Assembly (NCBI GenBank): GCA_016763645.1
Contig: JAESTK010000028.1
Location: 1-54,246, forward strand
Source of the DNA: Flavobacteriales bacterium
GTDB lineage: Bacteria; Bacteroidota; Bacteroidia; Flavobacteriales_G; NORP312
Length of the DNA: 54,246 nucleotides
Direction of reading: 5' to 3'
Positions 1 through 54,246 of the stretch are shown here, one piece after another. Under the pieces are notes generated by a model, which saw nothing but the letters and a program-made list of their open reading frames with translations, ran no database searches and was not told the origin of the DNA. Positions within the stretch are counted from its first letter, which is position 1. Each line of letters begins with the position of its first letter. Both the position numbers and the translations under genes were made by a program.

Positions 1-162
1 GATTATCAGACTAATGTAATGAAAATTAAATCAATATCCTATTGATTGTCAAACAAATAAATCGTCTTTTTAACAAAAAAAGTATGAGTTTGCCCTGCTT
101 ATCGGACAGATTAATACCTTTGAATTGAAATTTTTTGTACAACAACTTATAAAATCATAAAT

Positions 163-771
163 ATGTCATTTACACTACCAGAATTACCATACGCTCATGA
201 TGCACTTGAGCCACATATTGATGCAAGAACTATGGAAATTCATCACGGGAAACACCATGCTGGATATACCAATAATTTAAATAATGCTATTTCTGGGACT
301 GACCTTGATGGAAAAACTATCGAAGACATTATCACAGGAATGGATATGAATAACGGTGCTGTTCGTAATAACGGTGGCGGATACTTTAACCACTCTTTGT
401 TTTGGAGCGTGATGTCGCCTAATGGAGGCGGGCAACCTTCAGGCGAACTAGCCGAAGCGATTAATGCTGCTTGTGGGAGTTTCGATGCATTTAAAGAAGC
501 TTTTTCGAAAGCAGCAGCAACTAGATTTGGTTCTGGTTGGGCTTGGCTTTGTGTGCATTCAGGTGGTAGAGTTGAAGTTTGTTCTTCACCAAACCAAGAC
601 AACCCCATGATGCCAGGTGTTGGCTGTGGCGGAACACCAATTTTAGGTTTGGATGTTTGGGAGCACGCTTATTATTTAAACTACCAAAACAGAAGACCAG
701 ATTACGTTTCAGCGTTTTTTAATGTTATTAATTGGGACGAAGTTTCAAGAAGATATAATGACGCTAAATAA
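163..771 (+). CDS. sodA: Fe/Mn superoxide dismutase
   Basis: The 202-aa ORF has [28 protein letters not shown] at the N-terminus and [18 protein letters not shown] near the C-terminus. Both are hallmark Fe/Mn-SOD motifs. Confidence 0.95.
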
Positions 772-1114
772 GCTTTTTGTAGCTTTTATAGTATCATTTC
801 TTTCACTTACAGCAGCAGGCGAATTTCATTCAGAACAGCCTGCTGTTTTTTTTTCGGATAGTGTTTTAAGTAGTACGCTTGACAAAAAAACGATCCGTAG
901 AAAAAAAGCCATCGCCATTGGGCTAGCAATAACTCTCGGACCTTTCGGTGTTCACCGTTTATACCTCGGCACAGACAATAAAATTCCCGTAATTTATTCT
1001 ATTACTCTTGGCGCATTTGGCATATTGCCGCTGACAGACATTATTGCTATTCTCACCACAAAAAATATTGAGCAATACCTCGATAATCAACAGATTATTA
1101 TGTGGATGAGGTAG
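758..1114 (+). CDS. TM2 domain-containing membrane protein
   Basis: ATG at 758 gives a signal-like N-terminus ([21 protein letters not shown]) and overlaps the sodA stop by 14 nt. [11 protein letters not shown] is a TM2-type motif followed by a second hydrophobic helix. The ORF-track start at 722 is judged less likely. Confidence 0.7.
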
Positions 1115-1137
1115 GGTGACAAAGTTTCAAGCAATCT

Positions 1138-2046
1138 TCAGTTTGCTTTATCGGGAGGAGGGTTAATCGTAAACTCGTTCAAATTTAAGTTGTTAGCCGC
1201 AAGCAATGCTTTGATTTTGTCAATATCCGTATCCTCGAAATAGTTTTTCCATTGACCAATGGAACCAGATCTTGCGAAGCTTCCCTTTAAGGCTGCCCCA
1301 GAAGAACTAGAGTGAATCGCAAATCCTCTTTTCTTTTCTGTTTCTTTTACCTTATCAATGGATGATGCCATAAGCGAAAATCTAATTAATTCTTGATCAA
1401 CAGTAATATTTAAATGATTGAGTACTGACGTTATTGTTTCTTCAGGAAATAATTTTAACTCTTCGTATGTAATTAGTATTGTGTTTGGATTTTCTGAACT
1501 ATATTGTTTCATCCACTTGTATATGTGAATATAATTAGGAATGTATTCATTAATAAGTTCTCGGGGATGCTTATATGTTTGATCGCTATTCTCCCGATTC
1601 TTATAATAAAAGTAGTATCGAGAAATAAGAACATCTAAGGGGTTTCTATAGATCATGATCATTTTTTTTGGCTTGACAAAAGCCGAAAAAGGTGATTCAT
1701 CTAATATACAGAAGTGATCATACATAAAATCGGAGTATTTGTACTTCTCTTTATCATAAATATTTACTTGAGGGGCGGTGTAATCTGATTTACCATCAAA
1801 AACCATATGTCGGATGTTTGGGAAAGATTCGAAATGCATTCGGTCGTAATCGACTTCAATGTACTCGTGATTATCCTTTTTAATTTTATCTAAATTATAG
1901 AAGTAATTGGTTAAAATTAGTCGCAAATAATTGGTGCCGGATTTTTGCATACTTCTAAGGACAATAGAACGGCTATATGTTTTAAGAGATTTTATTTGAC
2001 GAAACATCGCCCAGAATGTACTAATGAGTAATTTAATTTTTGACAT
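1138..2046 (-). CDS. sulfotransferase family protein
   Basis: In this 302-aa ORF, QKSGTNY resembles the 5'-PAPS-binding loop. IYRNPLDVLISRY resembles the 3'-phosphate-binding RNPxD region of cytosolic-type sulfotransferases. Confidence 0.6.
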   Translation of the reverse strand: MSKIKLLISTFWAMFRQIKSLKTYSRSIVLRSMQKSGTNYLRLILTNYFYNLDKIKKDNHEYIEVDYDRMHFESFPNIRHMVFDGKSDYTAPQVNIYDKEKYKYSDFMYDHFCILDESPFSAFVKPKKMIMIYRNPLDVLISRYYFYYKNRENSDQTYKHPRELINEYIPNYIHIYKWMKQYSSENPNTILITYEELKLFPEETITSVLNHLNITVDQELIRFSLMASSIDKVKETEKKRGFAIHSSSSGAALKGSFARSGSIGQWKNYFEDTDIDKIKALLAANNLNLNEFTINPPPDKAN

Positions 2047-2125
2047 TATACCGTTTACATTAAGTGAGATGATTTATTACGAAAGCATACTGTATTTTAA
2101 ACCGACATTAGAAAAAAACGCATTC

Positions 2126-3970
2126 TTACTCTACAGTAACCGATTTTGCTAAATTTCTGGGTTGGTCAACGTTACAACCCCTCATCACAGCTATATGGTA
2201 TGAAAGCAACTGTAAAGGAATCGTAGCCAATAAAGGAACTAATAAGTCATTAGTCGCAGGAATTTCGATTGTGTAATCTGCAATTTCTTTTACTTGTTCA
2301 TCACCCTCGGTAACAACAGCAATAACAATTCCTTTTCTGGCTTTTGCCTCTTGTATATTGCTTACCACTTTTTCGTAAGAAGCATCATTAGTTGCAATAA
2401 CTACCATTGGCATTTCTTCATCAATCAAAGCAATTGGCCCGTGTTTCATTTCCGCAGCGGGGTAGCCTTCCGCATGGATATATGAAATTTCTTTCAGCTT
2501 TAGAGCGCCTTCAAGTGCTACTGGAAAGTTAACCCCCCTACCTAAATACAAGAAGTTCCGCGAGTCTTTAAACAAGTCGGCAATGTATTTAACTTGGTCG
2601 TTACAGTTTTCTAATAAACTTTCAACTTGTTGAGGAATAGCATCTAGCGCGGCTATAATTGTCCTAAAGCGAGACTCTTCAATTGTCCCCTTTTTGCGGC
2701 CGATTTTAAGCGCCATTAGGGTTAGAAGGGTAACCTGAGCAGTAAACGCTTTGGTAGAAGCAACGCCTATTTCTGGCCCAGCATGTGTATATGAACCTGC
2801 ATCAGTTAGCCTAGAAATTGTGGAGCCTATTACGTTACAAATACCTAAAATTGTCGCTCCTTTGCTCTTCGCTAACTCTAACGCGGCTAAAGTATCTGCA
2901 GTTTCGCCTGATTGAGAAATAGCTAATACAATATCACCTTCGTTAATAATAGGATTTCTATATCTAAATTCTGAAGCGTATTCAACCTCAACGGGTATTC
3001 TGGCTAGCTCTTCGAATAAGTATTCGCCTACCAAACCGGCATGCCAAGAGGTGCCACAGGCAACAATAATTAAACGTTGAGCGTTGGTAAATTTTTGCTC
3101 AAAATCTTTAATCCCACCAAGCGTAACCTCACCTTTCTTTAGGTTTAAACGACCCCTAAGGCTATCGTTAATCGAACGAGGCTGCTCATAAATTTCTTTT
3201 AACATAAAGTGGTCGTAACCTCCTTTTTCAAGCTCTTCGAGCTGTAAATCTAGTTCTTGGATATAAGGCGTTTGTTCCACATCATCAATGTTCACGACTT
3301 TAAGATCGCTACCTTTTTTAAGGATTACAATTTGCCCATCTTCTAGGTAAACTACATTTTTTGTGTATTCTACAATAGGTATGGCGTCAGAAGCCAAAAA
3401 GAATTCTCCGTCACCAACTCCAACAACTAACGGGCTGCTTTTTTTAGCTGCAATTAATACGTTTGGGTTCGATTTATCTAAAATCACAATTGCATAAGCC
3501 CCTACTACTTTCTTGAGTGCGATTCTTAAAGCCTCCCCTAATTTCACATTGGCACTTTTTTGAATGTCTTCAATTAAATTGACAAAAACTTCAGTATCTG
3601 TGTCGCTTTTAAAGGAGTAGCCCCTCGAAACCAGTTGTTTTTTTATTACAGCGTAATTCTCGATAATTCCATTGTGAATCATCACTAAATTTCCTGATTG
3701 AGAAAAATGAGGATGAGCGTTTACATCGTTTGGTTCGCCATGCGTTGCCCAACGGGTGTGTCCAATTCCAGCACCGCCAGCGGTGTTGGAATTTCCAACG
3801 TGGTTTTCTAAATCAACAACTTTTCCCTTACACTTAAAAAGATTGATGTCTTTGCTGTCGTGTAAGGCCACACCAGAGCTATCGTAACCTCTGTATTCTA
3901 AGCGCTGTAATCCCTTAATTAGGATCGGATAAGCCTCTCTGTCTCCTAAATATCCAACAATTCCACACAT
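2126..3970 (-). CDS. glmS: glutamine--fructose-6-phosphate aminotransferase
   Basis: The 614-aa ORF starts MCGIVGY (N-terminal Cys nucleophile) and ends KSVTVE. It has two SIS-type halves (GTSWHAG, SQSGETADT). Confidence 0.97.
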   Translation of the reverse strand: MCGIVGYLGDREAYPILIKGLQRLEYRGYDSSGVALHDSKDINLFKCKGKVVDLENHVGNSNTAGGAGIGHTRWATHGEPNDVNAHPHFSQSGNLVMIHNGIIENYAVIKKQLVSRGYSFKSDTDTEVFVNLIEDIQKSANVKLGEALRIALKKVVGAYAIVILDKSNPNVLIAAKKSSPLVVGVGDGEFFLASDAIPIVEYTKNVVYLEDGQIVILKKGSDLKVVNIDDVEQTPYIQELDLQLEELEKGGYDHFMLKEIYEQPRSINDSLRGRLNLKKGEVTLGGIKDFEQKFTNAQRLIIVACGTSWHAGLVGEYLFEELARIPVEVEYASEFRYRNPIINEGDIVLAISQSGETADTLAALELAKSKGATILGICNVIGSTISRLTDAGSYTHAGPEIGVASTKAFTAQVTLLTLMALKIGRKKGTIEESRFRTIIAALDAIPQQVESLLENCNDQVKYIADLFKDSRNFLYLGRGVNFPVALEGALKLKEISYIHAEGYPAAEMKHGPIALIDEEMPMVVIATNDASYEKVVSNIQEAKARKGIVIAVVTEGDEQVKEIADYTIEIPATNDLLVPLLATIPLQLLSYHIAVMRGCNVDQPRNLAKSVTVE

Positions 3971-3978
3971 AATCTATA

Positions 3979-5307
3979 TCACTTTAAAATGGGTGTGTAA
4001 GATACGATTAATTTCATTTCACCATCCCCTGCCTTGGTTCCTTTAAAAATGGTTCTAGCGGATTGAAACCCCCCGCTTCCATTTATTAAACGGTATCCAA
4101 AGTTATAGTCTTCGCCCTTAATGTAGCTGTTAACTAAGAATTGAATATCCCTGTTAATGATAAATCGGTATTCATTTTCTGAATTCAGAGTGCCTCCAAC
4201 GGTCAAATCGTAGTCAAATTCATCTATGGTAAAAGTATAGTTTCCAGATGCAGTTTTAACAGCAAGAAAGTACTCTCCTTCGGCAAGATACGTGTCGGCT
4301 GTCCCTTCTTCTATTGTGAACACTAACTCGGCTTTATTAATACTTATTGGGCCGTTATCTACAAGCCCTTCTAGGTAAGGGATTTCGAAGTTGATAGCTG
4401 CTCCTGCTGCCCCTTGCATATAGAGTAAAGATTCCCCTGTTGAGGGGTTATTTATTGCTGTTTCTACAGAGGTTCCAGAGTAGTTGTGGGTAAAGTGATT
4501 GACTTTGGTTAAGTTACTTGCAAAGACAAAATCGAAAGAAGCAATCGTATCATTGCTATAGTACACGGTTATTTTTGATTGAGCGTTAGCTAAATCAAAA
4601 AACCAAATAGCCCCATTTCCTTCTGGTTGTGCAGCGGTAAATACGTCAGCAGAGGCGATGTTGACCCCCGGAAATAAGTCTAAAAACTCGGCAGCATCGG
4701 TAGAAACGTTGACTTGCTCAAGCAGCTTTTTACCAAAAGCCTCATCTAATTTCAAGTTTAGTTGCTCCGTGGAGCCTGCTCCGGTGTAGTTCGGGGAATA
4801 AACAGATTGAGACAAGATATTTTGAGTTGATTTTTGAAAAACACTATTCGAAAAGTACGTACTGTCTTTATAAATATCTTCAGTCAACTCATTTACGGTA
4901 AACTGATGAGGGCCTTGTATGCCATACTTGCCAGCGTGGACCAACGATAGCACCACTGAATCAACGACTAGAGTAGTAATATCACCAAAATTTACCGAGG
5001 TTGTTTTTGATGGTTGAAATTGCGCTGAAAAAGAAGCAGTGCTTTGTCCAAAATCTGGGTCGACATAACTTCCTAAAAGACTATACTTTAAATCATCAGA
5101 CCTTACGGAGTCTAATTTAACTGTAGAAGCATTTATTGTAAAGGTATCGGTATGGAGCAACCCCAGTTGTTCTTCCTCGGGGTATAAGCCAAGTCCCAAT
5201 TTGTCTTCTTTCTTGTTACATCCAACTATGACTAGACATAAAAAAAGAGCGGCTCCACATATGTGAAACCGCTTTTTCTGATTTAAACTTAATTTTTTTT
5301 CTTTCAT
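3979..5307 (-). CDS. DUF4270-like lipoprotein
   Basis: ATG at 5307 gives MKEKKLSL... with a lipobox-like LVIVGC. The position between glmS and the short glycogen synthase matches the synteny I recall for Flavobacteriia. The family assignment is from memory. Confidence 0.55.
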   Translation of the reverse strand: MKEKKLSLNQKKRFHICGAALFLCLVIVGCNKKEDKLGLGLYPEEEQLGLLHTDTFTINASTVKLDSVRSDDLKYSLLGSYVDPDFGQSTASFSAQFQPSKTTSVNFGDITTLVVDSVVLSLVHAGKYGIQGPHQFTVNELTEDIYKDSTYFSNSVFQKSTQNILSQSVYSPNYTGAGSTEQLNLKLDEAFGKKLLEQVNVSTDAAEFLDLFPGVNIASADVFTAAQPEGNGAIWFFDLANAQSKITVYYSNDTIASFDFVFASNLTKVNHFTHNYSGTSVETAINNPSTGESLLYMQGAAGAAINFEIPYLEGLVDNGPISINKAELVFTIEEGTADTYLAEGEYFLAVKTASGNYTFTIDEFDYDLTVGGTLNSENEYRFIINRDIQFLVNSYIKGEDYNFGYRLINGSGGFQSARTIFKGTKAGDGEMKLIVSYTPILK

Positions 5308-5308
5308 T

Positions 5309-6139
5309 TTATTGCTCCACAAGCATTTCTGCGTTTTCTAGAATTTCATCATAAAATTGAGAGTACTCTCCAATATATGTTTCTTCAGGTTGACATCCTA
5401 AAATTGGTTTATCTAATCCTGTGATATACGTATTAAGGTCTTCGTTTATTGTTTCTTCACCCATAATAATTGCATCAGCATATTGAGCACCTAACTTTTG
5501 TAGGTTATTATAAGAAGGTGTGTTTACCATAGAGATATCTTCCGCAGAAACGCCATCGTATAAAGATTTTTTAGCGAAATCTTTGTTTAGGCTTTCTTTC
5601 GTGTCATCGTTATAAACGGAGTAAATCACCTTAGTATCTGCATATATTGGGTCTGTATCAAAAGATTTTTTAAGATACATTGGCACCAAGCCAGTCATCC
5701 AGCCATGGCAATGAATAATGTCGGGAGCCCAACCTAATTTTCTTACGGTTTCTAATACGCCTCTACAGAAAAAGATTGCTCTTTCGTCATTATCTTCAAA
5801 TTCTTTTCCGTTTTCATCAGTAAAAACAGCTTTTCTTTTAAAGTACTCTTCGTTATCGATAAAATAAACCTGCATTCTTGCTGGTTGAATCGATGCTACT
5901 TTTATAATTAAAGGATGATCAGAATCATCAATAATTAAATTCATCCCTGATAAACGAATTACCTCGTGTAGTTGATGCCTTCTTTCGTTAATACACCCGT
6001 ACTTTGGCATAAACGTTCTAATTTCTTTTCCTTCTTCTTGAATCCCCTGAGGAAGGTAACGGCTTATCTTAGATAATGCCGTTTCGGGAAGGTGTGGGGT
6101 AATTTCTTGGGTAATATAAAGTACTCTTGTCTTTTTCAT
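5309..6139 (-). CDS. glycogen/starch synthase-like protein (short Bacteroidota form)
   Basis: The 276-aa ORF has a Glyco_transf_5-like N-terminus (VLYITQEITPH...FMPKYG...HCHGWMTGLVP). It is divergent from panC, as in many Flavobacteriia. Confidence 0.75.
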   Translation of the reverse strand: MKKTRVLYITQEITPHLPETALSKISRYLPQGIQEEGKEIRTFMPKYGCINERRHQLHEVIRLSGMNLIIDDSDHPLIIKVASIQPARMQVYFIDNEEYFKRKAVFTDENGKEFEDNDERAIFFCRGVLETVRKLGWAPDIIHCHGWMTGLVPMYLKKSFDTDPIYADTKVIYSVYNDDTKESLNKDFAKKSLYDGVSAEDISMVNTPSYNNLQKLGAQYADAIIMGEETINEDLNTYITGLDKPILGCQPEETYIGEYSQFYDEILENAEMLVEQ

Positions 6140-6235
6140 ACGTTTCCTGGTTTAAAATCGTATTGCAAAATTAAGCTTTTTTTTCCCTCTTTTGCAAGTT
6201 TTCTGATAGATTTGTTTGCTTTTTGACTGTTTTTT

Positions 6236-7072
6236 ATGGAAATTTTTAGATCCAAAGCCGAATTAATCGATTATTTATCTCATCAACGAAAGAAAGGGAA
6301 ACTTATTGGGTTTGTCCCAACGATGGGAGCCCTACACCAAGGGCATTTATCTCTTATAGAAGAATCGAAAAAGAAAACTGAAATTACCGTTTGTTCAATT
6401 TACGTTAACCCCACGCAGTTTAACGCAAAAACAGACTTAGATAATTACCCAAGAAATACAGAAAAAGATATTGAAATACTACGATCGATAGATTGTGACG
6501 TATGTTTTTTACCGGCAGATGAGGATGTCTATCCTAATGGTATGAATAAATCGTTGAAAATTGATTTACACGGTTTAGACAAAACCATGGAGGGAAAACA
6601 TCGCCCAGGTCATTTTGACGGAGTGGTTACAGTAGTCAATAATTTATTTCAGATTGTTACTCCTGATTTTGCCTTTTTTGGAGAAAAAGATTTTCAACAG
6701 TTAGCCGTTATTCGAAAAATGACGAAAACGTTGAATTTGGGCACTGAAATAATAGGCTGCCCCATTGTTCGAGAAAAAAATGGCCTAGCTATGAGCTCAA
6801 GAAACGAACGATTGTCAAAAGAAGAACGAGAAGGGGCTTCATTTTTGTATACAACATTACAGGCAGTGAAAAGCCAGCAAAGTTCTACGGAAGAAAAAAA
6901 AGAATGGGGAATACAACAATTAACTAATAACCCGTTATTTACCCTCGACTATTTTGAAATAGCAGAGGCTGAGTCTCTAAAACCAGTTAAACATGAGAAG
7001 AGTTCTAATCAGCGGGCATTTGTTGCTGTATTTATAGGCAATGTTAGGTTGATTGATAATATTGAATTATAA
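6236..7072 (+). CDS. panC: pantoate--beta-alanine ligase
   Basis: GFVPTMGALHQGHLSLI (HIGH-like motif), FGEKDFQQ and MSSRN are classic PanC motifs. Confidence 0.95.
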   Translation: MEIFRSKAELIDYLSHQRKKGKLIGFVPTMGALHQGHLSLIEESKKKTEITVCSIYVNPTQFNAKTDLDNYPRNTEKDIEILRSIDCDVCFLPADEDVYPNGMNKSLKIDLHGLDKTMEGKHRPGHFDGVVTVVNNLFQIVTPDFAFFGEKDFQQLAVIRKMTKTLNLGTEIIGCPIVREKNGLAMSSRNERLSKEEREGASFLYTTLQAVKSQQSSTEEKKEWGIQQLTNNPLFTLDYFEIAEAESLKPVKHEKSSNQRAFVAVFIGNVRLIDNIEL

Positions 7073-7126
7073 ACCCCTCGATTATACCTAAATTATAAGA
7101 CCTTTGTTCGTTATATTTTTTGCCGT

Positions 7127-8152
7127 TTGAAAGATAAAATAATCTCTATAATAAAAATTGTTGGGCCAATTGCAGTAGCAGTTTATCTGGTTTGGTATTT
7201 AAACCAATCCCTATCCGAAACCGAGAAAGATTATATTATAGATTCGTTTAAGAATGCTAATTATTGGTGGTTGGTGCTGTCGCTAACGATTGGTTGGCTT
7301 AGCCACATGGTAAGAGGATATCGATGGTTGTACATGATAGAACCTTTAGGCAAGTTGCCTTCATTTTGGAATTGTTATCATGCCGTAATGGCAGGCTACG
7401 TTATAAACTTAACGCTTCCTCGGGCGGGAGAAGCAGCACGAGCGGCATTATTGTCTAAATATGAAGGATTGCCTTTCGAAAAACCTTTTGGAACTATTTT
7501 AGCTGAAAGAGTTGTTGATATGATAATTTTAATTCTAATAGCTTTTGTTACAATTGTTCTACAATTAGAAAATATCGATAAGTTTAAAGAAATTTTAGAA
7601 GTTGTAAAGCCCCCCGAAGCGCAAACCAATTACTTATCTTACGTAGTTTACGCCTTAATTGTATTAGGAATTGGGGCAGCAGTTATTGCCTATTTTAAAA
7701 GTGAAAAATTACGGGCAAAATTGCTTGGAATCATCAAAGGATTAGGGGAAGGGCTGAAGTCCATCATCAAAATGGAAAAGAAATGGAACTACCTATGGTT
7801 TACTCTTCTAATCTGGCTGTTTTATGTGTTGATGTATATAGTTGCGTTTCAAAGTATTGACGCCACTTGTGATGTCCCGTTTAGCATTATGATGGTTGGG
7901 TTTATTGCAGGAAGCGTAGGAATAGTTTTGGTTCAAGGAGGAATAGGCGTCTATCCAATCTTGATAGCCGTTTCCATTACACTGTTCTTAGAGGTGCCCG
8001 AGGGCTCTGAGTTTCCATTTAATCAAGATGGATATGCTTTAGGATGGTTGTTATGGATTTCTCAAACATTAATGATAGTTGTTTTAGGAGGCTTATCCAT
8101 GTTTCTCATGCCTCGAATAAACCGTAAGAATGTCGCGATTAAGCAAGATTAA
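7127..8152 (+). CDS. flippase-like / LPG-synthase-TM (UPF0104) family membrane protein
   Basis: This is a polytopic membrane ORF with a TTG start. The RGYRW and LPRAGEAARA motifs are typical of the UPF0104 family. Confidence 0.6.
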   Translation: MKDKIISIIKIVGPIAVAVYLVWYLNQSLSETEKDYIIDSFKNANYWWLVLSLTIGWLSHMVRGYRWLYMIEPLGKLPSFWNCYHAVMAGYVINLTLPRAGEAARAALLSKYEGLPFEKPFGTILAERVVDMIILILIAFVTIVLQLENIDKFKEILEVVKPPEAQTNYLSYVVYALIVLGIGAAVIAYFKSEKLRAKLLGIIKGLGEGLKSIIKMEKKWNYLWFTLLIWLFYVLMYIVAFQSIDATCDVPFSIMMVGFIAGSVGIVLVQGGIGVYPILIAVSITLFLEVPEGSEFPFNQDGYALGWLLWISQTLMIVVLGGLSMFLMPRINRKNVAIKQD

Positions 8153-8630
8153 TAGTAAAATAATTGTTAAAAGTGAAGCTATTTCTCTTGTTTCGCAATG
8201 GAAAAAAAATGGTGAAACTATTGTTTTCACAAACGGCTGCTTCGATTTGTTGCACCGAGGACACATTGAATATCTTACTCAAGCAGCCGATTTAGGTACT
8301 CGATTAATTATTGGACTTAACTCTGACCAGTCGGTAAAACAACTCGAAAAAGGCGAATTACGACCTATAAAAGACGAAAAAACACGCGCTTTGATATTAG
8401 CTGCGTTAGCATTTGTTTCTGCTGTTGTTATTTTTGAGGAGGAAACTCCGCTCGATTTAATCTCAGAAATTTTACCCGATATTTTGGTAAAAGGAGGCGA
8501 TTGGAATATAAATGAAATTGTTGGGACAGAAATAGTTAAATCCAGTGGCGGCCAAGTGAAAACTATTTCGTTTGTGGAAGGGTACTCTACAACAAACTAC
8601 GTTAAGAAAATACAAGATGGCAAAAGTTAA
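8130..8630 (+). CDS. rfaE2: D-glycero-beta-D-manno-heptose 1-phosphate adenylyltransferase-like cytidylyltransferase
   Basis: The 166-aa ORF has a nucleotidyltransferase motif, FTNGCFDLLHRGHIEYL, and GGDW. It overlaps both neighbouring genes. Confidence 0.75.
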   Translation: MSRLSKINSKIIVKSEAISLVSQWKKNGETIVFTNGCFDLLHRGHIEYLTQAADLGTRLIIGLNSDQSVKQLEKGELRPIKDEKTRALILAALAFVSAVVIFEEETPLDLISEILPDILVKGGDWNINEIVGTEIVKSSGGQVKTISFVEGYSTTNYVKKIQDGKS

Positions 8631-9981
8631 AACTACTTTCTTCTGTCAAAATTGCGGTGCACAATCTTTAAAATGGATTGGCAAATGTAATTCTTGTAAT
8701 GAGTGGAATACTTTCGTGGAAGAAGTAATCCAAAAGGAAACAAAAACAGCAAGTTTAGGAGCAGGAAACGGAAGGGTAAAAAAACCACAAAAAATCGCAG
8801 ATGTTGTTGCCTCTGTCGAAACAAGAATAGTAACTACTGATAAAGAGCTAAACCGTGTTTTAGGGGGAGGAATAGTGCCAGGAAGCTTGGTTTTGGTCGG
8901 AGGAGAACCAGGAATAGGAAAATCAACTTTGATGCTTCAATTGGCGATAACTAGTTCAAAAAAAGTACTTTATATTTCTGGAGAAGAAAGTGAACAACAA
9001 ATAAAAATGCGAGCCGAACGGTTGTCGAAAACGCCAGCGCAATGTTTTATTTTAACAGAAACCTCGACTCAAAACATATTTCAGCAGATAAAAGAATTAA
9101 GCCCAGAATTATTGATAATTGATTCCATTCAAACATTGCATACCTCCTCAATCGATTCCTCACCAGGAAGTATTTCTCAAATAAAAGAGTGCGCTGCCGA
9201 GTTGTTACGTTTTGCAAAAGAAACCTCAACGCCTGTTTTTTTGGTAGGGCATATAACGAAAGATGGACATATTGCAGGACCAAAAATATTGGAGCATATG
9301 GTAGATACTGTGTTGCAATTTGAAGGCGATAGAAATCACATTTATCGGTTGCTTAGAGCAACTAAAAATCGGTTTGGTTCAACTAATGAACTAGGTATCT
9401 ACGAAATGCAGGGAACGGGTTTACGAGAAGTAGAAAACCCTTCAGAAATACTTATTTCAGCAAACGTGGGAGAACCGTTAAGTGGCGTTTCTATTGCTGC
9501 TACAATGGAAGGTCTTCGGCCCATGCTTATCGAAACTCAGGCGCTTGTAAGTACAGCTGCTTATGGAACACCACAACGTTCTTCAACGGGTTTTGATCTC
9601 CGAAGAATGAATATGCTGCTTGCCGTTTTAGAAAAGCGATGTGGGTTTAAACTAGGCGCAAAAGATGTGTTTTTAAATATTGCCGGAGGGCTAAAGGTTG
9701 ACGACCCAGCAATAGATCTTGCTATTGTATGTGCAATACTTTCTTCGAGTGAAGATATTGAAATACCAATAAATACATGTTTTGCTGCTGAGGTTGGTTT
9801 GTCGGGGGAAATACGTCCCGTTAATCGCGTTGACCAGCGTATTTTCGAAGCAGAAAAATTAGGCTTCTCAACTATTTTTATTTCTTATAACAACCTAAAA
9901 GGGCTTGATAAAAGCAAATTAAAAATTGAGATTGTTGCAGTTAAAAAAATTGAAGAAGTTTTTAGGCAATTATTTGGGTAG
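8617..9981 (+). CDS. radA: DNA repair protein RadA
   Basis: ATG at 8617 gives MAKVKTTFFCQNCGAQSLKWIGKCNSCNEW (zinc ribbon). The ORF also has Walker A GEPGIGKST, KNRFG and a Lon-like C-terminal domain. Confidence 0.95.
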   Translation: MAKVKTTFFCQNCGAQSLKWIGKCNSCNEWNTFVEEVIQKETKTASLGAGNGRVKKPQKIADVVASVETRIVTTDKELNRVLGGGIVPGSLVLVGGEPGIGKSTLMLQLAITSSKKVLYISGEESEQQIKMRAERLSKTPAQCFILTETSTQNIFQQIKELSPELLIIDSIQTLHTSSIDSSPGSISQIKECAAELLRFAKETSTPVFLVGHITKDGHIAGPKILEHMVDTVLQFEGDRNHIYRLLRATKNRFGSTNELGIYEMQGTGLREVENPSEILISANVGEPLSGVSIAATMEGLRPMLIETQALVSTAAYGTPQRSSTGFDLRRMNMLLAVLEKRCGFKLGAKDVFLNIAGGLKVDDPAIDLAIVCAILSSSEDIEIPINTCFAAEVGLSGEIRPVNRVDQRIFEAEKLGFSTIFISYNNLKGLDKSKLKIEIVAVKKIEEVFRQLFG

Positions 9982-10016
9982 TTGAGGCTTTTTCAGTATG
10001 AAAAGAATGATACAAA

Positions 10017-10052
10017 AACAAAAAGAACCTATTGATATAGAGGCTCTTTTTT
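10017..10052. terminator. possible bidirectional intrinsic terminator between convergent radA and usp
   Basis: An A-run is followed by the stem AGAACCT / AGGCTCT (one A.C mismatch, 8-nt loop) and then TTTTTT. Confidence 0.4.
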
Positions 10053-10071
10053 AATAGTTATGTGTTACGTA

Positions 10072-10908
10072 TTAAGCTCCTCCGCTAACAGTAAATGAAG
10101 TCATCGAAGAAGTAACTTTTGGATTAAGAATTAATACAGGTATTTGAGCTTGGTATGTGATTAACACTTGTTCCCTACTACTCGAACTCAATAAAGTGTC
10201 TAAAAACCCGTCTTGTTCATTCATAATGGCAATTAAATCTGCGTTTTTTTCTAAGGAAAAACGAATAATTTCATCAGCGATATCATTATCATCTGCAACA
10301 TGAGTAGTAAAAGAAACATTATGGTCTGCTAAATATTTTTTAGCAAAAATTATATTCCCACCGATTTTTTTTCTTAAAAATTCATCTTCTTCATATTGAA
10401 AAATTAAATGAACAGTAGAATTAAAATGCTTAGAAATTTCGGTTACGTAACCTAATTTTTGTTTTGTTTCACTCCTAAGGTCTAAAGGCATAACAATGTT
10501 ATCATAACCATTAACATCAGCTCCTTTATTTTGAACAATAATAAAAGGAACATTTGAATTCATAATTACTTTCATTGCATAGCTACCCATGTATCGTTGC
10601 ATTCCTTTAGCTCCGTGAGTACCCATTACAATAAATTTTGCGTTAAGCTCGGCAGCACTATTTCCAATTTCATCAAAGATGCTGCCTATTCGCACCTCTC
10701 CGGTAGCTTCCACACCATATTTAGAAGCAGCAGTCTTTGAAACAGCGTTAACTTTCGAACGCGCCTTATCTACTTCTTGCTGTTCTTTCACTACGGTTAA
10801 AATAACTAGTTTTCTGTTTACAGATTTAGCCATCATGGCACCATGTTCAATCGCGCAATCTCCAACGGAGGTAAAATCAGTTGGAATGAGAATTACTCCT
10901 TTACTCAT
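10072..10908 (-). CDS. universal stress protein (tandem Usp domains)
   Basis: ATG at 10908 gives MSKGVILIPTDFT. There are two Usp-like halves and a GTHGAKG nucleotide-binding motif. Confidence 0.8.
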   Translation of the reverse strand: MSKGVILIPTDFTSVGDCAIEHGAMMAKSVNRKLVILTVVKEQQEVDKARSKVNAVSKTAASKYGVEATGEVRIGSIFDEIGNSAAELNAKFIVMGTHGAKGMQRYMGSYAMKVIMNSNVPFIIVQNKGADVNGYDNIVMPLDLRSETKQKLGYVTEISKHFNSTVHLIFQYEEDEFLRKKIGGNIIFAKKYLADHNVSFTTHVADDNDIADEIIRFSLEKNADLIAIMNEQDGFLDTLLSSSSREQVLITYQAQIPVLILNPKVTSSMTSFTVSGGA

Positions 10909-11005
10909 AATGTTAATTTTTTTGTAATTTGGTACAATGTAAAATTTTTTAGGCAAATATTAACATTATTCCTAATAATTAAAAAGAGAAAGACAGGGCT
11001 TAAAT

Positions 11006-14000
11006 ATGCTGAGAGTAAAAATACAAGAGAGGACAAATAATTTTAATACTAAGATTAAGTATTGGGTTTTTGTGCTATTGTTAGCGGTAACAAGTGTTGG
11101 TTTTGCGCAAAAAGGAAATTCTTTTATTTCTAATTATTCTTTTTCGTCAAAAACGGGTCAGTTAAAAGTTCAGGATTTGGTTCAAGACAATTCAGGAGCA
11201 TTAGTTTTAGCGACTTCAAAAGGTCTTGCAATTTTTGACGGGGAGGGTTGGAGTATGGCGAAAACAAACTCTTATCCCTTACAACTTTACGTAAAGGATT
11301 CACGAATATATGTTGCTACATCAAAAGGGTTTGGTTATGCAGAAAAAAATGAAAAAGGTCAATATGAGTACAGTCAATTATCGGATACATTAACCGAAAC
11401 GAGTAGTTTTTGGACGATTCAAGAACGTGGCGAATCTATTTTTTTTAGTGGATCAGAAGGTATTGTTGAATATTCTGAAAAAAACAATACTATTTTAAAT
11501 ACGTGGTATTCAAAACCAGAAGAACCCTTCATAGGAACTTATCGATATCGGGAGAATATATATGTGGCAGTTTATAATCAAGGAATTCAGTCGCTTGAGG
11601 AGGGGGGACTAAAACCTATATCAACGCCAAAAAACATTACGAACCGTGAACTTATTTTTGTAATAGAAAACGATTCCAGTTCTATTTTTGGACTGGAAGA
11701 CAATACCTTATGGAGCTTCGATGGCGACCGATTTTCGGAACTTAATTTAGAATGTGAAGAATATTTAATCGAGAGCGAAATTTCGGGCGGGGTTGTTCTT
11801 TCAAACGGAAAATTAGCTATTTCTACCATTACTGGAGGGTGTATAATTGCGGACATTAAAACCGGTAAAACGTTAGATATAATTAACTATCAGACAGGGT
11901 TACCCGATGATGAGGTTTTTGCTATGACAACAGACAAAAATGGAGGATTATGGCTCGCGCACGAGTTTGGTTTAAGTCGTGCGAACCTTCATTTTTCGGT
12001 TAAAGATTATTCAACATATCCTGGGCTAGAAGGAAATTTATTATCATTATATGTCGATGATAATAACCTATACGTTGCCACAAGTGAAGGTGTATTTTAC
12101 TTAGACAAAGTAAAAAATTATCGAGAAATTGAAGTCCTTATTAAAAAGCAGATAGAAAGAGCAGTTCCGATAGAAACCAACTATATCGCTCCAATTATTG
12201 TTCTTGATAACGAGAACGATAAGCCGCAACAAGTTGTTGAATTATCTAGAAAACAACAGCGAAAAAACAAGAGAAAAAACAAGAGAGGTAGAAAGAAACA
12301 ACGGCTAGAAACAGAAGCCAATCCAGTAGAAAGAAGAGACTCAATTTTTGTTTCTGAAGAGCGATCACTGGCAGAAGAACAAAACCACGAGGATGAAAGA
12401 ATAGAGCAAAGTCAAAAATTATATGCGCTACAATCGATAAAGTATCTTTTTAAACCTATAAAAGGGATAGAAGACAAATGTAAAGAGTTGCTTATGGCGG
12501 GGGAGTATATAATAGTGGCAGGAAATAAAGGGTTATACGCAATAAAAAATGGCAAAGCAAAGACCATTATCGAAGGAAAATATATCAATAAACTGTATAA
12601 ATCTCGCTATAATAATCGAGTTTATGTTGGCGCGGCAGAAGGGTTTTTCTCAGTGATAGAAGAAAACGAAAAATGGAAAATTGAAGAACATTTCGAGAAG
12701 TTTGAAAACAACATAATTTCTATTGTCGAGCGCGATAATCATAACTTGTGGTTAGGCTCAGCAAATGTTGCATACAAGGTTCATATTGATGATGAAGCAA
12801 AACCTATCGAGATTAAGGCCTATTATTTTGATACAGAAACGACCGAAGAAGTTTTTGTTCGCGAAATTTATGGCAAGCCATTTTTCTTTCTACGTTCTGG
12901 CATTTATGGCTTTGATGCCGAGAAAGACAGCATTTATTATAATGATGAAGTAAACGAACGGTTTTTAAACCGGTATAGGTACATCTTTTCACAAAATACC
13001 ATAACGTGGATTTTATCTAATAACGAATGGATAAACATTAACCACGAGCCAGAATTGCTGTCCTTAAAAAGTTTTTATCTCAACCTATTTGACGCCATTC
13101 AAAATATTTTTGTCGATGAAAACCAAAACCTTTGGATAATTGACGGCAGTAATAAACTTTATTTCGTTGAAGCTATAAACATTCCGCTAACAGAGAAAAA
13201 ATTTGATGTGTTTTTTACCCAAGTAGAAAACACAAGTGGTTTAAATTTCACATTATCAAACTTAAATTTCGACTACAACAATAGCTCATTAACCTTTAAT
13301 GTATCTGCGCCTTATTTTGTAAAGGCAGAGGGCACAATTTATCAATATAAAATTGAAGGGTTAATGAACGAATGGTCTGAGTGGTCATCAAATTCGAGGA
13401 TTAATTTCCCATTTATTCCCGAAGGAAAATATGTAATGAAAGTTAGGGCGAAAAATGTATTTGGACAAGAGAGTGAGATTAAGGAGTTAGAATTTGTAAT
13501 TCACCCTCCATTTTATCGAACAATATGGTTTTACGGGTTAGCCATTATTGCAGGCGTTTTAACCCTTATAGGCATTATAAAAATACGAGAGAAAAGGTTA
13601 AAAAGAGAGCAATATATTTTAGAGAAAAAAGTAAAATTGAGAACTTCACAACTGAACCTCGAAAAGCAAAAATCGGACGAACTATTACTTAATATTTTGC
13701 CGCACGAAACAGCAGAAGAATTGAAAAGTAAAGGGAAAGCAACAGCACGGTACTATAATTTAACGACAGTGTTGTTTACTGATTTTAAAGGGTTTACTCA
13801 AATTTCAGAATCGATAACCCCAGTAGAATTGGTAAAAGAATTAGATGAGTGTTTCATTGGTTTTGATCAAATTGTTGAAGACCATAATATCGAGAAAATT
13901 AAAACCATTGGCGATGCATATATGTGTGTGGGAGGGGTTCCAGCTCGAAACCAAAGCAACCCTATTGAAGCCGTTCTGGCAGGATTAGCCATAACAGATT

Positions 14001-14377
14001 TTATGAGCGAAATGAAACATATTCGAACAAAAGAAAATAAGTCTTTTTGGGAACTTCGCTTGGGAATTCATACAGGACCGCTAATTGCAGGAGTTGTCGG
14101 TAAAAAGAAATTTGCCTACGATGTTTGGGGCGACACCGTAAATACTGCAAGCCGTATGGAATCTAGTGGAGAGCCTGGAAAAGTGAATATCTCCGCAGTA
14201 ACTCACCGCTTAATAAAAAATTATTTCGAATGTACTTCGAGAGGCAGGGTGGCGGCCAAAAATAAAGGAGATTTAGAAATGTATTTTGTGAACAGAATAA
14301 AACCAGAATTTGCAGAAGATATAAATGGGAGAAAACCAAACGAAAAATTAACACAAATAATTAACGATTTAAAGTGA
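11006..14377 (+). CDS. sensor class III adenylate/guanylate cyclase (signal peptide, Reg_prop beta-propeller, Y_Y_Y-like domain, TM helix, cyclase domain)
   Basis: The N-terminal region of about 830 aa resembles two-component-regulator propeller repeats and ends in YQYKIEG...W. A single TM helix follows (TIWFYGLAIIAGVLTLIGII). The C-terminal catalytic motifs are LFTDFKGFT, KTIGDAYM and VWGDTVNTASRMES. Confidence 0.85.
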   Translation: MLRVKIQERTNNFNTKIKYWVFVLLLAVTSVGFAQKGNSFISNYSFSSKTGQLKVQDLVQDNSGALVLATSKGLAIFDGEGWSMAKTNSYPLQLYVKDSRIYVATSKGFGYAEKNEKGQYEYSQLSDTLTETSSFWTIQERGESIFFSGSEGIVEYSEKNNTILNTWYSKPEEPFIGTYRYRENIYVAVYNQGIQSLEEGGLKPISTPKNITNRELIFVIENDSSSIFGLEDNTLWSFDGDRFSELNLECEEYLIESEISGGVVLSNGKLAISTITGGCIIADIKTGKTLDIINYQTGLPDDEVFAMTTDKNGGLWLAHEFGLSRANLHFSVKDYSTYPGLEGNLLSLYVDDNNLYVATSEGVFYLDKVKNYREIEVLIKKQIERAVPIETNYIAPIIVLDNENDKPQQVVELSRKQQRKNKRKNKRGRKKQRLETEANPVERRDSIFVSEERSLAEEQNHEDERIEQSQKLYALQSIKYLFKPIKGIEDKCKELLMAGEYIIVAGNKGLYAIKNGKAKTIIEGKYINKLYKSRYNNRVYVGAAEGFFSVIEENEKWKIEEHFEKFENNIISIVERDNHNLWLGSANVAYKVHIDDEAKPIEIKAYYFDTETTEEVFVREIYGKPFFFLRSGIYGFDAEKDSIYYNDEVNERFLNRYRYIFSQNTITWILSNNEWININHEPELLSLKSFYLNLFDAIQNIFVDENQNLWIIDGSNKLYFVEAINIPLTEKKFDVFFTQVENTSGLNFTLSNLNFDYNNSSLTFNVSAPYFVKAEGTIYQYKIEGLMNEWSEWSSNSRINFPFIPEGKYVMKVRAKNVFGQESEIKELEFVIHPPFYRTIWFYGLAIIAGVLTLIGIIKIREKRLKREQYILEKKVKLRTSQLNLEKQKSDELLLNILPHETAEELKSKGKATARYYNLTTVLFTDFKGFTQISESITPVELVKELDECFIGFDQIVEDHNIEKIKTIGDAYMCVGGVPARNQSNPIEAVLAGLAITDFMSEMKHIRTKENKSFWELRLGIHTGPLIAGVVGKKKFAYDVWGDTVNTASRMESSGEPGKVNISAVTHRLIKNYFECTSRGRVAAKNKGDLEMYFVNRIKPEFAEDINGRKPNEKLTQIINDLK

Positions 14378-14964
14378 ATTATCAAGCCGCACATCTATAC
14401 GTAACTAGTAGAATGAAGGAAGAACTTTCCTCAAACTTGATTTATCATGGGCTGCATCATACGTTAGATGTTATTGATTCTATAGCTATAATTGCGAAGA
14501 AAGAAGGGTTGACAGACCAAGAAACTACAATTGCTAAAACTGCGGCATTGTATCACGACATTGGATTCATTTTCGAATACGAAGACAATGAAATGTTGGC
14601 GATAGATTTGGCTAGCGAGACACTACCAAAATTTGATTATACGCTTTCAGAAATAAAAATTATTACAAGAATGATTGAGGCGACAATTATCCACGTAGAG
14701 CCAAACACATTGCTAGAAAAAATGATGGTAGATGCCGACTTTGATTATTTTGGGAGAAGCGATTTCGAGCAAATTGCCACAACATTACATAAAGAGCTTC
14801 AAATTTATAATAATGTTTACACAGCAGATCAATGGGATGAAGTTCAGCTTCAATTTTTGAAAACGCATCGGTATTACACCAATTATTCAATAAAAAATAG
14901 ACTTCCGAAAAAGAAAAAAAATGTGGAAAAAATTGTTGACAGACAGGCTAAACGCTTTGAATAG
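14374..14964 (+). CDS. HD-domain metal-dependent phosphohydrolase
   Basis: HGLHHTLDV, ALYHDIGF and DADFDYF are HD-superfamily ligand motifs. The GTG start overlaps the cyclase stop (GTGA). Confidence 0.7.
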   Translation: MNYQAAHLYVTSRMKEELSSNLIYHGLHHTLDVIDSIAIIAKKEGLTDQETTIAKTAALYHDIGFIFEYEDNEMLAIDLASETLPKFDYTLSEIKIITRMIEATIIHVEPNTLLEKMMVDADFDYFGRSDFEQIATTLHKELQIYNNVYTADQWDEVQLQFLKTHRYYTNYSIKNRLPKKKKNVEKIVDRQAKRFE

Positions 14965-16510
14965 TATCTACCAAAGCAATAACTGAGCTGTTCCAAGGTA
15001 AAATGTAGTTGCTTACACCCAATTCTTTTAGCTTTTTACCGGTAGAATTTCCCATAGCAATGTATGTTTTATTGCCTGTCGAGGGATGATGTCTAAAATA
15101 GAGAATCGCATTTGACGGGCTCGTTAGCACTACAATAGTAGTATCAGGCACATTCACGGATACATTTTCTACCGAGTGGTAAGCAACCAAATCAATTAAA
15201 TTAGTTTGATTTTTAAATTGCTTTTGAATAGTGCGATAGCTTGAACTCGAAATAGGAAATAGTACACTTTGAGTACCAACTAGTTCAGAAAAATCATGAC
15301 CAATTTCTTTTGTGTTAGTACTACTGCCAATAAACTTGGCCTTATATCCTTGCGTTTTTAACTCTTGATTTGTCGCCCCTCCAATTGCCCCTAGTTTTGT
15401 GTTTTCTCCAATTTGCGGGTTTTGTGAAAAGAAGTGTTTCACGCAGTTTTTTGAAGAGAAGAAAATCCAATCAGTTTGCTCAAAGCCATTGAAAGGAACT
15501 TGTTCAAAGACAGTTAAAGATTCGGCAGAAACTATAAATCCATTTTGCTCTAACGCCCGTCTAAAAAAAGTGTTTTTAGGTAGTTTTCGAGAAACAAAAA
15601 CGGTTTTTTTGGCGGGAGTTTCCTTTAGTTTTTTAATCACTTTTTCCGCAAGTCCTTCTGTTGAATTCGATTGGGCATAGACACGTTTTGGGTACGCGTC
15701 CCACGAACTTGAAGAAGAGGCCCAAACATGATATTCTCCATTTTTTTTAATGCAATAAGCACCTAATGGGAGCTGGCATCCGCCATCAAAAAGGTTTAAT
15801 ATTTTTCTTTCAACGCCAATTGTTTCCTGAATTTCTGAGTCGTTTAAAAGAGCCATTATTGGGGGCAATTCTGCATCATTTTTTCTGATTTGCCAGCCCA
15901 AAACACCTTGTGCTGGTGCTGGAATAAACTCTTTACAGGCAAGCTCTTCTACATGAAATTCAGATAAATCAATTTCTAATCGTTGAACTCCTGCAGCAGC
16001 AAGCATAATAGCATCATAACCACCGTCACGTAGTTTTTGAATTCGGGTGGGCACATTTCCTCGTAAGTCCTTTAGCTTAATATCTTGTCGAACAGAGAGC
16101 AACTGTGTTTTTCTTCTTGCTGAAGATGTGCCAACAACGGGCTTCTTCTTTAAACTAAAAGGTAGTTTTAGGTCAACAGACCCTTTCTTAATTAATAACA
16201 GTTCAGCGGGATTTTCTCGTTTAGAAACAGCAACAACAGTTAGTCCATCGGGTTGGCAGGTTTCTAAATCTTTGTGCGAATGAACGGCTAAATCAATGCT
16301 TTTATTTAGAAGCGCCTCTTCAATTTCTTTGGTAAAAAAACCTTTACCCTCCATTTTATCAAAGCTGAGGTGCTGGATTTGATCGCCACGAGTTTTAATT
16401 ATTTTTACCTCGACATTATGCCCGAGTTTTTCTAGTTTGTTTTTTGTGTAATTCGCTTGCCATAAGGCTAATTCGCTTCCGCGAGAACCGATGATTATTT
16501 TTTTACTCAT
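14948..16510 (-). CDS. hemC: bifunctional hydroxymethylbilane synthase / uroporphyrinogen-III synthase (HemC-HemD fusion)
   Basis: ATG at 16510 gives MSKKIIIGSRGSELALWQA. The cofactor-Cys region DGGCQLPLGAY lies near aa 250. The C-terminal region of about 220 aa looks HemD-like. Confidence 0.85.
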   Translation of the reverse strand: MSKKIIIGSRGSELALWQANYTKNKLEKLGHNVEVKIIKTRGDQIQHLSFDKMEGKGFFTKEIEEALLNKSIDLAVHSHKDLETCQPDGLTVVAVSKRENPAELLLIKKGSVDLKLPFSLKKKPVVGTSSARRKTQLLSVRQDIKLKDLRGNVPTRIQKLRDGGYDAIMLAAAGVQRLEIDLSEFHVEELACKEFIPAPAQGVLGWQIRKNDAELPPIMALLNDSEIQETIGVERKILNLFDGGCQLPLGAYCIKKNGEYHVWASSSSSWDAYPKRVYAQSNSTEGLAEKVIKKLKETPAKKTVFVSRKLPKNTFFRRALEQNGFIVSAESLTVFEQVPFNGFEQTDWIFFSSKNCVKHFFSQNPQIGENTKLGAIGGATNQELKTQGYKAKFIGSSTNTKEIGHDFSELVGTQSVLFPISSSSYRTIQKQFKNQTNLIDLVAYHSVENVSVNVPDTTIVVLTSPSNAILYFRHHPSTGNKTYIAMGNSTGKKLKELGVSNYILPWNSSVIALVDTIQSV

Positions 16511-17765
16511 TTTCGATAAGGATTTCACGTGCCATTTTCATAGGGACTGAAATATACTTTTTCTCAACGTATGCCAGCACCTTATCCAACACCTCTTTTG
16601 ACGATTTATCTAACTTAGCAATATCTTTAGCGAAAACCTCAGAAAGTGCTTTTTGGTGAATCTCTTTCACTGTTTGAGGAACTTTAGTCAAAGCGACTTC
16701 TAGCTTTCTTTTACGTTGCGCGAGATTAAATTCTTCTATGTGTTGTTCAATAATCGCATTACATCTTACCAGTTCTTTTTCCCGAATTTTAATATTTTCT
16801 TGTGCTATTTCTTTCAAAGAAGAAACTTGAATTAGGTGTACTGGGAATTCGTTTATAATCGATTGATCAAAATCGTTAGGAATGGCGAGATCAATCACTA
16901 CCTTTTTAGCTGAATCGTTACCAACCAATGTGGAATATATGTCTTTGGTAATGATATGGTGATTAGAGGCGGTGCAAGTAATTATTACATCAAACCCCTT
17001 ATTGTATTTTGGTAAGTCGGTTAAAGCATTGCTAATCCCATCAAGCTCAGCCGCCATAAGAGCAGCTTTAGTTAAGGTTCGATTAAAAACTGTAAAATCG
17101 GAATAACCATGTTTGTATAAAAACTTTGTTATGGCGCCATTTGTTTTGCCCGCACCAATTACTAGAATTCTCGCATTGAGCTTAACGTTTAGTTTAATGA
17201 GTTGCCGATATGCTAACGAAACAACCGAAACGGGGTTTTTAGCTATATCAGTATCGGTATAAACTTGTTTGGCAGTTTCAACAGTATGTTTAACAACTAA
17301 GCGGATAAAATCGCCAGTAAGTCCAATTTCTTTTGAGGTTTCATAGGCATTGCGTACCTGAGTGATTATTTCTCGTTCACCGATTACCATAGAATCTAAT
17401 GAAGACGCAACCCTGAAAGAATGGTTAATAGCATCTCGTCCAGTAAAAATTTCTGCCGAATTAACTATTTTCCTTGTTGTTTCGGCTGACCAATGTGGTG
17501 CAAATACATCGAAAAATTGGGTAACAAATTCTGAATTTATAGGGCGACCACTAACAATAAAAAATTCAACTCGGTTACAAGTCGATACGTACATCAATTC
17601 ATCTATATCTAAAGAAGCTTTAACAATACGCAACCTTTCAGCTTGAACAGTATCGTCCAAATGTAATTTCCCAACATCTTCTAACTCAAGATGTTTGTGC
17701 GTAAATGCTATAATCGTAAATCGTTTCAAAACTGTGTTAACTCTTTTTGCGGGGCAAAAAAGCAC
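16503..17765 (-). CDS. hemA: glutamyl-tRNA reductase
   Basis: STCNRVEF is the active-site motif and VIGAGKTNG is the NADP-binding motif. The stop overlaps the hemC start by 8 nt. The start codon is uncertain (GTG 17765 or TTG near 17729). Confidence 0.85.
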   Translation of the reverse strand: MLFCPAKRVNTVLKRFTIIAFTHKHLELEDVGKLHLDDTVQAERLRIVKASLDIDELMYVSTCNRVEFFIVSGRPINSEFVTQFFDVFAPHWSAETTRKIVNSAEIFTGRDAINHSFRVASSLDSMVIGEREIITQVRNAYETSKEIGLTGDFIRLVVKHTVETAKQVYTDTDIAKNPVSVVSLAYRQLIKLNVKLNARILVIGAGKTNGAITKFLYKHGYSDFTVFNRTLTKAALMAAELDGISNALTDLPKYNKGFDVIITCTASNHHIITKDIYSTLVGNDSAKKVVIDLAIPNDFDQSIINEFPVHLIQVSSLKEIAQENIKIREKELVRCNAIIEQHIEEFNLAQRKRKLEVALTKVPQTVKEIHQKALSEVFAKDIAKLDKSSKEVLDKVLAYVEKKYISVPMKMAREILIENE

Positions 17766-17821
17766 CTTTAAAATTTGGGTTTTGTCATAGAACTGTCATA
17801 ATGAATGAGACGTTCTTCGTG

Positions 17822-18574
17822 TTAGGTATAAAATTGTTTTAATGGCGCTGCAATTACTGACCTTGTTTTAGTTCGTAGCTCAGTCAAATCAGCCATTGTC
17901 ATTCCTTTTGTTTCGATTGGCGGGTGAATTATAATTTTACTTATCCCAGGACGGGCGTGACCTCCTAACGACCGAGCACCTTCTAATAATTTCCAATTGG
18001 TTTGAAAAGTAAGAGGAATTATAGGAACTTGTTTTTCAATAGCGAGTTTAAATGCGCCATTTTTAAAACCTTTCATTTTTGGAGTATGAAAATCAGGAAT
18101 TCCTCCCTCAGGGAAAATAACAACATTGTGTCCTTTATCTAATTGTCTTTTTGCTTCTTCAAAAGCACGGTGAGAGGCTATATTGCTTTTGCGATCTACC
18201 AAAATATTCATGCCAGTGGTAAAAAACCGATGAAAAAGTGGCCAATCTTTGATTTCTCCTTTTCCCATCATTACAAAGTAATCTGAAAGTACGCGGTACA
18301 TTATAATAATATCAAGGTATGAAGCATGATTTGAACAAAGTATAAAGTGGCAGTTTTTAGGCAAGTTCTTTACCCCCTCTTTTTTCACGATAATTCCTGT
18401 AAAAAAAACTACAAAACGCGACCAATTATTTAGTTGATTGAACGCCATCTTATATCTCGACTCTTTAGCAGTTGCCCAATAAAATATTGGATAAACGAGC
18501 ACCAAATACGATGTAAATACAACTAAAAAATAAAGTTTATAAACAACACGCGGGAACCAAAGTAGTTTATTCAT
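17822..18574 (-). CDS. 1-acyl-sn-glycerol-3-phosphate acyltransferase-like
   Basis: ATG at 18574 gives MNKLLWFP. The ORF has the HX4D motif NHASYLD and FPEGG. Confidence 0.8.
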   Translation of the reverse strand: MNKLLWFPRVVYKLYFLVVFTSYLVLVYPIFYWATAKESRYKMAFNQLNNWSRFVVFFTGIIVKKEGVKNLPKNCHFILCSNHASYLDIIIMYRVLSDYFVMMGKGEIKDWPLFHRFFTTGMNILVDRKSNIASHRAFEEAKRQLDKGHNVVIFPEGGIPDFHTPKMKGFKNGAFKLAIEKQVPIIPLTFQTNWKLLEGARSLGGHARPGISKIIIHPPIETKGMTMADLTELRTKTRSVIAAPLKQFYT

Positions 18575-18696
18575 TTTTTGAAAATGGAGAGCAAAAATAA
18601 ACAAGAAATTTTGATAAAATTGCATGACTTATGTAAGACACAACATCTTCGCTTTTGTTTTTCGAAGATTATACTTTAATTTTACGATCGCAAGTA

Positions 18697-20106
18697 ATGC
18701 CTGTTTCTAAGAAAATATCAATAGAGCTAGACAACTATCGCAATTTATTCGAGCATAGTCAAGATGGGATTTATTTTTCTTCATTAGATGGCAAAATACT
18801 AGAGGTAAACCGTGCATTTTATGATATTACAGGCTACACCAAGGAAGAGGTTAGCGCAATTAAATCTACTGACTTATACGTTAATCCTAAAATTCGAGAA
18901 AAATTTCAAAAGGAAATATTATTGAAAGAAACCGTGCGAGATTTTGAGGTAGAATTATATCGAAAAGATAAATCTAAAATAATATGTCTATTAACTTCGA
19001 GTATATTTAAAAACGAAACAGGGGAAATAATTGGATTTAAAGGGTTGATAAAAGACATTACCATTTTAAAAACCGCAATTTCGGCACTCAAAATTAGTGA
19101 GAAAAGATTTAGAGTCCTTTTTCACGGCTCACCAGATGCTGTTTTTGTAGAAGATTTAAAAGGTAATGTTTTAGATGCAAACCCTACTGCGTGTGATTTG
19201 TACGAGTTGTTATATACAGAATTAGTTGGGAATAACATTTTTGATTTTATGCCTGAAGAAAAGCAGCATAAGGCAAAAAATGATTTTCAAAAAATGATTA
19301 CAGGAGAACTAAAATCGCTCGAATCAATTTCGTATTCACCAGTATCTGATAGAGTGGTACCAATCGAAATTAACGTAAGTCGAATACGGTATCTTGACCA
19401 ACCTGCCCTATTGCTACACGTTAGAGACATAACGAAAAGAAAAGAGACTGAAAAAGAACTCCTAAAAGAAAGGAGAAAACGGCTTTTCGAAATTACTGAT
19501 ATTCAAGAACGGGAAAAGAAGAGAATGGCACGTGAGTTACATGACGGAATTGGCCAAATGCTGTTCGGAGCAAAAATGCACCTAGAATCTTTAAAACGAA
19601 AGGTCGAAGGACAAGAAACAATAAAAAAAACGGTCGCAGAAATTGAGTCACAATTGAAAGATATTATTGCAGAGGTTCGTGCGCTTTCTAGAAGGTTAAG
19701 ACCAAGCATTTTAGATGATTTCGGACTGGTTCCTGCACTTAAACAATTGTTCGAACAATTTAAAAACTCAACAGAAACGGAGTTAATAGTTCGCTTAGTT
19801 GATGAATCTGTTCGATTTAACCCAAGAACAGAAGTTGCGATTTACCGAATTATCCAAGAAGCAATTAACAACTCGGTTAGACACGGAAAATCAACAATAA
19901 TTTGGATAAGTTTAAGCGAAACAAAGCAAGGAACAGAATTAATAATTAGAGACAACGGAAAGGGGTTCGATAAATTTGAAGAAGAAGGTCATGGGTTAAA
20001 AAACATGCAGGAAAGAGCCGAAACAATTGGCGGACACTTCGAAATTAGTTCTGTAGAAAACCGAGGCACAGTTATAAAAATAGTAATACCGAATAGTGAT
20101 GAGTGA
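18697..20106 (+). CDS. PAS-domain sensor histidine kinase (HisKA_3 / NarX-DegS type)
   Basis: There are two PAS-like segments, the H-box RELHDGIGQ, and the HATPase motifs RDNGKGF and GHGLKNMQERA. The ATG at 18697 is preferred over the TTG at 18655. Confidence 0.85.
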   Translation: MPVSKKISIELDNYRNLFEHSQDGIYFSSLDGKILEVNRAFYDITGYTKEEVSAIKSTDLYVNPKIREKFQKEILLKETVRDFEVELYRKDKSKIICLLTSSIFKNETGEIIGFKGLIKDITILKTAISALKISEKRFRVLFHGSPDAVFVEDLKGNVLDANPTACDLYELLYTELVGNNIFDFMPEEKQHKAKNDFQKMITGELKSLESISYSPVSDRVVPIEINVSRIRYLDQPALLLHVRDITKRKETEKELLKERRKRLFEITDIQEREKKRMARELHDGIGQMLFGAKMHLESLKRKVEGQETIKKTVAEIESQLKDIIAEVRALSRRLRPSILDDFGLVPALKQLFEQFKNSTETELIVRLVDESVRFNPRTEVAIYRIIQEAINNSVRHGKSTIIWISLSETKQGTELIIRDNGKGFDKFEEEGHGLKNMQERAETIGGHFEISSVENRGTVIKIVIPNSDE

Positions 20107-20755
20107 AATAACGATAGTATTAGCAGACGACCACTCCTTAATTAGAGCGGGGTATAAATCGATATTGGAAGAAATAACAGATATAACCTTAATCGGGGAA
20201 GCTGCCGATGGTGAAATTGCCATAAAAGTAGTTGAGGAGCTTAAGCCAGATGTTGTTATCTTAGACATCACCATGCCAAATAAAAACGGGCTGGAAGCCG
20301 CTAAAGAAATCCGATTAAATAATTCCGATGTAAAAATACTAATGCTCTCTATGCACAAAGAAGAAGCATATATTAAGCAAAGCATCAAAAATGGTGCTGA
20401 TGGTTATTTGGTTAAAGATATCGATAGCGAGCACTTTATTCAAGCGATTAGAACGGTATATGCAGGAAAAAAGTACTATGGAGAAACTTCAACACAAGTA
20501 TTGTTAGATAGTTTTATAAGTCAAATTCAAAACAAAGACGAGGGCGAAACCACCACACAGGGTTATAATCTATCCAAAAGAGAACGTCAAGTATTGGTAC
20601 TCGTTGCTCAAGGGAAGTCGAGCAGTCTAATCGGAGAAGAATTGTTTGTAAGTACGCGAACGGTAGAAAACCATCGAGCACATATTATGCAAAAGCTTGA
20701 GGTTCACTCTATAGCAGAATTGTTAGTAAAAGTAAACGAGGAAAACCTTATATAG
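20099..20755 (+). CDS. LuxR/NarL-family response regulator
   Basis: The REC domain is IVLADDH...DVVILDITMP. The C-terminal HTH is LSKRERQVLVLVAQGKSSSLIGEELFVSTRTVENHR. The start overlaps the kinase stop. Confidence 0.9.
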   Translation: MSEITIVLADDHSLIRAGYKSILEEITDITLIGEAADGEIAIKVVEELKPDVVILDITMPNKNGLEAAKEIRLNNSDVKILMLSMHKEEAYIKQSIKNGADGYLVKDIDSEHFIQAIRTVYAGKKYYGETSTQVLLDSFISQIQNKDEGETTTQGYNLSKRERQVLVLVAQGKSSSLIGEELFVSTRTVENHRAHIMQKLEVHSIAELLVKVNEENLI

Positions 20756-20792
20756 AGCAGCAATAGACAGGGCTATACCCCGTGTTTTCACA

Positions 20793-20854
20793 TAGGTGTT
20801 TTCCGCAGATGCTTACTTAGCAATTAGAGTAATATTACTCTTAAAATTGAGTAG
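20793..20854 (+). promoter_or_regulatory. conserved upstream module (TAGGTGTTTTCCGC ... TAAAATTGAGTAGTT) with embedded 16-bp palindrome
   Basis: The module is shared with 21746-21806. TAAAATTG is one mismatch from the Bacteroidota -7 consensus TAnnTTTG. It lies about 50 nt upstream of the ATG at 20900. Confidence 0.35.
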
Positions 20855-20899
20855 TTGTTTTCGCCACAAAAAGACAACAGGATACGTATATTTGAAAGA

Positions 20900-21721
20900 A
20901 TGCTTACAATTTTAAGACACATATTATCTATTTTCTTTCTCTTAGCGTCTATAACAGTCTCTTATGCGATGTCAGGATCAATTACCTCTACTGGTAATGG
21001 AGACTGGAATACGAGTACAACTTGGTCTGATGCAAACGACCCAAGCTGTACGGTAACAGATGATTACACAATACAGTCGGGCGATTCGATTTGGTGTGTT
21101 TGTGATACACTTGAAATAGCAGGAAATGGGGGAATAACAATAGAAAGCGGAGGGGTGCTATATATTTCTGGTGCAGGAGGGTTAAATGGAAATGGCGACC
21201 TCACCATTGAATCAGGAGCGAAGCTTATAGTAGATGGAGATTTAGCTGTTAGCGGCAATGGAGATTTAGTATTAGAGGGTAGCATGGAGGTGGGAGGAGA
21301 TTTTACCGTTGCTGGCGCTGGCAGCACTAGTGGTACTGGCACACTAACTATAACAGGTGCAGGGTGTGATGAATGGGAGGGCCTAGGGCCGTGTACAGAA
21401 GGATTCCCTTTGTCTATAGACTTAGTAAGTTTCGAAGCCCATTTAAATATAGACCAAGTAGATATAAAAATTTGGCCAACCCCTAATGATGGAGGAGCCC
21501 ATATAAACATTGAAATGATCGGCTACGACCCTTCCCACGAAGTATTGGTAACCGTTCGGGATATTGCAGGTAGAGAGTATTATTCTAAAGTTCTTGTTAC
21601 CGATATGGACGGGCATTTGATTACCACCATAGATCCAACAAACAAGTTGCCAGTTGGAGCCTATTTAATAACGGGCTCAGACCAAAACCATATGTATAGT
21701 AAAAAGCTGATTGTAAAATAG
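20900..21721 (+). CDS. secreted protein with T9SS C-terminal sorting domain (short paralog of the next gene)
   Basis: It has a signal peptide (MLTILRHILSIFFLLASITVSYA) and a GNGDWNTSTTW / G-N-G-D repeat region. The C-terminal 85 aa is highly similar (about three-quarters identical by eye) to the C-terminus of 21869..25270 (IWPxPN...YLITGSDQNHxYSKKLIVK). Confidence 0.7.
   Translation: MLTILRHILSIFFLLASITVSYAMSGSITSTGNGDWNTSTTWSDANDPSCTVTDDYTIQSGDSIWCVCDTLEIAGNGGITIESGGVLYISGAGGLNGNGDLTIESGAKLIVDGDLAVSGNGDLVLEGSMEVGGDFTVAGAGSTSGTGTLTITGAGCDEWEGLGPCTEGFPLSIDLVSFEAHLNIDQVDIKIWPTPNDGGAHINIEMIGYDPSHEVLVTVRDIAGREYYSKVLVTDMDGHLITTIDPTNKLPVGAYLITGSDQNHMYSKKLIVK
21406..21721 (+). repeat. dispersed coding repeat, copy 1 (matches 24674-24729 plus 25014-25270)
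   Basis: A nucleotide alignment by eye shows long identical runs such as gaccaagtaga, ataaaaatttggcca and agagagtattattctaaagt. Confidence 0.8.
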
Positions 21722-21745
21722 AGGAGAAACATATCATTATCAGCC

Positions 21746-21806
21746 TAGGTGTTTACCGCCACTACTTATCTAAAATTGAGTAGTTCTACTCATACAAATT
21801 GAGTAG
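21746..21806 (+). promoter_or_regulatory. conserved upstream module (TAGGTGTTTACCGC ... TAAAATTGAGTAGTT ... AAATTGAGTAGGTGTTT)
   Basis: This is the second copy of the module at 20793-20854. It contains the inverted repeat GAGTAG-TT-CTACTC (21778-21791) and a second AAATTGAGTAG. Confidence 0.35.
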
Positions 21807-21868
21807 GTGTTTGGGTATCTTTTCTGAAGAGTTTAACGTAATTTAGCTTGCAGATTAATTAGTAAAGT

Positions 21869-24800
21869 TTGAGTTTAATTATAAAATATACACAAAAGAG
21901 CGTATTACTTGCAGTTGTAGCAATTGTTTGTCTGGCGAGTAGTGTTTCTGCTCAAAAATATGCCCTCACGCCTTTTCCTGATCACATTTTTTGTGGTGGA
22001 GGATACCCTTCTGCCTATGAAGCTGTCGGAACATTTGTTCTATACGAAACAGACAGAAAAGGATTTGAAAAAAATAAAGACAGGAACTTAGTATTTACAC
22101 TTCCTGCTGGTTTTGAGTTTAACACTGCGGTGGGATCAGTAAGTTTTGCCGCTGGAAGGGATATTAATAATGTTACCATTAATTCAATTACTGCTACAAC
22201 TCTTGATATACAGTTAGATATGGGTAGTGACGCGGTAACAGATACAATTTACTTCACAAGCTTTCAAATTAGAGCTACCGCTGCCGGATCTGGTGACCTT
22301 CTTAGAACAGGGGGGAATAGCAAGGTCGATGGATCTGTAGATAAGCCAGGTGACGGAGCTCCTGAAACTGCAGAATCTTTTGGCTATTTATTTGCAGGGG
22401 TTGACATGTCGTACACATCAAGTACAACAACACAGGCAAACACGAATAACATTGGGCCAAACTCAATAAATGGAGAAATAATCGGAATACAAATAATTAC
22501 TACAGACTTATGTACACCGTTTAACGTAACACAATTCGATTTGAGTACCAACGGAACATCTAATGCCGCGGTAGACATTACAGGTGCCAGCATATATTAT
22601 ACAGGGACATCTAGTGCTTTTGCAACTACAACTTTGTTTGGAACTCAAGCTACACCAAATGGAGCATTTACAATTACAGGTTCGCAACAGTTAACCATCG
22701 GCACAAATTATTTTTGGTTAACCTATGATTTGCCTTCTGGAGCAACAATGACTAATGTTGTAGATGGCGAATGCACGTCTATAACAATGGATGGCGGAGT
22801 TGGAGCACAAGTACCTACAACAACGGCACCTGGAGGAACAAGAACTATCGCTGCATTCTATTCAAGAAATGGCGGGGGAGACTGGGAAACAAATGCTACT
22901 TGGTCGAACGTGGCGTATGGTGGTATTGCTGCGGCATCAATACCTGGCCCTCTAGATGATGTTTTTATCGGAGACGGAGATGTTGTTACAGTAAAAACGA
23001 AGCAGGATGGTACAGCAGGAAAAGGTGCCAATATCATACGAGTAGAAGATACAGGTACGTTAATGAATGATGGAGGGAGAGATATATGGACAACCAATGA
23101 CATTTATGTGACAGGAACCGGGGTGTTAAATTTATCTGGAAAGATAAAGGTAAATGGAAACGCCTACTTTACCGGAACAGGAACTTCGGTCTTTTCGGAT
23201 GATGTACATTTTAAAGGAGACTTAACCGTAGATGCCAGTGCAACCCTTCGCCAAACAGGCGACAAAGACATTAATATTGGAGAAGGCAATATTGCCGGTG
23301 ATTTGATATTGAACGGTTTAATAGATTACCAGGGAAACAAGGACATCAAATTAAAATGTACGTGTACCTCAACGATAGATGGAACAGGGTCTATTACTTC
23401 AAATAATCCTGGAACTGAGCTAAAACTTGAAAATGGTAACCGAACCTTTCTGGCAACCGCGAACATTACAACACAAGCGTGGATAAACATTGCAAACGGT
23501 ATTACTGTAACAAACAATGGCATTGTAAATACAGTATATAATGGCGTTGCTGAGCAAGGAGGTATAAATGTTAAGGATAATGGAGGAATATGGACGAATG
23601 CCGCTAATTCTACTTTAAACTACGGAGGAGCTGATGAATTGCTAAATAGTAATGGTAACAACAAAACCCGTACACTTAACGCTTCTGGTTCAGGAAATAC
23701 GGTAAATTACAACTACAATGGCAACCAAAACATCATAGTTCCCAATGGAACAACTTACTGGCATTTATCATCTTCAACGAATGGCAACAAAGATCTTTTA
23801 GGCGCATTGGATGTTAACGGAAACATATTAATTACCAATACAGCATCGTTGAGAGCCAATGGGAGTGATTTTACCGTTGCAGGTAATTGGACGAATAACA
23901 GTATAAATGCAGATCCTTTTGTTCAAGGCACAAGAAAGGTAACACTTGATGGCGCAGCTGCTCAAGTTATCACGGTAGTGTCAGATGAAGCTTATTATGA
24001 TTTAGAAATAGCCAACACATCAGGAGGTGTTTCATTAGCTCTAGCAACAGATGTAACTTCAACAAATCAATTAACACTAACCTCGGGAGTTGTAACAACA
24101 GGAGCAAATTATTTAATTAATACCTCAACTACTGCTGCTAATGTTACACGAACAGGAGGGCATGTATATGGAAATATGAGGAGGTTTGTAGCTTCAAATA
24201 CCAGCACTTATATTTTTCCTGTAGGCTCTAATACAGCATCAACGGACTATCATCCAATTGATTTTATCAACAATAACGTTACTGGAGTTACCTATTTAAC
24301 GGCATTTGTGGGTCTAATAACCGAGGCAGGTAATAATATCGATTCTCGGTTAACAGCTACTCAAAACGGAACATCGGTCATCAATATATTTGAAACGGCA
24401 GAATGGGACTTAGCTCCCGATGTAGCTCCTACGGGAGGTTCTTATGGTGTAAATTTATATACAGGGAATTTGTCTGCAGGATTGGTTGACAATGCTTTTT
24501 GCCCGTTAAAAAGAGTGTCTTCATCCACAGACTACGCTGATTGGGCTTCGTTCGAAGGTTCTACAACAATTCCTGCAGCCGGAACAGCAGGAAGAACGGT
24601 TGCGAGTGGGTATGCGCAAAGAACAGGTTATACAAGTTTTTCAAGATTTGCAGTTTCTGGCAGTGGGTCAGTTCCGTTACCTATAGAATTAATAAGTTTT
24701 GAGGCCCATTTAAACATAGACCAAGTAGACTTGAAATGGATAACCGCGAGTGAAAAAAATAATGCATTTTTTACCATTGAAAGAAGTACAGATGGAGTTA

Positions 24801-25270
24801 CATTCGAAGAAATATTGAGAAGTGAAGGCGCAGGAACAAGTAATAATAGAATTGAATATTTTGATATTGACTATGATCCTGTTGTGGGAGTGGTTTACTA
24901 TCGCTTAAAACAAACCGATTTTGATGGTAAATTTGCATATTCTGGTCTAGTTCCAGTGGAATATACTGCAAACGGAAAGCCAGGAATAAGCTTATTTGGC
25001 GATGTGGAAGCCAATATAAAAATTTGGCCAAACCCCAATAACGGAACACATGTAAATATAGAAATGAGCGGTTATATTCCAGACCATGAAGTGTTAGTAA
25101 TTGTAAGAGATATAGCGGGAAGAGAGTATTATTCTAAAGTACTAATTACAGATATAGATGGACACATAGTAAGCGCGATTGACCCTACTCAGACTTTGCC
25201 TGTTGGTACATACTTGATAACGGGGTCAGACCAAAATCACTTATACAGTAAAAAACTAATTGTAAAATAA
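21869..25270 (+). CDS. large secreted adhesin-like protein with T9SS type-A C-terminal sorting domain
   Basis: The 1133-aa ORF has a TTG start and a signal peptide ending SSVSAQ. It has a Thr/Asn/Gly-rich beta-helix-like body, an Fn3-like module (LPIELISFEAHL...YYRLKQTDFDGK) and a C-terminal domain IWPNPNNG...KKLIVK. Confidence 0.8.
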   Translation: MSLIIKYTQKSVLLAVVAIVCLASSVSAQKYALTPFPDHIFCGGGYPSAYEAVGTFVLYETDRKGFEKNKDRNLVFTLPAGFEFNTAVGSVSFAAGRDINNVTINSITATTLDIQLDMGSDAVTDTIYFTSFQIRATAAGSGDLLRTGGNSKVDGSVDKPGDGAPETAESFGYLFAGVDMSYTSSTTTQANTNNIGPNSINGEIIGIQIITTDLCTPFNVTQFDLSTNGTSNAAVDITGASIYYTGTSSAFATTTLFGTQATPNGAFTITGSQQLTIGTNYFWLTYDLPSGATMTNVVDGECTSITMDGGVGAQVPTTTAPGGTRTIAAFYSRNGGGDWETNATWSNVAYGGIAAASIPGPLDDVFIGDGDVVTVKTKQDGTAGKGANIIRVEDTGTLMNDGGRDIWTTNDIYVTGTGVLNLSGKIKVNGNAYFTGTGTSVFSDDVHFKGDLTVDASATLRQTGDKDINIGEGNIAGDLILNGLIDYQGNKDIKLKCTCTSTIDGTGSITSNNPGTELKLENGNRTFLATANITTQAWINIANGITVTNNGIVNTVYNGVAEQGGINVKDNGGIWTNAANSTLNYGGADELLNSNGNNKTRTLNASGSGNTVNYNYNGNQNIIVPNGTTYWHLSSSTNGNKDLLGALDVNGNILITNTASLRANGSDFTVAGNWTNNSINADPFVQGTRKVTLDGAAAQVITVVSDEAYYDLEIANTSGGVSLALATDVTSTNQLTLTSGVVTTGANYLINTSTTAANVTRTGGHVYGNMRRFVASNTSTYIFPVGSNTASTDYHPIDFINNNVTGVTYLTAFVGLITEAGNNIDSRLTATQNGTSVINIFETAEWDLAPDVAPTGGSYGVNLYTGNLSAGLVDNAFCPLKRVSSSTDYADWASFEGSTTIPAAGTAGRTVASGYAQRTGYTSFSRFAVSGSGSVPLPIELISFEAHLNIDQVDLKWITASEKNNAFFTIERSTDGVTFEEILRSEGAGTSNNRIEYFDIDYDPVVGVVYYRLKQTDFDGKFAYSGLVPVEYTANGKPGISLFGDVEANIKIWPNPNNGTHVNIEMSGYIPDHEVLVIVRDIAGREYYSKVLITDIDGHIVSAIDPTQTLPVGTYLITGSDQNHLYSKKLIVK
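24674..25270 (+). repeat. dispersed coding repeat, copy 2 (contains an extra segment of about 284 nt, 24730-25013, absent from copy 1)
   Basis: See 21406-21721. Confidence 0.8.
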
Positions 25271-25287
25271 AAGGCTCATTTTCAGAT

Positions 25288-25319
25288 AAAAAAAGCACCA
25301 ATTTATGGTACTTTTTTTT
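25288..25319. terminator. possible intrinsic terminator after the 1133-aa gene
   Basis: The sequence is AAAAAAAGCACCA-ATTTA-TGGTACTTTTTTTT. The stem is short with one C.A mismatch and is flanked by complementary A and T runs. Confidence 0.4.
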
Positions 25320-25408
25320 GTCGTAATCGTAACTGGAGATGAAGAAACAAAAACGAATGAGAAAGGGAGCTCCTAGGTGAATTTACTGATTTGTTTTTCC
25401 AGGTAAAA

Positions 25409-28400
25409 ATGCTTATATTTGGCCAGAACGTGACAGAAATAATTAAAATAGGTTGGAAATATTTATGCATGACAGTCTTAGTGGCTGTTTTCAGCAGTTC
25501 CGTCTTTTCTATGGCGGGACCAAAATATGCCGTAAATCCCTTTTCTGATATAAGTTTTTGTGATGCTGTGCCAACAGCGTATGTAGTTGCAAGTACTTTT
25601 TCTATTGTTGAAACCAATGTTAAAGGATTCAAGAAAGGGCAAAATGAAAATATAGTACTAACACTTCCAACGGGGTTTGAGTTTAACCCAGGAGTGGGAA
25701 CAGTAACTTTTGATGCAGGAAATGACATTACCTCTATTGCAGTTAACTCAATTACCGCATCACAAATTGACATTCAGGTTGTAACAGATAAAGACGATTT
25801 TATTGACGCCATTCATTTTTCCAACTTCGAAATTCGAGCAGTTTCAGCATCTGCTTCAGGAGACTTGTTGCGGGGGGCAACTTCAGGTCCAGGGAATTTT
25901 AAAATTGATGGGTTTGCTGATTTCCCAGGAGACGGCAACCCAAATGCTGCTGAATCTCTGGGCTTTTTATATTCGGGTCCAGATATGACCTACACATCAA
26001 GCACTACAACTCAAGGAAACACAAATAGTGTTTCTCCTAACTCAACAGATGCAGAAATGATAGGTGTAGAGATAGAAACAAATGGCTTATGTACTCCATT
26101 CAATTTAACAGAATTAAATTTTGATACCGATGGAGGAAACGGATCAGGGTCTGATGCCCCCTCTACCGATATTTTAAATGCGAGAGTTTATTACACAGGA
26201 ACTTCTTCAACCTTTGCTAAAACAAATCAATTTGGTTCTGATATGACCACGCCAAGTGGCACATTTAGTATTACAGGAGCTCAAGAACTAACAGAAGGAA
26301 CAAATTATTTTTGGCTAGTTTACGACTTACCATCAGGAGCTGTAGTAGATAATGAGATAGATGCACAATGCACCTCTGTTGTTCTGGATGGATCTGGCGG
26401 AACCCAGACCCCAACGGTCACCAACCCCTCTGGGGCTAGGGTTATTGCCGCTTATTTTAGTAGGCAAACGGGTAATTGGAGCGATGTTAATTCGTGGTCG
26501 GTAGGTAGTTGTGGTGGTGCTGTTGCAACAGGAGTTCCTGGGGCAAGTGATGATGTGGTTATTTGTTCAGGCAACACTATTTCATTAGATGGCGCAATTA
26601 CAGTTAATAAAATTATTATTAGTGATGGAGGTGTTTTAAATGATGGCGGGGGAGCTAACGGTTTAACGCTAAATGGGAACTTTCAAACGCTAGGAACAGG
26701 TTACTTTGTTTTCCCTTCAAACGGTAATTTAGTTGTAAATGGCGATGCTATATTTCAAGGAACAGGAAGCAGTACTCTATCAGGAATCGCGACCTTTACA
26801 GGGGAATTGAACGTAGGTTCAGGAGTTACCCTGACTCAAACTGCAAATAAAGATGTTCTTTTAAAAGGAGATTTAATTTGTGATGGAACCATTGCGTTAA
26901 CGGGGACTAAAAAATTAAAAATGGACGGGTTTACGGCTTCTAGTATTAGCGGTGTAGGAACAATAACCTCAACAAACGCGGCCTCCATGTTTGAGATTAA
27001 AAATGCAGACAGAACAATATTAGCTGGAACTGACTTAACCATACAACCGTATGTACACCTTAATTCAAATACGATAACGGTTATAAACAACGGATCCATT
27101 AACATGCAGTATAATGGGGTTAATACGCAAGGTGATATTAATGGAAAGTCATCGGCATGTGTATGGACTAACGCGGAAAACGCCTCATTGAAATACGAAG
27201 GAAGAACGACAATGTTTAATACAGCAGGTGTCTTAATTGCTGCGGCTAGTGGTAATACTGTTAACTACTCATCAGATGTTGCCCAAACTATGATTCTTCC
27301 ACAAAGTAATATATATTACAACCTAACAACATCTGGTGCAGGGATTAAAACGGCAGCAGGAGATATTGATGTGGATGGAGATGTGCTTATAGATTCAGAT
27401 TTTGACACAGGCACCAATAATTTAAATATTGCCGGAAATTGGACTAATAACAGCAGTTTTGTTATCGGCTCAGGCACCATCGAATTTGATGGAGCTTCCT
27501 TAATTGGAGGTACTGCAACCACTACAGTAGCTGACGTTAATATTACGGGGATAATGACTGGACCAGTATCGGGAACGTTAAATGTAACAGGAAATTGGAC
27601 AAGTACTGGAACATTTGTTCATAACTCAAGTAATATTGTTTTTAACGGAAGTACAGCTCAAACGATTTCGGGAACAAATACATTTCACGATGTTACAATT
27701 AACAATAGCTCTGGAGTATCTATTTCATCTGGCACAGGAGGAATTGAGGGGTCTTTAACCCTTACTTCAGGAACGTTTAACACAAACAGCGTATTAACAC
27801 TGATTTCTAACGCAAGTGGAACGGGTAGAATTGCCGAAATCACAGGCGGAAGTATAACAGGAAACGTAATGTCTCAACAATATGTGTCGGCTGCTGATGG
27901 TTGGAGATTAATGAGCTCTCCAGTTGATGGAACGACCTTAGCGGATTTAAGTTCAGAATTTTGGACTAGTGGGTTTTCAGGTGCAACATATCCGACAAAT
28001 TCTTTTGTATCTGTTTACACATACGATGAAACGGTGTCTGGTGATTTGAATCAAGGATATGTTTCGGCATCTAATATAACCGATGGGCTTGACCCAACTA
28101 AAGGATTTTTTGCTTGGGTTGGCGCTTTACCTATAGGGTCTGGAATAACCGAAACACTCAATGTAACAGGCACAACCAATACGGGGAATCAGGTTGCCAC
28201 AGTTAACTACACAGACGATCCGTCATATAGCGACAGCCATGACGGATGGGCTTTAATGGGGAACCCGTTCCCTTCAGATATAGATTGGAGTACTGTAACG
28301 ATATCGGGAGGGGTAACACCGTTTGCATACTTATATGACCCCAGTACATCAAGCTATATTACTTTAGACCAAAGCTCATCTAATGTTATATCTCAACACC

Positions 28401-30145
28401 AAGCTTTTTGGGTAAAAGCAAGCGGAAGCTCTGGCACGATAACATTTAAAGAATCAGATAAAGCCACTGGTGGAACTTTTTATAGGTACGACAACTCTAA
28501 TAGTTTAAGAATAGCTGCGTCAGGACTAGGCTACAATACATCAACAGATGTTCGAGTAGATGCATCCGCCACTAGTGATTACGAACCACAGCTAGATGCG
28601 TTCTTTTGGAAAGGGTTAGATTACTCTGCCCCGAGTTTAATGACTATTGCCACTAACGGATTTGAGTTGAACATTAATACTGTAGGTGACACAACTACGG
28701 CAATTTCAATTCCTTTAAAATTCACGGTAGGGTCAGGTAAATCTGGCACATACACAATAGAAATTGAAGACCCTGCGGCATTAGCTAATCGTAGCTGTCT
28801 ATTCTTGGAGGATCTACATGAGGGAGTAACTATTGACTTGCGTCAAACACCATCATATTCATTCTATATTTCAGATACAGTAGCTTCTGCAAGATTCGTT
28901 TTGCATATTGGGGGTAAAGTTCAAGAGACACAAGAAAATGTAACGTGTTATGGCGGTGCAGATGGGTCTGTTCAAGTAACAGGTGCAGGAACGGGACCTT
29001 GGGATTATTCTATTATTAATCAAATAATTGGAGACACAATCGAAACAATCGCTGTTACTACATCAATGGATTATTCGCTACTAGAAGCGGGAAGTTATGA
29101 GGTTTTAGTTACCAATTCAGATGGCTCATGCGGAACATCAACGAATTATATCACCATTTTAGAACCGACTCAAGTTGTTGGTTCTAGCACACTGAATAAC
29201 GTTTCTTGTTTTGGAGAAAACACAGGGTCAATTAGTATTACTGCTACGGGAGGCGCTAGTCCATATGGTTATGAGTGGATCGATGGTTCGAATGGATTAG
29301 AAATGACTAATTTAACGGCAGGTACATATTCGGTGATCATTACAGATAATAGTGAATGCGAAATACAGCTAGTAGATATATTTATAACAGAACCACAAGC
29401 ACTAGGAATTAACACAGTATTAGGAAACATTACCTGTCATCAAAGTAACGATGGCTTTTTGTCTCTTGAGTTAAACGGAGGTCAAAGCCCATATTCGTAC
29501 TTATGGAGTAATCAATCTAACACATCCATTATTTCTGATTTAGAGTCTGGAATTTATGCAGTAACCGTAACAGACGCAAATAATTGCGTAATTGAAACAA
29601 CTATGGAACTTACCAAGCCAGTGCAGGTTGTTGCTGGGTTTAGCTTGTCGGCTGATACCGTAGCTTTGGTTAATGGTGAGGTTTTCGTTTTGTTTACGAA
29701 CACTAGCACAGCAAGCACTTCTGTTAATTGGAATTTTGGAAATGGATTCTCGTCCACTGAGAACGACCCTAGTACTACATACACAAGTGCAGGAACATAT
29801 TATATTGAACTAATTGCATCAAATGATAATGGATGTTCGGAAAGTATGATACAAACAGTTGTTGTTAACGAAAAAGAAGGTACTGGGATAGAATCTATAC
29901 AAACGCAACAACTTAGTGTGATTAATACAAATCAGGGGCTTTTGGTTACAAACAACTTTAACTACCAGGTATCTGATGTAGAACTAACGGTTTATAATTC
30001 TTTAGGTCAGACCATTTATAGTTCGTCTCATTCGTTTGCAGGCAACGCACAGGTAGTAATACCAACTGAAGAAGAGGCTGCAGGGGTTTACATCTTGAAA
30101 ATGCAGTTAGACGATAAAGTCGAGTCTTATAAGTTCGCTAAATAA
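25409..30145 (+). CDS. very large secreted protein: paralogous N-terminal region, SprB repeats, PKD domain, T9SS type-A C-terminal domain
   Basis: The N-terminal region of about 330 aa aligns with 21869..25270. SprB-type repeats are VTCYGGADGS, VSCFGENTGS and ITCHQSNDGF. A PKD-like segment is WNFGNGFSS...YYIELIASNDNGC. The C-terminal domain is LTVYNSLGQTIY...YILKMQ. The start is uncertain (ATG 25409, GTG 25430 or ATG 25469). Confidence 0.8.
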   Translation: MLIFGQNVTEIIKIGWKYLCMTVLVAVFSSSVFSMAGPKYAVNPFSDISFCDAVPTAYVVASTFSIVETNVKGFKKGQNENIVLTLPTGFEFNPGVGTVTFDAGNDITSIAVNSITASQIDIQVVTDKDDFIDAIHFSNFEIRAVSASASGDLLRGATSGPGNFKIDGFADFPGDGNPNAAESLGFLYSGPDMTYTSSTTTQGNTNSVSPNSTDAEMIGVEIETNGLCTPFNLTELNFDTDGGNGSGSDAPSTDILNARVYYTGTSSTFAKTNQFGSDMTTPSGTFSITGAQELTEGTNYFWLVYDLPSGAVVDNEIDAQCTSVVLDGSGGTQTPTVTNPSGARVIAAYFSRQTGNWSDVNSWSVGSCGGAVATGVPGASDDVVICSGNTISLDGAITVNKIIISDGGVLNDGGGANGLTLNGNFQTLGTGYFVFPSNGNLVVNGDAIFQGTGSSTLSGIATFTGELNVGSGVTLTQTANKDVLLKGDLICDGTIALTGTKKLKMDGFTASSISGVGTITSTNAASMFEIKNADRTILAGTDLTIQPYVHLNSNTITVINNGSINMQYNGVNTQGDINGKSSACVWTNAENASLKYEGRTTMFNTAGVLIAAASGNTVNYSSDVAQTMILPQSNIYYNLTTSGAGIKTAAGDIDVDGDVLIDSDFDTGTNNLNIAGNWTNNSSFVIGSGTIEFDGASLIGGTATTTVADVNITGIMTGPVSGTLNVTGNWTSTGTFVHNSSNIVFNGSTAQTISGTNTFHDVTINNSSGVSISSGTGGIEGSLTLTSGTFNTNSVLTLISNASGTGRIAEITGGSITGNVMSQQYVSAADGWRLMSSPVDGTTLADLSSEFWTSGFSGATYPTNSFVSVYTYDETVSGDLNQGYVSASNITDGLDPTKGFFAWVGALPIGSGITETLNVTGTTNTGNQVATVNYTDDPSYSDSHDGWALMGNPFPSDIDWSTVTISGGVTPFAYLYDPSTSSYITLDQSSSNVISQHQAFWVKASGSSGTITFKESDKATGGTFYRYDNSNSLRIAASGLGYNTSTDVRVDASATSDYEPQLDAFFWKGLDYSAPSLMTIATNGFELNINTVGDTTTAISIPLKFTVGSGKSGTYTIEIEDPAALANRSCLFLEDLHEGVTIDLRQTPSYSFYISDTVASARFVLHIGGKVQETQENVTCYGGADGSVQVTGAGTGPWDYSIINQIIGDTIETIAVTTSMDYSLLEAGSYEVLVTNSDGSCGTSTNYITILEPTQVVGSSTLNNVSCFGENTGSISITATGGASPYGYEWIDGSNGLEMTNLTAGTYSVIITDNSECEIQLVDIFITEPQALGINTVLGNITCHQSNDGFLSLELNGGQSPYSYLWSNQSNTSIISDLESGIYAVTVTDANNCVIETTMELTKPVQVVAGFSLSADTVALVNGEVFVLFTNTSTASTSVNWNFGNGFSSTENDPSTTYTSAGTYYIELIASNDNGCSESMIQTVVVNEKEGTGIESIQTQQLSVINTNQGLLVTNNFNYQVSDVELTVYNSLGQTIYSSSHSFAGNAQVVIPTEEEAAGVYILKMQLDDKVESYKFAK

Positions 30146-30245
30146 GTTTCTTTCAAAAGTCATTTTTCATTCTGCACCCCATTCCTTTAAAAAATTATCT
30201 TTTTGTAAAATAGTATTTTACTAAGTTTACACTCTAAAACGGATT

Positions 30246-31061
30246 ATGTTAAGCTATATAGATTGGCAGGTTAGCCCTTTGGCTTTTGAAATAGGGCCAA
30301 TATCATATCAGTGGTATGGTATTCTATTTATGACAGGCATTTGGCTGTCCTATCAACTGGTGGCGTGGTTATTTAAGCAAGAAAATATTGATACGAAAAA
30401 CCTATTCAATGCCGCATTGGTAATTGTTATAGGAGTTATAGTTGGGGCACGCTTGGGTGAGGTGTTTTTTTATAGTTGGGATTATTTTTCGCAACACTTA
30501 GATGAAATTCCAATGATTTGGCTAGGAGGGTTAGCTAGTCACGGAGCAATAATCGGAATAATAATTACGAGCTACATAGCTGTAAAGTATAGGTTAAAAG
30601 TTCCCGCGCTATGGTTTGCTGACCGAATGGTAATGGCATCTTGTGTTGCCAGTGGGTTTATTAGATTGGGGAATTTAATGAACCATGAAATCATAGGAAA
30701 ACCAACCGAAGTGCCGTGGGCTTTTGTTTTTCATAATAGCAGTGTCGATTTATTGCCCAGACACCCGGCTCAACTTTACGAAGTGGCTTTTTTCGGATTA
30801 ATCTTTTTGATTTTAGGGTACATGTATCTAAAGACAAATGCGAAAACGAAACCGGGATTACTAGCGGGTTGGTTCTTTATCCTGATGCCAGCAATGCGAA
30901 TATTTGTTGAATTTTTTAAACATTCGCAAGGCGGTTTCGAAAGCAGTTTTGGAAACGTATTAAGCACAGGGCAATTATTGAGTATTCCTTTTATATTCTT
31001 AGGAATTGCATTAATTGTTTGGTCGTGGGAGCGAAAGAAAGCAGCACCTACAACTGACTAG
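30246..31061 (+). CDS. lgt: prolipoprotein diacylglyceryl transferase
   Basis: This is a 271-aa polytopic protein with the HPAQLYE signature and a GLASHGAIIG region. Confidence 0.9.
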   Translation: MLSYIDWQVSPLAFEIGPISYQWYGILFMTGIWLSYQLVAWLFKQENIDTKNLFNAALVIVIGVIVGARLGEVFFYSWDYFSQHLDEIPMIWLGGLASHGAIIGIIITSYIAVKYRLKVPALWFADRMVMASCVASGFIRLGNLMNHEIIGKPTEVPWAFVFHNSSVDLLPRHPAQLYEVAFFGLIFLILGYMYLKTNAKTKPGLLAGWFFILMPAMRIFVEFFKHSQGGFESSFGNVLSTGQLLSIPFIFLGIALIVWSWERKKAAPTTD

Positions 31062-34000
31062 CCAGCACACAAGTTATTTTTTCGTTAATTACATCACCGG
31101 TGGTGGTATATGCGCTAAAGAAAATGATATAAATCCCAATACGAGACTTTTCGTTAATGTCGTTGGTGCCATCCCAGGAAATGGTTCCTTCGGGACCTAA
31201 TAATTCGTTATTCATTAACTGCCTAACTAATCGACCTTTTGCATCATAAATTAGAACTGTACCTACATAACCTGGTTCTGGCAACTTGTAACTTATGTTT
31301 AGTACATCGTTATACCCATCTTGGTCGGGCGAAAATATTTCAGGGTCAACGCCAATGTTGTTGTTTGGTGCTTCTGTGGGTTGGTATTGCGAGTTTTCGT
31401 AACCAGGTGTAGCGAAGCCAATGTTTTCTGCCGCAGAGTGCCAATTGGTATAATCGTTAGTTTCACGATCAAAGTCAAGCCGTTCCAGTGAAACTCCTTT
31501 GTCATCAGTCAACAAGGGAAAGTGCATGTCCGAATCGTAATCAAAACGATCAGAAACTTCATTGTCTTGGGTAATTAATATCACGGTGCCATCATCATTT
31601 GAGTACGTTGGTAATGAACTAATTTCAACAAAGGTGTTTTGTGCCGACAGCGGATAATAGCTTAAAGTCGTGATAGTATCCTTTGTTATTAATGCATAAC
31701 TGTCTGGGTAAACGATGTATTGTTCACTATCAATCGGTTTAATATTATCTATCGTATCAGTATCGAAATCGTAACTCGCTAAACTCCATTTTGAGATGTC
31801 GATATAGCGGGGTGAATTATTGTATACCTCAACAAAATCAGAGCCGCCAGTTAATGGGTTGAATAGTATTTCATTCAGAATAATATCCCCGGGTTCTCCA
31901 TTTTCTGGGAGAACAAAATCAGCAGTATTATCTGCAATTAAATTCCCTGGGCAATCGGTAATATTATCTGTAGTTAGTGTGTAAATCGTACTGGTACTTA
32001 TTGGAGATATGAATAGAGTAAGTCCATAATAATTGGTATTATCTAGCTGAATAGAATCAATTGTGATGTTGTTATTGATGCTATAATTTCCTGCAAGTAG
32101 TGAGCTAAAATTCATACCCTCACTAAATACCGCAATGATTTCGGTTGATGAATTTACAAGTACCTTAACTAGATTAGGCGAAATGGCATCTGGCGCTAAA
32201 TTGTAAACTGAATTTTGTGTTCCAGGGGTGCCACCAGAAGTGTCTGTTGAAGCCTGCCAGTTGTTGTCAAAATTGCAAACCGAAAACGGGTTTACCCTCT
32301 CTAACGTATACCCCCCATTATCTTTTTCAGAATCGGCATACCAAGAACTGTTGTAAGACACTTGGTCAATTATCGTTCCTGATGCATTTGCTAAGGTTAT
32401 TGTTTCACCACCGTTTGTAAGAGATGGCCAAGACGATAATCCGATTACTGTTCCGTATTGACTAAACAACAAAGTGTCTTCATCTTCGCAGAGAATGACA
32501 AATCCATTGGCGACAATATAAGTTCCATCGGGAATATTTGCACCATCGTATTTACATCTAGATAGATTTATCACCTTGTTGGTGGTATTAAATAGTTCAA
32601 TAAACTCTTGGTCGGGCAAGCCAATAATTGGACTAGGATCGGCAAAAATTTCATTGATAACCACATCACCAAAAGCGGGGGTTGGTGCCAAAATAAATTC
32701 GATTGAGTTTGGTGTTCCAATCGAATTACCTGGGCAATCAGTTACACCTGTTACAGTTACGGTATAGGTAATTCCTGTATCCAAAGCGGAATTAAAGAAG
32801 AGGAAAACAGAATCGAACGGAGAGCCTAATGTCGTTGCTGAGAAAACAGAAATCCCCCCCGAAATAGTATATGTTCCGGCAACCAAACTGGCACTATCCA
32901 TAGGTTCGCTAAAGGCAAGTTTGATGGTAAGCGCACTGGTTATAACCACATCGGTTAGAGCAGGTAAATTTTGATCTGGCGAAGCATCATAAATTGAGTT
33001 TTGCGCCCCAGGAGTGCCACCCAAGAAATTGTTTGCTGCAGCCCAGTTAGTTGACCCGTTACATATTGCAGTTGGATTTTTTTTTTCTAAACTCCATCCT
33101 CCATCATCTTTTTCGTTGTCCAGATACCAATCATCTGAGTAATCAATTTGGTCAATAATATTGCCTTGCGCATCTACTAAATCAATTAATTCTCCTCCAT
33201 TTGTAAGTGAAGGAAATGATACCAGACCTGCAATATTTCCAAAGCCATTAAATTCATCAGTATCATTAATTGAGCATAAAATTAAGTACCCGTTAGGATC
33301 AATAAATGTATTTACAGGAAGTTCTGCACCATCAAAAAGTACATTGGATAAATCAATTAATTGAGCTGTGGTATTATACAGTTCCACAAATTCTTTACCA
33401 GGCAATGAAACGGAAGGCGTTGGGTCACACATAATTTCATTAATTACAACTGCGTTAGGCATTGCTGGAAACCCAATAACAAAGTCTCCTGTATTGTTGC
33501 CAAGGTCATTACCGGGGCAATCGGTAATCCCAGACACTATAACGGTATATGCAAAAGCAGTATCAATATTGGCATCTAGCGTTAAGGTTGTGGAAGTGAA
33601 TGGTGAAACGCTTACAGCTGAATTTGTGGCAGACAAGCCATTATTAATAGTGTATATTCCATTTGCGAGCGAGGTGCTATCCATAGGCTCGTTAAATGTT
33701 AGCTGCATTTGATTGGTATCGAGAACAACAACCGAAACAAGGTTTGGAGAGTTTGTGTCGGGAATGGTATCAAAAACAGAATTTTCAGTTCCAGGGGTAC
33801 CTCCAGAAACATCGTTACTTGCAATCCAATTAGATTCAAAACTACAAGAGGTAACAGAATTAATACGTTCTAAGCTCCAGCCACCGTTATCTTTTACCGC
33901 ATCTTGATACCAACTAATGTCATATTCAACTTGATCTATCAATTGATTCGATGCGTTTTCGAAAGTAAGTAGTTTACCTCCGTTGGTTAGTGTTGGAAAA

Positions 34001-36000
34001 CTCGCTATACCAATCACATTGTTATAAGCAGTAAATAGGGCAGTATCGCTTGTCGAGCAAATTACCATATAGTCATTCGGGAGAATATTTCCAGGAGAAA
34101 TAAGCGCGCCATTGAAATAAGTACCACTAAGATCAATTAATTTTGTTGAGGTATTATATAGCTCAATGTATTCTGAGGCAGGTAACCCAATAATCGGGTC
34201 TGGATCTGCAAAAATCTCATTGATTACAACTTGGCCTGCAACAGGTTCAGATCCAATAACGAATTGTAAAGAATTACTCGCACTTATAATATTTCCAGGA
34301 CAATCGGTTACAGAATTTACCGTAACAGAATAAAACGTACCAGTATCAATTGATGCAGCAAGTACAAGTGTAACGGATTGTAAATCACTAGCAACTGTTT
34401 GAACAAAATCTAAAGAAACTCCTCCAGTAAAAGCATAAACCCCTGTTGCAAGGCTGGCACTATCCATTGTTTCGCTGAAGAACAGCTGAATGGTAGAGTC
34501 GTTTACAATCGTTAAACTCACCAAATCGGGAGCTGCAACATCTGCCACTACGCTGTAAATTGAGTTTTGCTCTCCGGGAGTGCCGCCAATAGTGTCGTTG
34601 CTGGCGCTCCAATTAGATGGCGAAGCATCACATGGCGAAATGGGATTGATTAGCTCTAAACTCCAACCACCACCATCTTTTATCACATCATTATACCATG
34701 AAATATCGTAAGAAACAATGTCTACTGTTGTTCCAGAATTATCCAATAATGTTAGGCTATCGCCTCCATTTGTTAGGGCTGTCCAAGATGAAAAACCTAC
34801 AACATATCCATAAGATTGAAACGTAGTGGTATCATTTACATGGCAAAGAATTACAAACGAATCGGGATACAGCAACAACGAGGGCATTGTTTTAACGGTT
34901 GTTGAATTAACAAATTGCCAACCCGACATATCATAAATGTTCGAGCTAGCATTGTACAGCTCAACAAACTCAACCGTTGGTAAATACACTTGAGGACTAG
35001 GGTCTGCAAAAATCTCGTTGAACACTATATCCTTATAACTGGGGGCAACGCTGGTAAAGTAGAAAAACGGAAAGGTGTCACTTATCATTACGTTGCTGGA
35101 CCTATCTTCCACTGCAGAAATGAAAAGCGTATCATTTTGCCCATTTAAGAAAGCGGTTGAAAAAGCTAGGTGAACGAGAGAAGAATCGCTAGCGTCAATA
35201 GTAGCTGCAGTTGAACTTTCTTGTGCATTAGCAATAAAATAGTTGGTTAAAGTTGTACCAGAGGTTACATCTATATTTTCAGAAAAATAAACATCAATAC
35301 TGGTTGTGTTTAGCACTTTTATCGAATCGATAATGGGAGGTGTTATATCTGAAAAAACTTCGCTAACGTATATATCATCGAACCAAAACTTATCAGACCG
35401 CGTGCTAGTATATCGAGAGTAAACACCAAAAAAACTAGTAGTTGTGTGGGTTACATCTAGTGTTGTTCCTTCAGAAACGAACGTTGTACCGCCAGCAGAA
35501 TCGACCATTAAAGCCCAGTTACCAACACCATCGCGCGTTACTCTAATTCGTGCTAAAACAGTTGAAGTTCCAACTCGGCCATCTAGCCCATCAATAATTT
35601 CTGAAGAAGAAGTTCCGGTTTGTTCATATAAACTGACTTCGTCAGAAGTGCCTCCAATACGAACAAAATATCCGTTTACATCTCCTTTTAAATCAGAATT
35701 ATCGGAAACTAAATATACTTGTGCGTAGTTGGAGCTAGATGTTCCAAAATCCATTTGTACTAGAAATTCCCAAAAAGAATTGTCAATGGTATCACTTGCT
35801 ACACTAAGGTATGAGGTGTCAGAAGTCGTAGGAGCATTTAAGTGTAAGGCGTTAGTTCCATCAATTTCGAAATTAGAAGTCTCTCCAATCCAAGTAGGAT
35901 TATTGGTAAAATCTCCATCAGAAAAATTGTCCTGAAATTGGGCCGATACAAATAGCGTAGTTAGCGTTAAGCAGGTTAGGAATAGAATATGTTTAATCAT
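31048..36000 (-). CDS. giant secreted protein with five lamin-tail-domain (LTD) modules alternating with Ig-like modules and a CHU_C/FlgD-Ig-like C-terminal domain
   Basis: The 1650-aa ORF has a signal peptide ending FVSAQ. VVINEIFADPSP...EFIELYN...LTNGG...DGGWSLE recurs five times. The C-terminus is FSPDQDGYNDVL... Confidence 0.85.
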   Translation of the reverse strand: MIKHILFLTCLTLTTLFVSAQFQDNFSDGDFTNNPTWIGETSNFEIDGTNALHLNAPTTSDTSYLSVASDTIDNSFWEFLVQMDFGTSSSNYAQVYLVSDNSDLKGDVNGYFVRIGGTSDEVSLYEQTGTSSSEIIDGLDGRVGTSTVLARIRVTRDGVGNWALMVDSAGGTTFVSEGTTLDVTHTTTSFFGVYSRYTSTRSDKFWFDDIYVSEVFSDITPPIIDSIKVLNTTSIDVYFSENIDVTSGTTLTNYFIANAQESSTAATIDASDSSLVHLAFSTAFLNGQNDTLFISAVEDRSSNVMISDTFPFFYFTSVAPSYKDIVFNEIFADPSPQVYLPTVEFVELYNASSNIYDMSGWQFVNSTTVKTMPSLLLYPDSFVILCHVNDTTTFQSYGYVVGFSSWTALTNGGDSLTLLDNSGTTVDIVSYDISWYNDVIKDGGGWSLELINPISPCDASPSNWSASNDTIGGTPGEQNSIYSVVADVAAPDLVSLTIVNDSTIQLFFSETMDSASLATGVYAFTGGVSLDFVQTVASDLQSVTLVLAASIDTGTFYSVTVNSVTDCPGNIISASNSLQFVIGSEPVAGQVVINEIFADPDPIIGLPASEYIELYNTSTKLIDLSGTYFNGALISPGNILPNDYMVICSTSDTALFTAYNNVIGIASFPTLTNGGKLLTFENASNQLIDQVEYDISWYQDAVKDNGGWSLERINSVTSCSFESNWIASNDVSGGTPGTENSVFDTIPDTNSPNLVSVVVLDTNQMQLTFNEPMDSTSLANGIYTINNGLSATNSAVSVSPFTSTTLTLDANIDTAFAYTVIVSGITDCPGNDLGNNTGDFVIGFPAMPNAVVINEIMCDPTPSVSLPGKEFVELYNTTAQLIDLSNVLFDGAELPVNTFIDPNGYLILCSINDTDEFNGFGNIAGLVSFPSLTNGGELIDLVDAQGNIIDQIDYSDDWYLDNEKDDGGWSLEKKNPTAICNGSTNWAAANNFLGGTPGAQNSIYDASPDQNLPALTDVVITSALTIKLAFSEPMDSASLVAGTYTISGGISVFSATTLGSPFDSVFLFFNSALDTGITYTVTVTGVTDCPGNSIGTPNSIEFILAPTPAFGDVVINEIFADPSPIIGLPDQEFIELFNTTNKVINLSRCKYDGANIPDGTYIVANGFVILCEDEDTLLFSQYGTVIGLSSWPSLTNGGETITLANASGTIIDQVSYNSSWYADSEKDNGGYTLERVNPFSVCNFDNNWQASTDTSGGTPGTQNSVYNLAPDAISPNLVKVLVNSSTEIIAVFSEGMNFSSLLAGNYSINNNITIDSIQLDNTNYYGLTLFISPISTSTIYTLTTDNITDCPGNLIADNTADFVLPENGEPGDIILNEILFNPLTGGSDFVEVYNNSPRYIDISKWSLASYDFDTDTIDNIKPIDSEQYIVYPDSYALITKDTITTLSYYPLSAQNTFVEISSLPTYSNDDGTVILITQDNEVSDRFDYDSDMHFPLLTDDKGVSLERLDFDRETNDYTNWHSAAENIGFATPGYENSQYQPTEAPNNNIGVDPEIFSPDQDGYNDVLNISYKLPEPGYVGTVLIYDAKGRLVRQLMNNELLGPEGTISWDGTNDINEKSRIGIYIIFFSAYTTTGDVINEKITCVLASQL
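31900..35040 (-). repeat. tandem intragenic modules of about 780-800 nt (LTD plus Ig-like), four copies, followed by a degenerate fifth LTD
   Basis: The reverse complement of the NEIFADP motif recurs at about 35005, 34205, 33430, 32640 and 31865 on the + strand. Confidence 0.7.
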
Positions 36001-36108
36001 ATAAATCGTGAAAAATCAGCAACTAAATGTACAATAAGTAAGCGGGGATACAAATTATTTAGAAACTGGGTAAAACGGGAGCTTCAAATTTTTCTTTTCT
36101 TTGTATGA

Positions 36109-37713
36109 ATGAAAGGCTTCTTAACAACAATCATTGCCATAACTCTTTTCTTATTAGGGAATAGTGTTGTCGCGCAGAGTAAAACAGGCATTGAAGAGGC
36201 CAGAGAGGCTTTCGAGAATCAAAGATATATAGATGCAATTGGGCTCACAGAAGAGTTGCTTGGTAGAATTGAAAATAATCCAATTGAATTATCACGGGTG
36301 TTAAGGCTTTTAGGGGATGTATATACTGACATCAATCAATTCGAGGTTGCACAAGAAACGTATTTCGAGGCGCTAAAGGCAGTTGAGGAAGGACACGCAT
36401 CTCTTGAAAAGGCTGATGTTTTATTGAGCATAGGAACATTATATATGACGCTTGGAGAATTTGACAAAGCGATTGGATATTTGTATCGATCCAAGCAAAG
36501 TTTTCAGGAAGCAAATCAAGAACAGAATAAACAATTTATCCATTGCCTTCAAATGATTGGGATTGTCTATGGAAACATTTCTGAGCTTGATAGTTCATTG
36601 TATTATTTTAATAATTCAATTGCTATAGCTCGATTACGTAACGACAAGACGCTAACAGGGGGCTTGTTAAACAACATTGGTGCAATATATTCTAAACAAG
36701 GCAAGTTGGATAGCGCGATTCAGAAATATTCTCTTGCCCTGCAAATGTTTCAAGAAATACAAAATGACATTGGTATCGGGGTTTCTATTAGTAACGTAGC
36801 TTTTATAAGCCAAAAGAAAGGCGATTATGCTAAATCAATTAAAGAGTATCTAAAATCGATTAAATACTTTAGCGAGGTAAAGGCGATACCTTATTTATCG
36901 AATAATTACGATAACCTGAGTTATTCTTATGAATTGAACAGCCAACAAGACAGTGCATTAATTTTTTACAAAAAACACATTGAACTCCAAGATAGTTTGG
37001 GAAGAAAAGAAATGCTTGAACGAATAGCCAACCTTGAAATTAAGTATGAAATTGAGAAAAAGAACCAACAACTCGCCCTTTTATCGAAGGAGAATAAAAT
37101 TATAGAACAAGAGAAGGCCATAAAAGATAAGCAATTTAATCTGGTATTAATTTCCGCGATTTCACTATTGATTCTTGGCGGATTGGTTATTATAAGCTTA
37201 CGCGTGTCGCTAAAAAATAACAAGCTGAAGCAGGTAGTTTTAAAAAGTGACAAACAAAACTTGGAGCACGACCTTTCCTATAAAACAAAGGAGTTAGAAA
37301 ACTTTGCTATGCACCTAGTTAAACGGAATGACGTATTGGTAGAGGTAAAAAGCTCCTTGAAAAATATGAGGAGGTATTCGAGTATTGAGAATACTCAGAT
37401 GCTAACAGAGCTTACACTTAAGATAAACAATATAACTAAAAGTAGTAATGAGTTGAAAAATCTTCAAGCTCGACTTGAAGAAGTAAACCAATTGTTTTTT
37501 AGTCGGTTAGAAAAGAAATACCCTCAGCTAACTCATAATGAGAGGCAATTATGCGGGTTAATAAAAATGGGACTATCATCCAAAGAGGTTGCTTTGCTGA
37601 ATGATGTTACAGAGCGCGCTATTATTACCGCACGTCATAGACTGCGTAAAAAAATTGAGATTTCCACCGCTCAAAATTTGGTAGATTTCTTAAACACCAT
37701 AGAGTTAGGTTAA
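36109..37713 (+). CDS. transmembrane TPR-repeat regulator with C-terminal LuxR-type HTH
   Basis: The ORF has a signal/anchor sequence, TPR-like repeats, a TM helix (LVLISAISLLILGGLVIISL), a coiled-coil region, and the HTH LTHNERQLCGLIKMGLSSKEVALLNDVTERAIITARHRLRKK. Confidence 0.8.
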   Translation: MKGFLTTIIAITLFLLGNSVVAQSKTGIEEAREAFENQRYIDAIGLTEELLGRIENNPIELSRVLRLLGDVYTDINQFEVAQETYFEALKAVEEGHASLEKADVLLSIGTLYMTLGEFDKAIGYLYRSKQSFQEANQEQNKQFIHCLQMIGIVYGNISELDSSLYYFNNSIAIARLRNDKTLTGGLLNNIGAIYSKQGKLDSAIQKYSLALQMFQEIQNDIGIGVSISNVAFISQKKGDYAKSIKEYLKSIKYFSEVKAIPYLSNNYDNLSYSYELNSQQDSALIFYKKHIELQDSLGRKEMLERIANLEIKYEIEKKNQQLALLSKENKIIEQEKAIKDKQFNLVLISAISLLILGGLVIISLRVSLKNNKLKQVVLKSDKQNLEHDLSYKTKELENFAMHLVKRNDVLVEVKSSLKNMRRYSSIENTQMLTELTLKINNITKSSNELKNLQARLEEVNQLFFSRLEKKYPQLTHNERQLCGLIKMGLSSKEVALLNDVTERAIITARHRLRKKIEISTAQNLVDFLNTIELG

Positions 37714-37801
37714 TGTTACGTGTAAATATTGGACATTTATCGGCACGTATACATTATATAATTAGGAAGCCCCTTTAAAAGTCGAATTATATAATAGATA
37801 T

Positions 37802-37855
37802 TGTATACATAAAATTGAGACTTTTTCCGGTTTATTGGATAAATGTATACATAAA
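37802..37855 (+). promoter_or_regulatory. direct repeats TGTATACATAAA x2 flanking a TAAAATTGAG box
   Basis: The exact 12-mers lie at 37802-37813 and 37844-37855. A third GTATACAT lies at 37747-37754. The element is 75-130 nt upstream of the ATG at 37930. Confidence 0.3.
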
Positions 37856-37929
37856 GTAAACATAAATATCTGACTTTATTTCACTTGACTGCGTATTGTT
37901 GCTTTTGGAAAATCCAACAATTGTACGTT

Positions 37930-40900
37930 ATGAAAGATGAAAATCTGAGTTCAAATAAAAATAGTAGGGGCGTAATAGGGCTAATAGCTTTATTTCTATG
38001 CTGCGTGCCGAGCTATGTATTTGCGCAGTATTGTACCTCGACCGCCTCGAATACAACTTATAGTAGAATCAATCAGGTTAATCTTCCCGGAGAAACCATA
38101 ACGCTTAATAATACCGCAACTACTTGCGCAGGCTACACGGATTTTACATCGGGACAGAGCAAACCAGATTTAACAACAAGCAACAGTTATACATTGACAA
38201 CTTACTACGGTTCTTGTTCGGGGAGCTATAATAGTGGCGTTGCCGCTTGGATTGATTACAATCAAGACGGTGATTTTGCCGATGCAGGTGAAAAAATCGG
38301 TAATGTTAGTTCTGAAAGCCAAGGCCCATATGCTTTCAACTTTACCATTCCAAGCGGTGCGTTAACCGGCAACACAACAATGAGAATCATATTAGATGAG
38401 GGTTCCATTCCTACGATCCCATGCCACACAGGGTATACTTGGGGAGAAACGGAAGACTATACCGTGACTATAGGGTCCGGAATCCCCCCAATTTGTACAA
38501 ATACACCTACCGCTCTAACCGAATCGAATATTGCCGATGTAACAGCAGACCTTAATTGGACTGAGAACAGTACTGCTACTAGTTGGGACATGGAGTACAA
38601 TACGACCAATACCTTTACGGGAACACCAACCATAGAGAATACGATAAATAATCCATATTCGCTATCCGGTTTAACTGCAGTAACTACGTATTATTATAAA
38701 GTGCGGTCAGATTGCGGAGGGAGTAGTTCCTCGTGGTCGTCAACGGGTAGTTTCACAACAGCAAGTACACCGCTTAACTATTGCACATCAACAGCTTCTA
38801 ATACTACGTATAGCAGAATTAACCAGGTCAACTTGCCAGGAGAAACAGTTACGCTTGACAATACTGCAACAACATGTGCTTCATATACTGATTTTACAAC
38901 AGGTCAAGACATACCAGATTTAGTGAATGGAAATAGTTACACATTGACCACCTATTACGCATCTTGTTCAGGGAGCTATAATAGTGGCGTTGCTGCATGG
39001 ATTGATTACAATCAAGATGGTGATTTTGCTGATGCAGGTGAAAAAATCGGTAATGTTAGTTCTGAAAGCCAGGGACCGTACGTATTTAATTTCACCATAC
39101 CTATAGGCGCTTCCGCTGGAAATACTACGCTCAGGATAATTTTAGATGAGAGTTCCATTCCTACGAACCCATGCCACACAGGTTATAATTGGGGAGAAAC
39201 GGAAGACTATACTGTTACAATTGGTTCTTCTTGTTCGGAACCCACAACTCAGGTATCAGGTTTTAGTACAAACTCAATCACAACCAATTCCATGAATTAT
39301 GCTTTTACTCGCGGAAATGGTACTGGAGGAGTTATGGTGGTGGTCAAAGCTGGTTCTGCTCCAACCGACCCAACAGTGGGAACATCATACACCGCAAGTG
39401 CGACTTATGGGAGCGGTAATGCGTGCGGGGGTGGATTTGTAGTTTACGAAGGCACTGCGGCAGGTATCGGAACAGCCACAGGAAATATTGCATTGTCGGG
39501 ACTTTCGATAAATACTGTGTATTATTTTGCTATATACGAGTATAATTCCGCAGGTACTTGTTATAACATGACCGAACTTTCCGCTTCAGAAAACACGGAC
39601 TGTGGAGCTTTGTCTGACCCAACTTCTTTAACAGCAATAGGAATTACATCAACAAGCGCATATTTAGGTTGGACAGAAAATGGAGCCGCTACAATTTGGG
39701 ACATAGAATTAGGCACTTCTGGATTTTCACCAACAGGAACACCGACAGCAAACGATGTAACAGACAATCCATACTCTTATGGAAGCTTGTCAGCCACGAC
39801 ATCTTACGATTTCTATGTGCGGTCGGAGTGCGGAGGGTCAAATTCGGCTTGGGTCGGACCATTCAATTTAACCACATCATCAACTCCAAATAGCTTTGCC
39901 ACCGAATTATCTTCTGGTTGGGCAAGAGCTGTAACTCAAGGTGCTGACGGTACTTATTTATATGTTGGTGCAGCCAATAGTGATATTCAAATTTCAAACC
40001 TGAACCAATCAGGTGGTGTAATATGGTCAAAAACGTATGGCGGTAGCGGTTCAGAATCTGCATACTCGGTGGTGAATGCTGGGGATGGCGGATACGTCAT
40101 TTTAGGTCAAACGAATTCTAGCACGTTAACTGTTGCTGGGACAAGCAATAATGATTTTATGATTACTAAGATAACGGCAGCAGGCGCTCACGTTTGGACT
40201 AGAGTCATTGAAGGAAACTCGGTTTCTGGCCCAGTCAGCGATGAGGTTCGGGACGCTACGATTATTCGGAACTCAGATGGAACATTTTCATTTACAGCAA
40301 CATCAGATGGTGGAACAGACATGGTATTCGGACATTTAACTTCTGCTGGAGTTGTAACAACGGTAAAAGACCTTTCGCTGCGTTCTGGAGCATACGGATA
40401 TTCATTAGTGCAAACAATCGATGGTGGCTGGGTAGTCGCGGGCCGTTATACTTTCTCTGGTTCTGAATTTTTTGTGGTTAAAATTAGTAGCGTATATGCT
40501 TTGCAATGGAGTATGGTTTGGGGCGATGCTGTTGGGGGTGGACAGCACGAGTATGGATATACAATTGTAGAAAATGCTGCGAATGATTACACGATTTTCG
40601 GAATCACGTTTGCAGAAGGAACAACACCAGGAAATATGTATGCGGTTAGATTTACCAACTCAGGGACTGGCCCCACCGTTATTTGGGCAAAAGCTTTTGG
40701 AGACCCAACGGTAACCGCAAGTTTAAAGGATGCAATTATTGCCAGCGATGGTAATTATGTTGTTACTGGTAGCGTGGCAGCTGCAGGGGGTGGATCATAT
40801 TCAGATACTTATATCATGAAAATAAACCCGGCAAATGGTAACGTTATTTGGCAAAATCAATTTGTTGATGATGGCGTTTCTAATCGCCAAGGCGATGATG

Positions 40901-41739
40901 TTTACGAAGATTCTGATGGGAGTTTTCTTGTCGCTGGCCTCGGAGGATTCGATATGCTAAAATTTGCCAGCAATGGAGAAATGACGGCTTCTTGCATCAA
41001 TACAGTTGGTACTAATGTAATCGAAGATTTAGGCCCGGCTTATGCTGCAGGGCCACCAAATTTGATTAGCAACACTGAAGGAAAGAGTTCAAATTTATTT
41101 GGTACTTCTAACAGCACAACATCTCCAACATTTGTTACTTATGGAACGGAAGTACCAAGTTGTAACGTAGTTATGTTACCAATTGAACTTACTTATTTCG
41201 ATGCCGTTTGTGATGAAGGCAGAATCCTGTGTAAATGGAGTACAGCGAGCGAAACAAACAACGATTTTTTTACGATTGAAAGAAGCAGGGACGGAGAGTA
41301 TTTTGAGAATGTATCAACCATTGAAGGAGTTGGAAACAGCAATAAAGTTAATACTTATCGTTTTGCCGATGAAGGATTTCTTTCCGGCACGATTTATTAT
41401 CGATTAAAACAAACAGATTTCGATGGTAAATCGGAATATTCTGAAATAAGGGTGGTTAGCTGCGAAGGCAAAAACAATAGAGGAAATACAATTGAAGTGT
41501 ATCCTAATCCATTTGAGAGCAATGTGATGATGGAATTTATTGGAAATTCAGAACAGGATTATCAGGTAGAAATCGTTAACCATTTGGGTCAAACGGTGTA
41601 TTCAGAAAGGGTTAAGAGAACGTCTCAAAAAGTCACGATTCGTTTAAACGATATTCTGCCGAACGGTACATATTTTATTAAAGTTTACAACGACAATGAA
41701 ATGTTTAGGGAAAAACTTATAAAATTGAATTCTAATTAA
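37930..41739 (+). CDS. secreted multidomain protein: two GEVED-like domains, Fn3 domains, SBBP-like beta-propeller repeats, T9SS type-A C-terminal domain
   Basis: ATG at 37930 gives a signal peptide ending YVFAQ. The motif YCTS...WIDYNQDGDF...WGETEDYTVTIGS occurs twice. Fn3-like modules are LNWTEN...YYYKVRS. The C-terminal domain is VYPNPFES...YFIKVYN. Confidence 0.8.
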   Translation: MKDENLSSNKNSRGVIGLIALFLCCVPSYVFAQYCTSTASNTTYSRINQVNLPGETITLNNTATTCAGYTDFTSGQSKPDLTTSNSYTLTTYYGSCSGSYNSGVAAWIDYNQDGDFADAGEKIGNVSSESQGPYAFNFTIPSGALTGNTTMRIILDEGSIPTIPCHTGYTWGETEDYTVTIGSGIPPICTNTPTALTESNIADVTADLNWTENSTATSWDMEYNTTNTFTGTPTIENTINNPYSLSGLTAVTTYYYKVRSDCGGSSSSWSSTGSFTTASTPLNYCTSTASNTTYSRINQVNLPGETVTLDNTATTCASYTDFTTGQDIPDLVNGNSYTLTTYYASCSGSYNSGVAAWIDYNQDGDFADAGEKIGNVSSESQGPYVFNFTIPIGASAGNTTLRIILDESSIPTNPCHTGYNWGETEDYTVTIGSSCSEPTTQVSGFSTNSITTNSMNYAFTRGNGTGGVMVVVKAGSAPTDPTVGTSYTASATYGSGNACGGGFVVYEGTAAGIGTATGNIALSGLSINTVYYFAIYEYNSAGTCYNMTELSASENTDCGALSDPTSLTAIGITSTSAYLGWTENGAATIWDIELGTSGFSPTGTPTANDVTDNPYSYGSLSATTSYDFYVRSECGGSNSAWVGPFNLTTSSTPNSFATELSSGWARAVTQGADGTYLYVGAANSDIQISNLNQSGGVIWSKTYGGSGSESAYSVVNAGDGGYVILGQTNSSTLTVAGTSNNDFMITKITAAGAHVWTRVIEGNSVSGPVSDEVRDATIIRNSDGTFSFTATSDGGTDMVFGHLTSAGVVTTVKDLSLRSGAYGYSLVQTIDGGWVVAGRYTFSGSEFFVVKISSVYALQWSMVWGDAVGGGQHEYGYTIVENAANDYTIFGITFAEGTTPGNMYAVRFTNSGTGPTVIWAKAFGDPTVTASLKDAIIASDGNYVVTGSVAAAGGGSYSDTYIMKINPANGNVIWQNQFVDDGVSNRQGDDVYEDSDGSFLVAGLGGFDMLKFASNGEMTASCINTVGTNVIEDLGPAYAAGPPNLISNTEGKSSNLFGTSNSTTSPTFVTYGTEVPSCNVVMLPIELTYFDAVCDEGRILCKWSTASETNNDFFTIERSRDGEYFENVSTIEGVGNSNKVNTYRFADEGFLSGTIYYRLKQTDFDGKSEYSEIRVVSCEGKNNRGNTIEVYPNPFESNVMMEFIGNSEQDYQVEIVNHLGQTVYSERVKRTSQKVTIRLNDILPNGTYFIKVYNDNEMFREKLIKLNSN
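38029..39226 (+). repeat. intragenic duplication: 448-nt GEVED-domain unit at 38029-38476 and 38779-39226
   Basis: The copies align codon for codon. The core 38221-38333 versus 38971-39083 is about 95% identical, and the flanks are clearly more diverged. Confidence 0.8.
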
Positions 41740-41826
41740 TAAAAGCTGAAACATGGTTAAAGAATTGGACTTTGTACCGAAAAAAGAAAGTTTGTGTCTT
41801 ATTGATGAACTAGAACATCAGAAAAA

Positions 41827-42090
41827 ATGTGTTTAGTAATTCCAATTGAAGGTTTTGGCCATGAGGCAAACAATTATCGCCTATTTAAGAAAGATAACCA
41901 GAACGAGATTATTGTTCGTTTTTCAACTTCAACACAACAGTTGATACGGGTTGAACTAAAAAATGCTATGGGCAATAAACGACAAAGCGAAACATATAGT
42001 AATCCTGGAAAGGAAATAACTGTTTTTATTAAAGAAGAATTGGCGAAGGAAGACGTAATATTTATATCACTAATTAATCAAGGAGAATGA
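41827..42090 (+). CDS. hypothetical 87-aa protein (orphan beta-sandwich / sorting-domain-like fragment?)
   Basis: It is an ORF only. Its stop overlaps the next ORF's ATG (ATGA). I recognised no motif. Confidence 0.3.
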   Translation: MCLVIPIEGFGHEANNYRLFKKDNQNEIIVRFSTSTQQLIRVELKNAMGNKRQSETYSNPGKEITVFIKEELAKEDVIFISLINQGE

Positions 42091-44552
42091 AGAGAAAAGG
42101 AAGCGTAATTACGGTAGTTCAAATGAAAAAAGCGGCTCTCATTTTGATGATGTGTCTGAGCAATTTAGTAAACACTCAGGCTCAGGGATTATTTGCTAAC
42201 GGAGGCTTCGAAAACTATAGTAGTTGTCCATCTGCATTGGGGCAAGTAAGTAATGTTGATGGTATTTCCGATTGCACCGTAACAACCGATTACTACAATT
42301 GTAGTTTTACAACAAGCAGTTGCGGAAACGCTGTTCCTATTGTTTCTGGAAATGGTTGCATCGGTATGTTTGCACAGCCATGGAGTGCGACAGGTACCTA
42401 CTCAGAATCGGCATTTATTGAGTTAGACGCACCGACAATAAATGGCACACAATATGACATTAAATTTTCACTTTATGCGAGGGATATTTGGTTTAATTCA
42501 TGTTCTGCTAACGGAGGAATAGGACCTTGTTTCAGTTTTGGATTTTATTTTTTTAAATCAACCAACCCCGTAAGTTGTCCTGGTTCGTTTCCATTCGCGG
42601 TCGGTTCGCTGCCAACTCCCGATGTTCTCATCGATGGGTCTCAATTGACCCCACTTAACAATTGGAATGATTACAACCTGTCGTATACGGCTGACGATGC
42701 GTACGATCGCGTATTATTCGGGTGGTTTCCAAATACGCTAGCGTACGATAATTCAGCTTGTCCGAGCAGCCAGGGAGGCTATGTTTACATCGATGATGTG
42801 TGTATAGATGTGCCAGGGGGAAACTGTGCAGTGGTAACGTGTAACTATGCTGTTAACGCAGGAAGCAATGAAATCGTTTGCGAGGGAGGCGCAATTACAC
42901 TATCTGCAATAGCAACTGGCGGAGTGCTTAACACGACATGGATCACATCTGGTGACGGGTCCTTTAATGACGGTTCGTTACTAACAGCTAGCTACATCCC
43001 AGGCCCAAGTGATATTCTAACAGGCTCAGCAACCTTAACCATAACCACAGACAACCCAGGGGCGGGATGCATTGAAGTTAGTGATGATATGCAACTAACA
43101 ATTACAAATTATGCAGATGCAACCATTACCCCATTACCACCAGCGCTATGCCAAAACAGCAATCCGATCAATTTAACTTCGGCAAGTAGCGGTGGAACAT
43201 GGAGTGGCTCAGGAATTACTAATGTAATTTCTGGAGAGTTTACACCAACAGCAGGGGGCAATATAGAAACGATTTACACAATAACAGGCCAATGCCCAGA
43301 TGCCGACACGATTCAGGTAACTGTAATTCCGTCAGACACCGCTTCTTTTTCTTTTCCCCAACCTATATATTGCCTTAGTGATTTCGACCCGACTCCCGCA
43401 ATTTTGGCAACAACTGGTGGGACTTTTACAAGTAGCCCAGCTGGTTTAACTATTTCGTCAAGTACGGGCATAATTAATCTTTCAGCGAGTAGCGCTGGAA
43501 TTTATGGCGTTTTATATACTACAGGGGGCTCATGTAACGACTCTCTAAGTGTTTCAGTTATTTTGAATGATTTTGATGATCCAAGCTTCTCATACTCAAA
43601 AACAGATTACTGTGAAACAGAACTTAATCCATTTCCGAGTATATCCGGATTGTCTGGCGGAAGCTTTTCTATTGATAATGGAGGAGCGATAAGTTCAACA
43701 AATGGTGAAATATACCTCGACTCGAATAATACTGGTTCATATACTGTAAACTACATAACTAACGGAAATTGCACAAATTCTCAAGACTTCATTTTAAATA
43801 TTGAAGTTGAGGTAGACGCAACCATCGATTCTATAGAACCAATTTGCACGAATAACGCTTCTATTTATCTATCTGCGCAAGACCCTGGAGGAATATGGTC
43901 AGGCAGTGGAGTATCTGGAGGTTCCGAACCAACATTTAGCCCAAATGTCGCTGGGGAAGGAAACTGGCAAATTGTTTACGAAATTCCGGGAGTGTGTAGC
44001 GATATAGATAGCGTTCAAATTACTGTTTTACAGTCAGATATAGCAGAATTTGCCTATGTTGATTCGCTTTTCTGTATTCCCGTGGAAGACCCTACACCTA
44101 TGGTAACAGGCACGAGTGGGGGAACTTTTAGTATAGATAATTTTGGAATAATTGACGACTCAACCGGAGAGATAAACCTTGATAATTCTTCAATTGGAGA
44201 TTATGCTATAACTTACATAACAAGTAGCGCGACCTGCCCAGACACTGCCATTCGTATTATTGAAATTTGTGAAGAAATTGTTTTAATAATACCTAAAGTT
44301 TTTTCTCCAAACAGTGATAATATAAACGACATTTTCAGTGTTTCAGGAGATAATATAGCAAACGTTGATGCACAAATTTTTAACCGATGGGGAGAAATGA
44401 TAATGGAATGGAATACTCCAAAGGGATTTTGGGATGGACGAACATCGGCAGGAAAAGAGGCCCCCAACGGAACATATTTCTATCTGATAAAAATAGTTGA
44501 TACTGAAGGGCACGATTTCGGTGAGCAAGGAAGTCTCACGTTAATAAGATAA
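42087..44552 (+). CDS. secreted Ig-like-repeat protein with gliding-motility-associated (T9SS type-B, CHU_C) C-terminal domain
   Basis: Ig-like repeats of about 75 aa contain conserved Cys/Gly (GGTWSGSG, GGTFTSSP, GGSFSIDN). The C-terminus is PKVFSPNSDNINDIF...NRWGE...GTYFYLI. An alternative start is the ATG at 42123. Confidence 0.8.
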   Translation: MKRKGSVITVVQMKKAALILMMCLSNLVNTQAQGLFANGGFENYSSCPSALGQVSNVDGISDCTVTTDYYNCSFTTSSCGNAVPIVSGNGCIGMFAQPWSATGTYSESAFIELDAPTINGTQYDIKFSLYARDIWFNSCSANGGIGPCFSFGFYFFKSTNPVSCPGSFPFAVGSLPTPDVLIDGSQLTPLNNWNDYNLSYTADDAYDRVLFGWFPNTLAYDNSACPSSQGGYVYIDDVCIDVPGGNCAVVTCNYAVNAGSNEIVCEGGAITLSAIATGGVLNTTWITSGDGSFNDGSLLTASYIPGPSDILTGSATLTITTDNPGAGCIEVSDDMQLTITNYADATITPLPPALCQNSNPINLTSASSGGTWSGSGITNVISGEFTPTAGGNIETIYTITGQCPDADTIQVTVIPSDTASFSFPQPIYCLSDFDPTPAILATTGGTFTSSPAGLTISSSTGIINLSASSAGIYGVLYTTGGSCNDSLSVSVILNDFDDPSFSYSKTDYCETELNPFPSISGLSGGSFSIDNGGAISSTNGEIYLDSNNTGSYTVNYITNGNCTNSQDFILNIEVEVDATIDSIEPICTNNASIYLSAQDPGGIWSGSGVSGGSEPTFSPNVAGEGNWQIVYEIPGVCSDIDSVQITVLQSDIAEFAYVDSLFCIPVEDPTPMVTGTSGGTFSIDNFGIIDDSTGEINLDNSSIGDYAITYITSSATCPDTAIRIIEICEEIVLIIPKVFSPNSDNINDIFSVSGDNIANVDAQIFNRWGEMIMEWNTPKGFWDGRTSAGKEAPNGTYFYLIKIVDTEGHDFGEQGSLTLIR

Positions 44553-44571
44553 ACAATTTGCCCCCAAAAAT

Positions 44572-44613
44572 CCGACAGAATTCAGCTCGTTACCCACGAG
44601 TGTCGGGCTTTTT
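44572..44613 (+). terminator. intrinsic terminator after the CHU_C-domain gene
   Basis: CCGACA pairs with TGTCGG, with an inner stem CTCGT-TACCC-ACGAG, followed by GCTTTTT. Confidence 0.55.
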
Positions 44614-44715
44614 ACTCTTCACTTTAGGCGGAACATGATGAAGGTTTTTAGGAGAGCCTAAATCATTTCGAAAATATTTCCGATGTTTTATATGATTTGG
44701 TTCAAAAAACTGACT

Positions 44716-44723
44716 TAGTTTTG
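44716..44723 (+). promoter_or_regulatory. candidate Bacteroidota -7 promoter box TAGTTTTG
   Basis: It matches TAnnTTTG exactly and lies about 40 nt upstream of the riboswitch P1. Confidence 0.3.
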
Positions 44724-44760
44724 TGCCATTCAATTACCTCTCACGCTTCGTGAATTGTAG

Positions 44761-44892
44761 TTGTTTATAACGAAGAGGTGAGAGAATAGGCTCGTTGACC
44801 CTCTGGCAGCCAACTAAAAGTGTGTTCATCACATTGGAAAATCGGTGCCAATTCCTACTCAGCGAAATGGTTCGTGTGAGAAATATAAATGA
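44761..44892 (+). promoter_or_regulatory. SAM-I riboswitch aptamer
   Basis: P1 is 44761-44769 with 44884-44892. P2 is AGAGG/CCTCT (44774-44778 with 44800-44804), with GA-rich kink-turn-like bulges. P3 is GGCAGCC/GGTGCC (44805-44811 with 44844-44849). The conserved GGTGCCAATTCC is present. P4 is 44858-44880. The aptamer sits upstream of a methionine operon. Confidence 0.8.
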
Positions 44893-44898
44893 GTTACA

Positions 44899-45030
44899 AT
44901 GAAAACGCTAAACGCAATTAGTTTAAAAAAAGGAGTTGAGTCTACCGATTCGAAAGAGGTATTTCTATCATTTTTCTTTCTTGCAACATCTTGTTGCATG
45001 ATGTGGAGCGCATGCTGTTGCATGTGCTAG
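44899..45030 (+). CDS. candidate 43-aa Cys/Met-rich leader or small peptide: MKTLNAISLKKGVESTDSKEVFLSFFFLATSCCMMWSACCCMC
   Basis: The ORF runs from ATG to TAG and is below the ORF-track size cutoff. Six Cys and three Met occur in the last 12 codons. It starts 7 nt after riboswitch P1 and ends 82 nt before metX. Confidence 0.4.
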   Translation: MKTLNAISLKKGVESTDSKEVFLSFFFLATSCCMMWSACCCMC

Positions 45031-45032
45031 AC

Positions 45033-45075
45033 CATCTGTGATTTAACATATCATTCCAGATGTACCGTTTTGTTT
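45033..45075 (+). terminator. weak terminator/attenuator-like hairpin between the small ORF and metX
   Basis: The hairpin is CATCTG-TGAT / ATCA-(TTC)-CAGATG, followed by TACCGTTTTGTTT. The stem is AT-rich and the T-tract is displaced by 4 nt. Confidence 0.3.
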
Positions 45076-45112
45076 AAGGACAAACGAATCCCACATTTTA
45101 ATTTTTAAGATT

Positions 45113-46147
45113 ATGAGAGAAAAAACATATTTATATTCCCAAAAATTTGATCTAGAATCAGGTAAGTCACTTGATTCTGTAGAACTTAATTATACAACTT
45201 ACGGGAAGCTTAACCCCGAAAAAACCAATGTTGTTTGGGTGTGTCATACACTAACGGGAAATTCAAATCCAGCGAGTTGGTGGGGAGGTCTTATCGGTGA
45301 AGAGCGATTATTTGACCCTTATGATAAGTTTATTATTTGCGTTAACACTTTAGGGTCTTGTTATGGTTCATCGGGGCCACTATCCGTCAACCCGTCAACG
45401 GGAAACCAATATTTTAGTTCATTTCCACAGATAACAATTCGAGACATTGTTAAGTCCTTCGAATTGCTAAGAAGTCACCTAGGAATAAATTCGATAGAGA
45501 CGCTTATTGGAGGTTCTTTAGGAGGGCAACAAGCACTGGAGTGGGCAATTGTCAATCCAGAGTTGATCAAAAACTTGGTGGTGGTGGCTACGAATGCAAA
45601 ATATTCTTCTTGGGGAATTGCTTTTAACGAAAGTCAGCGTATGGCTATTGAGTGCGATGAAACGTGGGGAGAAAGTAGCTTACGAGGGGGACTAAAAGGG
45701 TTAGCAGTGGTAAGATCAATTGCATTGTTGAGCTATCGAAACTACCGAACGTATCAAAAAACGCAAGTGGATGACAATCAAAAAACAGATAATTATAGCG
45801 CAGCCTCTTATCAGAAATATCAAGGTGAAAAATTTGTAAAACGGTTCAATGCTTATTCGTATTGGTTACTGTCAAAAGCAATGGATAGCCATGATGTTTC
45901 CAGAAACAGAGGAAGCATCAAAAAAGCTTTATCAAAAATAAAGGCTGAGACAATTGTAATCGGAATAACTACTGATGCATTGTTTCCGATTAGCGAGTCA
46001 CGAACTTTAGTAGAAGGAATAGAAAATAGTGAACTATTAATTATCGATTCGGATTACGGTCACGATGGATTTTTAATTGAAACAGCAACGATTACTAAAT
46101 TATTAAGAGAAAGATTTAACAGACAAACTTTAACAATAGCACAATGA
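45113..46147 (+). CDS. metX: homoserine O-acetyltransferase
   Basis: VWVCHTLTGNS, the nucleophile elbow GGSLGGQQALEW and the C-terminal GHDGFL are typical of MetX. Confidence 0.92.
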   Translation: MREKTYLYSQKFDLESGKSLDSVELNYTTYGKLNPEKTNVVWVCHTLTGNSNPASWWGGLIGEERLFDPYDKFIICVNTLGSCYGSSGPLSVNPSTGNQYFSSFPQITIRDIVKSFELLRSHLGINSIETLIGGSLGGQQALEWAIVNPELIKNLVVVATNAKYSSWGIAFNESQRMAIECDETWGESSLRGGLKGLAVVRSIALLSYRNYRTYQKTQVDDNQKTDNYSAASYQKYQGEKFVKRFNAYSYWLLSKAMDSHDVSRNRGSIKKALSKIKAETIVIGITTDALFPISESRTLVEGIENSELLIIDSDYGHDGFLIETATITKLLRERFNRQTLTIAQ

Positions 46148-47316
46148 AAACAAATAATGAAATAGGCCTTTTTGGCTTCGGAACGGTGGGCAAGGGTTTT
46201 TACCACTATGTATCAACTAGTAAGCAAGAAAACCGAATTCCCAGTATCGTAACAAAGGGCGATGATGGTGGAGATGCAATAATCCAGCGAAATGAAGTAG
46301 GGACGGTAGTGGAATTAATAAATAACGAAAACGATGCTTTACAGATTGTCACAGATGCATTAGAACATGGAAAAATGGTAGTGTCAGCGAACAAAAAGTT
46401 GATTGCCGAAAACTTAAAACATTTGTTGGAAACAGAGAAGAAGCATGACTCCAAGTTTTTATATGAAGGAGCTGTATGTGGCAGTATACCGATCATTCGA
46501 ATTTTGAACGATTTTTATGGTGAAGAACCAATACAAGAAATCAAAGGAATTTTTAACGGTTCTTCAAACCACATTTTAACCCAGCTGTTTGGTTCAGATA
46601 CGAGTTATGAGTCAGCCCTCCAACGAGCTCAAGAATTGGGATTTGCAGAGAAAGACCCTATTTCGGATGTAGGTGGTTTTGACGCATTGTACAAGTTGAT
46701 AATTATTACGGCTCATGGATTTGGTACCATTGTTAATCCGTCAGATGTATTGAATATCGGAATAGAATCGGTTTCAAAAGAGGACGTAGATTTTGCAAAA
46801 GACCATCGGTTTAAAATTAAACAAGTGGCAAAAGTGAGTTCAGAAAATGGAAAAATTTCGCTTTCTGTGGCGCCAACTTTAGTCGACTCGGAGAGTGAAC
46901 TATACACTACAGACGAAGAATATAACGGAGTATTAATTGAGTCAGAAAATGTGGGTAAGCAATTTTATAAAGGTAAAGGAGCCGGGAGTTTCCCCACAGG
47001 ATCTGTTGTTTATTCAGACCTAAAAGCGCTGGATAGCGGATACCAATATTCGTATCGAAAGGCGGAGCAAATAATTCCTGAACTAGATCAAAACGAGCGA
47101 ATTTCTGTTTTAGTAAGGACAGAAGGTTCCGCAGATTTACCACAAGGGTTTAATAAAGTAACTTATATAGAAAAGGGGCTTTATCTGGCGGTAACCACAT
47201 TATCGGATTTAGCTTTAAATAAGGACAATTTAAAATCGAACGGACTATCCGTTATCTTTATCGATAATAATAACATTACTAAACAACTCTTGAATTATGC
47301 AAGTGCAATTAACTAG
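46144..47316 (+). CDS. hom: homoserine dehydrogenase
   Basis: The Rossmann motif is GLFGFGTVGKG, followed by a homoserine-DH catalytic region (ANKKLIA, YEGAVCGSIPII, GF...DV.G.DA..KL). There is an ATGA overlap with metX. Confidence 0.85.
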   Translation: MKTNNEIGLFGFGTVGKGFYHYVSTSKQENRIPSIVTKGDDGGDAIIQRNEVGTVVELINNENDALQIVTDALEHGKMVVSANKKLIAENLKHLLETEKKHDSKFLYEGAVCGSIPIIRILNDFYGEEPIQEIKGIFNGSSNHILTQLFGSDTSYESALQRAQELGFAEKDPISDVGGFDALYKLIIITAHGFGTIVNPSDVLNIGIESVSKEDVDFAKDHRFKIKQVAKVSSENGKISLSVAPTLVDSESELYTTDEEYNGVLIESENVGKQFYKGKGAGSFPTGSVVYSDLKALDSGYQYSYRKAEQIIPELDQNERISVLVRTEGSADLPQGFNKVTYIEKGLYLAVTTLSDLALNKDNLKSNGLSVIFIDNNNITKQLLNYASAIN

Positions 47317-47707
47317 GCAAGAAGGACCATTTCTCTTTAGCATAAGTAACAATACGGGTGCCGTGCTGCATTCTGACGGCAATCCAAATATTGGTGGTTC
47401 TGGACAAGGCTTTCGGCCAATGGAACTTTTGCTCGCTGGAGCAGGAGGATGTGTTTCAATCGACTTAGTTCTTATTTTAAAAAAACAAAGACAGATAGTT
47501 GATGACATTCAAGTTACGGTAAGTGGAGAACGAGACGAGACCCCGGCCAAGGCCTTTCAATCAATTAAGTTCCATTTTGCCTTGAAAGGCGAAATAGATG
47601 AGCCAAAGTTAAATAGGGCCATAGGACTTGCGTTAGAGAAATATTGTTCCGTAGTACAGTCGTTAAACAAAAGCATTAAAATTAACTACACTTATAATAT
47701 TAGTTAA
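47297..47707 (+). CDS. OsmC/Ohr-family protein
   Basis: The 136-aa ORF has a paired Cys signature (GAGGCVSIDL and EKYCSV). It overlaps the 3' end of hom by 20 nt. Confidence 0.85.
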   Translation: MQVQLTRQEGPFLFSISNNTGAVLHSDGNPNIGGSGQGFRPMELLLAGAGGCVSIDLVLILKKQRQIVDDIQVTVSGERDETPAKAFQSIKFHFALKGEIDEPKLNRAIGLALEKYCSVVQSLNKSIKINYTYNIS

Positions 47708-47709
47708 TT

Positions 47710-48876
47710 ATGAAAACAAAAAACTTCGAAACCCTTGCTATTCGTACTCAGTCGGGTCGATCGCAACATCAAGAGCACTCTACACCGCTCCACCTTACAT
47801 CAAGTTATGTATTTGATGATGCAGAGCAGATGCGGGCTCGTTTTTCTGATGAAGAAGATGGAAATATCTATAGTAGATATTCAAACCCCAATACAACCGA
47901 GTTGATTGATAAAATTTGCTTACTTGAAGGAGCTGAAGCTGGTTGGGCAACAGCAACGGGTATGGCTGCGGTTTTTACAACATTTGGAGCATTTTTCGAA
48001 AGTGGAGACCACATTGTTGCGTGCAAGTCGATATTTGGCTCTACACATACCATTCTCACTAAGATATTGCCGAAATGGAATATTACTCATTCCTACGTTG
48101 ACATCAACGAAACAGAATTATGGGAAGCTGCCATTAAGGCAAACACTAAAGCGATTTACATTGAAACACCAACTAATCCAGGAGTTGATATAATTGATTT
48201 AGAATGGGTAGGTGCTTTAGCAAAAAAGCATAATATCCTACTTATTGTGGATAATTGCTTTGCTACGCCATATATTCAACAACCGATTAAGTATGGTGCC
48301 GATTTGGTAATTCATTCTGCTACCAAATACCTTGACGGGCTAGGAAGGGTAATGGGAGGGCTAATTGCGGGTTCTCAAAAGTTGATTGATGAGGTTGAGG
48401 GTTTTGCTCGGCATTCTGGCCCAGCATTGTCACCTTTTAACGCATGGACAATTTCCAAAAGTTTAGAAACTTTAGCAATTAGAATGGAAAAACACTCAGA
48501 AAATGCTCTTTTTTTGGCAAAATGTATTGAAAATCACGAAAAAGTTGAATTTGTGAAATATCCTTTTTTACGCTCTCATCCGCAATATGATATTGCTAAA
48601 AAGCAAATGAAGCTAGGCGGAGGAATTGTCACTTTTGTGGTAAAGGGAGGCGTTGAAACAGGAAGAAGCTTCTTAGATAAATTGCAAATGATTTCGCTCA
48701 CAGCTAATCTAGGCGATACTAGAACAATTGCGACTCATCCAGCATCAACAACGCATGCTCGGTTATCTGAAGAAGAACGACTAGATGTTGGTATTCTCCC
48801 GGGACTTATTCGTATTTCGGTAGGTATTGAAAACATTGAAGACATTAAACTGGATATTTTGCAAGCTTTAAATTAA
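47710..48876 (+). CDS. O-acylhomoserine sulfhydrylase / cystathionine gamma-synthase family PLP enzyme (MetZ/MetB-like)
   Basis: This 388-aa ORF belongs to the Cys/Met-metabolism PLP family. The Schiff-base Lys lies in HSATKYLDG, and the C-terminus has LIRISVGIE. Confidence 0.88.
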   Translation: MKTKNFETLAIRTQSGRSQHQEHSTPLHLTSSYVFDDAEQMRARFSDEEDGNIYSRYSNPNTTELIDKICLLEGAEAGWATATGMAAVFTTFGAFFESGDHIVACKSIFGSTHTILTKILPKWNITHSYVDINETELWEAAIKANTKAIYIETPTNPGVDIIDLEWVGALAKKHNILLIVDNCFATPYIQQPIKYGADLVIHSATKYLDGLGRVMGGLIAGSQKLIDEVEGFARHSGPALSPFNAWTISKSLETLAIRMEKHSENALFLAKCIENHEKVEFVKYPFLRSHPQYDIAKKQMKLGGGIVTFVVKGGVETGRSFLDKLQMISLTANLGDTRTIATHPASTTHARLSEEERLDVGILPGLIRISVGIENIEDIKLDILQALN

Positions 48877-48913
48877 TTTTGCAGGAAGAGGCTAAACTAT
48901 TAAAACTGAAATA

Positions 48914-49903
48914 ATGAAACTAGCTGTTGTAGGAGCTACTGGTATGGTAGGTAATGTAATGTTGCAGGTATTGGCTGAACGAAACTTGCCTATTGATGAG
49001 TATTTATTTGTGGCTTCTGAGCGATCTGTGGGCAAGGAAATAGTATTCAATAACAAGACCTACAAAATTATTGGTTTGGCTGATGCTGTTGACTCACAAC
49101 CCGACATAGCCATTTTTCCTGCAGGTGGAGGCATTTCGAGAGAGTGGGCACCGAAATTTACAGCTGTAGGCTGTACGGTTATTGATAATTCGTCTGCTTG
49201 GCGAATGGATAAAACCAAGAAATTAATTGTTCCCGAGATAAATGCAGATGAACTAACGGCAGAAGATAAAATCATTGCAAACCCTAACTGCAGTACGATA
49301 CAGATGGTTTTAGCACTATTACCATTACACAAACAGTATGGTATTAAGCGACTGGTTGTTTCCACCTATCAATCCGTTAGTGGCACAGGGGTTAAGGCGA
49401 TTGAGCAGATGAATAATGAGCGGGTTGGTAAAAAAGGCGAAATGGCTTACCCATACCCAATAGACATGAACTGTTTACCACACGGGGGAGACTTTCAAGA
49501 TGATGGCTACACCACCGAAGAGCAAAAACTAGTTGATGAAACACGAAAAATTTTAGGAGATAACAACATTGCCATTACCGCCACCGTTGTTCGTGTGCCA
49601 GTAAGTGGAGGGCATTCAGAGTCGATTAATGTTGAGCTAAAAAATGATTTCGACTTAAACGAAGTGATCCAATCGCTAGTGAGAACACCAGGGATTAAAG
49701 TACAAGACAATCCAGATGTAAACCTGTATCCAATGCCACTTTATGCGAAAGGTAAGGATGAGGTGTTTGTAGGCAGACTGCGTAGAGACTTCTCACAACT
49801 CAACACGTTAAATATGTGGGTAGTTTCAGATAACCTAAGAAAAGGGGCAGCTACAAATGCAGTGCAGATTGCCGAATATATTATAGAAAAACATCTGATT
49901 TAA
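48914..49903 (+). CDS. asd: aspartate-semialdehyde dehydrogenase
   Basis: VVGATGMVG is present, the active-site Cys lies in NPNCSTIQM, and the C-terminus has SDNLRKGAATNAVQIAE. Confidence 0.95.
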   Translation: MKLAVVGATGMVGNVMLQVLAERNLPIDEYLFVASERSVGKEIVFNNKTYKIIGLADAVDSQPDIAIFPAGGGISREWAPKFTAVGCTVIDNSSAWRMDKTKKLIVPEINADELTAEDKIIANPNCSTIQMVLALLPLHKQYGIKRLVVSTYQSVSGTGVKAIEQMNNERVGKKGEMAYPYPIDMNCLPHGGDFQDDGYTTEEQKLVDETRKILGDNNIAITATVVRVPVSGGHSESINVELKNDFDLNEVIQSLVRTPGIKVQDNPDVNLYPMPLYAKGKDEVFVGRLRRDFSQLNTLNMWVVSDNLRKGAATNAVQIAEYIIEKHLI

Positions 49904-49957
49904 ACAGGGATTAGACGTTTGATTAACTGTTTATAGACACTAATTTATTCTCATGCC

Positions 49958-50683
49958 TCAAGCCAATTGTAATAGCTTTTCGTAATGGGGCATACATAAA
50001 TCTAATAGTGGTTTTAAGCGATTTGGATAAGGAGCTGTTTTTGGTTTATATTCCATAAATCCTTTTGATTTATGAACATTTTTATACCAGTATTTTGCCC
50101 ATATTCCATCTTCGTTTCTCGCTCCAGCGGGCCACGACAACATGTTTTTGTCAAAAGAGATACTTGCTTCATTACACATGCGGGTTAATGCTTTTTCGGG
50201 ATTCATCAAAATGTCTTTAGAATCGAACACAATTGGTTTAATTCCTACCTCTTGAAAAGACTCTACTAAGTTAATGTGTAGTGCATACCCGACATCATCC
50301 ATTGTAGGGTTTTCTATTACTTCGGCAAAAGAAGGAAGCATTTCTAAAGGGTTTCGGGTTAGAATTACATTTACTGTGTTTTTCATAAATGAGCGGTCTA
50401 GGCCGAGTAAATGATGCGTCATGTTTTTGAAAAACACAACGGGTTTTTCGTGTAGCCCCATCATCATATCAATAACTTTTTCGCCATCCTTTTCCATTGA
50501 AGCTAAAATATCAGTTGCACCTGGATGATACTCATTTGCGGGGGTTGATTTTAAATAATGCGCATACAGCGGTTCGTCACATACTGAGGTGTCGGCTCTT
50601 TGAGCGAATGAATACATCAATGCTGTTGAAATGTTTCTAGGCCCAGCCCAAAGACAAATTCTTTTAGTATTGTCGGACGCCAT
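49958..50683 (-). CDS. sulfotransferase-like P-loop-fold protein of unknown function
   Basis: The 241-aa ORF has WAGPRNISTALMYSFAQR...DEPLYAHYL and RNPLEMLPSF. From memory, it resembles the N-terminal domain of plant BCAT-like proteins. Confidence 0.6.
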   Translation of the reverse strand: MASDNTKRICLWAGPRNISTALMYSFAQRADTSVCDEPLYAHYLKSTPANEYHPGATDILASMEKDGEKVIDMMMGLHEKPVVFFKNMTHHLLGLDRSFMKNTVNVILTRNPLEMLPSFAEVIENPTMDDVGYALHINLVESFQEVGIKPIVFDSKDILMNPEKALTRMCNEASISFDKNMLSWPAGARNEDGIWAKYWYKNVHKSKGFMEYKPKTAPYPNRLKPLLDLCMPHYEKLLQLA

Positions 50684-51604
50684 TTAATTCGTTTGCTTTA
50701 TTTCGGACTGAATTAAAGCTTCGTATAATTTACTTAAGCTTTGGGTCATTTTTCCGTACGTTCCTTCTCCAATTATTTTTCCATCAATTTTTGTTACGGG
50801 TGTTAGACCTCCAAAGGTTCCCGTAACAAAGGCTTCGTCAGCACCATAAACATCGAAGAGAGAAAAGTTTTTCTGTTTACAAACAAGGTTATTTTCTTCG
50901 CAAAGACGAATCACATTTTCGCGTGTTATTCCGTTCATGCAATATTGCCCTGTCGATGTCCAAACTTCATCATCTTTTATGATAAAAAAATTGGTTGCGT
51001 TGCAGGTTGCGACAAACCCGTTTATATCTAACATAAGAGCTTCATCTGCTCCAGCTTCTATTGCTTGCATCAATGCCTGTACTTCATGCAACTTACTGTG
51101 ACAGTTTAACCGAGGGTCGAGCGCATCTGGTGAACCCCTTCGAATGGTGCTGGTAAATAATGTAACCCCCTGTTCTTTGCTCTGTGTCGATGCTTTTTTG
51201 TGCTCGGCAATGATGACGAGGTTTGGCCCGGAGATGGTAAAACGAGGGTCTTGGGTTGGTGTTTTTTTAATGCCGCGAGTTACCATTACTCGAAGGTGAA
51301 CATCGGTTTGCATTTGGTTCGCATTGAGAGTCGCCCATATTTTTTCTGTTAACTCTTCTTTACTAAAATCGAGTTTTATCCCTATCGCAGTGGCAGATTG
51401 CCATAAACGATTTAGGTGAAGACCGAGAAAAACAAGAACGCCATCGTGGAGTCTCATTCCTTCCCAGACCCCATCTCCGATTAAATAACCGCTATCGAAT
51501 ACTGAAATTTTTGCATCATCTCGAGGGAATAGCTCCTCGTTAACAAAAATTTTAATGTCCTGATTTCTTGAATCAGCTTCAGCGTTATGAGTTCCGTGTA
51601 CCAT
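50684..51604 (-). CDS. class IV (branched-chain / D-amino-acid) aminotransferase family protein
   Basis: The fold-type IV motifs are SVFDSGYLIGDGVWEGMR, RVMVTRG, CNATNFFII and PGITR-like NGITREN. The stop TAA is immediately followed by the next gene's ATG. Confidence 0.85.
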   Translation of the reverse strand: MVHGTHNAEADSRNQDIKIFVNEELFPRDDAKISVFDSGYLIGDGVWEGMRLHDGVLVFLGLHLNRLWQSATAIGIKLDFSKEELTEKIWATLNANQMQTDVHLRVMVTRGIKKTPTQDPRFTISGPNLVIIAEHKKASTQSKEQGVTLFTSTIRRGSPDALDPRLNCHSKLHEVQALMQAIEAGADEALMLDINGFVATCNATNFFIIKDDEVWTSTGQYCMNGITRENVIRLCEENNLVCKQKNFSLFDVYGADEAFVTGTFGGLTPVTKIDGKIIGEGTYGKMTQSLSKLYEALIQSEIKQTN

Positions 51605-51663
51605 GTATAAAAATGTTTTTTATATTTAATGTGTATAGCTTAAAATTATAATCATTAGAAATA

Positions 51664-52494
51664 TTAATGGGCATGAATTATATCTCTTCCGTGGTTTTTC
51701 TCATGGAAATCTAGGTGGTGGTAAAAACTCAGCCTTACTATATGTCTAATTTCCATTTTATCGGGGGCTCTATCGTGCCTATAGGTGTTCATGTAGCCTA
51801 GTTGCATTGACATAGCAGGGTTTAAGACGTAGCCTAAACCAAGAAACGACCTAAAGTCTTCAAGGTGGTTGTACGTTATGGTTTTACCAAATTGCATGAA
51901 TAGCTCACTATAAAAAGAGACGAAAAATGTATGTGGGTCGTGGTAATCAGGGTTGTTAATAGGATAGTAAGCCGTTAGCTTATATCGGTAACGAAACGTA
52001 AATTTAAAAGGGGAGTCCTTTATATAATTTCGCTTGAAACGTTCCTCAGCTCTAAGTTGATGATATACAATCAACCTATCGAATGGCGTAGCAAAAACGA
52101 ATTGTTGCCACCCCCTATATTGTGGAACAACTTTGTCAATATTTGGCGCATCTTGATCTGGTGCCCAATAGTACGGATTAACTACACCAATAGTAAATTC
52201 GCTATGGTTTGAAAATCGATGACTAACACCAAATCGAAGGTAGATTTGAGCCATATCGCTGAATCCATTTCTTCGTCTTAGGTGATATTCTCCATAATAC
52301 GACCATTTTTTACTGATTTTATACTTGGTATAAAACCCGAGCCAACTTCCAGCAGTCTGTCGATACGTTTTTTCATAAGCTAATGAATCTGGCGCAGCAG
52401 AGACGAAAGTGGAGCAGCCAAAATACAACAGCAGACAGAGCGTGGATTTAGTAAATTTATAACCTAGACCTATGCCCTTTGTTTCTCCCATCAA
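51664..52494 (-). CDS. putative outer-membrane beta-barrel protein (DUF2490-like)
   Basis: It has a signal peptide, and aromatic-rich alternating strands (YGEYHLRRR, RFGVSHRF, FRYRYKLTAYY). The family assignment is from memory. Confidence 0.45.
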   Translation of the reverse strand: MMGETKGIGLGYKFTKSTLCLLLYFGCSTFVSAAPDSLAYEKTYRQTAGSWLGFYTKYKISKKWSYYGEYHLRRRNGFSDMAQIYLRFGVSHRFSNHSEFTIGVVNPYYWAPDQDAPNIDKVVPQYRGWQQFVFATPFDRLIVYHQLRAEERFKRNYIKDSPFKFTFRYRYKLTAYYPINNPDYHDPHTFFVSFYSELFMQFGKTITYNHLEDFRSFLGLGYVLNPAMSMQLGYMNTYRHDRAPDKMEIRHIVRLSFYHHLDFHEKNHGRDIIHAH

Positions 52495-52641
52495 TATTCG
52501 AAATTAGACAGAATAGATGAGAAAAACAAGATACCCTATTGCTTTTCTGTATGTTACAGTCGAAAAAGAGGGTTATGGTGCCCTATTCTTGGTTTTGGTA
52601 TATTACGAACATAAAAACACCGATTACCCCAATCACTAACT

Positions 52642-52824
52642 CTAAATTGTTGCCTTAAACAACCCATCTACAGGAATGCCATCCAGTAAAATGCTAAGCA
52701 CCCTGCCGCCCCCAACAGAAATAAATACTATTGGCGAGACTAAAGCTGCGGTATAGCTTATTTTCTTGATAAAAGTTCCTAGTATTGATAGTAATCCGGT
52801 AGCGAGAAACAAACCTCCAGACAT
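52642..52824 (-). CDS. small hydrophobic membrane protein (DUF4345-like fragment, possibly frameshifted)
   Basis: The 60-aa ORF has GGGRVLSILLDGIP. A hydrophobic continuation lies in another frame down to 52583. Confidence 0.35.
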   Translation of the reverse strand: MSGGLFLATGLLSILGTFIKKISYTAALVSPIVFISVGGGRVLSILLDGIPVDGLFKATI

Positions 52825-52853
52825 ACTTTTTCATCAAAAAATGACCACTTTCT

Positions 52854-54173
52854 TTAAAAATGATCAATAAACCGAATCATGAGTTTAAAATAATCTTCGA
52901 AATCTGTAAAGGGTAAAGTTTCAGATTTATCATAAATATCGTGGTACGCTTTTATTCCGCCAAGTGTATAGATAAAAAAGCAAGGTACACCTTTTTCAAA
53001 AAACATACAGTGATCACTATTACACGATTCTCCTCTAACTTTTACTTGCGTCAACAAGCCTGTTTCGGAGTTTAGTTTTTGTAAACGATCGAACTGAGTT
53101 TTAAAAATATTGCCGTTAACAACCTGTATGCCTTCATCTCCTGTCCCAGAAATATCAAAATTGATTAAGAATTTGATCTTTTTAAGAGGCATTACAGGGT
53201 TTTCTACATAATACGTTGACCCTACCAATCCAATTTCTTCTCCGGCAAAGGCAATAAACAAAACGGAGTATTTTGGTGGATTATCTTTGTAATATTTTGC
53301 CATGTTTAACAGCATTGCGATACCGCTGGCGTTATCATTTGCCCCAGGATAATAGGTGTCCTTCCCCATTCTGCCGAGATGGTCGTAGTGAGCCGTTAAG
53401 ACAATTGTAGAATCGGGAACCGTAGCGCCTTTTATAAAACCAATGATGTTCTGTGTCTTATGTTTTTTAATGAATTTATTTTCGATATCTAGTTTTAATG
53501 ATGTGATGTCTTTGGAAACAGAATCAATTTTTAAAGTGAAAGTTGGTTTCTGAAGTACCTCGGTTGAAGCTCCCCAGGTCAACTTTTCCTTACTTAGAAT
53601 TAATGTGCCTAGCGCTGTGTTTTTATCACTGTAAATAAAGAACGACTTGTATTCTTGAATAGTTTTTTTCTCATCTTTTGTAAGTTCCTTATAACAAGGG
53701 TGAATCACAATAAATTTATCTGATAATTGACTAACAATATTTTTTAATCGCGAAGGGTACAAAAAGTCTTCTTCGTTGCAATTAACTGTTTCAAACGTGC
53801 CTGACACGGATGGCGATCCTGGCTCTATTTGGTAATCTTTTCCAGGAGATAGCAATTTGTCATTGATTGTTACGCTCATTTTCCCAGGAAAACTGTTGAC
53901 AGAAGTAGTAAAAGGTTGAACAAAGTTTTTTGTTTTTGATTCTAGCCCAATTTTTTTAAATTCTTCAACAATAAATTTCGCTGCAATTTTGTCGCCATTG
54001 TTCACATAACCACGCCCATGCATTTGAGGACTGCAAAGAGAGTCTAAAACATATCTAGCGTAGGTTAAATTTTGAGATTTTACATCCAGACAAAGTAAAA
54101 GAATAAATGAAAAGAATGCATATAATCGTAATAAAACGATGCTTTTTTGTAAAAAATGGGGTAAATTAATCAT
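52854..54173 (-). CDS. M28-family zinc aminopeptidase
   Basis: It has a signal peptide and the motifs AHYDHLG, GANDNASG and FAGEEIGLVGS. Confidence 0.85.
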   Translation of the reverse strand: MINLPHFLQKSIVLLRLYAFFSFILLLCLDVKSQNLTYARYVLDSLCSPQMHGRGYVNNGDKIAAKFIVEEFKKIGLESKTKNFVQPFTTSVNSFPGKMSVTINDKLLSPGKDYQIEPGSPSVSGTFETVNCNEEDFLYPSRLKNIVSQLSDKFIVIHPCYKELTKDEKKTIQEYKSFFIYSDKNTALGTLILSKEKLTWGASTEVLQKPTFTLKIDSVSKDITSLKLDIENKFIKKHKTQNIIGFIKGATVPDSTIVLTAHYDHLGRMGKDTYYPGANDNASGIAMLLNMAKYYKDNPPKYSVLFIAFAGEEIGLVGSTYYVENPVMPLKKIKFLINFDISGTGDEGIQVVNGNIFKTQFDRLQKLNSETGLLTQVKVRGESCNSDHCMFFEKGVPCFFIYTLGGIKAYHDIYDKSETLPFTDFEDYFKLMIRFIDHF

Positions 54174-54246
54174 TTTTCGTTCTTTTACTCAAAATTAGAT
54201 GTCTTTTGGCTTTCTCTTTTGGATTGCTTTTGCAAATGGGTTAAAA

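Follow-up and report, generated by a model that had tools for sequence, protein, structure and literature searches.

What is the role of a 43-codon open reading frame (ORF) that sits between a SAM-I riboswitch and a methionine operon and ends in a run of Cys and Met codons? Here we analyzed this leader in a 54,246-nucleotide stretch of DNA from a Flavobacteriales bacterium (contig JAESTK010000028.1, hereafter the window). A reading of the letters alone, made without database searches, had proposed ribosome-stalling attenuation stacked on a SAM sensor, with a functional small peptide or a chance ORF as alternatives. We put the probability that the leader ORF is a cis-acting sensor ORF of the met operon, its use gated by the SAM-I riboswitch, at roughly 0.7. 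Most likely, the cell uses such a leader to adjust operon expression to SAM and charged Cys/Met tRNA, read jointly. The main features of the locus are as follows.

44696-44723, forward strand: Bacteroidetes-type promoter-like elements (TTTG at 44696-44699; a -7 box of the form TAnnTTTG, TAGTTTTG, at 44716-44723)
44741-44753, forward strand: small 5' hairpin UCACG CUU CGUGA, adjoining the extended P1
44754-44761, forward strand: 5' strand of the P1 extension (RNAalifold consensus, duplex and mini-construct folds)
44762-44891, forward strand: SAM-I riboswitch aptamer (RF00162), with a clade-specific P3 insertion hairpin at 44820-44834
44892-44900, forward strand: 3' strand of the P1 extension, with A44899 and U44900 of the AUG paired
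44899-45030, forward strand: leader ORF of 43 codons, ATG 44899 to TAG 45028-45030, translated as MKTLNAISLKKGVESTDSKEVFLSFFFLATSCCMMWSACCCMC before the stop
44992-45027, forward strand: putative regulatory codon run, Cys Cys Met Met Trp Ser Ala Cys Cys Cys Met Cys
45113-49903, forward strand: operon of metX (45113-46147), hom (46144-47316), an OsmC-like gene (47297-47707), a Cys_Met_Meta_PP enzyme (47710-48876) and asd (48914-49903), from Pfam and ORFs

Re-reading the sequence gave the same coordinates, translation and Cys/Met tail as the sequence-only reading. The last 12 residues of the leader ORF are CCMMWSACCCMC, of which 6 are Cys and 3 are Met, and among the window's 449 ATG-ORFs of 15 aa or more, counted on both strands, the runner-up has 4 Cys+Met in its tail. 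Six-frame translation of all 54 kb gave no other 12-codon stretch with at least 7 Cys+Met. The start context is ACAAUGAAA, with A at -3 and AAA as the second codon. Both of the gaps described earlier are present: the RF00162 match ends at 44891, 7 nt from the leader ATG, and the leader stop lies 82 nt before the metX ATG (45113). The downstream genes had been read as a metX-hom-osmC-metZ-like-asd operon, and Pfam returns the same order (metX / hom / OsmC / Cys_Met_Meta_PP / asd). The ORF is indeed unannotated; gene callers skipped it in every public contig fetched (0 of ~12). Upstream, a TAnnTTTG box that follows the Bacteroidetes promoter consensus quoted in PMC9723704 is found at the matching place in two relatives, L162 (TACGTTTG) and L163 (TACCTTTG), and transcription is predicted from the sequence to start near 44730.

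MetX scans of GTDB genomes and JGI metagenomes returned nothing above 59% identity, and closer relatives were obtained via a protein search and contig look-ups. All eight loci fetched for the closest MetX relatives (60-76% identity) carry a SAM-I riboswitch and an intact ORF of 40-49 codons that ends in a Cys/Met run. Another locus, L081, is uninformative because it belongs to the same species and its leader shows no SNP. Orthologous ORFs are present in L162-L170, L172, L015, L056, Pedobacter and others, and a SAM-I riboswitch with a Cys/Met-tailed ORF also occurs in Pedobacter, Mucilaginibacter, Vicingus and other MAGs. Catalinimonas niigatensis has the SAM-I and Cys/Met leader upstream of metY-metX, where further relatives are either riboswitch-linked or stand-alone, including some in Calditrichota/KSB1-type MAGs. 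The element is widespread in Bacteroidota, spanning Flavobacteriales, Cytophagales and Sphingobacteriales. A comparative check set beforehand asked that orthologous leaders keep an intact ORF and a terminal Cys/Met run, and they do so in the eight closest relatives and in several other Bacteroidota orders.

SAM-I was found in a met-gene leader context at 34 loci. A Cys/Met-tailed ATG-ORF is present in 22 of the 34 SAM-I-to-metX spacers, where dinucleotide shuffles predict 0.03, and in none of the 34 minus strands. In 21 leaders compared, Cys makes up 37% and Met 18% of the tails (last 12 residues); elsewhere in these peptides they account for 0.5% and 0.9%. The stop follows 0-3 codons past the last Cys in 20/21, and the N-termini have only MK(T) in common (19/21). 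The conserved parts of the leader are the start, MK[T], and the terminal run only. Frame, start and stop positions are conserved over several orders, with the Cys frame always opened by an ATG beside P1 and closed 0-3 codons past the run.

The aptamer itself matches the Rfam covariance model RF00162 over its full length (58.9 bits versus a gathering threshold of 44.4; model positions 1-108 of 108) on the same strand as the operon, in agreement with the riboswitch read from the sequence. With a covariance model made in this analysis the score is 102.6 bits, and the P3 insert covaries between the window and L162. SAM binding and switching by this aptamer are predicted from its sequence. RNAalifold on the window, L162 and L163 pairs 44754-44769 with 44884-44900 to give an extended P1 of 16 bp with a bulged G at 44893, and the duplex and mini-construct folds agree. 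The CAC...GUG of the adjoining 5' hairpin is retained in L162 and L163. The 3' strand of P1 (44884-44891) and its extension together make up positions -15 to +2 of the leader initiation region, which are paired by the extended P1 in all three sequences; in the predicted fold with P1 formed, 16/18 nt of -15..+3 around the leader AUG are paired. The view that the ORF is stacked on a SAM sensor can be refined: the ORF initiation region is itself formed by the 3' strand of the extended P1.

Leader-type aptamers have 11-16 contiguous P1 pairs, versus mostly 6-7 in aptamers of the same gene context that have their own terminator. When tried against the extensions of other lineages, the cognate P1 extension was the best of 17, and cognate pairing beats non-cognate pairing at a lineage-level p of ~0.03. 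In most lineages the ATG follows the aptamer at a distance of 5-13 nt, and six lineage groups share a spacing of exactly 7 nt. Shine-Dalgarno sequences are not used in Bacteroidota, where the initiation region has to be A-rich and free of structure. Initiation in Bacteroidetes is structure-sensitive, with A favored at -3 (PMC6847099), and SAM-I riboswitches whose P1 carries the RBS in its 3' side are an established platform (Barrick and Breaker 2007, PMC2258182). From these folds, the leader initiation region is predicted to be occluded by the ligand-stabilized extended P1. A 16-bp AU-rich P1 might also form without SAM, which would count against the SAM switching step. A conserved anti-P1 (antiterminator-like) element was not found in the window and the relatives compared. 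Two segments, UAUUUC (44960-44965) and UCAUUUUUCUUUCU (44968-44981), are each able to pair with the P1 3' side; their order is wrong for one helix, and only UAUUUC is conserved.

Within and after the ORF, the leader can fold into a series of hairpins.

44936-44953, forward strand: hairpin HP-A, UUGAGUC UACC GAUUCGA, inside the ORF
44952-44980, forward strand: hairpin HP-B, GAAAGAGG (44952-44959) paired with UUUCUUUC (44973-44980)
44993-45042, forward strand: Cys/Met hairpin, containing the run and the stop codon, -17 kcal/mol
45033-45062, forward strand: hairpin H3, CAUCUG...CAGAUG
45066-45086, forward strand: hairpin H4
45090-45108, forward strand: G-less C/A-rich patch (CCCACA) and U-rich tract (UUUUAAUUUUU), a candidate attenuation site

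In L163, HP-A is UUAGAGC AAACA GCUCUAA, with compensatory changes that alter the encoded residues. HP-B has one compensatory pair by RNAalifold, and its 13-nt AAAGAGGUAUUUC is invariant in three relatives; it may serve as a pause hairpin or as an alternative partner of the P1 3' strand. The Cys/Met hairpin is conserved and has an inner stem of AGCGCAUGC (45007-45015) with GCAUGUGCU (45020-45028) and outer pairs of GAUG (45000-45003) with CAUC (45033-45036). Since the run is self-complementary (UGC/GCA), RNA-level selection contributes to its composition. H3 takes its 5' arm from the outer part of the Cys/Met hairpin and can therefore form only as an alternative to it, and L163 has an equivalent 1:2 / 2:3 alternative (GAUGU:ACAUC versus ACAUCCA:UGGAUGU). 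At the H4 site, all three relatives have a hairpin of unrelated sequence (CGUUUUGU/ACAAACG, GUUCCA/UGGAAC and AAUCCC/GGGAUU). Finally, CCACAUU (45091-45097) is able to pair with GAUGUGG (45000-45006) in the run, which closes the spacer beside the U tract.

In L164, L165, L015, L056 and L170, the Cys/Met hairpin and its U tail form a canonical terminator. The metY-linked leaders have classical terminators with the antiterminator arm at the ORF end, and in the L009 group a SAM-I riboswitch with its own terminator is followed by a separate Cys leader, a tandem arrangement with the same two-input logic. Between the ORF and metX of the window leader, neither a consensus scan nor a hairpin-plus-U scan found a canonical terminator, and L162 and L163 are likewise without one. 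The tail of the Cys/Met hairpin is poor in the window (CUGUGAUUU), the U tract before metX lies 10-14 nt from the nearest local hairpin, and the U-rich stretch inside the ORF (44968-44982) is preceded by weak local hairpins only. The window instead holds the alternative pairings (1:2 / 2:3) and the non-canonical 7-bp GAUGUGG:CCACAUU helix beside the U tract. In constrained folds, this helix forms on a ribosome-free leader and also when the ribosome sits at the stop; a ribosome placed on the run prevents it. Its equivalents in L162 and L163 are weaker and out of register. The helix is not statistically significant alone, and because we estimate that 7 bp are expected by chance about 0.3 times per leader, it is kept only as a candidate. 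For the output step on metX in the window, these modeled structures offer candidates.

With SAM bound, P1 would be locked and the leader untranslated, since the P1 3' strand is the ORF initiation region. At low SAM, a ribosome could load, read 30 ordinary codons and enter the Cys/Met run inside the stable hairpin that also holds the stop. If charged tRNA-Cys or tRNA-Met were scarce, the ribosome would dwell on the run and hold open structures whose 5' arms are the UG-rich Cys/Met codons. In the relatives this structure would be the intrinsic terminator. For the window, two candidates can be named: the Cys/Met hairpin, and the helix of GAUGUGG (45000-45006) with the CA-rich patch beside the U tract. 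With the structures open, transcription would proceed into metX-hom-OsmC-metB/Z-asd. By default, when the leader is untranslated or the ribosome reaches the stop and leaves, the structure would form and expression would be attenuated. The operon would then be on only at low SAM and slow Cys/Met decoding, a NOR gate on SAM and charged tRNA. It is on balance probable that the leader is a composite RNA logic device of this kind, in which P1 gates the sensor uORF and the leader integrates SAM, Met-tRNA and Cys-tRNA. Why Cys scarcity should induce a Met operon is not obvious. The earlier proposal of leader attenuation gains support from the conserved ORF and run, from substitutions of the leader type, described below, and from the position of the run inside the terminator hairpin in relatives.

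The two alternatives raised with that proposal are both disfavored by the comparative data. A chance ORF within the folded expression platform of a riboswitch would be in keeping with its short length, with its being missed by gene finders and with a hairpin-rich region, but it is a unique outlier in the window, and neither the 22/34 spacers (against 0.03 expected) nor the conservation of frame, start and stop over several orders would follow from chance. Composition and comparative counts exclude a chance origin, which the comparative data refute as far as computation can, and we give this explanation practically no weight. A functional small Cys-rich peptide, membrane-associated or metal/sulfur-binding and co-regulated with the met genes, would account for the hydrophobic, Cys-rich tail, and the placement of the ORF would make such a peptide SAM-regulated. 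However, the window and L162 (a 76% relative) differ by 10 nonsynonymous versus 4 synonymous codon changes at 87% nucleotide identity, with no purifying selection; changes by codon position are [4,6,7] in the leader and [72,36,165] in the adjacent metX. Cys codons are TGT:TGC 27:33, with synonymous swaps between relatives. Length, sequence and Cys positions vary freely among relatives, and the hairpins inside the ORF covary while residues change. No homologues of the peptide were found among 1.84 billion representative proteins by phmmer or in a word-indexed search, and it has no Pfam or NCBIfam match. A functional peptide is therefore very unlikely. The substitution pattern, together with conservation of the start and run only, points to a cis-acting sensor rather than a functional peptide.

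A sensor ORF could still act without sensing tRNA. The translated ORF might only relay the state of the translational SAM-I switch to transcription or to the fate of the mRNA; the ribosome would serve as antiterminator or anti-Rho, and the Cys/Met codons would arise as a by-product of a UG/CA-rich self-complementary hairpin. The run does form a hairpin with itself, and in L164 and L165 the terminator encloses both run and stop, so that any coupled ribosome near RNA polymerase might block termination and make tRNA sensing unnecessary; riboswitch-controlled translated leaders without amino-acid sensing are also known (PMC11260477). Against this, exactly Cys and Met are enriched in over 20 divergent leaders whose hairpins differ in design, the metY-linked leaders have the run upstream of the terminator rather than inside it, and the tandem group keeps its Cys leader despite a separate riboswitch terminator. 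The consistent opening of the Cys frame at the P1-adjacent ATG and its closure just past the run also argue for decoding, and the match between amino acids and pathway is an accepted comparative criterion for attenuators (PMC1262725). We regard this relay as possible but unlikely. Doubtful as well is translational unmasking, which would be an alternative output step rather than an alternative identity: a stalled ribosome would melt a helix of 44971-44980 with GAGAGAAAAA (45115-45124) that hides the metX start. The mechanism has been demonstrated in Mycobacterium (bioRxiv 10.1101/834739), and in the minimum-free-energy folds of the window, L163, L015 and L056 the pre-run pyrimidine/AUGAUG segment is paired with the start of the next gene. 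Yet the duplex is no better than in control windows (fraction of controls at least as good 0.16 to 1.0), in a test where the downstream start was correct for the window, L162, L015 and L056 and mis-set for L163 and several others. The helix is absent from the RNAalifold consensus, which gives the U tract a local partner, GAAAGAGG. Placing a ribosome on the run has little effect on the predicted accessibility of the downstream start: 0.35 to 0.50 in the window and ~0 in most relatives. We rate unmasking as improbable and retain the sensor ORF gated by the riboswitch as the preferred reading.

The sequence-only reading knew of no described Cys/Met leader on a SAM-I riboswitch. Our literature search likewise found components only; no description of the coupled element was found in the literature searched or in NCBIfam, and no leader peptide for Met was found described in that literature. 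The element combines two known kinds, the leader-peptide attenuator and the riboswitch-controlled uORF. Classical ribosome-mediated leader-peptide attenuators include trpL, hisL, pheL and thrL. Like these, it is a short ORF that lies in the 5' leader of an operon for amino-acid biosynthesis; codons for the pathway's own amino acids form a run near its C-terminus, and this run is the only conserved part. It differs in that two amino acids, Cys and Met, are proposed to be sensed, the ORF start lies inside a riboswitch helix, the window is without a canonical terminator, and the host phylum does not use Shine-Dalgarno sequences. In ilvB-type leaders the regulatory codons overlap the terminator (PMC1262725), and in relatives of the window the run similarly overlaps the terminator hairpin and U's. 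Cys leaders are represented by poly-Cys sORF attenuators in mycobacteria (Canestrari et al., bioRxiv 10.1101/834739), candidates in Actinobacteria (PMC1262725) and the uORFC-8-2 motif upstream of cysS in Rhodobacterales (PMC8632094). These share with the present leader a terminal Cys run, a small unannotated ORF before sulfur amino-acid genes and proposed sensing by ribosome pausing, but they are leaderless or riboswitch-free, are limited to Cys and regulate cys genes or cysS. The mycobacterial sORFs are leaderless, whereas the leader ORF here is preceded by ~170 nt with a riboswitch, and their output is RBS unmasking, which here is unsupported in silico by complementarity, consensus or accessibility.

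Among leaders with two serial sensors, the SAM-I plus AdoCbl tandem on Bacillus clausii metE, reportedly described by Sudarsan et al. in Science in 2006, also places both in one met-gene leader with NOR-type logic. Here the second sensor would be a ribosome-read ORF rather than an aptamer, although the L009 group is a literal tandem of two terminating modules, as in tandem riboswitches. A metabolite-sensing RNA and a short ORF are reportedly joined in the Salmonella mgtA Mg2+ leader with its proline-rich mgtL (Park et al. in Cell, 2010, are said to have described it). The same holds for the M. tuberculosis B12 riboswitch/ppe2 uORF, a riboswitch-controlled translated leader (PMC11260477). In both, translation of the ORF determines downstream expression, and the codon content of mgtL reports an amino acid. 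Unlike these, the present leader has a SAM-I class riboswitch and other amino acids, its ligand and sensed amino acids come from one pathway, and the P1 3' strand itself is the ORF initiation region. The RBS-hiding SAM-I riboswitches belong to the same aptamer family, and their direct translational platform is the same in principle; by comparison, the controlled ORF here is a 43-codon putative sensor rather than a biosynthetic gene, and P1 is extended to ~16 bp with no Shine-Dalgarno sequence to hide.

Attenuator leaders have been described for Trp, His, Phe, Thr, Leu and Ile/Val, and for Cys in Actinobacteria. A Met leader would fill a gap among these, and if the reading is true, a methionine (and Cys/Met) leader-peptide class would here be described for the first time, with a fused riboswitch-attenuator architecture. 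It may also indicate how SAM-I riboswitches operate where, as in this phylum, Shine-Dalgarno sequences are not used. In Bacteroidota, the long "orphan" spacers that separate SAM-I aptamers from their genes hold a putative translated sensor, and with it a class of conserved small ORFs that gene callers systematically miss. Cultured carriers include Pedobacter westerhofensis DSM 19036, Pedobacter sp. MC2016-15 and Catalinimonas niigatensis. Riboswitches and leader attenuation are usually seen as alternatives for the same genes. Here they are physically fused, or in tandem in one clade, and would offer a testable natural multi-input RNA logic for sulfur amino-acid homeostasis.

The leader ORF was re-read with the coordinates, strand and 43 codons that the sequence-only reading had assigned to it. 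The aptamer ends at 44891, so that 7 nt separate P1, its closing helix, from the leader ATG, and the leader stop lies 82 nt before the ATG of homoserine O-acetyltransferase (metX); both spacings match those first proposed. metX is the first gene of the cluster, followed by homoserine dehydrogenase (hom), OsmC-like, Cys_Met_Meta_PP and aspartate-semialdehyde dehydrogenase genes.

Features at the 5' end of the met operon
44716-44723: putative promoter -7 box TAnnTTTG, Bacteroidetes-type, conserved in relatives L162 and L163, some 30 nt 5' of the extended P1
44762-44891, + strand: SAM-I aptamer (Rfam, full length, 58.9 bits, gathering score 44.4)
ATG 44899 to TAG 45028-45030, + strand: leader ORF, 43 codons, translation MKTLNAISLKKGVESTDSKEVFLSFFFLATSCCMMWSACCCMC

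The putative promoter box predicts a transcription start near 44730. Nine of the last 12 leader residues are Cys or Met, with the runner-up at 4 of 12 when all 449 ATG-ORFs of 15 codons or more, from either strand of the window, are compared, and no other 12-codon stretch holds at least seven in any of the six frames. The tail described as exceptional in composition is the sole outlier in the window. The ORF is absent from all public gene calls examined. The 821-aa product of the upstream gene (42087-44552) carries a CHU_C type IX secretion signal at its C-terminus, which fits a Bacteroidota origin. The OsmC-like gene (47297-47707) overlaps hom by 20 nt, has the same place in relative L164 and in the same-species contig L081, and has no evident role in methionine synthesis.

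When MetX was scanned against GTDB genomes (one per species) and JGI metagenomes, the relatives obtained had at most 59% identity; among them, Cys/Met-rich small ORFs upstream of met genes already numbered 22 on the coding strand versus 3 on the opposite strand. Searching at the protein level brought in closer relatives (76, 66, 64, 63, 63, 61, 61 and 60% identity), and on the fetched contigs all eight carry a SAM-I aptamer followed by an intact ORF with a terminal Cys/Met run. The leader on L081, another contig of this species (99.87% identical), shows no difference and is uninformative for comparison.

Leaders at relatives' loci
L162 (the 76% MetX relative): MKTLNAIITKKGFESIDSKEVFQSFFFLATCCCMMCCTCCCMS
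L163: MKALVTNIEKKGLEQTSSKEVFQAIFFICCMMCCACCCMC
L164: ending ...VTEMMMHRTRCCSCC
L165: ending ...AEKMMFGICCCMY
L166: ending ...HFWMMQFICCCCNK
L167: ending ...LLMCCCMCCCMQ
L168: ending ...FRMHFCMCCCNTNSII
L169: ending ...FMFWICCMQLICV
L015 (MAG), same SAM-I and leader arrangement: ending ...MMACCMCCCCCMC
L056 (MAG), same arrangement: ending ...MMAYMCCCCNMC
Pedobacter isolates, same arrangement: MKTRTKQSLTS...AFAYMCCCSI and variants
L009:180-300, L086:1204-1324, L090:728-847: tandem SAM-I aptamer and Cys leader upstream of metX

The arrangement also occurs in Mucilaginibacter, at locus L091 and in a Vicingus serpentipes MAG, and the complete genome of Catalinimonas niigatensis has a leader (...MGMQSMYSCC) upstream of metY-metX. 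Overall, 22 of 34 distinct SAM-I-to-metX spacers hold an ATG-ORF with CC and four or more Cys/Met among its final ten residues, against 0.03 expected in total from dinucleotide shuffles of these spacers and none on their minus strands; a chance ORF, one of the alternatives raised initially, does not account for this. The 12 spacers under the cut-off include Chitinophagaceae-type loci and Flammeovirga, with a U-rich terminator-like stretch after the aptamer instead, and two loci (L088, L023) with weaker Cys-run ORFs below the scoring criteria. L015 (1246-1482) and L056 (1263-1496) have a conserved 77-78-aa ORF (MKNNKSKYTNTVISENLIGDQSHRNFLEIQ...) between leader and metX, which has no Pfam match and is not present in the window.

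In a set of 21 riboswitch-linked leaders, 31-49 codons long, Cys makes up 37% and Met 18% of the final 12 residues, compared with 0.5% and 0.9% in the rest of the peptides. The last Cys lies 0-3 codons from the stop in 20 of them and Lys is residue 2 in 19; beyond tail, stop position and Lys2, no other feature is common to the 21. Between the window and L162, nucleotide identity is 87% in the leader ORF and 74% in metX. Differences are even across codon positions in the leader ([4,6,7]), compared with [72,36,165] in the adjacent metX, and its codons differ by 10 nonsynonymous and 4 synonymous changes, the former including S>C, W>C, S>C and C>S within the run. Cys codons are split between TGT and TGC (27:33), and the two swap between relatives. 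The intact frame and terminal run expected from the sequence-only reading were found, and synonymous changes were in the minority between the window and L162. The peptide has no homologue among 1.84 billion representative proteins or in a separate word-indexed collection and matches no Pfam or NCBIfam model, which, with the substitution pattern, argues against the functional small peptide also considered initially. The leader ORF is a selected, conserved feature (probability roughly 97%), and conservation, substitution pattern and absence of homologues together are the signature of an ORF that very probably works in cis and not as a protein. What is selected is the reading frame, start, end and terminal codon identity, not the protein.

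Within the ORF, L163 retains a hairpin at 44936-44953 through compensatory changes that alter residues. A 13-nt stretch, AAAGAGGUAUUUC (44952-44964), is invariant in three relatives, third codon positions included, partly because of hairpin HP-B (44952-44980). UAUUUC within it has its complement, GAAAUA, at the aptamer's 3' edge, and the stretch may serve in pausing or switching.

The gap from aptamer to ATG is 7 nt in the window, L162, L163, the Pedobacter group, L091 and a further locus, L019, and 4-20 nt in nearly all remaining fused leaders. In the alignment consensus of the window, L162 and L163, P1 has 16 pairs and one bulge (44754-44769 with 44884-44900), and the extended helix takes in the first two nucleotides, A and U, of the leader start codon. 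Mini-construct folds pair 16 of the 18 nt at leader positions -15 to +3. Contiguous P1 pairs number 11-16 in leader-type aptamers, against mostly 6-7 in own-terminator aptamers of the same gene context. P1 extensions pair better with their own partners than with those of other lineages (lineage-level permutation p ~0.03), and that of the window clade ranks 1 of 17 in this comparison. In SAM-I riboswitches the 3' side of P1 often contains the RBS (Barrick and Breaker, PMC2258182), and initiation in Bacteroidetes, which have no SD sequences, needs the region upstream to be A-rich and free of structure, with A at -3 (PMC6847099); the leader start context is ACAAUGAAA. We therefore lean towards SAM governing leader initiation via P1, which, when stabilised by SAM, would block it. 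A conserved anti-P1 element was looked for and not found. The clade's aptamer has an additional hairpin inserted in P3 (window 44820-44834), which lowers its Rfam score; the insert stem covaries (window GUGUG/CACAU, L162 GUACG/CGUAU), and L015 and L056 have the insert as well. The tandem aptamers of L009, L086 and L090 have a short P1 and their own canonical terminator (AAUCUCU...AGAGAUUUUUUUU), and a separate Cys leader (...FSMPMCCCCC) begins ~70 nt past it.

In L164, L165, L015, L056 and the Vicingus MAG locus L170, the Met, Cys and stop codons lie in a single hairpin with a U tract directly 3' (in L165, AAAUGAUGUUUGGUAUUUGUUGCUGCAUGUACUAGGCAUCAUUU with UUUAUUUUC, -20 kcal/mol); regulatory codons overlapping the terminator are a known design in some ilvB-type leaders (PMC1262725). 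Metagenomic metY-linked leaders have clean terminators whose 5' arm can alternatively pair with a segment at the extreme end of the ORF (for instance in L027 and L034). The window, L162 and L163 retain the Cys/Met hairpin at -17 kcal/mol with a U-poor tail.

Hairpins between the run and metX in the window
45007-45015/45020-45028: inner stem of the Cys/Met hairpin, including the U of the stop
45033-45062: H3, 5' arm common to the outer part of the Cys/Met hairpin
45066-45086: H4, also in each of the three relatives, sequences unrelated

Because of this common arm, H3 and the Cys/Met hairpin are mutually alternative. H4 is followed by a G-less CA-rich patch and then, shortly before metX, a U-rich tract. 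Folding under constraints predicts a helix between GAUGUGG (45000-45006), which covers the Met-Met-Trp codons, and CCACAUU (45091-45097) beside the U tract; it forms when the RNA is ribosome-free or a ribosome sits at the stop, and not with a ribosome on the run. This candidate switch would give trp-like logic; the helix is short, of a size expected by chance, and weaker and out of register in L162/L163. Premature termination near 45097-45110 is a tentative assignment for the output, alongside Rho-dependent termination, pausing, and effects on mRNA stability or translation. MFE folds also suggested masking of the metX start by the pyrimidine tract before the run, as in mycobacterial poly-Cys sORFs. 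This was rejected: duplex energies are no better than in control windows, the alignment consensus pairs the tract locally with GAAAGAGG instead, and a ribosome placed on the run hardly alters predicted downstream-start accessibility.

The main rival for the Cys/Met codons is a pure relay, in which the ribosome would serve a translational riboswitch as its antiterminator and the codons would arise as a by-product of a hairpin rich in UG/CA. This rival is disfavoured, since the enrichment holds across differing hairpin designs, the tandem clade retains its Cys leader behind a complete riboswitch, and the run lies outside the terminator in some metY-linked leaders. The codons probably sense charged tRNA through ribosome dwell time. 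The attenuation-type leader first proposed is supported, at the level of sequence comparison, by conservation of frame and run, the cis-acting substitution pattern and the terminators of relatives.

Classical attenuators are precedents for the leader-ORF component, and the mgtL-containing Mg2+ leader and NOR gates built from tandem riboswitches are further precedents. Cys-codon leaders, precedents too, are known in Actinobacteria (PMC1262725) and upstream of cysS (PMC8632094). Mycobacterial poly-Cys sORF attenuators, shown experimentally (bioRxiv 10.1101/834739), are a precedent for the run, although their start-masking output is unsupported here. Riboswitch-controlled translated leaders are also on record (PMC11260477), a precedent for an aptamer with a translated ORF. 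The element is not categorically new, its components having precedents. Searches of NCBIfam and of full-text literature, the latter covering a minority of subscription journals, turned up neither a Bacteroidota leader peptide for Met or Cys/Met nor a SAM-I aptamer reported to gate a Cys/Met ORF, in line with the sequence-only reading, which knew of no Cys/Met leader peptide coupled to a SAM-I riboswitch; an earlier description is possible.

MCMCQC-type leaders followed by perfect intrinsic terminators lie upstream of metY-metX in L020, L026 and L027 (1-140 in each), MAGs labelled Deferribacteres/KSB1, 'bacterium' and Calditrichaeota whose 5' ends are cut off, placing any riboswitch region outside; the Cys/Met leader therefore reaches beyond Bacteroidota. 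Within met operons, hom is fused to rhodanese (PF00581) in L164 (3570-5102), L165 (3572-5098) and L169 (2222-3435), which joins the homoserine branch to a sulfur-transfer domain. The window hom (390 aa) has no such fusion. In L170 (5298-7056), a sulfite/nitrite reductase-type gene (NIR_SIR) comes after metX-hom, and the Vicingus leader may also govern sulfur assimilation. The fused and tandem forms would represent one logic, in which expression requires low SAM together with slow Cys/Met decoding.
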